39,630 nucleotides of DNA from Candidatus Saccharimonadales bacterium. GTDB taxonomy: Bacteria > Patescibacteriota > Saccharimonadia > Saccharimonadales > DATKHC01. The stretch covers positions 1-39,630 of the forward strand of contig JBBQBA010000004.1 of NCBI GenBank assembly GCA_038317055.1, written 5' to 3'. The notes under the pieces are model-generated. The model worked only from the letters and a program-made list of their open reading frames with translations, did no database searches and was not told the DNA's origin. Each line of letters begins with the position of its first letter. Positions within the stretch are counted from its first letter, which is position 1. A program made the position numbers and the translations under genes. Positions 1 to 39,630 of this stretch are shown here, in pieces.

Positions 1-314
1 TCTCAGGCAGGCTCTTTAATAATTAAATCAAACAATAGTTACGACTCGAGGTCAGCTATTCGGCAGTCATCAAATGGATTTAGGGATAACCATTTTCAAA
101 AAACCCTCGCTCTTTATATAAAACACCTCCCAAAACTCCACCTCACACATAAGTCTCTCAATCTTCGATAAGTATTAAGGAGTAAGTTGATTTTTAATCA
201 TCTTCGTAAAGCTCCTTCAAGACCAATACTTAACGAACAACAAAAACAAAAACAACACAACAAAAATAAAAAGTTGGCTGCTGATTAGGTGACCTTGCAA
301 AAACAAAAATAGGC

Positions 315-1232
315 ATGAAAAATATACACCACAAAAATAAAAACAAAAATAAACACGATCCCGTATTGCTTGAAGCAGTACTGAAGTATCTAGGTCCTAA
401 GCCAGATGAATCATATCTGGATGTAACCGCAGGATATGGAGGTCACGCCAAAGTGATAATGGAACGGACTTTAAAACCCTCACTAGTAACTCTAGTAGAC
501 CGTGATAGCAATGCTATTACGTATCTAAACGAGCAGTTTGCTGGCTTAGATATTGAGATAATCCAGGAGGATTATTTATCAAAGTCCAAAGAATTACTAA
601 AAAACGGTAACAAGTATAATATTATTTTTGCGGATATTGGCGTATCGTCACCGCACCTTAACGAAGCGAGTCGTGGATTTAGTTTTAAATCCGATGGACC
701 ATTGGATATGCGGATGGACCAAACTCAAGAGCTAATGGCTTCAGAAATAGTTAATCACTATAAAGAAGACAAACTTGCCAAATTAATCAAAGATTATGGG
801 GAAGAGCGAAGAGCTAGGAAAATCGCTGGAACGATTGTTAGAAATCGACCAATTCATGGTACAGAAGAACTTGCGCAAATAATAAAAAGTATCTCACCCG
901 GATACAGTAAAGTTCATCCAGCAACTCAGACGTTTCAAGCGATCAGAATTGCCGTGAACAATGAACTAGAACAACTTAGACAGGCACTTCCTGTATGGGT
1001 TGATCTGTTAGAACCGGGAGGGCGGTTAGGTGTAATTAGCTTCCATAGCTTAGAAGATCGTATTGTAAAACAGTTTTTCAAAGAACTGTCTGTAAATAAA
1101 TATGATTCCACGCTAGAGTTAATCACCAAACGTCCGATCATTGCTGATCGAGAAGAAATAGTTATCAATCCGCGTTCTCGTAGTGCTAAACTACGAGTCG
1201 TTGCAAAAATAAACAAAAAAGGAAGGGAGTAA
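315..1232 (+). CDS. rsmH: 16S rRNA (cytosine1402-N4)-methyltransferase RsmH/MraW
   Basis: HxPVLL start, DVTAGYGGH SAM-binding motif, DIGVSSPHL, GFSF..GPLDMRM, ISFHSLEDRIVK, NPRSRSAKLR. Confidence 0.97.
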   Translation: MKNIHHKNKNKNKHDPVLLEAVLKYLGPKPDESYLDVTAGYGGHAKVIMERTLKPSLVTLVDRDSNAITYLNEQFAGLDIEIIQEDYLSKSKELLKNGNKYNIIFADIGVSSPHLNEASRGFSFKSDGPLDMRMDQTQELMASEIVNHYKEDKLAKLIKDYGEERRARKIAGTIVRNRPIHGTEELAQIIKSISPGYSKVHPATQTFQAIRIAVNNELEQLRQALPVWVDLLEPGGRLGVISFHSLEDRIVKQFFKELSVNKYDSTLELITKRPIIADREEIVINPRSRSAKLRVVAKINKKGRE

Positions 1233-1236
1233 GTTA

Positions 1237-1296
1237 ATGCCAATTCAGGTAAAAAACCTCTCCCGGGCGTACAGGGTTAAAGTCCGAGTAGGATAG
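1237..1296 (+). CDS. Putative 19-aa leader peptide MPIQVKNLSRAYRVKVRVG
   Basis: ATG 1237 preceded by purine-rich GGAAGGGAG (1221-1229); TAG at 1294-1296 lies inside a hairpin. Confidence 0.4.
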   Translation: MPIQVKNLSRAYRVKVRVG

Positions 1297-1340
1297 TCCT
1301 GTACCACCGACTCCTACTTGCACTTCGGTGCAAGTAGGGG
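1264..1340 (+). promoter_or_regulatory. Two-hairpin structured RNA element between rsmH and ftsL-like gene
   Basis: GTACAGGGTTA(1269-79)/TAGTCCTGTAC(1294-1304); CTCCTACTTGCAC-TTCG-GTGCAAGTAGGGG (1311-1340) with a cUUCGg tetraloop; G-U pairs favour the + strand. Confidence 0.7.
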
Positions 1341-1382
1341 CCAAAAAAATAAATATAAACGTAAAAACAAAAATAAAAAAAT

Positions 1383-1730
1383 ATGACATATTCAAACTCA
1401 ATGGCGGTAAACCGTCAAAGATTCTCTACCAGGAATCAAAACACAACCAATTTTAGAGAAGACAGGGGTAGAATAGGCCCAATAAGTAATACGATTATTT
1501 TAATTGTATTAGCTTGCTTACTGGGCTTATTATATTTGACTCAAGTAACTAAGACTAATGCCTATAGTTACAAGATCAACTCACTGCAAACTCAACAGTC
1601 ACAACTTCAATCTGAACATGATCAGCTAGAAGTTAATGCCGCGAGATTGCAATCAGTTGAAAGAGTTGCAGCTAGTTCTGTAAACCAACAACTGGTAGCG
1701 GTAACCCCTACAGCAACAGCACAAAACTAA
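1383..1730 (+). CDS. FtsL-like bitopic cell-division protein
   Basis: Short cytoplasmic N-terminus, one TM helix, coiled coil; position directly after rsmH. Confidence 0.75.
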   Translation: MTYSNSMAVNRQRFSTRNQNTTNFREDRGRIGPISNTIILIVLACLLGLLYLTQVTKTNAYSYKINSLQTQQSQLQSEHDQLEVNAARLQSVERVAASSVNQQLVAVTPTATAQN

Positions 1731-1810
1731 AAATGTTATGAACCAACTCCTACGTCAGATAACTACAAGTGTTCGACCTCTATTTCTAAGGTATAATATG
1801 GAGTGCGTTT

Positions 1811-2854
1811 ATGTATCAAACTATTAGTCTACATATAAGTTCACAACATCTGTTACATATTCTCTTACTAGCTTTTGCTAGCTTTGTAATTAGTATGATT
1901 ATTACCCCTATATATACTAGGGTTGCATATAAAAATGAATGGTGGAAACGTCAACGCAACGATAGTTGGTCGGGTGGCGAAGCGACCGTTTATAAGAAAT
2001 TACATGCTGAAAAACATAAGCGTCATGTACCGACAATGGCAGGGCTTATCTTTATTACTTCAATTACGTTGGTGACTTTGTTTTGGAATTTAGATAGAAG
2101 TCAGACCTGGTTGCCCCTTGCAGCTATGGTTGGATCGGGTTTAATTGGACTTGTTGACGATGTTATCAATATAAGAGGTACAAATAAAAGTCTTGCAGGT
2201 ATGAGAAGTAAGCTTAAGTTTATGCTCCATAGTGGGATAGCTCTATTAGGTGGCTGGTGGTTCTTTGATAAGCTCGGGGTAACATCTATATATATACCGG
2301 GTTTTAATAATGTCCACATTGGTTTTTTGATCATTATTTTATTCTGGTTTGTAGTGATTGCTACAGCTAACGCAGTAAATATAAGTGACGGATTAGACGG
2401 ATTGGCGGGCGGATTATTAAGTTCATCCTTTGGTGCATATACCGTAATATGTATTTTTCAGGGCAAGTATGCACTTGCTGGGTTTTGTCTAACTATTGTC
2501 GGTGCTTTAATAAGTTACACTTGGTTTAACATATTCCCGGCGAGGTTCTTCATGGGAGATGTGGGCTCGTTTGCTCTGGGTACGGCTCTAGGGGTGGTGG
2601 CGATGCTGACCAATACTATTTATATTCTGCCAATTATAGGTATAGTTTACGTCGCTGAGACTGGATCAGTAATTATAAATCGAACTTCAAAGAAGTTAAG
2701 ACACGGTAAGAAAGTATTTTTAAGTTCACCAATTCATCATCATTTTGAAGCAATCGGTTGGCCTGAGACTAAAGTAACAATGAGGTTTTGGTTAATAGGT
2801 CAAATCGGAGCTATAGCTGGGATAGTGTTATTTCTGCTGCGGAGTCACGTATGA
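1811..2854 (+). CDS. mraY: Phospho-N-acetylmuramoyl-pentapeptide transferase MraY
   Basis: PTMAG, GLVDD, NAVNISDGLDGLAGG, FMGDVGS, SPIHHHFE..GWPETKV; multi-TM. Confidence 0.96.
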   Translation: MYQTISLHISSQHLLHILLLAFASFVISMIITPIYTRVAYKNEWWKRQRNDSWSGGEATVYKKLHAEKHKRHVPTMAGLIFITSITLVTLFWNLDRSQTWLPLAAMVGSGLIGLVDDVINIRGTNKSLAGMRSKLKFMLHSGIALLGGWWFFDKLGVTSIYIPGFNNVHIGFLIIILFWFVVIATANAVNISDGLDGLAGGLLSSSFGAYTVICIFQGKYALAGFCLTIVGALISYTWFNIFPARFFMGDVGSFALGTALGVVAMLTNTIYILPIIGIVYVAETGSVIINRTSKKLRHGKKVFLSSPIHHHFEAIGWPETKVTMRFWLIGQIGAIAGIVLFLLRSHV

Positions 2855-4113
2855 ATCAGCCCAGACGTAGACCACCTCCGCAGGCATCTACTTATGAAAA
2901 AAATGGCACTGAACTCTTAAGAAAGCACCGACCAGACTACGCACTTGTAATAATCAGTGCGATTTTGTTAGCTGTGGGCCTAATTACTATTTATGCAATT
3001 AGTCCTGGTTTATCTCAGTCAACTAATACTAGTGCCAGCTACTATGTAATTAAACAAATGATTGCTATTGGATTGGGTCTTATTGGCTTCGCTGTAGTTG
3101 CCTATTTGCCGGTAGAGATATGGCAAAGATACCTAAAACAACTAATTATCATCAGTGTTGGAGCAGCTTTGGCAGTAAGACTCGTTGGTCAAAGAGTTAA
3201 TGGTGCATATAGATGGATTCAAATAGGTGGTTTTTCATTTCAAGCAGTCGAACTTATTAAATTTACTCTTTTAATATGGCTAGCTTCATTCTTGGCTCAA
3301 CAAATTAAGGCCGGTAAACTAAAAGATAGCAGGTTGACCCTAAAACCAATTCTATTAGCATTACTTGGAATTGGCGTTGTAGTAGCTGGAATTCAAAGTG
3401 ACCTTGGATCAACTGGGGTGATGGTAATTATGATGGCAACAATGTGCTTTATAGCAGGACTACCTCTTAAAAGAGTAGCTTTAATTGGAGCTATTGTAGT
3501 ATTCGGTCTAGTCATTGCAATCAGTAGCAGTACTTATCGGCGAGATAGGTTGTTTACGTTTCTACATCCTACACAAAACTGTCAAACAACAGGCACAGGT
3601 TATCAAGCGTGCCAAGCTATTATTGCTGTTGGTTCAGGTGGTATTGCCGGAAAAGGTTTAGCTAGAGGCGTACAGGATTATGGCTATCTTCCAGAGAGCA
3701 ATAACGATTCGATATTTGCCGTATATGCTGAGCAGTTTGGATTCATTGGCTCAGTTGTACTTCTGTGTTTATTCTTGGCTTTATTTATTAGATTGAAAAA
3801 TATTATGGAGAAAGCCCCGAATAATTACACAAGATTTATTGTGGCAGGAGTATTAGCATGGTTAGCAGCACAAACTCTTATAAATATAGGGGCTATGGTT
3901 GGATTATTACCGCTAAAAGGTATAACATTACCTTTAATAAGTTACGGTGGAACAAGTATTGTATTTGTTCTAGTAGCTTTAGGATTAGTCTTTAATATAT
4001 CGCATTACACAACTGCGAGAATAACAGATGAAGAAGGTAGCAATAATGAAAATTTTGCTTTGCGGGGGCGGGACAGGCGGTCATATTACGCCAATCTTGG
4101 CGATCGCTCATGA
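2851..4113 (+). CDS. ftsW: SEDS-family peptidoglycan polymerase FtsW
   Basis: NGAYRWI, FQAVELIK, QSDLG, AVGSGG..GKG, YLPESNNDSIF, LPLKGITLPLISYGGTS; start moved to ATG 2851 (ATGA overlap with mraY stop). Confidence 0.93.
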   Translation: MNQPRRRPPPQASTYEKNGTELLRKHRPDYALVIISAILLAVGLITIYAISPGLSQSTNTSASYYVIKQMIAIGLGLIGFAVVAYLPVEIWQRYLKQLIIISVGAALAVRLVGQRVNGAYRWIQIGGFSFQAVELIKFTLLIWLASFLAQQIKAGKLKDSRLTLKPILLALLGIGVVVAGIQSDLGSTGVMVIMMATMCFIAGLPLKRVALIGAIVVFGLVIAISSSTYRRDRLFTFLHPTQNCQTTGTGYQACQAIIAVGSGGIAGKGLARGVQDYGYLPESNNDSIFAVYAEQFGFIGSVVLLCLFLALFIRLKNIMEKAPNNYTRFIVAGVLAWLAAQTLINIGAMVGLLPLKGITLPLISYGGTSIVFVLVALGLVFNISHYTTARITDEEGSNNENFALRGRDRRSYYANLGDRS

Positions 4114-5188
4114 GATAAAAAAGAATAATCCTAACGCGCATATTATATATGTAGGGGAACATGGTGGTCGGTTTGGTCATCTTGTTAAAAATTTAACTTC
4201 GATTGATGAGGTTAAAACAGTTTATGCTGGCAAACTCAGGAGATATCATAATGAATCCTGGATAATTCGGATTCTGGATGTAAAAACTAACTTGTTGAAC
4301 TTAAGAGATTTGTTTTATGTTTTGATTGGATTTTTCCAAAGCCTTTCATTATTGCGCCAAACTAAACCGGATATCATTTTTCTGAAGGGTGGTTTTGTTG
4401 GACTACCTTTAGGATTAGCTGCAGCATTTAAGAAGAAGCCATATATTACACATGACTCAGATTCTATTCCAAGCCTAACCAATAAGATTGTAGGCAAATG
4501 GGCGGTTTTTAACGCTACCGGAACAGAAAGTGGTCTATATAGTTATCCTAAGCATAAAATGCAGTTTGTAGGTATTCCTGTGGGGCCAGAATTTGAAGAG
4601 ATAACTAAAGCCATAAAAATAAGAGACCGAGCAGATATAAACATTTCCGAAAATGCGAAATTACTAGTTATTACTGGTGGGAGTCTTGGTGCGGTAAGAT
4701 TAAATCAATCAGTTGTGGCAATAATCGAGAGATTATTTGAACAAATAAATGATCTATATGTTGTACATCAAGTAGGCAAGGGGAACACTGGTATTTACAA
4801 AAACTTTACTCACCCACACCTTAAAATAGAAGAATTTATAGCTAATTTATATAAATACACCGGTGCGGCAGATAGCGTTATTACAAGAAGCGGTGCAAAT
4901 ACTGTAGCCGAACTGGCTGTGCAGGGGAAGGCTATAATAATAGTGCCAAATCCCGAATTAACAGGGGGACATCAGACTAAAAATGCTGCCCAATTAGCTT
5001 CAAAAGATGCTGCAGTAGTGATATCTGAAAAGGAACTAATAGAAAATCCTGACACATTATTAGTAAAAGTATCTGACTTATTAAACAACAAAGTTAAACA
5101 GATTAAATTAGGTGAAAATTTGAGAAAAGAAGCAGTTCCCGATTCTGCTTATAGGATAGCAATGTTATTATTATCATTGGTTAAGTAA
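4046..5188 (+). CDS. murG: Undecaprenyldiphospho-muramoylpentapeptide beta-N-acetylglucosaminyltransferase MurG
   Basis: GGGTGGHITP, KGGFVGLP, TGGSLGA, RSGANTVAE, HQTKNA; likely start MKILL at 4046, overlapping the ftsW 3' end. Confidence 0.95.
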   Translation: MKILLCGGGTGGHITPILAIAHEIKKNNPNAHIIYVGEHGGRFGHLVKNLTSIDEVKTVYAGKLRRYHNESWIIRILDVKTNLLNLRDLFYVLIGFFQSLSLLRQTKPDIIFLKGGFVGLPLGLAAAFKKKPYITHDSDSIPSLTNKIVGKWAVFNATGTESGLYSYPKHKMQFVGIPVGPEFEEITKAIKIRDRADINISENAKLLVITGGSLGAVRLNQSVVAIIERLFEQINDLYVVHQVGKGNTGIYKNFTHPHLKIEEFIANLYKYTGAADSVITRSGANTVAELAVQGKAIIIVPNPELTGGHQTKNAAQLASKDAAVVISEKELIENPDTLLVKVSDLLNNKVKQIKLGENLRKEAVPDSAYRIAMLLLSLVK

Positions 5189-5198
5189 AAACTAAACA

Positions 5199-6107
5199 AT
5201 GAAATTAAGAAAAAAGAATCAAAAATTAGACTTAAGTCGAAAACGAACAGGAAGTACTACGAACGGTCGTGCTAAAACTTTTAGTTATCATTCAGTTCGT
5301 TCTAATAATGAAACAAACACAGGGCGGTCAAATATTAATGTTCAGGCAAAAGCTTCAAGTAAACCAAAAACTAGATGGTGGCATCATATCCCAAGTTACC
5401 TAGCAATAATTGTCGTCGTTGGTTCAATAATGTATACGTTAACGCTAAGTACTAACCCAAAAGTTACGATTGTAAATGTATCGAATCAAACAATTGTTCA
5501 GCCCGCTAGCGTTTATAAGCAAGCTGCACAAACTATTTTTAATAATTCGATCGCAAATAGAACAAAAATAACGATAAATACCGATAAATTAGCCCGTGAA
5601 ATAGAACATAATTATCCTGAAATTAATGCCGTTTCTATAGTAATACCTCTGTTAGGACATCAACCTATAGTTGAAGTTCGCCCTGCACAGTCAATAATTA
5701 TTTTATCCAACCCACAGGGGCAATTTGTTATAAATCAACAAGGAAACGCAGTTCTTAAGCTTACCGATTCCATTGTTAATAAATATAATCTGCCTGCGGT
5801 TAGCGATAATACCGGATTTAAAGTCCAATTAGGTAAGGAAGCATTACCTGCTACCTCAGTAAAATTTATTAAGACAGTAGTTGATCAATTTGCTGCTAAG
5901 AAAGTACCTATAGAAAGTATGACACTATCAACTAATCCTTATGAATTAGACGTGAAGGTAAGGGGAGCACCGTACTTTATCAAGTTTAATCTATTGAGTG
6001 ACCCTCTATATTCAACAGGGACCTACTTTGCTACCATGAAACTTAATCCAACTCCGTTAACACAGTATATAGACGTACGGATTCCTGGCAGAGCATATTA
6101 CAAGTAA
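5199..6107 (+). CDS. FtsQ/DivIB-like cell-division protein
   Basis: Basic cytoplasmic N-terminus, one TM helix, POTRA-like region, C-terminal YIDVRIPGRAYYK; follows murG. Confidence 0.75.
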   Translation: MKLRKKNQKLDLSRKRTGSTTNGRAKTFSYHSVRSNNETNTGRSNINVQAKASSKPKTRWWHHIPSYLAIIVVVGSIMYTLTLSTNPKVTIVNVSNQTIVQPASVYKQAAQTIFNNSIANRTKITINTDKLAREIEHNYPEINAVSIVIPLLGHQPIVEVRPAQSIIILSNPQGQFVINQQGNAVLKLTDSIVNKYNLPAVSDNTGFKVQLGKEALPATSVKFIKTVVDQFAAKKVPIESMTLSTNPYELDVKVRGAPYFIKFNLLSDPLYSTGTYFATMKLNPTPLTQYIDVRIPGRAYYK

Positions 6108-6133
6108 GACCCCCCACTATTCTCCCCCACTAT

Positions 6134-6148
6134 GTTCGGATTTTGTTC
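6134..6148. promoter_or_regulatory. GTTC-N7-GTTC direct repeat (candidate LexA-type box); second copy GTTC-N7-GTTT at 6689-6703
   Basis: ATGTTCGGATTTTGTTCAT and ATGTTCGTATTTTGTTTCAT in the same intergenic region. Confidence 0.35.
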
Positions 6149-6781
6149 ATATATACGCTGTTAGATAAATCTATTTAATTAAAAAATTTGTCGGTAAATA
6201 CAATAAACGCGTGAAAATATATAAAAAGGGTAGAGGGGAGGAGGGGGATCTTTTCACGAAAAAAACTATACGAAACAACAAGCTGTGGAAAAGTCAAATA
6301 TAACAAATAGGTGAATATGTCAAATTATACAACACAGACACTAGAGCGATATATGTCACAAACACTGAATTAAATAAGGATATATAGAGGCTATGTGAGC
6401 AGTGATAGTTAAGTATAAACATCAATATATAAGAATAACCACTATACAGGTGTTTACTCCCCCGTATCAGTTAACCTTATTTGTATAGATATAGCACGTC
6501 GTAAAAGATATATTGTGCGACACTATGTCTATATGTAAATGTTGAGCGTTTATGCTTACTCCCCGCCCCCATTTTTAAAATATTTATTTTAATTTTTGAT
6601 TTTCTTTATGCTCTACTCTACTTAATCGATGCCCCAACTTTATATATTTAAAATCATTAATTCTTATCTCTCCCACTACTCATTAAATGTTCGTATTTTG
6701 TTTCATGTTTATACGAACAGATTTATAACTGGGGTGGCTCATCTGTTGGTAAACAGTTAATATCAGTTAAAATTTGCCATG

Positions 6782-6840
6782 AAAAAACCCAACCTTACCA
6801 TTATTATTCCTCTTTTTACAGAGGTAACGGGTTGGTTGGG
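6782..6840 (-). terminator. Long hairpin plus U-tract ending the minus-strand toxin-like operon transcript
   Basis: Minus strand CCCAACC..CCTCT-GTAAAA-AGAGG..GGTTGGG-TTTTTT. Confidence 0.65.
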
Positions 6841-6911
6841 CTGTTATTCTAACTCCTTATAAGAGATAGTCTTAGATCTAAAGCGATAACACGAGGATCA
6901 AAATGAAACTT

Positions 6912-6985
6912 AGGTGCCTGTGACAGCCCCCGACGTATATCGAAAAAATTCTTCGACACTATCGGAGACTGCCACGAGGCTACCT
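6912..6985 (-). other. About 74-nt imperfect RNA hairpin in the 3' UTR
   Basis: Minus strand AGGTAGCCTCGTGGCAGTCTCCGA..TCGAA/TTCGA..TCGGGGGCTGTCACAGGCACCT; several G-U pairs form only on the minus strand. Confidence 0.7.
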
Positions 6986-7037
6986 GGTTATAACCAGCAC
7001 TACCTCCATTTCTTGAGGGTTACGAATGGCAGCAGTC

Positions 7038-7223
7038 TTAGCGTTTTTTGGACGCTTTGTTTTCCTTGTCAACAAACACGAGGACGATAAATGCAATCAA
7101 AAATCCGATGCCTATTGCACTCAACGTTCCCCAGTCCGCTTTGTAACCAAAGTGTGGAATTACCAACCTTAGTACAAGGGGTAACACTATTGCTGCCACC
7201 AAGAGTGACCAGTACCGCCTCAT
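7038..7223 (-). CDS. Small 2-TM basic membrane protein (61 aa), candidate immunity protein
   Basis: MRRYWSLL.. start overlaps the upstream stop (ATGA); two hydrophobic helices; basic tail. Confidence 0.75.
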   Translation of the reverse strand: MRRYWSLLVAAIVLPLVLRLVIPHFGYKADWGTLSAIGIGFLIAFIVLVFVDKENKASKKR

Positions 7224-7927
7224 CCCGAGACGGAATTTGGCTGCCAAGCGATGACAATGCCAGTCCAGTTGAACAGGATGTTGAATCCTGTTACATATGT
7301 CGGATAAATCCAGTAGCCAAAGGCGTTAAGCGTACCACCTGGACATGCGGTCCAGTTAAAGTGACCTGCTGCTCCGCACCACCATGCGACTAGCCATGTT
7401 GGAGTGTTATAAGCAGCACCCATGGCAGCTACAATCGATGCGGCTTCCACTTCTAGCGCAACAGCACACGAGGCACCGAGAAACAATGCCCCGAGAGGTC
7501 CTCCTAGTACACCACCTAAGGTTGCACATAGTGCTGTCATAGCACCCACATACCCGTGTACCCATGCCGTCAGCAGAATACTTTTCAGGTCTGCATGACT
7601 GAGTGTGAGCAAGTACGTGAAGAGCCCGACACTGACCGAAACATTCGTATGCGGACCTGTGCCACCAGTTGAAGCTTGTTGAGCCTCTAGAGCGGCCAGT
7701 GCTTTCTCCGCTTCAATCGCAAGCTTGTGTGGGTTGTTCTTGAAACCGGGTTGTGCTTGAGTCCAACTCGTATCCCCTTGTGCAGGAATTACGTTAGTGG
7801 TTACAGAAGCTCCCGATAGTGCTTGCGCATCGGTTGGGGTGGTAGTAGCGCCAGCCTGGTGTGGAATTGCCACAGCTCCGAGGGTCACAACCACCACCAT
7901 CAAACATATACTGATTAAGCGTTTCAT
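7220..7927 (-). CDS. Secreted precursor (235 aa) with Gly-zipper/Cys-containing hydrophobic C-terminus, bacteriocin/toxin-like
   Basis: Signal peptide MKRLISICLMVVVVTLGAVAIPHQAGA; CATLGGVLGGPLGALFLGASC; second Cys pair; GC-richer than flanks. The CDS is solid, the function is inferred. Confidence 0.7.
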   Translation of the reverse strand: MKRLISICLMVVVVTLGAVAIPHQAGATTTPTDAQALSGASVTTNVIPAQGDTSWTQAQPGFKNNPHKLAIEAEKALAALEAQQASTGGTGPHTNVSVSVGLFTYLLTLSHADLKSILLTAWVHGYVGAMTALCATLGGVLGGPLGALFLGASCAVALEVEAASIVAAMGAAYNTPTWLVAWWCGAAGHFNWTACPGGTLNAFGYWIYPTYVTGFNILFNWTGIVIAWQPNSVSG

Positions 7928-8161
7928 TTTTCTCTTCTTTCGTTTTCCCTGCCCGGATGTATCAGGTACCGAGTTCTCTTTTACAAGAACCTCACTCATC
8001 CCCATGAGCGACACAAGACCAAACTACTGTCTAGAACGGCCTAATAGCACTAAAATAGTTGGTATTATAAGTCCGTTCTCGACATTAAAGAGAAGCTTTA
8101 GAACTAAATTTTTAAAGATGGCTTTCGCCTTCAACATATAGAATATCTATATGTAAAAGTC

Positions 8162-8190
8162 ACTATACCCCTGTATTGCATATTTGTCAA
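8162..8190 (-). promoter_or_regulatory. Sigma70 promoter of the toxin-like operon
   Basis: TTGACA-N17-TATAGT on the minus strand. Confidence 0.8.
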
Positions 8191-8238
8191 TATTAGTGTT
8201 ATATAATTATGGTTATGTTTTAACCCCTGTTAAAAAAT

Positions 8239-8263
8239 AAAAAAAGGCCAAATGGTCCCTTTT
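8239..8263 (-). terminator. Intrinsic terminator after the sigma4/HARE-HTH gene
   Basis: Minus strand AAAAGGGACCA-TT-TGGCCTTTTTTT; T-run also on the + side. Confidence 0.55.
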
Positions 8264-8281
8264 AGTTTTTTTTACTCGTGT

Positions 8282-9334
8282 TTATTCTGTGGTTGGTGTT
8301 TCTTCAAGACCATATGTTGCTTTAGCTACCCTTTTGAATTGTGATTTACCTTGTAGGTTTAGGAGGATAGTAGTTTCTTTAACGAATCGACTCTTTAGTA
8401 CTTGTTTTATAATATCGTCTCGGTGGAGGGGTTTTTCTGCCTTTTTTAATACATCAGTAATTATGTCCGCAACAGTTCCTTTTTCGTATCCCCATTCTTT
8501 CAATGCGTATATACCACGACCAATTAAAACAAATCTTTTGTCTTTAATAAGCTCGTTGTGTATAGCTTGAGTAGTAACATCTTTCCGCTTAAATTCTGAT
8601 TTTTTAATATCGCTAGCAATCTCATTAAAGTGCATTGGTTTGCCGCTCTCTTTTAGAATTACATATATCTTGTCGCGAATGTTCTTAGGGTTAACAGTAG
8701 GCCATTTTATAAGACCCCATTGACCATTAAGTGTTGCTAGTTGCTTTGATATGCTAGCTAATGCTCTCGTGTGCTGAACACCAAGATCATTGCCTAATTC
8801 TTTTGTAACTGCTTCTATAGAAGTTTGGTGACCAATTTTCTTTATTGCTGCAATTATAGTTTCTACTAGTTCCTTGATCTTTACTTCGTCATGGACAGCA
8901 CGTATTCCGACTGCATGGTAATAATTGTCATTTTCTTCTATAACTACTAGATCTGGGCATAATTCTGCGATAAATGATACTTGTGATTGGTCTATACGAG
9001 TGTTCTTTACTGTTAAGTAACCACTTAGTTCGCTAATTCGAACAATGTCGCCACGGTCATTTATAGATTCTTGTAGAATTGGTTGGAGTTTATTTACTTT
9101 AGGAAGTTTTCCTTGCTTAGCATTGGCTTTAAGTTTTTGGATTACGGCTTTTTCAAGTTGTCGAACTCGTTCTCGAGTAATACCAAGTAACTCCCCTATT
9201 TGCTCAAGGGTTTCTTTGCGATCAAAAAGACCAAAACGACGAGATATAATCTCTCTTTCTCTTTCTCTTTCTATAGTTGCAAGGATGTCATTTACGGATT
9301 TTTCAATGTCTATTTGATTTGCGCTATCAGCCAT
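8282..9334 (-). CDS. CPR-type sigma70 region 4 HTH plus HARE-HTH (RNAP delta-like) protein
   Basis: RFGL..ETLEQIGELLGITRERVRQLE; C-terminal GKPMHF.EI, HNELIKDKRFVLIGRGIYAL; start MADS at 9334 after AAGGAAG. Confidence 0.85.
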   Translation of the reverse strand: MADSANQIDIEKSVNDILATIEREREREIISRRFGLFDRKETLEQIGELLGITRERVRQLEKAVIQKLKANAKQGKLPKVNKLQPILQESINDRGDIVRISELSGYLTVKNTRIDQSQVSFIAELCPDLVVIEENDNYYHAVGIRAVHDEVKIKELVETIIAAIKKIGHQTSIEAVTKELGNDLGVQHTRALASISKQLATLNGQWGLIKWPTVNPKNIRDKIYVILKESGKPMHFNEIASDIKKSEFKRKDVTTQAIHNELIKDKRFVLIGRGIYALKEWGYEKGTVADIITDVLKKAEKPLHRDDIIKQVLKSRFVKETTILLNLQGKSQFKRVAKATYGLEETPTTE

Positions 9335-9524
9335 TTTCTTCCTTAATAATAAATACTGTAATGCTATTGTAAAATAAATATTTATATAAGTCAATAGTTA
9401 CTTTAAACTTAATATTATTGTATCACTAAATGGACAAAACTACACAAAATGTGTACCTACAGTATTACAACAAAACAGATGTGAACTGTGGAAAAATATA
9501 TTGTTTTATATAAAAAACAACTGC

Positions 9525-11813
9525 CTATTTCTTGGATTTTTTGCGCCTAGGTGGAGCTTTCCTTCTTGGAGCCTCTGCGAGCATCTTTTTTGCTTCCGCT
9601 TCAGTTATCTTTTCAGCGTCTTTTTCATCTGTTATTTTCACATTTCGCTTGCCATTTGTAATGTATGGTCCATATGGTCCGTTTGCGATTTTTATACCAC
9701 TATCAAACTGCTTAATATACTTGTTATCTATTTCCTTTTTCTTTTCCGAATATAGTGCAAGAGCTTCCGACTCAGTAATTTTCAATGGATCCATCTTCTT
9801 TATAGATACAAAAACCTTACCAATTTTGACGTAAGGACCAAATCTACCGATGTTAGCAAGTATTTCTTCGCCTTCTTTAGTCTTCCCTACAATGCGTGGA
9901 AGTTTAAACATTTCGAGTGCATCTTCTAGTTTGACAGTTTCTAGGGTTGTATTAGCAGGGAGTGACGCAAATGTGGGCTTTTCCTCATCTGTTGCTTCAC
10001 CCATCTGTAACATTGGCCCATATCTGCCGTAACGGGCTAAGATCGGCTTATTTGTCTTAGGATCGACCCCAAGATGCTTAGTTTGGGTGCTCTCTTCTCT
10101 GCTTATAGATTCTGACTTCTCGACTAGTTCATGGAAACCACCGTAGAATTTCTTAATCATCTCCACCCATTTTTCGTCACCATCAGCGATTTTATCGAAA
10201 TCTTTCTCCGCGTTTGCGGTGAAGTCGTAATCTACAATCGAAGCAAAATTCTTTGTTAGAAAATCAGTTGTAACATCTGCGAGTGGAGTTGGGAGAAGTT
10301 TGGCTCGATCAGCCCCATAGTTTTCGGTTTCAGTGATCTCTTCAATTATCTTTTTCTCGAGTTTTAACAGTTTAACTTCGCGTTGTTTAGCTTCTAAATC
10401 TGATTTTTCTACATAACCACGTGTTTGAATTGTCGAGATCGTTGGTGCATAAGTACTTGGACGACCAATGCCTAATTCTTCTAGCTTTCTGACCAGTGTT
10501 GCTTCGGAATATCTGGCACCTGGTTTGGAAAAAGTTTGTCGGGCCATTATATGTCTGGCATCTAGTATTTGACCAACAGTCATCTCTGGCAAGATAACAT
10601 CTTCACCTTTACGTCCATATACTTTCATAAATCCATCAAAGTTAACTATTTCACCTTTAGCTAGGAAATGTTCAGATCTATTACTGATCTTAATTATAAT
10701 GTCTGTTCTTGATAGTTCAGCGTCAGACATTTGACTTGCAACAGTTCGGTTCCAGATCAATTTATAGAGTTTATTCTGACCTTCATCTTCTGAAATTGTG
10801 GTTTTAGAAAAACTAGTCGGACGAATTGCTTCATGAGCCTCTTGTGCGCTGGACTGTTTAGTCTTATATTGATGTTCTTTATGATAATTTGCACCGAATT
10901 GTGATGTTATATAGTTTTTAGCATCGGATAAAGCCTGAGAAGACAAAAGAGTGCTGTCTGTACGCATATATGTAATGTGACCTGACTCATATAGTCTTTG
11001 TGCTAAAGTCATAGTTTGTTTAACGCTGTAACCAAGTCTCCTTGCTGCTTCTTGCTGCAAGCTACTAGTAATAAAAGGAGCACCTGGTGAGCGTTTACCT
11101 GGCTTTTTATCTATCTTATCTACATTAAACTTTGCATCTACACAATCTTCTAGGAATTTTTTTGCTTTCGAATCACTATCAAACTTGGTCGAAAGCTCTG
11201 CAGGTAGTTCAATATCTTTATCCACAAACTCAGCCGTAACTTTATAACTATCGGCGACTTCATGCTTATTAATCTCTCGTTCTCGTTCTACAATTAATCT
11301 CACAGCAACAGATTGTACTCGGCCTGCACTAAGTCCTGGTCGAACCTTTTTCCACAGGACTGGACTTAGTTCATAACCAACTAATCGATCAAGTATTCGA
11401 CGAGCTTGTTGAGCATTAACCAGATTAATGTCTATAGTTCGGGGATTTTTAATAGCGTGAGTTATAGCTGACTTAGTTATTTCGTGGAAAACTATACGTT
11501 TGGTAGTCTTAGGGTCTAGTTTCAAAGCTTCGCATAAATGCCATGCTATTGCCTCACCTTCGCGGTCTTCATCGCTTGCTAGCCACACATCGGCACCTTT
11601 AGCAAACTTCTTCAAATTATTTACAATTTTGGTTTTATCAGCACTTATCTGGTAAGTTGGTTCAAAGTTATGTTCAACATCAATACTTAAATTTTTCTTC
11701 GGTAAGTCTCTTATATGGCCAAAACTGCTTTGGACATCATAGCTACTACCCAAGTATTTTTCTATGGTCTTTGCTTTAGCTGGACTCTCTACTATTACTA
11801 ACTGTTTTTTCAT
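9525..11813 (-). CDS. topA: DNA topoisomerase I (type IA) with C-terminal GRYGP/GRFGP repeats
   Basis: IVESPAKAKTI, DEDREGEAI, SAGRVQS, ITYMRTDS catalytic Tyr, AQEAHEAIRPT, GIGRPSTY. Confidence 0.98.
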   Translation of the reverse strand: MKKQLVIVESPAKAKTIEKYLGSSYDVQSSFGHIRDLPKKNLSIDVEHNFEPTYQISADKTKIVNNLKKFAKGADVWLASDEDREGEAIAWHLCEALKLDPKTTKRIVFHEITKSAITHAIKNPRTIDINLVNAQQARRILDRLVGYELSPVLWKKVRPGLSAGRVQSVAVRLIVEREREINKHEVADSYKVTAEFVDKDIELPAELSTKFDSDSKAKKFLEDCVDAKFNVDKIDKKPGKRSPGAPFITSSLQQEAARRLGYSVKQTMTLAQRLYESGHITYMRTDSTLLSSQALSDAKNYITSQFGANYHKEHQYKTKQSSAQEAHEAIRPTSFSKTTISEDEGQNKLYKLIWNRTVASQMSDAELSRTDIIIKISNRSEHFLAKGEIVNFDGFMKVYGRKGEDVILPEMTVGQILDARHIMARQTFSKPGARYSEATLVRKLEELGIGRPSTYAPTISTIQTRGYVEKSDLEAKQREVKLLKLEKKIIEEITETENYGADRAKLLPTPLADVTTDFLTKNFASIVDYDFTANAEKDFDKIADGDEKWVEMIKKFYGGFHELVEKSESISREESTQTKHLGVDPKTNKPILARYGRYGPMLQMGEATDEEKPTFASLPANTTLETVKLEDALEMFKLPRIVGKTKEGEEILANIGRFGPYVKIGKVFVSIKKMDPLKITESEALALYSEKKKEIDNKYIKQFDSGIKIANGPYGPYITNGKRNVKITDEKDAEKITEAEAKKMLAEAPRRKAPPRRKKSKK

Positions 11814-11887
11814 TAATTCTCTTGGCTTATGTTTAAATTATCAGTACAAGCTGTAAGGTTACTTGAGACTCTAAATAAAAGCAAGTA

Positions 11888-12061
11888 TTACATGTTCCTC
11901 ATAAATTTGAACCAAAACCATAGTCCCACAAAGCATCCAACAAATGCGAGCAGATTACTCCATAGTCCGAATATACCCCCACCGAACAAGACTGTACCAA
12001 TCAATTGGAATACTAAAGACACGATTCCTATCATTACCCACATCATGCCTTTGCTGCCCAT
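11888..12061 (-). CDS. Small Gly-rich 2-TM membrane protein (57 aa), absent from the ORF track
   Basis: MGSKGMMWVMIGIVSLVFQLIGTVLFGGGIFGLWSNLLAFVGCFVGLWFWFKFMRNM; TAGAAT box 6 nt upstream of ATG. Confidence 0.75.
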   Translation of the reverse strand: MGSKGMMWVMIGIVSLVFQLIGTVLFGGGIFGLWSNLLAFVGCFVGLWFWFKFMRNM

Positions 12062-12131
12062 AGCTACATTCTACCCTACAATAAAGTGAAGCATAAACGA
12101 TTTGACAAATGTACGAAAATGTATAAAAGTA

Positions 12132-12160
12132 TTGACAAAGTGACATAAATTTGCTAAAAT
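12132..12160 (+). promoter_or_regulatory. Sigma70 promoter pointing into a non-coding region
   Basis: TTGACA-N17-TAAAAT, with TG just upstream of the -10. Confidence 0.8.
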
Positions 12161-12166
12161 CGCAAA

Positions 12167-12525
12167 CCGTAAGCATACTATTATGCTTACGTACCTTATA
12201 CCCCCTATTCTAACAATATTGTTAGATTGTTTTAGAGCGTGCCATTAGTAAAGTAGTTACCCTCCACTAAGCTTTTGTGCTGTTATAACTCCTCGGAGAT
12301 TTAATATTAAAACGCTCTAAAACAAACTAATCCCTTTAACTACTCCTCCCAAAATACTTGTATTTCGGATAAGGACCCTTTTGGTGGGTCAGCGAGTTTC
12401 CAAGACGATCATTTATGATCGGCGCATCACCCTATGGATAAATAGTGAATGACGCTTCGCTTAGGTGGGTTGAAGGGTGTAATCGAGTCTACAGCGGTGC
12501 CCACCCCCTCTGTAGGCTCGTTTTT
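12167..12525 (+). ncRNA. Candidate structured ncRNA of about 360 nt, unknown class
   Basis: Own promoter and terminator, multiple nested helices, no long ORF. Confidence 0.6.
12484..12525 (+). terminator. Intrinsic terminator
   Basis: CGAGTCTACAG..CTGTAGGCTCG-TTTTT. Confidence 0.75.
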
Positions 12526-12527
12526 AT

Positions 12528-13169
12528 TTAGATTAAAAACGAACGGGTCTCTTGATTAATTTTGCCGCTAAAAATGAATTCTATCATTATAGCGGTAGTT
12601 TCTTTTTTGAGTTCTTCTATCTTATCAGTTTCGTTTTTCTTAAATTTTGCCAGCACAAAGTCGGCACTATCTATTTTCTCTGGGATCTTAGGGCTAATAC
12701 CGATTCTAAGTCGACTAAAGTTCTCTCCAATATGATCCATAACAGAAGATACGCCATTATGTCCTGCACTGCTACCACCAGTTTTAGTACGAATCTGACC
12801 GAAGTTAATATCTAGTTCATCATGGACTACTAAAACTGAACTTGGCGCAATTTTATAGAAGTTACAGACAGACTCAACCGCTTCTCCGCTTAGGTTCATA
12901 AGTGTAGTTGGTTTAATAACTATTACTCGTGTGTCAGCAAACTGTCCCATAATAAAATGAGACTTAAAGTTCTTTTTATCATGCCAACCGGATAGTTCTT
13001 CTCTACTTTCAACCAATGCATCTACGGCTTCAAAACCTATATTATGTCTTGTTCCATCAAATTCTTTACCGATGTTACCTAGCCCAACGATAATCAATGT
13101 CTTATTTAGACCGATACTGAATATTGGTTTGCTTTCGTTGAAAGATGGTTTTCTTTGAAATAGAGCCAT
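12528..13169 (-). CDS. pth: Peptidyl-tRNA hydrolase
   Basis: IVGLGN.G..F.GTRHNIGF, KPTTLMNLSG, VHDELD, GSSAGHNG, RLRIGI. Confidence 0.97.
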   Translation of the reverse strand: MALFQRKPSFNESKPIFSIGLNKTLIIVGLGNIGKEFDGTRHNIGFEAVDALVESREELSGWHDKKNFKSHFIMGQFADTRVIVIKPTTLMNLSGEAVESVCNFYKIAPSSVLVVHDELDINFGQIRTKTGGSSAGHNGVSSVMDHIGENFSRLRIGISPKIPEKIDSADFVLAKFKKNETDKIEELKKETTAIMIEFIFSGKINQETRSFLI

Positions 13170-13170
13170 A

Positions 13171-14541
13171 TTATTTTGAAATTCTTGTAGTGCTGTCTTT
13201 TTTAGTAAGCTTAGCTTCTTTTAGTCTATCAACATGCTTTTCAAAAAACCAAAACTTAATCGATGTGCCCTCGAAACCAAAAGTTTCTCGTAACTGTCGT
13301 TCCATATAGCGTTTGTAACTCCAGTGTAGGAATTTAGTATGAGCACCAAATACTTTAAAAGTCGGACTAGGATTATCGTTTTCTTGAATTATATAGTTTA
13401 ACTTTGGTGATCGGTTCTTAAGTCCTGCTGGCGGATGGGCTCCGGTAGTAGATTTAAGCCAACGGTTAAGTTCGGTAGTTTTTAGTTTCTTATTTCGTTG
13501 GTCTCTTATATCTACAGCTAGTTCAAATAGTTTATTAACGTTTTGACCAGTCACTGAGCTTGTAAATATTAATGGTGCCCATGGAACAAATTCATAATCA
13601 TGTCTGATTCTTGGAATAAGTTTGTCGTGGAGGAACTCTTTCTCGTCAATACTATCCCACTTACTAATAACAAGTATTAAACCCTTGTTAGACTCCTTTA
13701 CCATGCCGGCTATTTTTTGATCTAAAGCCACACTGAGTTCATTAACATCAATTAGTAGTAAACATACATCTGCTTCCTCAATGGCTGCTAGGGTTCTAAT
13801 AACACTAAAATGCTCAATGCCGTGTCCAATTTTACCGTTTCTTCTGATACCAGCGGTGTCCATAAGCTCAATTTCACCACCTTTATAGTTAACAGATGTT
13901 TTATTTACGTCTCTTGTGGTACCGGCTCTCTCAGATACAACGGCTTGCTGTTTTTTAAGTAATGTATTGAAAAGTTGGGACTTGCCTACGTTTGGTCGGC
14001 CCACCACAGCTAATTTGATTAGATTAGGGTTATATTTAGCCTTAGCCTTAGGTATTTGCTCTACTAACTGGTCTAAAAGCTCGTCAAAGCCCTTAAATTG
14101 AGTTGTGCTAGTGCCAATTATCTGTTTAATACCTAGTTTTTGGTAATCTGTTAGATCGAATTGCCTTATCTTATCTATTTTATTAACTACTAAAAATACC
14201 GGTTTCTTACTTTTAAGCGCTAGTTTTGCAACAGCCCTATCTTCTTGGGTTATTACAACATTAGATTCGATTACTACCCATATAACATCGGCGCTATCTA
14301 GAGCTTGTGAGATCTGTTCTTGAATGGTTGCTTCAAAATCGTCATCAGGATCTTTCATGCCGGCTGTGTCGACAATCCAGAAATCTTGACCGTTATGTGA
14401 GGCTCGACCCATTATTGAATCTCTTGTAGTACCTTCTTCTCTGGCTACGATGGCTTCACGACGCTGTAATATTGCATTAAATATACTAGATTTCCCAACA
14501 TTGGTTCGTCCAACAATAGCAATAATCGGTAAGCTCTTCAT
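13171..14541 (-). CDS. der: Ribosome biogenesis GTPase Der (EngA)
   Basis: Two G domains (GRTNVGKS, GRPNVGKS; DTAG twice) and a KH-like C-terminus. Confidence 0.97.
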   Translation of the reverse strand: MKSLPIIAIVGRTNVGKSSIFNAILQRREAIVAREEGTTRDSIMGRASHNGQDFWIVDTAGMKDPDDDFEATIQEQISQALDSADVIWVVIESNVVITQEDRAVAKLALKSKKPVFLVVNKIDKIRQFDLTDYQKLGIKQIIGTSTTQFKGFDELLDQLVEQIPKAKAKYNPNLIKLAVVGRPNVGKSQLFNTLLKKQQAVVSERAGTTRDVNKTSVNYKGGEIELMDTAGIRRNGKIGHGIEHFSVIRTLAAIEEADVCLLLIDVNELSVALDQKIAGMVKESNKGLILVISKWDSIDEKEFLHDKLIPRIRHDYEFVPWAPLIFTSSVTGQNVNKLFELAVDIRDQRNKKLKTTELNRWLKSTTGAHPPAGLKNRSPKLNYIIQENDNPSPTFKVFGAHTKFLHWSYKRYMERQLRETFGFEGTSIKFWFFEKHVDRLKEAKLTKKDSTTRISK

Positions 14542-14779
14542 GTTCTTATTATCTCTCTATTTGTATTAGCTACAAATTAATTCACTATATTATGTCATGA
14601 AAATATAGAAAAATCTATAGTATTACACTCGTGGTAACGGGAATTGAGATAAATATGAAAATAGTTTGCCGTTAGTTTTAAATTCTAGAGTACTTACTTT
14701 GTATAGATTTTGTTGTCAATAAAGTTCATATTGAAATAAATCAGTACCAGCCAAACACAAAATATATAATAATTCAGAT

Positions 14780-14983
14780 TTAGTTTTCAATATTGACTAC
14801 ACTTTGAATCTCTAAAGATCTTTTACCTAATCTAAAAGCTTCCGTTAATAATCCTTCACCCTCCTGAGTACTTCCTAGAGGAGAACTGAAAGCTGCTCTA
14901 AGCATAGCCTTCCCTAGCACTAAGGTCTGTTCGGCATTCATATTATGTGGATATTCATCGTAGAATTTTAATACTTCACTCAT
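14780..14983 (-). CDS. Hypothetical protein (67 aa)
   Basis: ORF with AAGGA upstream, 12 nt after the preceding ORF. Confidence 0.55.
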   Translation of the reverse strand: MSEVLKFYDEYPHNMNAEQTLVLGKAMLRAAFSSPLGSTQEGEGLLTEAFRLGKRSLEIQSVVNIEN

Positions 14984-14995
14984 AAAATTTGTCCT

Positions 14996-15202
14996 TTAAT
15001 GATTATTGTTCCTTCTCATCTTTTTTGCTAATTGTCTAATCCTATGTTTCATTGTAAAACTGTTTTCTAAGAATTCGACTGAAAGTTCAGGCGACAAATC
15101 ATCGTCAAAAATATTAGCAGCTGGTTCATTAATGTTATTTAGGTACTGTTTAAAGTATACTTTTGGGTTTTTGTTATTAATAGATTGATGCATTTTTAGC
15201 AT
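14996..15202 (-). CDS. Hypothetical protein (68 aa)
   Basis: Strong SD AAGGGAGG upstream of ATG. Confidence 0.6.
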   Translation of the reverse strand: MLKMHQSINNKNPKVYFKQYLNNINEPAANIFDDDLSPELSVEFLENSFTMKHRIRQLAKKMRRNNNH

Positions 15203-15322
15203 AATATTCCTCCCTTATTACTTTGTACAATACCTAACATTTTCAAACCTTACTTTTTTATTAAATTATTTAATTTAGCTAGCTTGCTAAACATAATCAT
15301 AAAAATGATTTTAATAGAAGTA

Positions 15323-15338
15323 TGTGCGCACGCGCACT
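15323..15338. promoter_or_regulatory. CRP-box-like dyad upstream of the CRP-family gene
   Basis: TGTGC-N6-GCACT versus consensus TGTGA-N6-TCACA; GC-rich spot in an AT-rich divergent spacer. Confidence 0.5.
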
Positions 15339-15371
15339 AACTAAAGAAATAACTAAGTATATACTTAGCAT

Positions 15372-16043
15372 ATGAATAAAGCCCCATCATCTTATGCTCC
15401 AACCCGAAAAGACAAAAGTATTACTTCTTATTTCAGTGATGGAACTATTGTGAATTTTTCAAATGGTGAAACTATAGTAAACGGACTTGATGAACCTGAT
15501 GGAGTTTTTCTAATAAAAGAGGGATTTGTAAAAGCTTGTTCTACATCACGAGATGGTCATGCAAATTTGTTACTAATACATAAAGCTGGTGAATTTATAC
15601 CTCTTCCATGGGCACTAGATGGTATTCACCTTACTGGGCTCTCTTATGAGGCTATCTCTGAAGTAAAATTACTAAGGTCTTCTAAAGATAAACTTAGAAC
15701 GTCTATGGGGCATGATGCTTGGCTCACACAGGAAATAATGACCCAATTAGTTAATGTAGTAGCAATTTATACCCAGCGGATACAAATTTTAGAATTTCGC
15801 TCAGCACGAGGTAGAGTAATTGCCGAAATGATATATTTAAGTGAAAGATTCGGTATGCATCAAGGCTCTGAGATTCTAATTGATGCTCCCATAACTCATC
15901 AAGATATAGCAGACTCTATAAACATGAATCGTGAGACCGCTAGCAGAGCGCTAGAACAGTTATTCGATGAAGGACTGATTGGACAAGTTGATCATTTTTT
16001 TACAATTAAAGATCCTGTTAAATTAAAAGATGCTCTTGAATAG
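15372..16043 (+). CDS. CRP/FNR family transcriptional regulator
   Basis: cNMP-binding-like domain (FLIKEGFVK, AGEF) and HTH ITHQDIADSINMNRETASRAL. Confidence 0.93.
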   Translation: MNKAPSSYAPTRKDKSITSYFSDGTIVNFSNGETIVNGLDEPDGVFLIKEGFVKACSTSRDGHANLLLIHKAGEFIPLPWALDGIHLTGLSYEAISEVKLLRSSKDKLRTSMGHDAWLTQEIMTQLVNVVAIYTQRIQILEFRSARGRVIAEMIYLSERFGMHQGSEILIDAPITHQDIADSINMNRETASRALEQLFDEGLIGQVDHFFTIKDPVKLKDALE

Positions 16044-16076
16044 ATAAAGATATAATTATTTTAAAAAGGAAATTGA

Positions 16077-16463
16077 ATGAGCCAATCTATTAGCGATATG
16101 CGAAAAACTGAAAATGAAGCTGTTTTTCGTGAACAAAATGAAGAAATTCAGAAAGGTCGCGATAATACTAACAATTTAGCAAGAGAGGAACATCAACTCT
16201 TTTTAATAGATGATGCCAATCTTAAATTGCATTATATATGTGAATGTTCGGACGAAAACTGCGCTAAACGAATCCCCTTAATGTCCAAGAAATATAATAA
16301 AATTCATGAAAATAGAAAGTATTTTGTTTTAGCTCCTGACCATGAATTATTAAAGATCGAAAAAATTATTAAAATGTATTTAAAATACATAATAGTTGAA
16401 AAAGATATTTTGCCTACTTCAGATAACCCTACTTTATCCAAGACCAATGTCAACAATCATTAA
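16077..16463 (+). CDS. Hypothetical protein with CEC-x4-C..H putative metal site
   Basis: ENEAVFREQNE..YICECSDENC..APDHE; AAGGA SD. Confidence 0.8.
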   Translation: MSQSISDMRKTENEAVFREQNEEIQKGRDNTNNLAREEHQLFLIDDANLKLHYICECSDENCAKRIPLMSKKYNKIHENRKYFVLAPDHELLKIEKIIKMYLKYIIVEKDILPTSDNPTLSKTNVNNH

Positions 16464-16546
16464 TCTCCTTACACTCATTTTAGCCTTCTAGTGAAATTCG
16501 GAATTAGCGCGCTATCCCGAATGAAGTTTGAAATAAAATATACAAA

Positions 16547-17356
16547 CTATTGAGTAGTTTTCTTTCGGAAAAGATAAGTAGCAACTGGGACAGCCACAAT
16601 AAGCATACCCAGACTCCAAATAATAGACATCCAAATATGATTACCAGGAGAAATACCTAACATAAGTGCTCGTACTGCACCAACAACTTGAGATATAGGC
16701 TGATTCACAGCAAAATCTCTTAAATAGTGATTCATACTTTGCGCAGGTACGAATGCAGTACTTGCAAAAGTTAGTGGAAAGATGATCACAAACGTTAACC
16801 ATTGAACCGCTTCAACGCTTTTTGCATATACACCCATAATTGCTACTAGCCATGAAAAAGCTAGTGTAAATATAGTCAAAATTCCGGCTATATACAACCA
16901 TTCTACCGGCGATGCCTTACTACGGAAACCAATTATAAAACCAGTTATAAGCATCACTGAAGTTGATATGGTATTACGAAAAAGGTCTGAGGTAACATGA
17001 CCATCAAGTACCGCTCTATTAGACATCGGTAGTGATCTGAATCTATCTACAATTCCCTTTTGAAGATCGTTACAAATCGAAACTGCCGTAGTCGTAGATC
17101 CAAAAGCCACAGTTTGGACAATAATACCGGCCATCAAAAAATCTAGATAAGTAATTCCTGGTGGTAAATCATTTGCGATTGCTCCACCAAAAACGAGCGT
17201 AAACAATATCAAAAACATTATAGGTTGGAAAAATGCACCCAGCAATTGATCCTTATTTCGGACAATATGAAGAGTACTGCGTTTTATCATTATTCTTGAA
17301 TCATTAAGATACATAAGCCACTTAGGTTTATTTTCGAATACAAGCTCAACAGCCAT
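16547..17356 (-). CDS. ABC-2 (DrrB-like) efflux permease
   Basis: QPIMFLILF, GIVDRFRSLP, FASTAFVP, NQPIS; about 6 TM helices. Confidence 0.92.
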   Translation of the reverse strand: MAVELVFENKPKWLMYLNDSRIMIKRSTLHIVRNKDQLLGAFFQPIMFLILFTLVFGGAIANDLPPGITYLDFLMAGIIVQTVAFGSTTTAVSICNDLQKGIVDRFRSLPMSNRAVLDGHVTSDLFRNTISTSVMLITGFIIGFRSKASPVEWLYIAGILTIFTLAFSWLVAIMGVYAKSVEAVQWLTFVIIFPLTFASTAFVPAQSMNHYLRDFAVNQPISQVVGAVRALMLGISPGNHIWMSIIWSLGMLIVAVPVATYLFRKKTTQ

Positions 17357-18318
17357 TATTTTTTCTTCTCCTTTTTAACTTCTTTTTGTTTCCCTGTTAA
17401 AGACAAGAAAACATCATCTAGGGTTGGTTTGTGTATATCAATAGAACGAATACTTATATTTGCCTTTGCAAGAACATCAAGTGTTAATCGCACATCTTTG
17501 TCGGTGTCTTTAATAAAAATTGTAAGGCTATTCTCTTTTTCGTTTGAACTTATTACGTTGTCCCCAAGCATTTCAATGACCTTTTTAAGTATTTCCTCGC
17601 TATCAAATGACAGTTCAAGTCGATCATTACCGATCTTACTTTTTAGTTGACTTGACGTACCTTCGGCGATTACTACTCCCTCGTCTATTACGACGATTAG
17701 GTCAGCTAATTGATCTGCTTCTTCAAGATATTGGGTGGTTAGAAGAATTGTTATTCCATTAGCCAAAAGTCTCTTAATTATGTCCCACATGGCCAGTCTT
17801 GATCTCGGATCGAGACCAGTTGTTGGTTCATCTAAAAAAAGAACTGGTGGAATAGCAATCAAACTAACAGCTAAATCTAGTCGACGTCGCATTCCTCCGG
17901 AATAAGTTTTGGCAGTTCTATCGGCTGCTTTTACTAAGTCAAATTCTTCGAGTAGTTCCTGAGCACGGGCTTTTGAGCTTTTTGGGGTTAGTCGATAAAG
18001 TTGACCCATCATTATCAGGTTTTCTCGGCCAGTTAATAACTCATCAACTGCTGCAGATTGTCCGGTGAGTCCGATTAAATTTCGAACATTATCGGCTTTA
18101 GACACAACATCATACCCACCGATTTTTGCACTACCCTTATCAAACGAAAGCAGAGTACTAAGTATTCTCACAGTTGTCGTTTTACCTGCACCATTTGGAC
18201 CAAGTAAAGCTACCATCGTGCCTTTTTTAACACGCAGGTTAATACCTTTAAGTACTTCGTTTTTACCGTAATATTTAACGAGATTTTTGGCTTCAACTAT
18301 ATACTGATTATTTTCCAT
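17356..18318 (-). CDS. DrrA-like ABC ATPase
   Basis: GPNGAGKT, YSGGMRRRLDLA, FLDEPTTGLDP, PTLDDVFL. Confidence 0.95.
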   Translation of the reverse strand: MENNQYIVEAKNLVKYYGKNEVLKGINLRVKKGTMVALLGPNGAGKTTTVRILSTLLSFDKGSAKIGGYDVVSKADNVRNLIGLTGQSAAVDELLTGRENLIMMGQLYRLTPKSSKARAQELLEEFDLVKAADRTAKTYSGGMRRRLDLAVSLIAIPPVLFLDEPTTGLDPRSRLAMWDIIKRLLANGITILLTTQYLEEADQLADLIVVIDEGVVIAEGTSSQLKSKIGNDRLELSFDSEEILKKVIEMLGDNVISSNEKENSLTIFIKDTDKDVRLTLDVLAKANISIRSIDIHKPTLDDVFLSLTGKQKEVKKEKKK

Positions 18319-18488
18319 TTATTCTCAACTTATTAACTGATACATTTACCAGATTAACATATCTTTTAGAAAGCTTAATTAGCATAATTAAAAAAGCTTA
18401 GTTCAATGCGTAATAATTTATTCTGTAACTGCTTATATTATAAATTGGTTTAGACTAATTAATATGTACGAAATAATAATTCAATCAT

Positions 18489-19238
18489 ATGCGTGATTTT
18501 CTACTTGTTTTAAGCGTCTTTCTAGCATCAATCGTTGAGGGGGTTGAAGCTTTAACTATTGTCTTAGCGGTTGGAACAACCAGAGGTTGGCGATCGACTT
18601 GGTATGGAGTTGGTGCTGCAGTTCTTACATTAGCGGCATTTGTAGCACTTCTGGGTCCTGCATTGACTTCAATTCCTATTAATACACTAAGAGTAGTTAT
18701 TGGAACTTTACTGCTTATATTTGGCTTACAGTGGCTTAGAAAAGCAATACTTAGAGCTAGCGGGTTTAAGGCACTTCATGATGAAGATGCAATATTTAAA
18801 AAAGCGGCTCAAGATGCCCAAAAGTCAAAAAACAAAAAACACTTTGGTGTCATAGACGATTGGTATGCATTTACAGTAGCTTTCAAAGGAGTATTACTTG
18901 AAGGATTAGAAATAGCATTTATAGTTGTAACTTTCGGTGCAACACAAGGCTCAGTTCCCTACGCCGTATTTGGAGCGGTAAGCGCAGTATTAATCGTAGT
19001 CATAGTAGGACTAGTAGTCCACCGTCCATTATCAAAAGTACCAGAAAACACCTTAAAGTATGTGGTTGGAATAATGTTAACAAGTTTTGGGATTTTCTGG
19101 AGCAGCGAAGGTGTTGGGATACACTGGCCAGGCGGTGACGCTGCACTGCCCGGTGTAATATTGTTCATTGCAATTACTTCTCTTCTCCAAATAGCTTGGA
19201 TGAAGAACCGATACAACTTATTGGAGGCTAGAAAGTAA
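18489..19238 (+). CDS. COG4280-like membrane protein with duplicated ExxE motifs (FTR1/GDT1-like fold)
   Basis: VEGVEALTIV and LEGLEIAFIV in two homologous halves; WLRKAILR. Confidence 0.8.
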   Translation: MRDFLLVLSVFLASIVEGVEALTIVLAVGTTRGWRSTWYGVGAAVLTLAAFVALLGPALTSIPINTLRVVIGTLLLIFGLQWLRKAILRASGFKALHDEDAIFKKAAQDAQKSKNKKHFGVIDDWYAFTVAFKGVLLEGLEIAFIVVTFGATQGSVPYAVFGAVSAVLIVVIVGLVVHRPLSKVPENTLKYVVGIMLTSFGIFWSSEGVGIHWPGGDAALPGVILFIAITSLLQIAWMKNRYNLLEARK

Positions 19239-19441
19239 TGAGAATAATACGTAACTTTATTTTATTTTGGTATCATTTCGTAATTGGTGATGATTGGAGA
19301 ATCGCAGTTGGGGTTATAGTTGGACTGCTTATAACTGCTTATTTAGTTCACATAGTTCATATAAATATATGGTGGTTTCTACCGCTAATAATTGTAACAA
19401 TGTTTAGTCTTTCACTTTGGTTTGCTTCTAGACATAAATAA
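19238..19441 (+). CDS. Small 2-TM membrane protein
   Basis: FWYHFVIGDDWRIA; TAATG coupling to the upstream gene. Confidence 0.8.
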   Translation: MRIIRNFILFWYHFVIGDDWRIAVGVIVGLLITAYLVHIVHINIWWFLPLIIVTMFSLSLWFASRHK

Positions 19442-19483
19442 GTTGATTTCTTAAATCAGTAAATTGCGTATTTAAGTTAAAAA

Positions 19484-20149
19484 CTAGCGATTAACTAATA
19501 AATAAGACCGGTTATCTAATTGAGGTAACTTAAACTGCCCAATTTGATCCCTTCTTAGCTTCATTACATCGTAACCTAGTGCAGCGAATGTTCTTCTAAT
19601 TTGCCGGTTTCTACCCTCATGAAGTTCAATTTCAAATATTTTATTGTTTGAACTTAATGAATTGATTTTCATTGGACTTGGTCTTTCATCTAATTCAACT
19701 TTTCCCTCTTCGATTGAATCTTTATCGTCGGATTTTAGTGATATATCAAGTTCGATTGTGTATATCTTCAAAGTATCAAAGCTAGGGTGACTAAGTTTGT
19801 GAGCTAAGTCTCCGTCATCAGTCAAAATAACTAGACCTGAGGAATCTTTGTCTAATCGACCAACATGTTTAAGTCTTCGATATTGCTCCGGAACTAGCTC
19901 ATATATAGTCTTAGAACCCTGGCCATCCCTAGAACAGACATAACCGATTGGTTTATTAATTAAAATAGTTGTTTTGCTAATTGGCAGTGAGATTAGTTTA
20001 TTATCGACGAGAACTTTGTCGGTATCATTTATGATTTGACCTATAACAGCTGATTTATCGTTAACTTTAACACGGCCATCAATAATAGCTAGGTCGGTTG
20101 CTCGTCTACTTAAGCCTGTAGCTTGAGCTACAAACTGATTTATTCGCAT
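19484..20149 (-). CDS. RsuA/RluB-family rRNA pseudouridine synthase
   Basis: S4 domain, NKPIGYVCS, VGRLDKDSSGL, EGRNRQIRR. Confidence 0.95.
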   Translation of the reverse strand: MRINQFVAQATGLSRRATDLAIIDGRVKVNDKSAVIGQIINDTDKVLVDNKLISLPISKTTILINKPIGYVCSRDGQGSKTIYELVPEQYRRLKHVGRLDKDSSGLVILTDDGDLAHKLSHPSFDTLKIYTIELDISLKSDDKDSIEEGKVELDERPSPMKINSLSSNNKIFEIELHEGRNRQIRRTFAALGYDVMKLRRDQIGQFKLPQLDNRSYLLVNR

Positions 20150-20163
20150 TTTAGAATTATATA

Positions 20164-21204
20164 CTACGCTGCTGGAGCTGGTGGTACTGGAGGAGTTTGC
20201 CCGTCGGTTGGAGCTGGAGTTCCTTCTTTAGAGTCTTCAGCTGCTAGTAATTCTTGTAATCGTGAACCTTGATCTGCACTACCTGCGGAAGGTTCTACAA
20301 CTTTTGAACCGCCTACGAGTTGTGGGTCTGGACCAGCTGGTGCATCACTTGGTGTTACTGTAGCCGAAGGATCAGGTGTGGTTGATTGTACTGCTGGTTC
20401 CATTGCTGAAGTGTCGCCTAGTGCTGATGAATCGTCGGCTGTAGGCATTACTGGTGCATCTACTGCTGGTTGACTATCTGATAACGGGTTAGGATCTGAT
20501 GTTACTTGACCAGTTCCGCCATCACTAGAAGTATCTGGTGTTACCGGTGCTGATGTGTCAGCTGCTGGAGCTGGTGCATCACTTGGTGTTGGTTGGTTTG
20601 TTGATGTATCTTCGTTCATGTCTTTTGTCTCCTCATTAACTATTTTTTGTTGTTCTACTGATATTGGTTGTGATTGTTCATCCACTACTGATTGTGCTTG
20701 GGCGATGTCTGGTGTAGTACTTGCGGTCGCGTCTGTTGCAGGGGCTGCACTACTGGCATCTGCTGGTGCTACATTTGCTCCAAGATTTGCATTATTCATA
20801 TCAAGGTCCTTAGGAGCTTCCCCTGGTGTTTCTTCGTCCGAACCCAAAACTTCCTTAACGGTCTTAACAATGTCTTCTAGGGTAACTTGTGATTTTACTA
20901 GATATTTATTTGCACCTAGTTTTTCAGCTCGTGCCTTGTCTTCAGCTTGAGAAAGCGCTGACATTATAATAACTTTAGTGTATTTTGTAGCCGGTGTACT
21001 TCGGAGGATATCCAAAGTATCGAAACCACTTATTTTAGGCATCATTATGTCTAAAATAATTAAGTCAGGTTTTTCCTGACCTATAATTGCGAGTGCTTCT
21101 TCACCGTCCTTGGCTGTCACTGTTTCATAGCCTTCAGCCATCAGTCGAGCCTGGTAGATTTCTCGTAGGCTATTGTCGTCCTCGACCAGCATTATTTTTG
21201 CCAC
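20164..21204 (-). CDS. Response-regulator receiver with long acidic P/A/S/T disordered tail
   Basis: VEDD, LDIMMPKISG, K; no output domain; GTG start. Confidence 0.9.
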   Translation of the reverse strand: MAKIMLVEDDNSLREIYQARLMAEGYETVTAKDGEEALAIIGQEKPDLIILDIMMPKISGFDTLDILRSTPATKYTKVIIMSALSQAEDKARAEKLGANKYLVKSQVTLEDIVKTVKEVLGSDEETPGEAPKDLDMNNANLGANVAPADASSAAPATDATASTTPDIAQAQSVVDEQSQPISVEQQKIVNEETKDMNEDTSTNQPTPSDAPAPAADTSAPVTPDTSSDGGTGQVTSDPNPLSDSQPAVDAPVMPTADDSSALGDTSAMEPAVQSTTPDPSATVTPSDAPAGPDPQLVGGSKVVEPSAGSADQGSRLQELLAAEDSKEGTPAPTDGQTPPVPPAPAA

Positions 21205-21271
21205 TGTTAGAACCCTCTTTTACGGTTGTTATTAATAATTGAACTTATGTTAATTTAAATTGTACCATGAT

Positions 21272-22537
21272 TTACAAAGTTAGGTTAGAAGATGGCATAG
21301 CTACTGCATTTTGCATAGTTTCGGTGCGCTTTAATGCATCAGCTTGTTGAGTAGATAACCTCGGTAGATTTATCCTAAATGTACTTCCCTTACCTAGATC
21401 ACTCTCAACCCAAATTTGACCACCATATAATTCAACAATTTTTTTACATATAAATAGACCAAGTCCAGTTCCGCCTATCGTTCGTACTGACGAATTATCT
21501 ACTCTATAGAATTTTTGGAACAAATGCGGAACATCTTCTGCTGGAATTCCTGGCCCAGTGTCTTGAACTGAAATTTGAACGACAGTGTCATCACCGCCTG
21601 CACCAATTGTTATCTTGCCAGCTTCGGTATACTTAACGGCGTTATCAAAAATATTAGTTATAACCTCAGACATTCGATCAGGATCTACATGCACATAATA
21701 TAAGGGTGCAACTACTTTGCCTCCGTCACCATTAGCTTGGTTACCTCCACTCATAGAAACAAAATCTACAATCAAATGTTTTTTCTCAGCTGCTATCTGG
21801 AATGTTTCCGCAAGGTTTTGGATAAATTGCCCAACTTCGACAACTTGTGGTTTATTTACTAGTCTTCCATCTTCTGCCTTTGAACTAGTAAGTAGATCTT
21901 GAAAAAGTTTACCTAGCTGTCTGGTACTTTGATGAGCTTTTTCTAAGAAGTCCTTGGCCCGTGAGTCTATACTACTGACCTTATCGTTCATAGCCAGTGA
22001 TAAATAACCTTCAATAGCTGCAACTGGGGTGCGCATTTCATGACTGGCAGTACTAATAAAATCAGCTCGTTGTTTTTCAGCCGCTCGCTGAACACTAATG
22101 TCTCTAAGTACAGCAACTAATCCGACCGGGTTTTTATCTATAATTACGGGTGAGATAACAAGTGACACTATAATTTTTTTACCTTGATGGCCAGTTAGCA
22201 CCGCAGTTGATTCAACTTTCTTTTTTTCCTTAAGTACTACTGTAAAAGGATTAGTCTCAGGAGGAATTTCCTGTCCAGTTTCAGTTGTCAGTTTAATTAC
22301 TAGATTTATATCTACTCCGATTGCATCGGTACTTGCCCATTCACTCATAAATGAAGCGGCTGGATTAATAAGACTAATTTTACCGCTTGTATCTGTAACT
22401 ACTACTCCATCGGCAATAGATTCAATAAGCATCTCATTCTGTTTTTCAGTATTCTCAGGCATACCCTTAAGACTATTTAAACCGGTAGAAGGCGTTTTAT
22501 TTCGATGCCAAAAAGACAATTTTTGAATCAATTTCAT
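21272..22537 (-). CDS. PAS-domain sensor histidine kinase (no obvious TM helix)
   Basis: PAS (IADGV..LINPAA), H-box SHEMRTP, NAVKYT, DTGPGI, GGTGLGL. Confidence 0.95.
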   Translation of the reverse strand: MKLIQKLSFWHRNKTPSTGLNSLKGMPENTEKQNEMLIESIADGVVVTDTSGKISLINPAASFMSEWASTDAIGVDINLVIKLTTETGQEIPPETNPFTVVLKEKKKVESTAVLTGHQGKKIIVSLVISPVIIDKNPVGLVAVLRDISVQRAAEKQRADFISTASHEMRTPVAAIEGYLSLAMNDKVSSIDSRAKDFLEKAHQSTRQLGKLFQDLLTSSKAEDGRLVNKPQVVEVGQFIQNLAETFQIAAEKKHLIVDFVSMSGGNQANGDGGKVVAPLYYVHVDPDRMSEVITNIFDNAVKYTEAGKITIGAGGDDTVVQISVQDTGPGIPAEDVPHLFQKFYRVDNSSVRTIGGTGLGLFICKKIVELYGGQIWVESDLGKGSTFRINLPRLSTQQADALKRTETMQNAVAMPSSNLTL

Positions 22538-22646
22538 GTTTTGGTTCTTATGCTTATTATAATAATTAAGTATAACCTTATCTGGGGTTCTGTAATAGAC
22601 TTAAACTAGAAAGCTGTGATATGTCGTGATAATATTAGGCAACTTT

Positions 22647-22721
22647 GGCCCCATCGTCTAACGGTTAGGACACCAGGTTCTCATCCTGGCAATAGGAGTT
22701 CGATTCTCCTTGGGGTCACCA
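22647..22721 (+). tRNA. tRNA-Glu (CTC)
   Basis: GGCCCCA/TGGGGTC acceptor stem, CCAGG-TTCTCAT-CCTGG, TTCGATT loop, encoded CCA. Confidence 0.97.
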
Positions 22722-22850
22722 AAAGTACTTTTAACTCTATTTTTTGACAGAGGATTATTTATACCAAATATTCCTAAGAAGATAGTAGTTACATTCGTAC
22801 CAGTTCTCTTAATTGCAAACTTTTAAAAATCATAATATGATTAAACCAAT

Positions 22851-23633
22851 ATGGGTGAGCAAGATAAAGAACTTCAACAAACCAATTCAGTACTAAAAGA
22901 AACTTCACAAACGCCTAATCAACAAGTATCAACTAACCAACTGCCAGATACAAGTCAATTCTCACAAGATGTACAGCGAGCTGTTAATCCCAGCTCAATA
23001 TATCCAACTCCCGCTGTTAATTACTTAAACTCGAATCAGATACCTATTCATCCAGATAATATCCAAAAACCAATCAAGAAGAGCTATAAAATTTTACTTA
23101 TTTCATTGATAATTGTAGCCCTATTATTTCTTGGTTTAATAGGTTCGTTGTACAAAATTAAAGGGCATTCAAACACTCACCAATTATCCAGTACTAATTC
23201 AGCTAGTAATTCGAATACTAACATCAGTCATAGTTTTGATATAGCAGGAGTTAATTTCAGTATAGATACACCTAAAACTTCTTCAGTTAAATCAAATAGT
23301 TCAGCCATAGCATTTAACGGCATAAATAACAATGGAGCAAAAATTGATATTGGGATAACTCAAGCAACCCCTACTTATACACTTAATATTACTTGTACCC
23401 CACAAGGAGTCCTTTATAATCTGGGAACAATTTCAATTCTAGGAAAACAAATTGTTGTTTGTTCAAACGGAAACAATGCCATTCCTGGTAATAACATAAT
23501 CCCATTTGATTATTCATACTTCACTATTAATGGAAAAGAGTTTAGATATGAAGGTTTGTCTGAAGATAATACTCAATCTGTCAATTTAAATGAATATAGC
23601 TCAATAGCCCAAACAATCAAAGTAAACAATTAG
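22851..23633 (+). CDS. Single-pass membrane protein: Q/N/P-rich N-terminus, S/N linker, Cys-pair ectodomain
   Basis: Composition and a TM segment ILLISLIIVALLFLGLIGSLY. Confidence 0.8.
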   Translation: MGEQDKELQQTNSVLKETSQTPNQQVSTNQLPDTSQFSQDVQRAVNPSSIYPTPAVNYLNSNQIPIHPDNIQKPIKKSYKILLISLIIVALLFLGLIGSLYKIKGHSNTHQLSSTNSASNSNTNISHSFDIAGVNFSIDTPKTSSVKSNSSAIAFNGINNNGAKIDIGITQATPTYTLNITCTPQGVLYNLGTISILGKQIVVCSNGNNAIPGNNIIPFDYSYFTINGKEFRYEGLSEDNTQSVNLNEYSSIAQTIKVNN

Positions 23634-23662
23634 CTATTATTTATAAGTAGTCCAAGCTTATA

Positions 23663-23717
23663 CCATCTAAGAATTTCACTACATACTTTCTTATTAACCG
23701 AATATCATAGGGTCATC
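23663..23717 (+). repeat. 55-bp direct repeat, copy 1, ending in tRNA-Glu-like 3' end
   Basis: CCATCTAAGAATTTCA..CTTATTAACCGAATATCATAGGGTCATC; 38/55 ungapped identity to copy 2 (hand count). Confidence 0.8.
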
Positions 23718-23769
23718 AATTTTCCTATGCACATATTAAGTAATACAGTTATGCTAAACTTTACTCAAG

Positions 23770-24612
23770 ATGGATAACCATAGTCAAAACCTTCTTCCAA
23801 GTAACCCAATAAACTCGCAGCTACAACAACCCCAGAATCAACCAGGTAATAATAATCAGGGCTCTATCTCAGTAGGGCAAGAACTGAGCTATGGACCTGA
23901 GGGCGACAAGTCGTATATTGTTACTTATTTATTCTCATATTTTCTGGGATTCCTAGGTATTGACCGCTTTTATAGAGGGTTAATAGGAACGGGTATTTTA
24001 AAGTTGATTACACTAGGTGGTCTTGGTATTTGGTCTTTCATAGACTGGTTACTTACAGGATTTGGAAAACCTAAGGACAAACGAGGCTTACTATTAAGCG
24101 GATTTTCAAAAAACAGGAAAACTATTCAGATAATAACAGTTGTCTTACTTGTACTTGGTTTATTTATTGTTCCGGCTGTAATATTGCTGATGACGTTTCT
24201 TGCTGTTCCATCACTGCAACAAAGTGCTAGAAATACTGCTCGTAAAACTGATATATATAACATCTCCTCAGCAATAAATACTTATGAATCTCACAATAAT
24301 TCTCAACCACCTCAGTCTGTAATCCAGGTCGGAAATCCAACAAGCTTCAAGTTATGTGGTATAGATTGTTCAAACGGAAGTGTTACTGTGTTGGTCACGA
24401 ACTACACTAGTTCTAATATATCGTTCCAGAATTTTTCTCCTAATTTGAGCGTATCAAGTGTTGATATGGTCTATATTGTTAATAACGCCACATGTAATAG
24501 TTCGAGAAGTGGTATAGGCATTGTAAGCGGTAGTGGAATATCATCATCTGCAATTTTATATGCCATTGAAGGTAGTGGAACATCTCTTAAACAGCAGTGC
24601 TTGGCGACTTAG
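23770..24612 (+). CDS. TM2-domain protein fused to a type IV pilin-like head
   Basis: KSYIVTYLFSYFLGFLGIDRFY.G..GTGILKLITLGGLGIW (TM2), then FLAVPSLQQSARNTARKTDI..AINTY..NN..PP and a C-terminal Cys. Confidence 0.8.
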   Translation: MDNHSQNLLPSNPINSQLQQPQNQPGNNNQGSISVGQELSYGPEGDKSYIVTYLFSYFLGFLGIDRFYRGLIGTGILKLITLGGLGIWSFIDWLLTGFGKPKDKRGLLLSGFSKNRKTIQIITVVLLVLGLFIVPAVILLMTFLAVPSLQQSARNTARKTDIYNISSAINTYESHNNSQPPQSVIQVGNPTSFKLCGIDCSNGSVTVLVTNYTSSNISFQNFSPNLSVSSVDMVYIVNNATCNSSRSGIGIVSGSGISSSAILYAIEGSGTSLKQQCLAT

Positions 24613-24657
24613 ATAAGTAATATAATTGACTACTCTGTAATTACTTAATCTTGCATT

Positions 24658-24712
24658 CCACCTAATAATTTCAGCTATGATAACCTTATAATCCGAATAG
24701 TATAGGGTCACC
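24658..24712 (+). repeat. 55-bp direct repeat, copy 2, ending GGGTCACC
   Basis: CCACCTAATAATTTCA..CTTATAATCCGAATAGTATAGGGTCACC. Confidence 0.8.
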
Positions 24713-24720
24713 TGTAATTA

Positions 24721-24999
24721 CAAAAAATAAGATTATATTATTTTTCATTTATGGTTAAATGTCAGGATCAAGCTGAGGTTGATGCAGTATGTGACAAATT
24801 TGTTGCTGATGGCGGAAAAGCTAATCAGTGCGGTTGGATAGACGATAAGTTTGGTGTTTATTGGCAGATTATACCTGTTCAACTTGGCCAGTTTATGTCT
24901 GATTCTGATTTAGAAAAATCTAGTAGAGTGACGCTAGCCATGCTCAAGATGAATAAAATAATAATCGCTGATCTAGAAAAAGCTCACTCTGGAATTTAA
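24721..24999 (+). pseudogene. Truncated VOC/PhnB-like (3-dmu-9_3-mt) gene, C-terminal half only
   Basis: SFMVKC.DQAEVD..QCGWIDDKFGVYWQIIP..AMLKMNKIIIADLE; N-terminal half absent. Confidence 0.75.
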
Positions 25000-25003
25000 C
25001 AAA

Positions 25004-26197
25004 TTAAGGCGTATAAACAAGTTGGCTATTAAGACCAACTGCTGTTAGCCATGTCTGACCAGCATTGAATTTTATAGCTGCACCAGTTGCATCAGTAAAT
25101 AAAACTTGCGAAGTTGGGTATGGTTTACTCCATGTACCTTGTATTACACCACCGTCTTGGAAAATGTATGCAGTACTGCTACCTATATCTGAGTATTGGG
25201 TATAATATGCTCCGCTCGCATCAAGCGCTCCGTTTGTCCAGGGCATAATCATGGCTACGACTACCTTAGGTTGTATTTGCTTACCAGTATTTGAATCAGT
25301 CATCGCTGCCCCACCCTCACTTCGATTATAAGCATTTGTAGTTGGATCGTAATCGTAGTGAACATTATAAGATGAGCTAGAAATATTCATATCGATTTTT
25401 GTCGCTGTTGGTTTAGCTAAAGGTTTATCGTCTTTGCGTGGAAAGCCTGTGAAAGTCGAGGTCGTAAAGCTTTTACTTTGTTCTAATGTACTTAATTCGC
25501 TCATAGATGTATATACGTTATGCGGAGCTACTCTAGTAGAAATTCTGTGGAAATAACTACCATAAGAAAATTCGTTTAAATCTCTAATACCTATCGTGCC
25601 TATTTTACTAAGTGCATCCGGACTACCACCAACATGAACGTAAGTAGCATTAAAACCTAGAGCCCAATCTATATAATATGGGCGAGCACTTCTAATTGGC
25701 CCAAGTGAAGTGGATTGATTTTCTTCAAATAAAGCTAAGAATCTAGTTATACCCGCTTCTGCAATTGCCTCAAACACAACACCAGCATCACTTAGCCCTG
25801 ATTGAGGTCTAGCATCTGGAGTATTTTCTATCATTACACCTGTTACTGGTAAGGCTTGTTCGGCTGCCGTAACTGGAAGTCCGGTTAACCGAGATAATAT
25901 CTTTGGAGGTGGAACAACAACTGCTCTATCCGGTTTAGGAACCGGAGGACTTTGAAGTTTTGTACTATGAGTAAATATAAGTACCAATAACACTACTCCA
26001 ACTATGGAAATACCGCTTTCAGCGCCTACAATCCATTTCTCTTTTTTGGTAAGAGGATGTTTGTTTTTGATCTTATGATGAAGCTTTTTTGGGTTGAATG
26101 TCGATTTAGGTGCATCAGTAATATTATCTTTACCATCTATCATGATGTGGAAATCGGGGTTTGGTGGTTGTTGTTTTCGTTTTAAATGGTTAAACAT
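25004..26197 (-). CDS. DUF3048 (YerB-like) membrane-anchored protein
   Basis: LTGLP, VMIEN.PDARPQSGL, EAGITRF, GPIRSARPY, APHNVY, GQTW. Confidence 0.9.
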   Translation of the reverse strand: MFNHLKRKQQPPNPDFHIMIDGKDNITDAPKSTFNPKKLHHKIKNKHPLTKKEKWIVGAESGISIVGVVLLVLIFTHSTKLQSPPVPKPDRAVVVPPPKILSRLTGLPVTAAEQALPVTGVMIENTPDARPQSGLSDAGVVFEAIAEAGITRFLALFEENQSTSLGPIRSARPYYIDWALGFNATYVHVGGSPDALSKIGTIGIRDLNEFSYGSYFHRISTRVAPHNVYTSMSELSTLEQSKSFTTSTFTGFPRKDDKPLAKPTATKIDMNISSSSYNVHYDYDPTTNAYNRSEGGAAMTDSNTGKQIQPKVVVAMIMPWTNGALDASGAYYTQYSDIGSSTAYIFQDGGVIQGTWSKPYPTSQVLFTDATGAAIKFNAGQTWLTAVGLNSQLVYTP

Positions 26198-26298
26198 ATT
26201 ATTATTGCTATTTTAACAGTTATTGTGGTTATAATACTAGTGGTTGTTAAGGTGGGTTTTCTTGCAATAAAGGGCTAAATATAGTATAATTTGGTAAT

Positions 26299-29019
26299 AT
26301 GATGTTCAAACGTCGGGTAAATGATGACAGAGATATCAAGGGGTCAGTCCTGCTCATGCAGGTACCGCGAACTAATGAAAAAAAAGAATTAGCTGCAGAA
26401 CAGTTATTTGCAAGCCTTCACGGTCTACTTAAGTCTACTGATAATACTTTTAAGTCTTTATATAACGAACGAGTTAGTTTCGAAATTGCTGTTAAAAATA
26501 AACGTATTGGCTTTTATGTATGGGTGCCTGAACACTTAAAGTCATATGTTGAGGATCAGATTTATGCACAGTATCCTACCGTGCAAATATCTGAGGTTGA
26601 TGATTATACAATCACTGATTCAAACACTGAGACTCAGCTAATTGCTGAGCTTAAACTTAGTGCTAATGAAGCGCTACCAATAAAGACATTTCCAAGTTTT
26701 GAAGTGGATCCACTAGCTGCAATCACTGCTGCACTCGCCCAGTTTGATGATAACGAAGAAGCCTGGATTCAACTCGTTATGGGACCAGCTCCAGATAACT
26801 GGTATAAAAGAAGTGAGAGATATGCCGCTAGTTTAAGGGGTCAATCGTCAAACTCTAGCATTATTCGTACAGTTATAGCTCCTGAATCTCGAACCGCTGC
26901 ATCACCTAAGCTTGCAGAGTTTCAATCTACTCAAGCCTCTGCAGTTGAAGAAAAAAGCCATAAACTAGCTTATGAAGTTAGTCTAAGGATTGTATATCGA
27001 GGCAATACTAACCTTACTCAAGGTAAAATGAGGCTTCAAGCGATCACTGCTAGCTTTAAACAGTTCAATACAACTTATTTAAACGGTTTTTCACAGCGAT
27101 ATTTAGGTACCAACAATACACTAACCGACTTATATAAGCGACGTTCGTTTAGCCGTAATAGGTTTGTTTGTAATATTGAGGAAATTGCTAGTTTATATCA
27201 CTTGCCTCACACCAATGTTGAAACACCGAATATTCTTTGGGCTTCAGCAAAAACTGCCGAACCACCAGCTAATTTACCACTCATAAACAGTGAAATGCCC
27301 GAAGTTGTTCGAGCTGAGTTAAGTCCGATAGCAGTCACTAATTTCCGTGGAAGTAATGAAATGTTTGGACTTCCAAGGTCCGATCGTAGCCGACATTTAT
27401 ATATCCTAGGTCAAACTGGAGTTGGAAAGTCAGGTCTTCTTGAGCTTTTAACTATCTCGGACATTTTTAGTCCATATGGTTTTGCAGTAATTGATCCACA
27501 TGGTGACTACGCAATTAACATACTTAAGCGAATTCCTGAGCATAGACACAAAGATGTTGTCTACTTTAATCCGGCTGATGCTGACTTCCCTATCGCTTTT
27601 AATCCAATGGAAGTATATGATTCGAAATTAAAAACTCATACGTGTTCAGAATTAATTGGAGTGTTGAAACGAATATTTGAATCATGGGGACCAAGACTCG
27701 AATATATTCTACGCTACAGCATTTTAGCCCTACTCGACTACCCTGACTCAACTATGCTTGATATAACTAGGATTCTTACAGACGAAAAGTTCCGTAAAGA
27801 TGTAATAACCTACATTATGGATCCTGTCGTAAAGAACTTCTGGACAGTTGAATTTGCCAGCTGGAATGGTCGTTTTGCCACCGAAGCAGTTGCGCCAGTT
27901 CTAAACAAAGTTGGAGCATTTACTGCCAACCCAGTTGTCCGAAATATTATAGGTCAACCTAAGAGCAGCTTTAATATCCGTGAGATCATGGATCAAAGAA
28001 AGATTTTAATCGTAAACTTATCTCGAGGATTAATTGGCGAAGATAATGCAGCACTACTTGGGGCATTACTAGTAACTAAAATGCAAATGGCGGCAATGAG
28101 TCGAGCTGACATCGAAGATATTGATGATCGGATACCTTTCTATTTATATGTGGATGAATTCCAAAACTTTGCCACCGATTCATTTACAACAATTTTAAGT
28201 GAAGCTAGAAAGTATGCGCTTATTTTAACTGTAGCTAACCAATATATTGCTCAAATGACCCCAGGAGTTAAAGATGCTGTTTTTGGAAACGTCGGATCAA
28301 TTATTTCTTTCCGAATGAGTGCTGATGATTCTAGGACAATGGTTAAATATTTTGAACCACACTTTAGTGACTATGATCTTATACATATACACAACCGACA
28401 CTTTGCAATTAATATGACAATTGACGGTGAAAAAGTTCAAGCTTTCTCAGGTACCACCCTAAATCTACCTGTTTCAGAGACAGATTTTAGTGCTGAGATT
28501 ATCCAAAATTCTCGTGATAACTTTGCCTATAAGCGATCAGATATCGAAGATGTTATGAACGAACGATATAACCCAGACTACGTCAGAAAAGCGATTGAAA
28601 AAATAGAAAAACCTGTATCGGTGTTAACCAAAGAAGTAGAACCTCCAAAATCTGCTGAACCTGAAAAACTAACTGAACCAGAACACCATCCGAAAAAACC
28701 AGTTCATATTCTAAAACCTAGTGATGCAATTAAGAAGTTGGGAATATTAGCTAACTCTGCTCTACCTGAGCGAAAAATTGATAAAAAGGATGAACCTAAA
28801 TTAAGTGAAGTAATTGAAATTAAAAAGGAAGAAACCGTTGTTTCGGAACCCCAACAATCACCAAAGCGCCGTAGACATCGAAATAGAAAACCAAATCCAA
28901 ATACTCAGCAACATGAAACAACTAAAGACATTCCGGTTCCAGTTCCTGCTGGACCTATAAAACCCAAACATGGCGAGGTCCAAGAGTTTGGTGAAGATAA
29001 CGTAATTAATCTACGATAG
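26299..29019 (+). CDS. CPR-type VirD4/TrwB-like (T4SS coupling, HerA/FtsK superfamily) ATPase
   Basis: HLYILGQTGVGKS, IDPHGD, LYVDEFQNF, SEARKY..ANQY; charged disordered C-terminal tail. Confidence 0.9.
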   Translation: MMFKRRVNDDRDIKGSVLLMQVPRTNEKKELAAEQLFASLHGLLKSTDNTFKSLYNERVSFEIAVKNKRIGFYVWVPEHLKSYVEDQIYAQYPTVQISEVDDYTITDSNTETQLIAELKLSANEALPIKTFPSFEVDPLAAITAALAQFDDNEEAWIQLVMGPAPDNWYKRSERYAASLRGQSSNSSIIRTVIAPESRTAASPKLAEFQSTQASAVEEKSHKLAYEVSLRIVYRGNTNLTQGKMRLQAITASFKQFNTTYLNGFSQRYLGTNNTLTDLYKRRSFSRNRFVCNIEEIASLYHLPHTNVETPNILWASAKTAEPPANLPLINSEMPEVVRAELSPIAVTNFRGSNEMFGLPRSDRSRHLYILGQTGVGKSGLLELLTISDIFSPYGFAVIDPHGDYAINILKRIPEHRHKDVVYFNPADADFPIAFNPMEVYDSKLKTHTCSELIGVLKRIFESWGPRLEYILRYSILALLDYPDSTMLDITRILTDEKFRKDVITYIMDPVVKNFWTVEFASWNGRFATEAVAPVLNKVGAFTANPVVRNIIGQPKSSFNIREIMDQRKILIVNLSRGLIGEDNAALLGALLVTKMQMAAMSRADIEDIDDRIPFYLYVDEFQNFATDSFTTILSEARKYALILTVANQYIAQMTPGVKDAVFGNVGSIISFRMSADDSRTMVKYFEPHFSDYDLIHIHNRHFAINMTIDGEKVQAFSGTTLNLPVSETDFSAEIIQNSRDNFAYKRSDIEDVMNERYNPDYVRKAIEKIEKPVSVLTKEVEPPKSAEPEKLTEPEHHPKKPVHILKPSDAIKKLGILANSALPERKIDKKDEPKLSEVIEIKKEETVVSEPQQSPKRRRHRNRKPNPNTQQHETTKDIPVPVPAGPIKPKHGEVQEFGEDNVINLR

Positions 29020-30441
29020 TGCATTAATCATTGTGTCTATACGAGCTATAGACTTTTCCTTACCTAGTACTGACATTGTATCTGCAAGACCAGGTGAGCT
29101 GGCTGCTTGAGTTGTTGCTATCCGAATTAAACTAAACAAAACAGCTGGTTTCTGATCTTGTTCAGTGAGCAGATTATTTAATTTATAAGTTAGATCTTCT
29201 ACACTAAAGTCACTGCTTACTAAACTTGCCTTGGTTTTATTTAACAATTCTTTCAATTGGCTTTTATCTAGTGATTTTAAAAATTTATTTTCATCAATTA
29301 GCTTCATATCTACCGGTAGGTCTTTAAAAAAGAATGGAGTAAGTTCTGTGATTTCGCTAAAGTATTTTAGTCTTTCTTGAATCACAGATAATACTTTCTT
29401 TTTGTAATCATCGTCAAATTCAGTCGCTGATTCAGGCCAGAAATCTGAAACTCTTGAATGTAGTTCATCAAGGCTAAGTTTTCGAATATAAACACCGTTC
29501 AAAAAAATTAATTGGTCTTCCCTAAACTGCGCGCCACCTTTTTGTACACGACTTAAATCAAATTTCTGAATAAGCTCCTCTTTAGAAAATATTTCCTGCG
29601 TAGTTCCATCGTTCCATCCTAGTAATGCTACAAAATTCATAAGTGCTTCGGGCATTATTCCCATGTCCCTATATTCAAGAACTTGTTTAGCACCTTCGCG
29701 TTTAGATAATTTTCTTTTTCCGGTTGTATCAAGTACCGGTGGAAGCGTAGCCATCTTAGGAGCTTCAAATCCTAAAGCTTCATATAAATTTAAAAATCTT
29801 GGTACGCTAGATATAAACTCTTGTGATCTAATAACATGAGTAACCTTCATTAAAAAGTCGTCAACTATATGTGCAAAATTATATGTAGGAAAACCATCTG
29901 ACTTTATTAATATAAAATCATCAATTGCCTCAGCACCAGATTTCATTTTACCCATAACTAGATCATTCCACTCGTATGGTTTGGGATTAGACATTAATCT
30001 TAGTGGTTGGCTACCATTCCACACAGGTGGGTTTTCAGGTCGATAGTCTCTAAATAAAAAAGGCTTTTTAGACTGCTTGGCATTTTCTCTTAGCTTATCT
30101 AGTTCATCCTTGGTGCTTACGTCTGCATATGCCCTACCTGACTTAATAAGTTTTTGAGCGAACTCTTGATATTTATCTAGGCGTTCGCTTTGAACATATG
30201 GACCGAAGTCTGATGGCTTATTGGGACCTTCATCCCAATCAATACCGATGAAACTCAAACTATCAATAATATTTTTAACTCCACCTTCTATTGACCTAGC
30301 TTGGTCAGTATCTTCAATTCTAAGGACGAACTGGCCGTTAGCTTTTTTAGCAACAAGCCATGCAAACAAAGCCGTTCTTACTGTACCGGCATGTAGTGCC
30401 CCAGTTGGACTGGGGGCAAAACGGGTTCTAACGCTACTCAT
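29011..30441 (-). CDS. gltX: Glutamate-tRNA ligase
   Basis: RFAPSPTG.LH, LRIEDTD, DGFPTYNFA, KLSKR. Confidence 0.97.
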   Translation of the reverse strand: MSSVRTRFAPSPTGALHAGTVRTALFAWLVAKKANGQFVLRIEDTDQARSIEGGVKNIIDSLSFIGIDWDEGPNKPSDFGPYVQSERLDKYQEFAQKLIKSGRAYADVSTKDELDKLRENAKQSKKPFLFRDYRPENPPVWNGSQPLRLMSNPKPYEWNDLVMGKMKSGAEAIDDFILIKSDGFPTYNFAHIVDDFLMKVTHVIRSQEFISSVPRFLNLYEALGFEAPKMATLPPVLDTTGKRKLSKREGAKQVLEYRDMGIMPEALMNFVALLGWNDGTTQEIFSKEELIQKFDLSRVQKGGAQFREDQLIFLNGVYIRKLSLDELHSRVSDFWPESATEFDDDYKKKVLSVIQERLKYFSEITELTPFFFKDLPVDMKLIDENKFLKSLDKSQLKELLNKTKASLVSSDFSVEDLTYKLNNLLTEQDQKPAVLFSLIRIATTQAASSPGLADTMSVLGKEKSIARIDTMINALS

Positions 30442-30499
30442 TAATAGTTATTGTAAAGGAAAAACTAAAAATCGTGCACCACAAGGTTTTAATAGTGAT

Positions 30500-31621
30500 T
30501 TAACTTGTAGTTACTATTTGACTAATCTGATTCGAAGTTAAACCAGCATTATTTAGTAAATTGTAGTAGACGCCACCGCTAACCCAAACCGTATATTTGC
30601 CATAAGTATAGACAGTTCTACCGCCATATTCAGAAGTTGTATATTGAGTACCAGCTTGAGGAGTTATTACGCTAGATATAAGCGCTTGATTGTCCCAAGT
30701 CGTGTACTGTTCTCCAATACTATAAGCACGCGAGTCACTATTTGAGGTATATTTTAAATTAATATATCCATTTGCTCCCGTGCCCGCGGAGTCGATACTT
30801 TTTAAGCCAAAACCGGCAGGTTTATAACCAGGCAGTGTACCATGAATTCCGGTTTTAGAATTAGCTAAATAAATTGATATATCGGATGAAAATATGTATG
30901 TGGTAATCAGTCCTAAAATAATTACGAATAATATTATTGATATTATCAAAAGCGTTTTTACTGAAATATGAAGTTTTACGGCAATTGGGTCATAAAAGTG
31001 TTCTTTTCTAGGTGCTGTGGGCACATTTGAATCAGCTAGTTTTAAAGCTGCTTCAGTAAAAATGTCGTTTTTTGTTGGGTTCGACTCAATTTGAGACAGT
31101 TGATCAAGATTCTTTAAGTGAACTTCACTATTAGCTGTAGTTTGGATTGACGTTGGATCAGGGCTGATAGGATTAGCTGGAGTCGTCAGTTCATTAAACT
31201 TACCAACAAATTCGCTTTGTTTAATTGCATTTGCACGATCTAACATACTTGCTCGGACAGGTGCTGATGCTTCTACACCCCTCGAAACTGCATGGTCAAT
31301 TTTTCTTTTAGCTATTTTGGGTTGTTCTTTAATTTTAGTTACAGCTGGTTTATTGACAGCCGTTCTCATTAAAGTTTTTGAGCGTTGTGTCACTCTTGTT
31401 ATATGAGGAGCCACACTATGAGGATGGTGTGCTTTAGTTGTGGATAAATCTTTAGAAGTTGGAGACTTTAGGTGGTGTTTACTCTTTGCACCAGTATTAA
31501 AAAAACCGTCAACAATCTTCTTATTGTGCGGATGTTTAGGCTCATTATCGATTTTAACTGGTTTGCCCGTTAACGGGTCATATTTGTGTCCGTTTAGCGA
31601 GATAGTATGAGTATCACTCAC
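30500..31621 (-). CDS. Single-pass membrane protein with DUF4367-like C-terminal domain
   Basis: YDPLTG N-terminus, long basic disordered region, TM helix, LPGYKPAGF..WVSGGVYY. Confidence 0.75.
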   Translation of the reverse strand: MSDTHTISLNGHKYDPLTGKPVKIDNEPKHPHNKKIVDGFFNTGAKSKHHLKSPTSKDLSTTKAHHPHSVAPHITRVTQRSKTLMRTAVNKPAVTKIKEQPKIAKRKIDHAVSRGVEASAPVRASMLDRANAIKQSEFVGKFNELTTPANPISPDPTSIQTTANSEVHLKNLDQLSQIESNPTKNDIFTEAALKLADSNVPTAPRKEHFYDPIAVKLHISVKTLLIISIILFVIILGLITTYIFSSDISIYLANSKTGIHGTLPGYKPAGFGLKSIDSAGTGANGYINLKYTSNSDSRAYSIGEQYTTWDNQALISSVITPQAGTQYTTSEYGGRTVYTYGKYTVWVSGGVYYNLLNNAGLTSNQISQIVTTS

Positions 31622-31741
31622 GATATTACCTTTTTAGTTTTTACTATTATTTGATTTAATCTTAACTCTCATGCTTATTTCTCGCAAGTAGCATGGTCAA
31701 CAATAGACTCAGTCGTTATACTATAAGTTGACTAAATCATT

Positions 31742-33217
31742 ATGGATTTTTTAGACCCAAAAAAAAGACGATCATATAATATTAGACTATTCATAGGCTT
31801 TGTCCTTATTAGTATTGCTATTGTTCTGGCTACGACAATCTTAGCCCTAATAACAGCTGGTTATACAATTAATCGTAAAACCGGACAAGTTGTTCAAGAC
31901 AGTTTAGTATTTATTAATTCTCAGCCAGTTTCATCTTCGATATATATTAATGGAAAATTGTCGGGTACAACTAATGCAAGATTTGACTTGGGAGCTGGAA
32001 ATTACAGCGTGTCACTTAGTCAGTCAGGATATCATCAGTGGTCTAATAAAATAGCACTATATGGTGGTCAAGTTGAGCAATTAAACTATCCATTTCTATT
32101 TCCTACAAGCCCAACTAAGACAGCAACTTTAGCAGTTGCAAGTCAACCAGCGATTTCTTCAACTACTCCAGACAGACACTGGATGCTTGTCTCTATTCCT
32201 GGCCAAGTCGGTAGCTTCAATATTATAGATATAACTAACCCAAAGACACCAATAACATCAATAACTATTCCGACAAGCGTTCTGGCTAGTCCATCAGGAT
32301 CTAATACGCTGACTGCGATTGAATGGTCAACCGATAATCAGCACCTTCTCCTTAAGGATGATTACAGTGGTGGATCTCAATTTATAATGCTGGATAGAAC
32401 TAGCCCAACCGATAGTTTTAATATTAATAAAACTTTTTCCGGTGCTAGTTTCACTAACATTAAACTAGCTAATCAGTCATATAATAAGCTTTATCTATTC
32501 GACCAAGCTTCTGGATCAATATCTTTAGGTGATGTTGGCGCAAAAACTGTTACACCTGTAATTAGTAATGCAATTGCCTTCTGGCCATATGGAAGCAATC
32601 AGATTGTATACACCACACGGGATTCTAAATCTACAAATCTAGTTGATGCCAATCTATGGAACTCAAATGGTCACACCTATACATTACGTACACTTCCGGT
32701 TGGTACTTCCTATCAATTAAACATGGCTTCATTTAATGGAAAGCTATATGTCGTTGTAGGCAGTAGTACTTCAAAGTACGCCTATGTATATTTAAATCCC
32801 CAAGATGATTTTAGCGCCCACCCAGACAAACAACCCTTGCCATATACTTTGCTTGTTGTGACAGGTGCGCTTGAAAACGTAACTTTCTCAAATTCAGCTA
32901 GATTTATTTCCTTGCAAAGTGGTAGTCAATTTGCGATATATGATATTTTGTACGACACTCATTATCGATACGATACTCAACTTGCCTTCGCCCCAACTCA
33001 ACTTGCTACTTGGATGGATGGTAACCGATTAAATGCAGTAATTGATGGCAAATTAACAATTTGGGATTTTGACGGAACTAACATGATTCCATTTACGTTA
33101 GCTGAGCCAGCTTATTTGCCTGCTTACAATCAAAGCTATAATGCCGTATACACAATTAACCAAATAACTGGCCAATGGCAAATTACTAGAAATAGTTTGA
33201 TAGACGGAAAAAGTTAA
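31742..33217 (+). CDS. PEGA-domain membrane-anchored protein with probable beta-propeller
   Basis: TM helix, INSQP..IYING..G.YSV.L...GY..W; C-terminal WDFDGTN. Confidence 0.85.
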   Translation: MDFLDPKKRRSYNIRLFIGFVLISIAIVLATTILALITAGYTINRKTGQVVQDSLVFINSQPVSSSIYINGKLSGTTNARFDLGAGNYSVSLSQSGYHQWSNKIALYGGQVEQLNYPFLFPTSPTKTATLAVASQPAISSTTPDRHWMLVSIPGQVGSFNIIDITNPKTPITSITIPTSVLASPSGSNTLTAIEWSTDNQHLLLKDDYSGGSQFIMLDRTSPTDSFNINKTFSGASFTNIKLANQSYNKLYLFDQASGSISLGDVGAKTVTPVISNAIAFWPYGSNQIVYTTRDSKSTNLVDANLWNSNGHTYTLRTLPVGTSYQLNMASFNGKLYVVVGSSTSKYAYVYLNPQDDFSAHPDKQPLPYTLLVVTGALENVTFSNSARFISLQSGSQFAIYDILYDTHYRYDTQLAFAPTQLATWMDGNRLNAVIDGKLTIWDFDGTNMIPFTLAEPAYLPAYNQSYNAVYTINQITGQWQITRNSLIDGKS

Positions 33218-33247
33218 CCATTAAATAAACCTCAAGTATTTTTACAA

Positions 33248-34525
33248 CTAGAGCCAACTAGTTAATCTACTCCAAAGCGACTGAGAGTTGCTTGGTAGAA
33301 CTGAGGGCTTTGAAGCAGTGTCTTGGCTAGGTCCAGCAGTATTTGATGCCACATTAGGGCTTATTTGATCGCCAACTACATACAATCGATTAATACTGGT
33401 TCCTGGTGGATCACATGTAATTAGGGTGAACGTCGCAGTGTGACCGGGAACATTATTTAAAATACCCACATCATTTGGTGGAACAATATCTTTCTTGAAT
33501 ATCTGATAAACATAGGCATTGCCATTGTAATCTAGCGTAAAAGTATCACCAACTTGTAGATCATGAAGTAATACAAACGCAAACTTATATTTCCCTGGAT
33601 TAAGAATATTATTACTGGAGTGACCGAAAATAGCACCATTTCCATTTTGACCCGGATAGGCTGTAGTTGGATAGTGCACTACACCGTCTTGTAAATTATT
33701 TTCTATTAGATTCTCATCAATTGTCGGCACTGAATATATTACTGGTATCTCAACATTTATCTTTGGAATTATAACCTGTGGATTAGGTCCAACCTGGCCA
33801 CTGCTAGGATCAATTATTGATGCTTGAGCGCTTACGTTTTGGCTGGGTGTAATAAAAGGAGCGATGAATCTTTCATTGAAGAAGCTAAACAAAAATATAA
33901 TTATGAATACTCCACCGACTCCTAATCCGAAAAGTAATGAGTGAAATCTTTGATACCATGCGTTGGAGTTTCGACTTTGTACATGGCTAAGTAGATCCTG
34001 CTTTACCTCCGCAGCCGTTTTTTTTTCAGTCATAGCTGAAGCTGCACGATTTATAGGCGGTTTCGGAACTTTAGGTTTAGGGCCTGGTTTTTGTCGAGTC
34101 TTTTTTTCTGGTTCGTCATGCTCTGGTGGTGCTATATAAGTTGTATGTGCAGTACTGGTTGGTTTAGTATTTTGTTTATTAGCTGCGTAAAATTCTTCCC
34201 AGACTTGGTTTTTCTCAACATTATTTAGTGACATATAATACTCATGCCAAGATGTTTGAACTTCAACTGCACTTTTACCTGATGCCTGAAGTTCTAAAAT
34301 ATATTTTTGATGTTTTGAGTGTCTGTGGTGATCGGTTTTAATCTCTTCAATTTCTTCGCTAGCTGTTGGTTCTTCACCATAAATATTTTTTAGTTTTTGC
34401 CTGATTACGTCTGCAGCAAGATTTAGATCTTCGCTCTTTGCTTGATCGTCGTTGCCCTTATTATTTTTAGGCACTGGCATTTTTGGAATGCCGTCATTAT
34501 TCGAATTATGTTTATCGTCGTCCAT
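33248..34525 (-). CDS. Sortase with long N-terminal cytoplasmic region
   Basis: IIPKINVE.P, GVVHYP.TA.PG, catalytic H (GHSS), TLITC, R. Confidence 0.92.
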   Translation of the reverse strand: MDDDKHNSNNDGIPKMPVPKNNKGNDDQAKSEDLNLAADVIRQKLKNIYGEEPTASEEIEEIKTDHHRHSKHQKYILELQASGKSAVEVQTSWHEYYMSLNNVEKNQVWEEFYAANKQNTKPTSTAHTTYIAPPEHDEPEKKTRQKPGPKPKVPKPPINRAASAMTEKKTAAEVKQDLLSHVQSRNSNAWYQRFHSLLFGLGVGGVFIIIFLFSFFNERFIAPFITPSQNVSAQASIIDPSSGQVGPNPQVIIPKINVEIPVIYSVPTIDENLIENNLQDGVVHYPTTAYPGQNGNGAIFGHSSNNILNPGKYKFAFVLLHDLQVGDTFTLDYNGNAYVYQIFKKDIVPPNDVGILNNVPGHTATFTLITCDPPGTSINRLYVVGDQISPNVASNTAGPSQDTASKPSVLPSNSQSLWSRLTSWL

Positions 34526-34611
34526 AAATAGTTAACTAGTACTAACAGATATAATTATAGTACAATACCAGCTGTCTACCTATCTGTACATTAGCAGAAT
34601 TTAAGACCATT

Positions 34612-34698
34612 GCCGCGGTGGCGGAATTGGTAGACGCGCGGGACTCAAAATCCCGTAAGGGCAACCTTGTGAGAGTTCAATTCTCTCCCGCGGCACCA
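34612..34698 (+). tRNA. tRNA-Leu (CAA)
   Basis: GCCGCGG/CCGCGGC acceptor stem, CGGGA-CTCAAAA-TCCCG, long variable arm, CCA. Confidence 0.97.
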
Positions 34699-34713
34699 TA
34701 TTAATAAGTTAAA

Positions 34714-35508
34714 TTACAAGGTTTGACTGGTTACTGCACTGCAGCTGAGAGCTTCAAATACTTTTGTTTTATTTTGCATAAACCAAACAGCCGCATTTGC
34801 ACTTAGTTTTATTTGTAAGTTACTTGCCTTTTCTATTTTTGTAGAAGATACATAACCCTGCGAAGCAACAATTATGAAATTACTAAACTCTACAACAACA
34901 TTGGCATTATTTAGTTCAGTCATTTCATGAAGAATTTCAATTAAGTTGACTAAGGTTGTTTTTGAAGTAATTGGTTTTGTTACACCAGCAGCATTCGATA
35001 ATTTTTGAAGTTTCGTAATATCCAGTATAAAAGTTACTCCATGATTACGTAGCAACTTAGGAAAAAAACTATTGCAGAAATCAAAAGCATCACCAGAAAT
35101 TATTAAAGTCTCAGAATAGTGTTCCAAAAATTTTTCAAATAAAATAGTAGTATCAGAATTATTGCCAAGTTCGCCAGATAATAATACTGCATCAGCCCAA
35201 TCACTTGTTTCAATAAAATCTGCTAGCGCTCCTTGTGCGAATCCTCCACTTTTAGTTGATGGTCCGTAAATAATATTTTCAGAGTTTTGACCAATCAATT
35301 TTTTAGTTGAATCAGGTATTACTACTTTTACGCTACCGGCACCAGCCTCAGTAGCTGCCATAAAACAGCCAACAGTGTGAGCGAAACCGTTTGTACTACC
35401 ACCAATAATTAAAAGCTTTCCAGCATGAGATTTATTCTCTGGTTTGCTCCAGATTAAATCTGAATATAGTGGTTTATCTAGTGTTTGTTTGAACCAATAA
35501 TCTTCCAT
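34714..35508 (-). CDS. YjeF C-terminal / NAD(P)HX dehydratase-like protein (divergent)
   Basis: NKSHAGKLLIIGGS, AGAGSVKV, WADAVL; ribokinase-like. Confidence 0.75.
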   Translation of the reverse strand: MEDYWFKQTLDKPLYSDLIWSKPENKSHAGKLLIIGGSTNGFAHTVGCFMAATEAGAGSVKVVIPDSTKKLIGQNSENIIYGPSTKSGGFAQGALADFIETSDWADAVLLSGELGNNSDTTILFEKFLEHYSETLIISGDAFDFCNSFFPKLLRNHGVTFILDITKLQKLSNAAGVTKPITSKTTLVNLIEILHEMTELNNANVVVEFSNFIIVASQGYVSSTKIEKASNLQIKLSANAAVWFMQNKTKVFEALSCSAVTSQTL

Positions 35509-35509
35509 A

Positions 35510-36310
35510 TTAAATATCTAAACTAATACTTATTGGACAATGATCAGAGCCATGTACCGAAGGATGGATCTCAGCTTTTTTGACTTTTCCCTTTAATGAA
35601 GCTGACACAAGTATATAGTCGATACGCCAACCTACGTTCCGTTCTCTAGCTTTTGCAAAGTGAGACCACCAACTGTAGTAACCATTGCCTTTTTTAAATA
35701 TTCTGAATGTATCGACAAATCCAGCATCGATAATGTTTTGAAAACCTTCACGTTCTTCATCGGTGAAACCATTTTTACCTATATTTGGTTTTGGGTTAGC
35801 AAGATCTTCAGGCATATGAGCAACGTTTAAATCACCACAAAAAACTACTGGTTTGGTTTTTTCTAAGAGTTTAACGTAAGCTAAAAAAGCTGGATCCCAA
35901 TGTTTATGCCGCAGATCTAATCGACTCAAATCACCCTTTGTGTTTGGGGTATAAACTGTAACCATAAAAAACTTATCGTATTCGGCAGTTATTACCCGGC
36001 CTTCGCTGGCTGAATCACGAGTTTCTGAATCGATAAATTTATATCTAGTTATGAAATCTTCTGGAAATCCATTAGTAATATTTATTGGTTTTATTTTAGA
36101 AAATATTGCAGTTCCAGAATACCCCTTTTTTTCCGCAGAATTCCAGTACTCACTGTAGCCAGGTATTACTACTTCACTTTGAGATTTGTCAGCTTTAGTT
36201 TCCTGGAGACATAGAATGTCTGGATTTGCATGGTCAACTAATGGGATTAATGCATTCTTGCGCCACACAGCTCTTATCCCATTTACGTTCCATGAATATA
36301 TTTTAATCAT
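35510..36310 (-). CDS. xth: Exodeoxyribonuclease III / AP endonuclease
   Basis: SWNVNGIRA, LQETK, GYSGTA, GDLNVAH, GWRIDY, GSDHCP. Confidence 0.96.
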   Translation of the reverse strand: MIKIYSWNVNGIRAVWRKNALIPLVDHANPDILCLQETKADKSQSEVVIPGYSEYWNSAEKKGYSGTAIFSKIKPINITNGFPEDFITRYKFIDSETRDSASEGRVITAEYDKFFMVTVYTPNTKGDLSRLDLRHKHWDPAFLAYVKLLEKTKPVVFCGDLNVAHMPEDLANPKPNIGKNGFTDEEREGFQNIIDAGFVDTFRIFKKGNGYYSWWSHFAKARERNVGWRIDYILVSASLKGKVKKAEIHPSVHGSDHCPISISLDI

Positions 36311-36400
36311 GACTTTTAATTATTTCTATATACAAAGATACCATTAAATGAAATCCCCCTTATATAAGTTCTATAGTACAACTTTTTTAGAATTAAGACT

Positions 36401-36625
36401 CTATCGTTCTTTGGGCCCCTTTTCGATAACTTTATCTATTTGATTTGAAGCCGTCTGTACAACATCGGTTGCCCTGTCGATCTGTTTGCTAACTTCTTTA
36501 TCTATTTCTATTACTTTTTTCTCTATTCTACCTACAGTGTCTTCAATTTTATCTGAACTAATAGACATTATTTCTTCAACTTGATCGAGTGCTGCAATCA
36601 ATTTTTTTTCAAAATCTAGAAACAT
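36401..36625 (-). CDS. Small amphipathic helical protein (74 aa)
   Basis: Start MFLDFEKK; the track's longer ORF runs through tRNA-Ser. Confidence 0.65.
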
Positions 36626-36645
36626 AGTATAAGCATAACATTTTA

Positions 36646-36735
36646 TGGCGGAAAGGGCGGGATTCGAACCCGCGATACGGTTTCCCGTATACACGCTTTC
36701 CAAGCGTGCTCCTTAAACCACTCGGACACCCTTCC
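36646..36735 (-). tRNA. tRNA-Ser (GGA)
   Basis: GGAAGGG/CCTTTCC acceptor stem, CACGC-TTGGAAA-GCGTG, long variable arm, GCCA end. Confidence 0.97.
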
Positions 36736-36840
36736 ATTTATATGAAATTTAATGACTATTTTACTAGTCATAAAAAGTATATAGCATTTTTTATTTAACA
36801 GGTTGCTTAAAGAGTAACTTCACATGTAAACTACTTCTAC

Positions 36841-37728
36841 ATGTCACTAATTCAGTTAAAGAATGTCAGCAAGCTTTATGGCTTTGGCGGGGCTACTACA
36901 ATAGCCCTTGATGAAGTTAATTTCAGCGTCGATTCGGGTGAATTTGTTGCAATTATGGGACCAAGTGGTTCAGGTAAATCTACGCTACTTCATATAGTTG
37001 GATTGCTTGACCGGCCTACAAATGGAATCTATAGACTCAACTCTAAATCGGTGGAGAAATTGCGTCAAAATCAGAGAACTAAAGCTAGACGTGTTCAAAT
37101 TGGCTTTGTATTTCAAAACTTTAACCTAATCCCAAACCTTACTGTAATAGAAAATGTAGCTCTACCACTAGTCTATAAAGGAACTCTTCGAGGTCGTAGA
37201 TTAAAACGGGCTGCTAGTGTGCTCGAAAGAGTTGGACTGTCTCCGAGAGAATATTTTCTACCAAAACATTTAAGTGGCGGCGAAGCACAAAGAGTTGCAA
37301 TAGCCAGAGCACTTATTAATAACCCAAGTATTATTATCGCTGATGAACCAACTGGAAATCTTGATAGTGCTGCTAGTAGGCTGGTAATGGAGTTACTTCG
37401 TGAATTACACACATCTGGTACTACTATTCTGTTAGTGACACATAATCCTGAATTAACCCGATATGCTAGCAGAGTAGTTTTTATGCATGATGGCAGTATT
37501 GTTTCAGATGAGGAATCTTCATTTGGTTCAGTTCCTCGGTCTGCGCAAGGACTTTATTTCTTGCCACCATATAAAGTTGAAGATGATTTACAGGGAGTTT
37601 CTGAACTAATGAAAGCAGTTCCTGATAAAACTATTAATCCTAAAAGTAAAAAAGTTGCTAAAAAACCAAAACCTAAGTCAAAAAAATATAGAGTAAATGA
37701 GCGTAAGACTAAGAGAAAGAAAACATAA
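36841..37728 (+). CDS. MacB/LolD-family ABC ATPase with Lys-rich tail
   Basis: GPSGSGKST, LSGGEAQRVAIARAL, ADEPTGNLD, VTHN. Confidence 0.95.
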   Translation: MSLIQLKNVSKLYGFGGATTIALDEVNFSVDSGEFVAIMGPSGSGKSTLLHIVGLLDRPTNGIYRLNSKSVEKLRQNQRTKARRVQIGFVFQNFNLIPNLTVIENVALPLVYKGTLRGRRLKRAASVLERVGLSPREYFLPKHLSGGEAQRVAIARALINNPSIIIADEPTGNLDSAASRLVMELLRELHTSGTTILLVTHNPELTRYASRVVFMHDGSIVSDEESSFGSVPRSAQGLYFLPPYKVEDDLQGVSELMKAVPDKTINPKSKKVAKKPKPKSKKYRVNERKTKRKKT

Positions 37729-38957
37729 TGTTTAGTACTAATCTCAAACTTGCCCTACAATCCCTACGATCATCTAAATGGCGTACTTTTCTTACAATGG
37801 TCGGAGTTATTATTGGAGTTTTTAGTGTAACCGTCACGGTTAGTATTGGAATTGGAATTAGACAGCAAATAACAAATCAGATAAAAACTCTTGGACCAGA
37901 TCTTATTACAGTTCTACCGGGACAATCTCCGACTGTTAATGCATCAAATATTTTGAGACGAGTTAATGTGCTACCCAGTATTGGATCTGGATCATTTAGC
38001 CAAAAAGATCTTGCAGTAGTTGGTGCTACGAAGCATGTAAGACTAGCTGTTCCGATGACATCAATAAGTGGATCAGTAAACGTAAACAATACTAATTACA
38101 CTAACCAACAAGTTATTGCGACAACACAGGGCTTCCCGTCAGTTGTTAATCAGGGAATTCAATACGGTCAATTCTTTAATTCTGATGACCCATTCTTTAA
38201 TAATGAAGCTGTAATCGGTCAAAATGTTGCCTATTCACTATTCAAAGAACAATATCCAATTGGTCAAACTTTTATGATTAACGGTCAGCAGTTTAGGGTA
38301 ATTGGAATATTAAGTCAGTTTACCTCTAGTCCACTTACTCCAGTTTCAGACTACAACAATACGATATTTATTCCATTTAGTGTAGGTGCCGCAATGAGTG
38401 GCAACCAACCACAAATCTATGAGATTTTTGTAAAGCCAGACAGTATTTCGTATACAAACCTAGCAGCGTCTAATATACACACTACCTTGTCTAAGCAATA
38501 TGGCAGTCAAAACAACTTTACAATTCTTGAGCAAAAACAGATTTTAAAAATAGCTAACAATACTTTGAATGTACTTACAGCGCTTATCGCATCTGTTGCT
38601 GCTATTTCCCTGTTTGTTGGAGGCGTAGGAATTATGAATATCATGCTAGTTGCAGTAATTGAACGCACTCGGGAGATTGGAATTAGAAAAGCGATTGGAG
38701 CGACTAATAAGCAGATATTGAGTCAATTTATGATTGAAGCTGGCATAATTGGATTTATTGGTGGAGTAATAGGTGTAATATTATCTATACTTGCCGACCT
38801 GGTCATAAGCTACTTTACTAGCTTGCGTCCTGCTATTAATTGGCAGATCATCGTAATATCAATCTCAGCAGCACTTTTTGCAGGATTAATATTTGGAACA
38901 ATGCCTGCTCTAAGAGCTTCAAGGAGAGATCCAATTGACTCACTAAGACACGAATAG
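37728..38957 (+). CDS. MacB/FtsX-family ABC permease
   Basis: RTFLTMVGVIIGV, VGGVGIMNIML..V.ERTREIGIRKAIGA, PA.RAS..DPI..LR.E. Confidence 0.95.
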   Translation: MFSTNLKLALQSLRSSKWRTFLTMVGVIIGVFSVTVTVSIGIGIRQQITNQIKTLGPDLITVLPGQSPTVNASNILRRVNVLPSIGSGSFSQKDLAVVGATKHVRLAVPMTSISGSVNVNNTNYTNQQVIATTQGFPSVVNQGIQYGQFFNSDDPFFNNEAVIGQNVAYSLFKEQYPIGQTFMINGQQFRVIGILSQFTSSPLTPVSDYNNTIFIPFSVGAAMSGNQPQIYEIFVKPDSISYTNLAASNIHTTLSKQYGSQNNFTILEQKQILKIANNTLNVLTALIASVAAISLFVGGVGIMNIMLVAVIERTREIGIRKAIGATNKQILSQFMIEAGIIGFIGGVIGVILSILADLVISYFTSLRPAINWQIIVISISAALFAGLIFGTMPALRASRRDPIDSLRHE

Positions 38958-39021
38958 TAGCAATTACCTGTTAAATTGTTTACAGTTAAGTCTGAAACAG
39001 GTAGAATATGCCAGTAAATAT

Positions 39022-39096
39022 TCCGGAGTAGCTCAATGGTGGAGCAAGAAGCTGTTAACTTCGAGGTTGCCGGTTCGAGTCCGGCCTCCGGAGCCA
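39022..39096 (+). tRNA. tRNA-Asn (GTT)
   Basis: TCCGGAG/CTCCGGA acceptor stem, GAAG-CTGTTAA-CTTC, GCCGG-TTCGAGT-CCGGC, GCCA end. Confidence 0.93.
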
Positions 39097-39148
39097 TAAG
39101 CAATTTAATCAAAGAGGCTAGAAAGCTTCTTTTTGTTATTATTAGGGG

Positions 39149-39574
39149 ATGATTGAAAAGTGGCACGACAAGTTAGGTATGGTTAAGTATGATAAAGCTT
39201 GGCATGAAAATGACTTAAAAGACGAGCTAAATGAGTACAATGATGAAAGTCATTTATTAAAAAAATGGAGTGAGCTAAGCGATGTTGTGTACACGTGTAC
39301 ACGAGGACGTTGGAGCGGATACAATATCCCTTTCCCGTTTAATAAATGGCAGTTTTATCTAGGGGCATTATATATGTTTCCGAAGTATACTGGACGATGG
39401 TTATTTTTTCGTTCAGCAGGTAGAAAAGCTGGTAGTAAAAAAGATATCCATGAAGTTAGAAATCCCAAAAAAATTTACAAATTACACACAATAGCTGAAC
39501 GAAATAATTTGGATAAAGTTAAATTTCAAAAAATTTGTGAAAACCAATTAAAACACTGGTTTCTTTTACCATAG
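39149..39574 (+). CDS. Hypothetical protein, possible all-alpha NTP-PPase (MazG-like) acidic motif
   Basis: DLKDELNEY..SELSDVVY; basic C-terminal half. Confidence 0.65.
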   Translation: MIEKWHDKLGMVKYDKAWHENDLKDELNEYNDESHLLKKWSELSDVVYTCTRGRWSGYNIPFPFNKWQFYLGALYMFPKYTGRWLFFRSAGRKAGSKKDIHEVRNPKKIYKLHTIAERNNLDKVKFQKICENQLKHWFLLP

Positions 39575-39630
39575 CAAATTTCAATATCTGATTATAATAT
39601 TTAGTTCTCAACTTGACCGCTAGGGGGAGC

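Follow-up and report, generated by a model that had tools for sequence, protein, structure and literature searches.

Small RNAs of the RsaE/RoxS type in Gram-positive bacteria act in trans and use C-rich loops to target Shine-Dalgarno (SD) sequences. Genes for small heat-shock proteins (sHSPs) can be controlled in cis by RNA thermometers, such as the ROSE-like elements and that of cyanobacterial hsp17, in which the SD or start region is masked by pairing (PMC4152365). Larger RNAs that bear comparison with the one considered here are OLE, raiA, ROOL, GOLLD and HEARO, as well as the universal housekeeping RNAs (RNase P RNA, tmRNA, 6S RNA and SRP RNA).

The RNA gene described here resembles each of these in part. 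Like RsaE/RoxS-type RNAs it has its own promoter and an intrinsic terminator, and an unpaired C-rich loop motif (CCCUCC) that is predicted to pair with a G-rich target SD; by sequence the motif, in a hairpin that we call A, is of the UACCUCC type (UACCCUCC). It differs from them in being about 365 nt long and in having no fewer than four covarying helices as well as a long-range one, whereas RsaE/RoxS RNAs are short, in having one dominant predicted target with 11-18 nt of complementarity, and in being conserved order-wide with no Rfam match; the RsaE/RoxS model was not among the matches in the window or in 20 homologous loci. With the cis thermometers it shares an sHSP gene whose SD or start region would be masked by pairing, but the masking sequence is on a separate RNA, encoded on contig C4 between topA and pth rather than in the 5' UTR of a heat-shock gene (hsp20 is on contig C1), and at -20 to -40 kcal/mol the duplexes predicted here seem too strong to open by melting alone. 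Several hundred nucleotides of complex conserved fold, variable peripheral stems and restriction to one lineage recall OLE, raiA, ROOL, GOLLD and HEARO; however, none of these models matched in the window or in the 20 homologous loci, and a specific mRNA target is predicted, unlike for most of them. Finally, the RNA is like the housekeeping RNAs in being single-copy, near-universal in its clade, strongly promoted and of comparable size, but the model of its 5' domain did not detect it in other orders of the class (0 of 105 genomes). A search of open-access papers found none on this RNA or on a trans-acting small RNA for small heat-shock genes.

The window, by which we mean the whole 39,630-nt stretch of DNA that was analysed, contains at positions 12132-12529 of the plus strand a stand-alone RNA gene with its own promoter, a multi-helix fold and an intrinsic terminator. 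Its features and neighbours are as follows.

9525-11813, minus strand: topA, flanking gene confirmed by Pfam
11888-12061, minus strand: hydrophobic 57-aa open reading frame (ORF) between topA and the RNA gene
12132-12160, plus strand: promoter; -35 box TTGACA (12132-12137), 17-nt spacer, extended -10 box TGcTAAAAT (12152-12160; hexamer TAAAAT at 12155-12160)
12162-12529, plus strand: predicted transcript of about 365 nt, 3' end within the U tract
12168-12191, plus strand: hairpin P1, CGTAAGCATA / TATGCTTACG, loop CTAT
12192-12208, plus strand: J1/2, conserved single strand UACCUUAUACCCCCUAU
12209-12226, plus strand: hairpin P2, TCTAACA / TGTTAGA
12229-12239, plus strand: 5' strand of P3, GTTTTAGAGCG, partner 12313-12323
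12245-12272, plus strand: hairpin A, loop with GUUACCCUCCAC at 12256-12267, stem (helix 4) covarying
12273-12312, plus strand: P3b, hairpin within the P3 junction, variable in length and sequence
12313-12323, plus strand: 3' strand of P3, CGCTCTAAAAC, partner 12229-12239
12324-12331, plus strand: J3/4, AAACTAAT, nearly invariant
12332-12340, plus strand: 5' strand of P4, CCCTTTAAC, long-range helix closing the 3' domain, partner 12469-12477
12341-12463, plus strand: variable interior of the 3' domain, all of whose helices are in the minimum free energy (MFE) fold
12374-12378/12386-12390, plus strand: GACCC/GGGTC, interior helix in the MFE fold
12391-12396/12455-12461, plus strand: AGCGAG/CTTCGCT, interior helix in the MFE fold
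12406-12411/12416-12421, plus strand: CGATCA/TGATCG, interior helix in the MFE fold
12422-12430/12445-12455, plus strand: GCGCATCAC/GTGAATGACGC, interior helix in the MFE fold
12464-12469, plus strand: GGTGGG, which could form a pseudoknot with the complementary CCCACC (12500-12505) in the loop of the terminator
12469-12477, plus strand: 3' strand of P4, GTTGAAGGG, partner 12332-12340
12485-12519, plus strand: terminator hairpin, 10-bp stem and 15-nt loop CGGTGCCCACCCCCT
12520-12529, plus strand: U tract GTTTTTATTT, its end 1-2 nt from the stop codon of pth, which is encoded on the opposite strand
12528-13169, minus strand: pth, flanking gene confirmed by Pfam

The original prediction, made from the letters of the window, was of a stand-alone structured non-coding RNA, with a near-consensus promoter and a plus-strand terminator, between two genes of the minus strand. 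The orientation of topA and pth agrees with this. The promoter matches the consensus at 11 of 12 positions, with a TG before the -10 box, and ranks best among five promoter-like sites in 11700-12900 (shuffled sequences gave 3.9 +/- 2.0 sites). All 30 aligned relatives retain the block AGTATTGACA...TTTGCTAnAAT, and a divergent family (f58) has an altered version of it. Directly after the -10 box comes a conserved GCAA; judged from the position of that box, the 5' end of the transcript would lie within a few nucleotides of the place given above. Between the same landmarks the relatives measure 314-573 nt.

The terminator is also conserved. Its stem, GAGTCTACAG/CTGTAGGCTC (12485-12494 / 12510-12519), has changes on both sides at 9 of 10 pairs and 99.7% of cells paired in 29 relatives, its loop is identical in all 29 aligned copies, and GCCCACCC of the hairpin is retained in family f58. 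The tract that follows, GTTTTTATTT, is T-rich in 28 of the 29 aligned relatives, the remaining one (L010) being at a contig end there, and the minus-strand side of the stem has no T run. A terminator scan of the region called none, since it allowed loops of 3-8 nt and the loop here has 15. The reading as a stand-alone structured RNA is thus supported by the promoter, by the terminator with its covariation, by a G-U bias that favours the plus strand (below) and by the lack of an Rfam family.

Synteny with topA and pth is kept at 27 of 30 loci; in one relative (G386) the element is about 1 kb from pth and in the other orientation. The 57-aa ORF was found at only three of the 30 loci, and a role of the RNA as type I antitoxin for it was rejected on that ground. 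One 374-nt contig from an RNA library covers 12170-12523, which is a weak hint of transcription at most. Two RNA runs contain a small share of the sampled words of the stretch (0.12 and 0.08). The contigs from both carry relatives of the RNA, mostly at 85-99% likeness, and such libraries can contain DNA; they are silent on transcription, strand and ends. The flanking genes have no cover in them, a point that was given no weight.

Of 46 genomes sampled from the order, 39 have the RNA according to the model of the 5' domain, with one match per genome, and divergent short forms are present in three of five apparent misses. Sequence search gave a match in 52 of 61 related genomes, and the RNA is conserved across more than 57 families. 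Its 3' signature occurs in at least 120 public species genomes; among the 80 records listed of these, 76 also have the 5' domain and 66 are titled Candidatus Saccharibacteria, Saccharimonadales, Saccharimonas or Saccharimonadia, which fits the group assumed in the original prediction. The signature also picks out contigs labelled as other phyla. Judging by these sequence comparisons, the RNA appears to be a new family confined to one order.

The MFE fold of the RNA has -116.6 kcal/mol, compared with -80.5 +/- 5.3 for 100 shuffles (z -6.8, no shuffle equal). The opposite strand folds equally stably (z -6.9), so folding energy alone cannot choose the strand; the paired columns, with 99 G-U/U-G cells against 14 A-C/C-A cells, favour the plus strand. 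Across 49 sequences of the 5' domain, compensatory changes are seen at 19 of 29 pairs, and the share of paired cells is 94.2% (29-41% when the partners are slid), and a second set of 76 sequences gave compensatory changes at 22 of 29 pairs with 93.3% paired. Covariation had been proposed as a check on the fold, and these counts, like the both-side changes at nine terminator pairs, agree with it; all the helices listed in the original prediction recur at the same positions and in the MFE fold.

Within the 5' domain, both-side changes occur at five of six modelled pairs of P1, and 93% of cells are paired in P2, the tip of which has extra stems of variable length in relatives (hairpin-forming insertions in L016-L018, L020, L022, L023, L025, L026 and L030). 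In J1/2, GYACCUU is nearly invariant and the ACCCCC part is missing from some copies (e.g., L019 and L025). P3 has 98.9% of cells paired and both-side changes at 10 of 11 pairs in the 49 sequences and 9 of 11 in the 76; in family f58 both of its strands are swapped for a different, again complementary sequence. The start of P3 resembles a type II CRISPR repeat; this segment is one strand of the covarying helix and has another sequence in f58. P3b closes on CTTCGG in several relatives (e.g., L010, L012, L016 and L019). RNAalifold picked an alternative pairing of GUUAG in P2 with CUAAY in J3/4, and the model thus makes it possible that P2 switches between two partners.

P4 is paired in 99.2% of cells. 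In 24 sequences it ends on a C:G pair and in three on G:C; where L012 has an additional A on one strand, the opposite strand has an additional T, and the pairing in G386 is CCCUCUAAC/GUUAGAGGG. In the variable interior of the 3' domain, both strings of AGCGAG/CTTCGC are found in 13 of 29 sequences, with a variable pair that is C:G in seven, U:A in four (one doubtful) and U:G in two; five copies (L007, L017, L023, L025 and L028) have a different interior. A pseudoknot of GGTGGG (12464-12469) with CCCACC of the terminator loop is possible from the sequence. Both strands of this helix (helix 2) are almost invariant, with both-side changes at none of six pairs, so that covariation says nothing for or against it.

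The complementarity of the RNA to hsp20 is conserved and partly covarying. Hairpin A contains UACCCUCC in 49 of 49 copies of one set and 75 of 76 of the other, and has 11-18 nt of complementarity to the SD and start region of hsp20, a single-copy, unlinked gene outside the window (C1:350917-351399, minus strand). Like trans-acting small RNAs with unlinked targets, the RNA has its own promoter and terminator, and its predicted target is on another contig. The segment facing the SD and start is 12256-12272, with the conserved part of the loop at 12256-12267. In the same genome 16 of 17 positions of the hsp20 leader GCUUAGCGGAGGGUAACAAUG pair with GUUACCCUCCACUAAGC of the RNA, and among 4,051 candidate start regions that of hsp20 comes out on top (-28.9 kcal/mol; mean -7.9, s.d. 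3.1), as it does among 2,165 when all RNA windows were tried. GGAGGGTAAC occurs twice in the genome, in hsp20 and antisense to the RNA gene. When the conserved blocks of the RNA were compared with the hsp20 mRNA, hairpin A was the only one to match (z -6.3; 0 of 300 background windows equal).

Across 20 genomes with both loci the predicted duplexes range from -20.2 to -40.2 kcal/mol, columns 6-16 pair in 17-20 of the 20, and in 18 of them the hsp20 start is the best site among about 1,600-2,300 windows. Compensatory changes between RNA and leader are seen in G031 (U:A to A:U and A:U to G:C) and at three pairs in G044, and the pairing has lineage-specific extensions in G000, G011 and G028. Among 30 hsp20 leaders, 19 have GGAGGGTAAC and 24 have GGAGGGTA. 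In family f58, 10-11 bases pair in four of five genomes (e.g., AAAGUGGAGG with CCUCCACUUU), and pairing was not evident in the fifth, G260; these leaders were read by eye, as duplex folding of long sequences gave unrealistic long-range duplexes. Pairing is weak in G022 and G033. A test in which partners were shuffled among genomes gave a modest result, with 347 of 480 cells paired against 336.7 +/- 5.0 and 132 of 5,000 shuffles as high. The extended leader motif was absent from five genomes of other orders, where the RNA is absent as well.

Three CCUC(C) tracts had been proposed as anti-SD seeds. The one near 12260 is conserved and is the tract complementary to the hsp20 ribosome-binding site; those near 12290 and 12345 lie within variable hairpins and are not conserved. 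When the candidates were scanned with the segments J1/2, J3/4 and terminator loop, none of the start regions stood out, a target scan with the whole RNA put only hsp20 above noise, and a second pairing site in the hsp20 mRNA was sought and not found. Other 10-nt matches to SDs of the AGGGGGU type exist, and the list of exact complementary words consists mostly of AT-rich chance matches.

Some points count against regulation of hsp20 by this pairing, besides the weak or missing pairing in some genomes, the modest shuffle result and the single convincing target. Anti-SD-like loops match strong SD sequences in general, and most of the RNA/hsp20 pairing is invariant. Only a few lineages contribute compensatory changes, and genomes that are related do not count as independent cases. 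Physiological heat is not enough to melt duplexes as stable as those of 13-18 bp, and a hairpin of about 25 nt leaves the conservation of some 340 further nucleotides unexplained.

We think it probable that the RNA is an independently transcribed, trans-acting antisense regulator that pairs with the hsp20 ribosome-binding site and lowers Hsp20 synthesis. In this scenario the invariant C-rich hairpin A (UGUUACCCUCCAC and flanks) would pair in trans with hsp20 from the SD through to the start codon, and the duplex would cover the ribosome-binding site; with that site occluded, Hsp20 synthesis would be held down. Under stress, release could come about if hsp20 transcription outran the RNA or if the scaffold were remodelled. 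The other 340 nt or so (helices P1-P4, the 3' domain and the pseudoknot that the terminator loop may form) may serve stability, protein binding or sensing. We infer that the duplex would form in cells, and that its effect would be repression rather than activation. More speculatively, and in our view with rather low probability, the scaffold could be a sensor of temperature, a metabolite or chaperone/proteostasis state that gates hairpin A, or else the core of an undescribed Saccharibacteria-specific ribonucleoprotein.

A different emphasis, which we find rather unlikely but worth serious consideration, is that the RNA is mainly the subunit or scaffold of a lineage-specific ribonucleoprotein or another housekeeping RNA, for instance one that imitates the 3' tail of 16S rRNA and binds a factor associated with the ribosome, with the hsp20 match secondary or a by-product. 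The size of 314-573 nt, the single copy and the order-wide occurrence would fit such a role, as would the strong, seemingly constitutive promoter, conserved junctions beside variable peripheral hairpins, and an invariant terminator loop with its possible pseudoknot. The hsp20 pairing accounts for only about 25 of 365 nt, and the loop UUACCCUCC resembles the 16S 3' tail UUACCUCC, which occurs exactly in G386. However, a partner protein was not identified, the conserved neighbours representing general topA, pth and der synteny only, and mimicry of 16S rRNA alone would not lead one to expect the extended, partly covarying complementarity to hsp20. The loop also fits the hsp20 leader better than the leader fits the 16S tail: the extra G of the leader suits the extra C of the loop better than it suits the tail GGAUUACCUCCUUUCU.

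Regulation of hsp20 by pairing could also have the opposite sense, in that the RNA might stabilise or activate the hsp20 mRNA, or an abundant hsp20 leader might soak up the RNA like a sponge and keep it from another task. This reading draws on the same complementarity data, and the computed results leave the sign of regulation free. We nevertheless regard this as improbable, given that the predicted duplex takes in the SD and extends to the start codon, and duplexes in that position block initiation in known cases; as for a sponge, the target scans found no second target from which the RNA could be titrated.

The element could instead act in cis on the minus-strand genes, as 3' UTR or terminator of pth or as leader of topA and the small ORF, and not be a plus-strand RNA at all. 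This would suit the orientation of all neighbouring genes, the equally good fold of the minus strand and the synteny at 27 of 30 loci, but we give it hardly any credence, and a minus-strand leader in particular was rejected, in view of the 99 G-U against 14 A-C cells, the conserved plus-strand promoter, the T tract on the plus side of the terminator only, the displaced and reoriented copy in G386 and the rarity of the ORF.

It is just as hard to believe that the RNA is a very divergent SRP RNA, 6S RNA, tmRNA or RNase P RNA. Among Rfam families, gathering scores in the window were reached by four tRNAs only. The RNA region had three matches at E<=10, with 14.6-21.3 bits against cut-offs of 40-51, and 20 diverse homologous loci had four, at E 0.16-0.29 and all far under cut-off; a comparison with Rfam had been suggested as the way to detect a known class, and it matched none at the locus or at these homologues. 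The original prediction had seen no hallmarks of tmRNA, RNase P RNA or SRP RNA, rightly so: RNase P RNA is at C1:471101-471449 (257.7 bits) and tmRNA at C1:152589-152994 (79.6 bits), with none found by ARAGORN within the window. SRP RNA (RF00169, RF01854) was not among the matches to the locus up to E=10, nor found in the genome itself, nor above cut-off in any of 26 relatives. This absence from the genome and its relatives is why SRP RNA was entertained as the identity of the transcript. The idea was dropped because Ffh and FtsY are missing too and SRP loss in these bacteria is already published. Neither Ffh domain (PF02978, PF00448) was found in the genome, nor a DTAGR motif in six frames; PF00448 turned up in none of 121 genomes of the class and none of 81 from the phylum but in 14 of 14 controls, and FtsY in neither the genome nor those two sets. 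The only 6S-like match of the genome (RF00013) is at C1:470058-470189, although at 34.5 bits it is under its cut-off of 46.4, and 6S RNA had no match at the RNA locus. The terminator loop read on the minus strand recalls a conserved T-box sequence; a T-box was rejected, with no match at E<=10.

Once rRNA, tRNA, RNase P RNA and tmRNA are set aside, few non-coding genes of the order would be as conserved as this one, and it would be the first such gene with a concrete, testable target; its two-block 3' signature is a specific marker of the order. Saccharibacteria live as ultrasmall epibionts and have genomes of around 1 Mb. The best-studied strain is described as without validated small RNAs in a 2022 preprint, and the present RNA is a first candidate for these bacteria. 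The roughly 340 nt outside the pairing are a subject for structural and biochemical study. If the scaffold is a sensor, the heat-shock response would be under a trans-acting anti-SD riboregulator coupled to that sensor, which in these minimal genomes would take the place of the cis RNA thermometers and regulatory proteins that serve elsewhere. If the pairing with hsp20 is true, the stress response of these minimal cells would be wired post-transcriptionally by a trans-acting RNA, at a control point where other bacteria have cis thermometers.

A predicted structured RNA gene of about 365 nt lies between topA and pth. On re-reading, the sequence bore out the layout of the original prediction, including a promoter (11 of 12 consensus positions, with TG preceding the -10 element) and, by eye, a plus-strand terminator. 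Pfam confirmed the identity of both flanking minus-strand genes.

Features of the RNA locus
9525-11813, minus strand: topA (Pfam)
11888-12061, minus strand: very hydrophobic 57-aa ORF, between topA and the RNA promoter
12132-12160, plus strand: promoter, TTGACA-17-TAAAAT
12162-12529, plus strand: predicted RNA gene
12485-12494 / 12510-12519, plus strand: terminator stem GAGTCTACAG/CTGTAGGCTC, enclosing a 15-nt loop, with GTTTTTATTT downstream
12528-13169, minus strand: pth (Pfam)
13171-14541, minus strand: der/EngA-type GTPase gene (Pfam)

The RNA promoter was the top-scoring of five promoter-like sites that a promoter scan reported within 11700-12900 (shuffles, 3.9 +/- 2.0). A terminator scan reported none at the RNA locus because it permitted loops of 3-8 nt, against an actual loop of 15 nt. 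The longest ORF within the RNA region is at most 36 aa. In 27 of 30 related loci, tblastn places topA and/or pth no more than 1.5 kb away (both in 17), and the 57-aa ORF, which matched no Pfam family, is present in three of them only (L001, L005 and L019).

At gathering scores, Rfam 15 recognized only four tRNAs in the window. The RNA region gave three chance-level matches at E<=10 (14.6-21.3 bits against cut-offs of 40-51), and 20 diverse homologous loci gave four (E 0.16-0.29), all far under cut-off. The original prediction had set aside tmRNA and RNase P RNA, and both genes were located at other positions in the genome (C1:152589-152994, 79.6 bits, and C1:471101-471449, 257.7 bits, respectively); ARAGORN detected no tmRNA within the window. 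A 6S-like match (L040, C1:470058-470189, plus strand; 34.5 bits, below the cut-off of 46.4) lies upstream of the RNase P RNA gene, at a distance of about 900 nt, and may be the 6S RNA of the clade.

Given that the signal recognition particle (SRP) is absent from the genome, a divergent SRP RNA was tested as an identity, and this idea was ruled out because the SRP protein domains are missing too and the loss is already in print. No SRP RNA was found in this genome, nor above cut-off in any of 26 relatives, and the genome yielded neither the SRP54 M domain nor the GTPase domain, no SRP54-family GTPase (Ffh, FtsY) and no DTAGR motif in six frames. The SRP GTPase domain was absent in 41 relatives, save P-loop noise at ~20 bits, and PF00448 was found in 0 of 121 class genomes and 0 of 81 phylum genomes, with controls positive in 14 of 14. 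Thus SRP loss in these bacteria is not new, and agrees with published passages on CPR bacteria, which state that ffh and ffs are both undetected in Parcubacteria (PMC4508563) and that many CPR bacteria are without two SRP subunits (PMC8080830).

The plus strand (365 nt) folds at -116.6 kcal/mol (shuffles -80.5 +/- 5.3; z -6.8), and folding energy cannot choose the strand since the minus strand folds comparably (z -6.9). From plain MAFFT alignments, RNAalifold recovered three plus-strand helices: P3 (GUUUUAGAGCG/CGCUCUAAAAC), the long-range P4 (CCCUUUAAC/GUUGAAGGG) and the terminator stem. Covariation, which the original prediction had proposed as a check, was evident in an alignment of 49 sequences fitted to a covariance model, a procedure that favours the structure: 94.2% of cells are paired, and both sides vary in 19 of 29 pairs. 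A slid-partner control gave 29-41% of cells paired and 5-11 pairs changing, and none of 500 shuffles matched the observed values. Another 76 public sequences, likewise fitted and possibly sharing species with the first set, gave 93.3% of cells paired and 22 of 29 pairs changing on both sides. The 3' alignment was unfitted to any model; there, 9 of 10 terminator-stem pairs change on both sides, and in P4 99.2% of cells are paired and one C:G pair is replaced by G:C in three sequences. Both P3 strands are exchanged for another complementary pair in f58, a family of the same order with divergent copies, and P4 is altered on both strands in one genome (G386). In the paired columns, G-U/U-G cells (99) outnumber A-C/C-A cells (14); this excess, the conservation of the promoter and a T tract on one side only jointly fix the RNA on the plus strand.

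Two further pairings are suggested by complementarity. We can only hypothesize a pseudoknot between GGGUGG and CCACCC of the terminator loop, because both sides are invariant in the 3' alignment and give no covariation. GUUAG (12220-12226) could pair with CUAAC upstream (P2, 12209-12215) or with CUAAY downstream by P3 (12326-12331). RNAalifold picks the downstream partner and tip insertions favour hairpin P2 instead, so a switch between the two is possible.

Sequence matches to the RNA were found in 52 of 61 related genomes (one per family, 57 families, one order; the count includes the unpublished G037, which has no match). Invariant blocks alternate with variable hairpins, and relatives have 314-573 nt between fixed landmarks. 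The blocks are the promoter; GUACCUUAUACCCCC; UUCUAACA...UGUUAGAUU; GUUUUAGAGCG; AAGUUGUUACCCUCCACUU; CGCUCUAAAACAnACUAAYCCCUUUAAC; GGGUGGGUUGAAGGGUGU; and the terminator loop CGGUGCCCACCCCCU. At L019 (genome G005, 1084-1656, minus strand), ~230 nt are inserted after P4 and before the terminator hairpin, which brings this copy's RNA to ~573 nt; in several other copies the same position holds an additional 30-60 nt hairpin.

R1, a 170-position covariance model built on the 5' domain, recognizes the RNA in 39 of the order's 46 genomes, exactly once in each, and in none of 105 from other orders of the class. Its seven misses belong to three small-genome genera, all in f58. This family contains the smallest genomes of the sample (0.6-0.8 Mb), and its copies are strongly diverged (L056, L057, L092-L094) and shortened in three genera. 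Inspection near pth in five of the misses revealed recognizable, diverged and much shortened copies in G260, G550 and G386 (in the last ~1 kb from pth and inverted), and no recognizable copy within 1.5 kb of pth in G098 and G522.

The terminator-loop 15-mer has 11 exact matches in a 401-genome sample of the phylum, all within the order; allowing one mismatch, it matches elsewhere 18 times, against 22 for a reversed control pattern. Of public species genomes, at least 120 contain a two-block 3' signature. Among the 80 matches listed, 66 are titled Candidatus Saccharibacteria, Saccharimonadales, Saccharimonas or Saccharimonadia, five Patescibacteria group and four "bacterium", four carry labels of other phyla, and one is a Saccharibacter isolate. 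The 5' domain is present too in 76 of these 80, including all four other-phylum records; it was not found in the Saccharibacter record, whose match is probably due to chance. The four contigs with the complete RNA that are titled Parcubacteria, Dormiibacterota, Bacillota and Sulfotelmatobacter (L139, L160, L162 and L216) probably come from Saccharimonadales and were mis-binned or mislabelled, and the RNA could therefore be used as a marker of contamination. Contigs from two RNA libraries hold relatives of the RNA, one of them (374 nt) covering 12170-12523; transcription, strand and ends are not deducible from such data.

Because of the conserved loop's likeness to the 16S rRNA 3' tail (GGAUUACCUCCUUUCU; C1:485520), the genome was searched for the loop's complement. 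The single near-perfect complement is the start of a 161-aa gene that Pfam assigns to Hsp20/alpha-crystallin (hsp20; C1:350917-351399, minus strand). Its leader GCUUAGCGGAGGGUAACAAUG forms 16 pairs over 17 positions with the RNA segment GUUACCCUCCACUAAGC (12256-12272), and the predicted duplex spans from upstream of the Shine-Dalgarno sequence (SD) to the last base before AUG. When hairpin A, which carries the C-rich loop (12245-12272), was compared with 4,051 candidate start regions, hsp20 ranked first at -28.9 kcal/mol (mean -7.9, sd 3.1; next distinct region -23.6). It also ranked first, at -30.0, for 36 windows over the whole RNA against 2,165 start regions (mean -15.5, sd 3.2). GGAGGGTAAC has just two occurrences in this genome, one at hsp20 and one on the strand opposite the RNA gene, and GGAGGGTA lies at the ribosome-binding site of just one other gene. 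The remaining conserved RNA blocks have no match in the hsp20 mRNA.

Single-copy and well conserved, hsp20 is present in 56 of 61 relatives. Thirty leaders contain GGAGGGTAAC in 19 cases, GGAGGGTA in 24 and GGAGGG in 27, the remaining leader being variable. Predicted duplexes range from -20.2 to -40.2 kcal/mol in 20 genomes with both loci; core-anchored columns 6-16 are paired in 17-20 of them, and the longest contiguous pairing reaches 18 bp (e.g., G009). The hsp20 start is the top site for its own hairpin A in 18 of the 20, among ~1,600-2,300 windows of each genome's sampled DNA (not best in G022, tied in G033). Pairs changed on both molecules number two in G031 and three in G044, and lineage-specific flanks lengthen the duplex in this genome, G011 and G028; these pairing and covariation counts come from related, not independent, genomes. 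Shuffling leaders among genomes lowered paired cells from 347 to 336.7 +/- 5.0 (132 of 5,000 shuffles reached 347), a signal that is modest because most positions are invariant. Four of five f58 genomes examined keep 10-11 paired bases, and G260 has no clear leader match. The extended motif was found in none of five hsp20 leaders from other orders, where the RNA is absent and SDs are ordinary.

Many hsp20 genes (L096-L125) share a -10-like TATACT followed by a conserved block, approximately UAACAAAAAUUGCAAAU, ~60-75 nt before the start codon, at the likely mRNA 5' end. This block, whose complement was not found in the RNA, may be an operator or stability element.

A search of the open-access literature found no earlier account of this RNA, and none of a trans-acting sRNA that acts on small heat-shock genes. 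A 224-motif survey gives lysM-TM7 as the sole TM7-specific motif, and a term search of two Breaker-lab genome surveys returned no mention of these bacteria. We therefore know of no earlier description, allowing that one may exist.

One alternative role for the RNA would be that of a general anti-SD sponge. Own-genome SD use looks weak, with GGAG upstream of 59 and GGAGG upstream of 9 of 569 long ORFs (a crude count in which the first ATG is assumed to be the start), which makes a sponge less attractive than a dedicated regulator. On the pairing evidence, the best-supported reading is that the RNA is a candidate trans-encoded antisense regulator of hsp20. In this scenario, a constitutively transcribed, stable, structured RNA would expose a C-rich loop of 11 nt, borne on a weak AU stem. 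With its extra C, the loop is a closer match to the leader GGAGG-G-UAAC than the 16S tail is, so the RNA would be expected to win in competition with the ribosome. The loop would pair with the SD and spacer of the hsp20 mRNA, and the duplex would then grow through the hairpin A stem, blocking initiation.

Follow-up and report, generated by a model that had tools for sequence, protein, structure and literature searches.

Several described systems resemble, each in part, the locus analyzed in the current work. In the SCC/SCCmec composite islands of staphylococci, the large serine recombinases (LSRs) CcrAB mediate insertion at the 3' end of rlmH, which leaves this target intact and generates tandem arrays, each unit being flanked by a short direct repeat that includes the end of the target. 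The present locus resembles SCC/SCCmec in the putative LSR, in the conserved housekeeping 3' end and in the repeat-bounded tandem units, some of which are recombinase-less, and differs from it in that the target is a tRNA gene rather than rlmH, in that one LSR takes the place of the CcrA/CcrB pair, in having an ultrasmall CPR host, and in that the recombinase frame, judged from sequence, would span the attachment site, its C-terminal tail being swapped on integration. Tyrosine-integrase tRNA islands, which include recombinase-less cis-mobilisable elements and usually duplicate at least 15 nt of the tRNA, share with the present locus the tRNA 3' target, the regenerated tRNA, the stacked scars of tandem accretion, and decayed units that retain only att sites and a few genes, whereas here 8-9 nt are common to tRNA and repeat and the junction gene, as seen in relatives, is a serine recombinase. 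The tRNA repeat at the far border, approximately 15 nt or more in a classical tRNA island, is shorter than 10 nt here, and no integrase adjoins the tRNA in the window, this position being occupied by an LSR in relatives. Integrons are alike in their one-orientation arrays, 1-2-gene units, conserved site of ~60 nt and toxin-antitoxin units; they differ in their anchor, attI with its Pc promoter, which is a tRNA gene here. The tyrosine-integrase or integron-like mechanism proposed by a first-pass annotation of this DNA was not upheld, since no intI lies beside the array, the repeat is not an attC-like hairpin, and it is coding on the other strand, in frame with the 3' end of LSR genes. In the integration-dependent immunity of some mycobacteriophages, as is proposed here, an attachment site lies within a coding frame whose C-terminus is changed by integration, but there the frame is that of a repressor gene and the enzyme a tyrosine recombinase, whereas here it is the recombinase's own frame; any regulatory role of the frame-spanning attachment site is hypothetical here. 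The PLE islands of Vibrio cholerae, which target superintegron repeats, are similar as small serine-recombinase islands at a repeated or conserved chromosomal site and different in target, host and element biology; to our knowledge, no arrays of tRNA scars have been described for them. Their recombinase, Int, is named as a large serine recombinase in the abstract of PMC6002521.

The window, i.e. the entire stretch of 39,630 nt analyzed here, originates from a Candidatus Saccharimonadales bacterium and contains a tRNA-Glu(CTC) gene (22647..22721, + strand; ARAGORN, Rfam tRNA), the presumed integration target, which ends in GGGGTCACCA and whose final 9 nt, GGGTCACCA (22713-22721), were found by core comparison to be common to the core of a repeat family designated R. 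The locus is delimited on the left by a histidine kinase (HK) gene (21272..22537, - strand; PAS/HisKA/HATPase by Pfam), an orthologue of which adjoins tRNA-Glu(CTC) in 11/11 loci fetched from relatives, and on the right by a DUF3048 gene (25004..26197, - strand; Pfam), whose orthologue is located 0.66-12.7 kb from tRNA-Glu(CTC) in nine relatives. In relatives, the tRNA-Glu(CTC) locus represents a variable hotspot.

Between these flanks, two genes on the + strand are each followed by an R copy. Cargo gene 1 (ORF, 22851..23633, 260 aa) specifies a protein with a low-complexity N-terminus, a hydrophobic stretch (residues 74-105) and two Cys; it has no Pfam family and is an orphan, matching only itself among 5.8 billion proteins. 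The product of cargo gene 2 (23770..24612, 280 aa) combines a TM2 domain (residues 46-93; PF05154 at 3.9e-16) with a hydrophobic stretch (115-151) and, towards the C-terminus, a pilin-like part that has four Cys; it matches a pair of pilin-like genes in this genome (tblastn, E 1.5e-5 and 1.6e-4). The two proteins are mutually dissimilar, as had been annotated (BLASTP best E 0.91), and neither has a homologue in the other arrays fetched. Their earlier designation as surface proteins is in keeping with the hydrophobic stretch in each and the pilin-like part of the second; as a rule for the cargo it does not extend to relatives, where toxin-antitoxin cargo is common. The second R copy is followed by a PhnB-like gene (PF06983; 24742..24999, + strand), which covers only profile positions 73-116 of 116 and is therefore 5'-truncated, in agreement with the earlier description. 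The end of this fragment and the stop of the gene that follows are 4 nt apart, and the fragment is probably the remnant of an older insertion; its full-length relatives sit elsewhere in their genomes, with no R nearby.

The two repeats are R1 (23658..23718, + strand; HMM and alignment to R2), a degraded element comprising the putative distal attachment-site arm and the core TAGGGTCATCA, and R2 (24653..24712, + strand; HMM), a better-kept element with the core TAGGGTCACC followed by TG in place of A(A/T). The 55-bp copies described by the first-pass annotation (23663-23717 and 24658-24712) were recovered with 38/55 ungapped identities overall and 23/28 in the 3' block, as were the GGGTCAYC ends at 22720, 23717 and 24712, 997 and 995 nt apart. 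R1 and R2 are each other's best ungapped match on both strands of all four contigs of the 946-kb genome, the runner-up reaching only 32/55, so that their similarity lies far beyond chance. With an HMM derived from 34 R copies outside this genome, R2 is detected at E 4.2e-11 and R1 at E 1.9e-6, the next match in the genome having E 2.5; scan and HMM revealed no third R copy and no left-end motif elsewhere in this genome. Within the window, the 'class-1' left-end motif (see below) is undetectable, and the junction after R1 weakly resembles a 'class-2' left end (E 0.0011).

The notion that each repeat recreates the tRNA 3' end holds for GGGTCAYC and no further, identity with the tRNA being restricted to 8-9 nt (GGGTCAYC[A]) and the tRNA sharing no exact word of at least 10 nt with the DNA downstream of it in the window. 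A resemblance of R to the tRNA T-arm was rejected as not above chance, the tRNA end being absent from the top ungapped matches of the 28-nt 3' block; the CCGAAT motif taken to be T-loop-like is not tRNA-derived, and on the other strand falls within the stretch that encodes residues 5-8 (HSVY) of a conserved frame. R was also rejected as a structured RNA, terminator or riboswitch, given that Rfam returns only the tRNA and that R does not outperform shuffled sequences in folding, whether as RNA or as DNA (z -1.79 to -0.18 for R1, R2 and one consensus-like copy, folded as DNA on both strands; similar as RNA). The dyad noted in the second copy is likewise not conserved in the family and folds no better than shuffles.

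R1 and R2 are members of an R family of ~60 nt, which is present in many Saccharibacteria MAGs, often as one-orientation arrays of 2-5 copies. A 23-position pattern, allowing up to three mismatches, occurs in 5/401 genomes of the order (reversed-pattern control: 0), and a strict pattern in 28 stretches among 185,579 species genomes, of which 20 are titled Saccharibacteria or Saccharimonadales, five only 'bacterium' and three another phylum (two Dormiibacterota, one Verrucomicrobiia); in all, 55 distinct R copies were gathered. Two to five copies are found in 12 of the 28 stretches, in a single orientation except for one copy. A tRNA-Glu gene lies upstream in the same orientation, 0.7-2 kb from R, in 13 of the 28 (5 CTC, 8 TTC), and no other type of tRNA is present in any of them. 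Two arrays, L061 (identical to L045) and L067, occupy the HK-tRNA-Glu(CTC) locus, as in the window; R was not detected at 11 syntenic tRNA-Glu(CTC) loci of relatives, and in a same-genus genome (G001, 50% complete) only the tRNA-Glu(TTC) locus is visible, without R. In other arrays, successive R copies lie 145-3581 nt apart, with short units of 0.6-1.6 kb in several, so that the ~1-kb periodicity reported earlier is a property of the window and not a rule. Cargo orientation varies, and toxin-antitoxin pairs, some of them reversed, are frequent in relatives. The block common to R cores and tRNA-Glu comprises 9-10 nt, GGGTCACCA(W), and the same left-end motifs occur directly 3' of both; the commonest of these after R is the conserved 'class-1' motif (~35 nt), which is interrupted by an in-frame stop and does not code for anything LSR-like. 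The same-orientation R arrays and the variable locus support the earlier claim of site-specific insertions stacked at tRNA-Glu. None of the three outcomes named in advance as speaking against that claim, namely a private repeat, an invariant locus or paralogous cargo genes, was obtained.

A conserved frame, (M/L)VTLDHSVYK.IANEIIRWN, is open on the reverse strand of R. Among 40 R copies, this frame contains three stop codons, as compared to 111 and 112 in the other reverse frames and 52-70 in the forward frames, and the Arg codon preceding Trp varies between AGA, AGG, CGT, CGC and CGG. The open frames span 24-40 codons, often beginning at ATG or TTG, and the small frame as such has no Pfam or PDB relative. 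The frame of R is the one in which LSR genes of relatives cross the tRNA-Glu 3' end, and an LSR C-terminal region is fused in frame to an R tail in six database proteins (P0012, P0020, P0068, P0123, P0040 and P0019, the last with a weak zinc-ribbon match, E 0.0018, which is under the Pfam cut-off). Residues 1-95 of P0012 match the C-terminal ~90 residues of five proteins of 550-589 aa, four of which possess Resolvase and Recombinase domains and one Recombinase only. Locus L063 reads ..KKDPPKSDESLL/VTLRRSVYK.. in a single frame, to be compared with LSR ends of the type ..KKDPSNDESLV/VTP... The longest R-tailed protein is a partial sequence of 263 aa, and no R tail was seen on a full-length LSR; all nine close LSR homologues of the G017 protein end in a tRNA-antisense tail and none in R, and the wider LSR C-terminal family commonly terminates in antisense tRNA sequence. 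In the window, the R1 reverse frame has a stop at codon 4, while that of R2 is open for 51 codons without an ATG/TTG start; the latter frame (VTLYYSDYKVIIAEIIRWN..., 24556..24711, - strand; ORF list, frame comparison and family frame statistics) appears to be a relic of a recombinase C-terminal tail.

The window harbors no recombinase, in line with the earlier statement that it lacks an integrase, and this genome contains no Resolvase or Recombinase match and no LSR C-terminal remnant (best E 2 in a six-frame hmmsearch); the 13 open codons after the tRNA in the window are not significant. Its sole PF00589 match, on contig C1, is Xer-like and resembles the single copy found in nearly all relatives. 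In relatives, LSRs are common (31/40 of the order), and a PF07508 match lies 0.7-0.8 kb from tRNA-Glu on the opposite strand in 12/40. An LSR gene, for which Resolvase, Recombinase and zinc-ribbon domains are diagnostic, lies on the element and overlaps tRNA-Glu in all six cases read (G004, G009, G017, G026, G027 and G228, that of G009 being located at the syntenic HK-tRNA-Glu(CTC) site), with an overlap of 41 nt in the four cases measured. A bounded element of 9.4 kb with hybrid junctions is present in G228 (contig C21), where tRNA-Glu(CTC) (31945-32019) and the LSR gene (31979-33526; Resolvase 4e-30) lie at one end, and the best-scoring R (about 41322-41383), followed by two older R copies, at the other; the corresponding left-end motifs of the window are, as stated above, not or weakly detectable. 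No R is present within the stretches fetched for four other LSR elements at tRNA-Glu (G017, G027, G026 and G004). Elements at tRNA-Glu also carry a tyrosine recombinase of ~300 aa (PF00589; 6.8e-22 in G228, and also in G017, G026 and G027), 1-5 kb from the junction.

Our best reading of these observations is that R, a scar of repeated integration at tRNA-Glu, corresponds to the distal half of the attachment site used by the elements, and that R1 and R2 are probably the scars of at least two separate mobile-element integrations at the 3' end of tRNA-Glu(CTC). In an intact element, the LSR gene would be located at the tRNA-proximal end on the opposite strand, its frame spanning the crossover region (GGGTCACCA). 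While the element is integrated, this frame would end inside the tRNA with the tail ..VTPRGIEPLLPG, and in the excised or tandem state it would run on into the other arm of the attachment site, i.e. R, to give the tail VTLDHSVYK.IANEIIRWN. Following integration, R would come to lie at the far end of the element, and new insertions at the tRNA would displace older elements, R included, further downstream, the older units subsequently dropping the recombinase and most of their cargo. What would be left in the window is cargo 1 with R1, cargo 2 with R2, and the truncated PhnB-like gene. The array looks like a relic rather than a working system, in that no LSR was found, the R1 frame is broken and the R2 core is mutated, and in a genome without an LSR it would now be inert. 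We infer that the LSR, rather than the co-resident tyrosine recombinase, performs the recombination, and the model further presumes a particular crossover point and order of events and the decay of larger elements into ~1-kb units. An LSR may have been absent from many units from the outset, given the 'class-1' motif with its in-frame stop. Recombination was not observed in the contigs of sequencing run X1. A hybrid attL is not expected to serve as a target for a serine integrase, and stacking at one tRNA would therefore require some tolerance; the tyrosine recombinase of the intact elements could instead act as the integrase. The R-less stretches around four LSR elements, the tRNA-antisense tails of the nine G017 homologues and the partial length of the R-tailed proteins likewise count against the reading.

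That the units, each consisting of a left-end motif, a gene and R, are true recombinase-less cassettes, captured and moved in trans onto an integron-like tRNA-Glu platform by a recombinase whose gene lies elsewhere or arrives with another element, as in the first-pass reading but with a serine enzyme replacing IntI, is considered unlikely. Such cassettes would agree with the 'class-1' motif, which lacks LSR coding and directly adjoins 11 R cores and three tRNA-Glu ends, beside different cargo, and with a homologous toxin-antitoxin unit that begins exactly after CACC, its left end being placed at tRNA-Glu in L067 but at a degenerate R core in L051; the short units of several arrays and the frequency of LSRs in the order also fit. 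However, neither a circular cassette nor an empty site was seen in the contigs of sequencing run X1, the decayed LSR 3' ends fused to R show that some units at least are what remains of larger elements, and in the window itself the lack of an LSR in the genome, the broken R1 frame, the altered R2 core and the undetectable 'class-1' motif all argue against it. We regard it as distinctly improbable that a tyrosine recombinase, either the ~300-aa enzyme of the intact elements or the host Xer-like one, is the integrase, the repeats being classical tRNA-targeted island scars and the LSR having a different role. The PF00589 gene of the four intact tRNA-Glu elements and the one Xer-like recombinase retained in this genome provide candidates, and a short identical core at the extreme tRNA 3' end is compatible with tyrosine integrases; yet it is the LSR that overlaps the tRNA in six of six cases, its frame runs into R with conservation at the amino-acid level, antisense tRNA endings are common in the wider LSR C-terminal family, and the tyrosine recombinase is separated from the junction by 1-5 kb.

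An interpretation of R as an independent small gene of about 30 codons, driven by a promoter of its own, or as a regulatory site, without a role in recombination, could draw on the 24-40-codon frames that often start with ATG or TTG and on a TATAAT-like box about 30 nt upstream on the R-frame strand at 'class-1' junctions. It is rendered very improbable by the fusion of the R frame to LSR C-terminal regions and the strict association with tRNA-Glu, and by the lack of a Pfam or PDB relative, a fold signal or an Rfam family. An old tandem duplication of ~1 kb, in which a gene and its downstream region were copied and the coding parts then diverged past recognition, was rejected as extremely improbable on the grounds that the cargo proteins are unrelated and that members of the widespread R family occur beside unrelated genes in many genomes. 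The almost equal spacing (997 and 995 nt) and the common layout of both proteins (low-complexity N-terminus, hydrophobic stretch and Cys-containing C-terminal part) would be expected of such an event, but the weak intragenic DNA repeats occur at inconsistent offsets (1024 and 907), and the spacings of other arrays vary from 145 to 3581 nt.

Integration scars at tRNA-Glu, as preferred here, would explain a recurrent hypervariable spot in very small Saccharibacteria genomes, at which accessory genes such as those for pilin-like proteins and toxin-antitoxin pairs gather. More tentatively, and with the balance of probability against it, tRNA-Glu may constitute a serine-recombinase gene-capture platform in Saccharibacteria, with an LSR frame spanning the attachment site, a tail swap, sensing of the free versus the integrated state, and LSR-less units moved in trans. 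On such a platform, integration would exchange an R-encoded tail of ~20-50 residues for a 13-residue tRNA-antisense tail, which would tell the enzyme whether the element is free or integrated and could decide in which direction the reaction runs. Units flanked by cores but lacking a recombinase would be mobilized in trans, akin to integron cassettes, and the array of the window would represent a defunct case of such a platform. With a reading frame that spans the attachment site, a serine integrase may have a simple means of sensing its integration state. The recombinase, attP (R-core-left end) and attB (the tRNA-Glu 3' end) would form a triplet native to the phylum and, if functional, a site-specific integration tool for genetically intractable organisms. 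No description of R arrays or of LSR stacking was found in the openly searchable literature; the passages checked in PMC12642639, PMC12455944 and bioRxiv 10.1101/2025.01.22.634366 contain nothing relevant.

With regard to the assembly of the window, run X1, which probably represents the source sample, was the one sequencing run with the locus and was available as contigs, in which no joints were seen at the window stretch. A gap in cover is present in these contigs at 22805-22905, which proves nothing. A single contig of the same run covers positions 22961-25300 with zero differences.

The locus lies on a 39.6-kb contig, which in its full length makes up the window and is one of four in a 946-kb genome that is 99.9% complete. 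It is made up of a response regulator gene (20164-21204, minus strand), a histidine kinase gene (21272-22537, minus strand), tRNA-Glu(CTC) (22647-22721, plus strand), cargo 1 (22851-23633), a first copy of a repeat element of ~60 nt here named R (R1, 23658-23718), cargo 2 (23770-24612), a second copy (R2, 24653-24712), a PhnB-like fragment (24742-24999) and a DUF3048 gene (25004-26197, minus strand). The first-pass annotation had described this arrangement correctly overall, and its repeat pair is real, R1 and R2 being identical at 38/55 positions, ungapped. When each copy was slid along both strands of the whole genome, its best non-self match was the other copy (38/55; runner-up 32/55), while the 28-nt 3' block scored 23/28 between the copies versus 20/28 for the next best site; a profile made from both copies found no third copy in the genome. 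As for the claimed recreation of the tRNA 3' end by the repeat, the match extends over 8-9 nt and no further, and of 27 genome-wide occurrences of GGGTCAYC three represent the tRNA end and both repeat ends.

The two cargo proteins are mutually dissimilar by BLASTP, as had been claimed. Cargo 1 matches no Pfam family and retrieved only itself from 5.8 billion proteins, while cargo 2 carries a TM2 domain (Pfam) and is similar, across residues 115-266, to two pilin-like proteins encoded by the same genome, both of which, on our own reading of their sequences, appear to bear the usual N-terminal pilin motif. The combination of a TM2 domain with a pilin-like part is an unusual architecture, and the cleavage motif that is usual at pilin N-termini, present in its two paralogues, is missing from the latter. 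The gene after R2 is indeed 5'-truncated, its ORF aligning with the PF06983 profile, which has 116 positions, at 73-116 only; the fragment is out of synteny with respect to the relatives' full-length genes, and it stops 4 nt from the DUF3048 stop, indicating that the distal border is eroded. Further tRNA genes in the window are Leu-CAA (34612-34698), Ser-GGA (36646-36735) and Asn-GTT (39022-39096). The genome encodes a second tRNA-Glu (TTC; contig C1, 184032-184106) that is 99% identical to the CTC gene, and no R adjoins it.

A pattern of 23 positions from the 3' block, allowing up to 3 mismatches, matched nine sites in 5 of 401 genomes of the same order (none with the reversed pattern as control), and comparison of the flanks of these sites revealed conservation across the whole ~60 nt. 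A stricter pattern, applied to 185,579 species that were each represented by a single genome, retrieved 28 stretches, of which 20 bear titles of Saccharibacteria or Saccharimonadales MAGs, five the bare title 'bacterium' and three the labels of other phyla (two Dormiibacterota, one Verrucomicrobiia). Profile search of these stretches yielded 55 distinct R copies, and an independent profile of 34 copies, from which those of the window were left out, identified R2 (E 4.2e-11) and R1 (E 1.9e-6) in this genome and nothing else below E 2.5. The proposed check of a repeat profile against this and other genomes thereby places R1 and R2 in a multi-genome family. R matched no Rfam family, and fold analysis gave no signal for it. 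In one genome (G212), two contigs (C14 and C15; loci L036, L040, L045 and L046) stop 150-450 nt from an R copy, and R probably breaks short-read assemblies.

Two to five R copies are present in 12 of the 28 stretches, in a single orientation save for one copy and spaced by 145 to 3581 nt. A tRNA gene lies within 8 kb in 13 stretches and is in each case tRNA-Glu (5 CTC, 8 TTC), located upstream of the first R and sharing its orientation; tRNAs of other types are absent from the 28 stretches. In relatives, the genes carried by the units are toxin-antitoxin genes of the Phd/ParE and PIN types, genes for pilin-like proteins and genes for various enzymes, and they occur in both orientations.

Almost every R copy has an open frame on its reverse strand, 24-40 codons long in total, which reads (M/L)VTLDHSVYK.IANEIIRWN..L and then runs on for some 10 variable residues. 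Among 40 good copies this frame holds 3 stops, compared to 111 and 112 in the other reverse frames and 52-70 in the forward frames, and the Arg codon preceding Trp is AGA, AGG, CGT, CGC or CGG and never a Ser codon; stop counts and Arg codon choice together argue for selection on an R-encoded protein. The peptide has no relative in Pfam or PDB.

The identity of this peptide is suggested by large serine recombinase (LSR) genes (511-578 aa) which in relatives come immediately after tRNA-Glu and are encoded on the other strand. Six such cases were read (G017, G027, G026, G228, G004 and G009), G004 being from the window's own family and G009 carrying its LSR in the syntenic kinase-tRNA-Glu(CTC) site; judged by coordinates, 12 of 40 relatives have a tRNA-Glu match with a PF07508 match on the other strand at a distance of 0.7-0.8 kb. 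In the four measured cases (G017, G027, G026 and G228) the last 41 nt of the LSR gene overlap tRNA-Glu and encode the tail (M/L/V)V(T/I)PRGIEPLLPG in the frame xTG GTG ACC, which is exactly that of the R peptide with its (M/L)-V-T start. In locus L063 the in-phase sequence before the R frame is ..TIKKDPPKSDESLL, its end resembling the ..NKKDPSNDESLV that precedes VTP.. in LSR proteins. A word search with an R peptide retrieved P0012 (127 aa), ending ..NLSYSEMVTLDHSVYKVIISEIIRWNELL.., for which HMMER returned 293 matches; the five long ones (550-589 aa) align through their C-terminal ~90 residues, and four of them contain Resolvase plus Recombinase domains and one Recombinase only. Among the 150 matches listed, at least nine end in the tRNA-Glu-antisense tail, many in the antisense of other tRNAs, and P0020, P0068, P0123, P0040 and P0019 in the R tail; in P0019 (263 aa) a zinc ribbon is weakly matched (E 0.0018, under Pfam's cut-off) and is followed by what looks like a coiled-coil stretch. 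Among the proteins examined, none was a full-length LSR ending in the R tail. The shared frame and the LSR C-terminal regions with R tails lead us to infer that R is the coding continuation of the LSR gene over the crossover region once the two ends of the element join. Many members of this C-terminal family (P0013-P0162) have tails like the antisense of other tRNA genes (..GFEPP.., ..GLEPRT.., ..NRTPIARMKTWCPNR), others longer non-tRNA tails sharing ..WN...L....LGF.Y..G, and such tail swapping may be general for the LSR clade. P0013 (591 aa) combines TrwB/AAA_10-like matches, without a Resolvase domain, with the C-terminal region of the LSRs and the tail antisense to tRNA-Glu, and may be a deletion fusion within a decaying element.

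Stacked insertions at one core, the short block shared by the end of R and the tRNA-Glu 3' end, predict that the same left ends should follow both. A conserved motif of ~35 nt (class 1; eleven copies aligned, a weak twelfth being left out) directly follows the core GGGTCACCA(A/T) in several R copies, a second motif (class 2) follows the cores of others, and both also occur directly after tRNA-Glu 3' ends in other genomes. A homologous toxin-antitoxin unit begins right after CACC beside the tRNA in L067 and beside a degenerate R core in L051, which matches this prediction. G228 (contig C21) has the layout expected of a single recent insertion ahead of older scars: tRNA-Glu(CTC) (31945-32019) is followed by an LSR with zinc ribbon, Resolvase (4e-30) and Recombinase domains (31979-33526), by a tyrosine recombinase of 296 aa, by cargo and then pairs of the PIN and Phd/ParE types, by the R with the highest score of all (about 41322-41383, in the orientation of the tRNA) and lastly by two weaker R copies. 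Within the same region (about 31900-46500; L078, L043) a regulator-kinase-RluB-like block after the R array is inverted relative to tRNA-Glu, an orientation that differs from all other loci examined, and the innermost R is cut short, features suggestive of inversion between core sites. A conserved pair of genes, encoding a protein of ~210-330 aa that matches no Pfam family and a tyrosine recombinase of ~300 aa, is common to the LSR elements at tRNA-Glu (L075, 7075-8633; L076, 2622-4180; L077, 1838-3357; L079, 2458-4328; L043, 1959-3853).

The window's own array is degraded. R1 is stopped at codon 4 and has the core TCATCA; R2 has TG after its core and a frame without a preceding start codon; class 1 is undetectable in the window and the post-R1 junction is weakly class-2-like. 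Searches of this near-complete genome found neither a Resolvase or Recombinase domain nor any remnant of an LSR C-terminus, and its one tyrosine recombinase is a single copy present in nearly every relative. No joints were found in the sole sequencing run with the locus, which is kept as contigs. We read the locus as a probable relic left by two insertions at least, and perhaps by three, and as a putative decayed member of a mobile-element accretion site of a previously undescribed form.

The first-pass annotation was confirmed as to observation and in part as to interpretation, namely stacked insertions at tRNA-Glu. The intact elements' tyrosine recombinase is, beside the LSR, still a candidate for the integrase. 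Serine integrases are not known to target attL normally, so that stacking would require tolerance for the right half-site; such tolerance is plausible, given that the half in question is outside the tRNA and varies between hosts. Class 1 has a stop in frame and no LSR-like coding, and some units may therefore be recombinase-less elements moved in trans; these keep the cassette idea of the first-pass annotation alive for the R family, its likeness to integrons being in outward form only. SCC/SCCmec elements employ serine recombinases and target the 3' end of a housekeeping gene, and their composite islands consist of tandem units with a short bounding repeat, some without a recombinase; such islands are the nearest analogue of R arrays, and as to target the nearest is tandem accretion of tRNA-targeted islands. 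What would be new is tRNA-Glu as target of a Saccharibacteria LSR clade, and a recombinase frame spanning the attachment site with R scars as its result; a search of openly accessible articles found no published description of these points.

The site itself is variable. Its regulator-kinase-tRNA-Glu(CTC) context is shared by the arrays L061/L045 and L067 and retained in 11 other relatives; gene content after tRNA-Glu, compared as had been proposed, differs between the relatives' genomes at the syntenic locus, and the distance from tRNA-Glu(CTC) to DUF3048 ranges from 0.66 to 12.7 kb in relatives with both genes on the stretch. R is absent from all 11 syntenic loci, indicating that R units are one among several things landing at this hotspot. 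In L020 (G027, contig C7, oriented), tRNA-Glu(CTC) at 2389-2463 is followed 139 nt downstream by an exact 18-nt copy of its 3' end (2602-2619), and in L023 (G036) the copy is 11 nt long and lies some 145 nt downstream; such tRNA-end copies are another kind of scar at the same hotspot.
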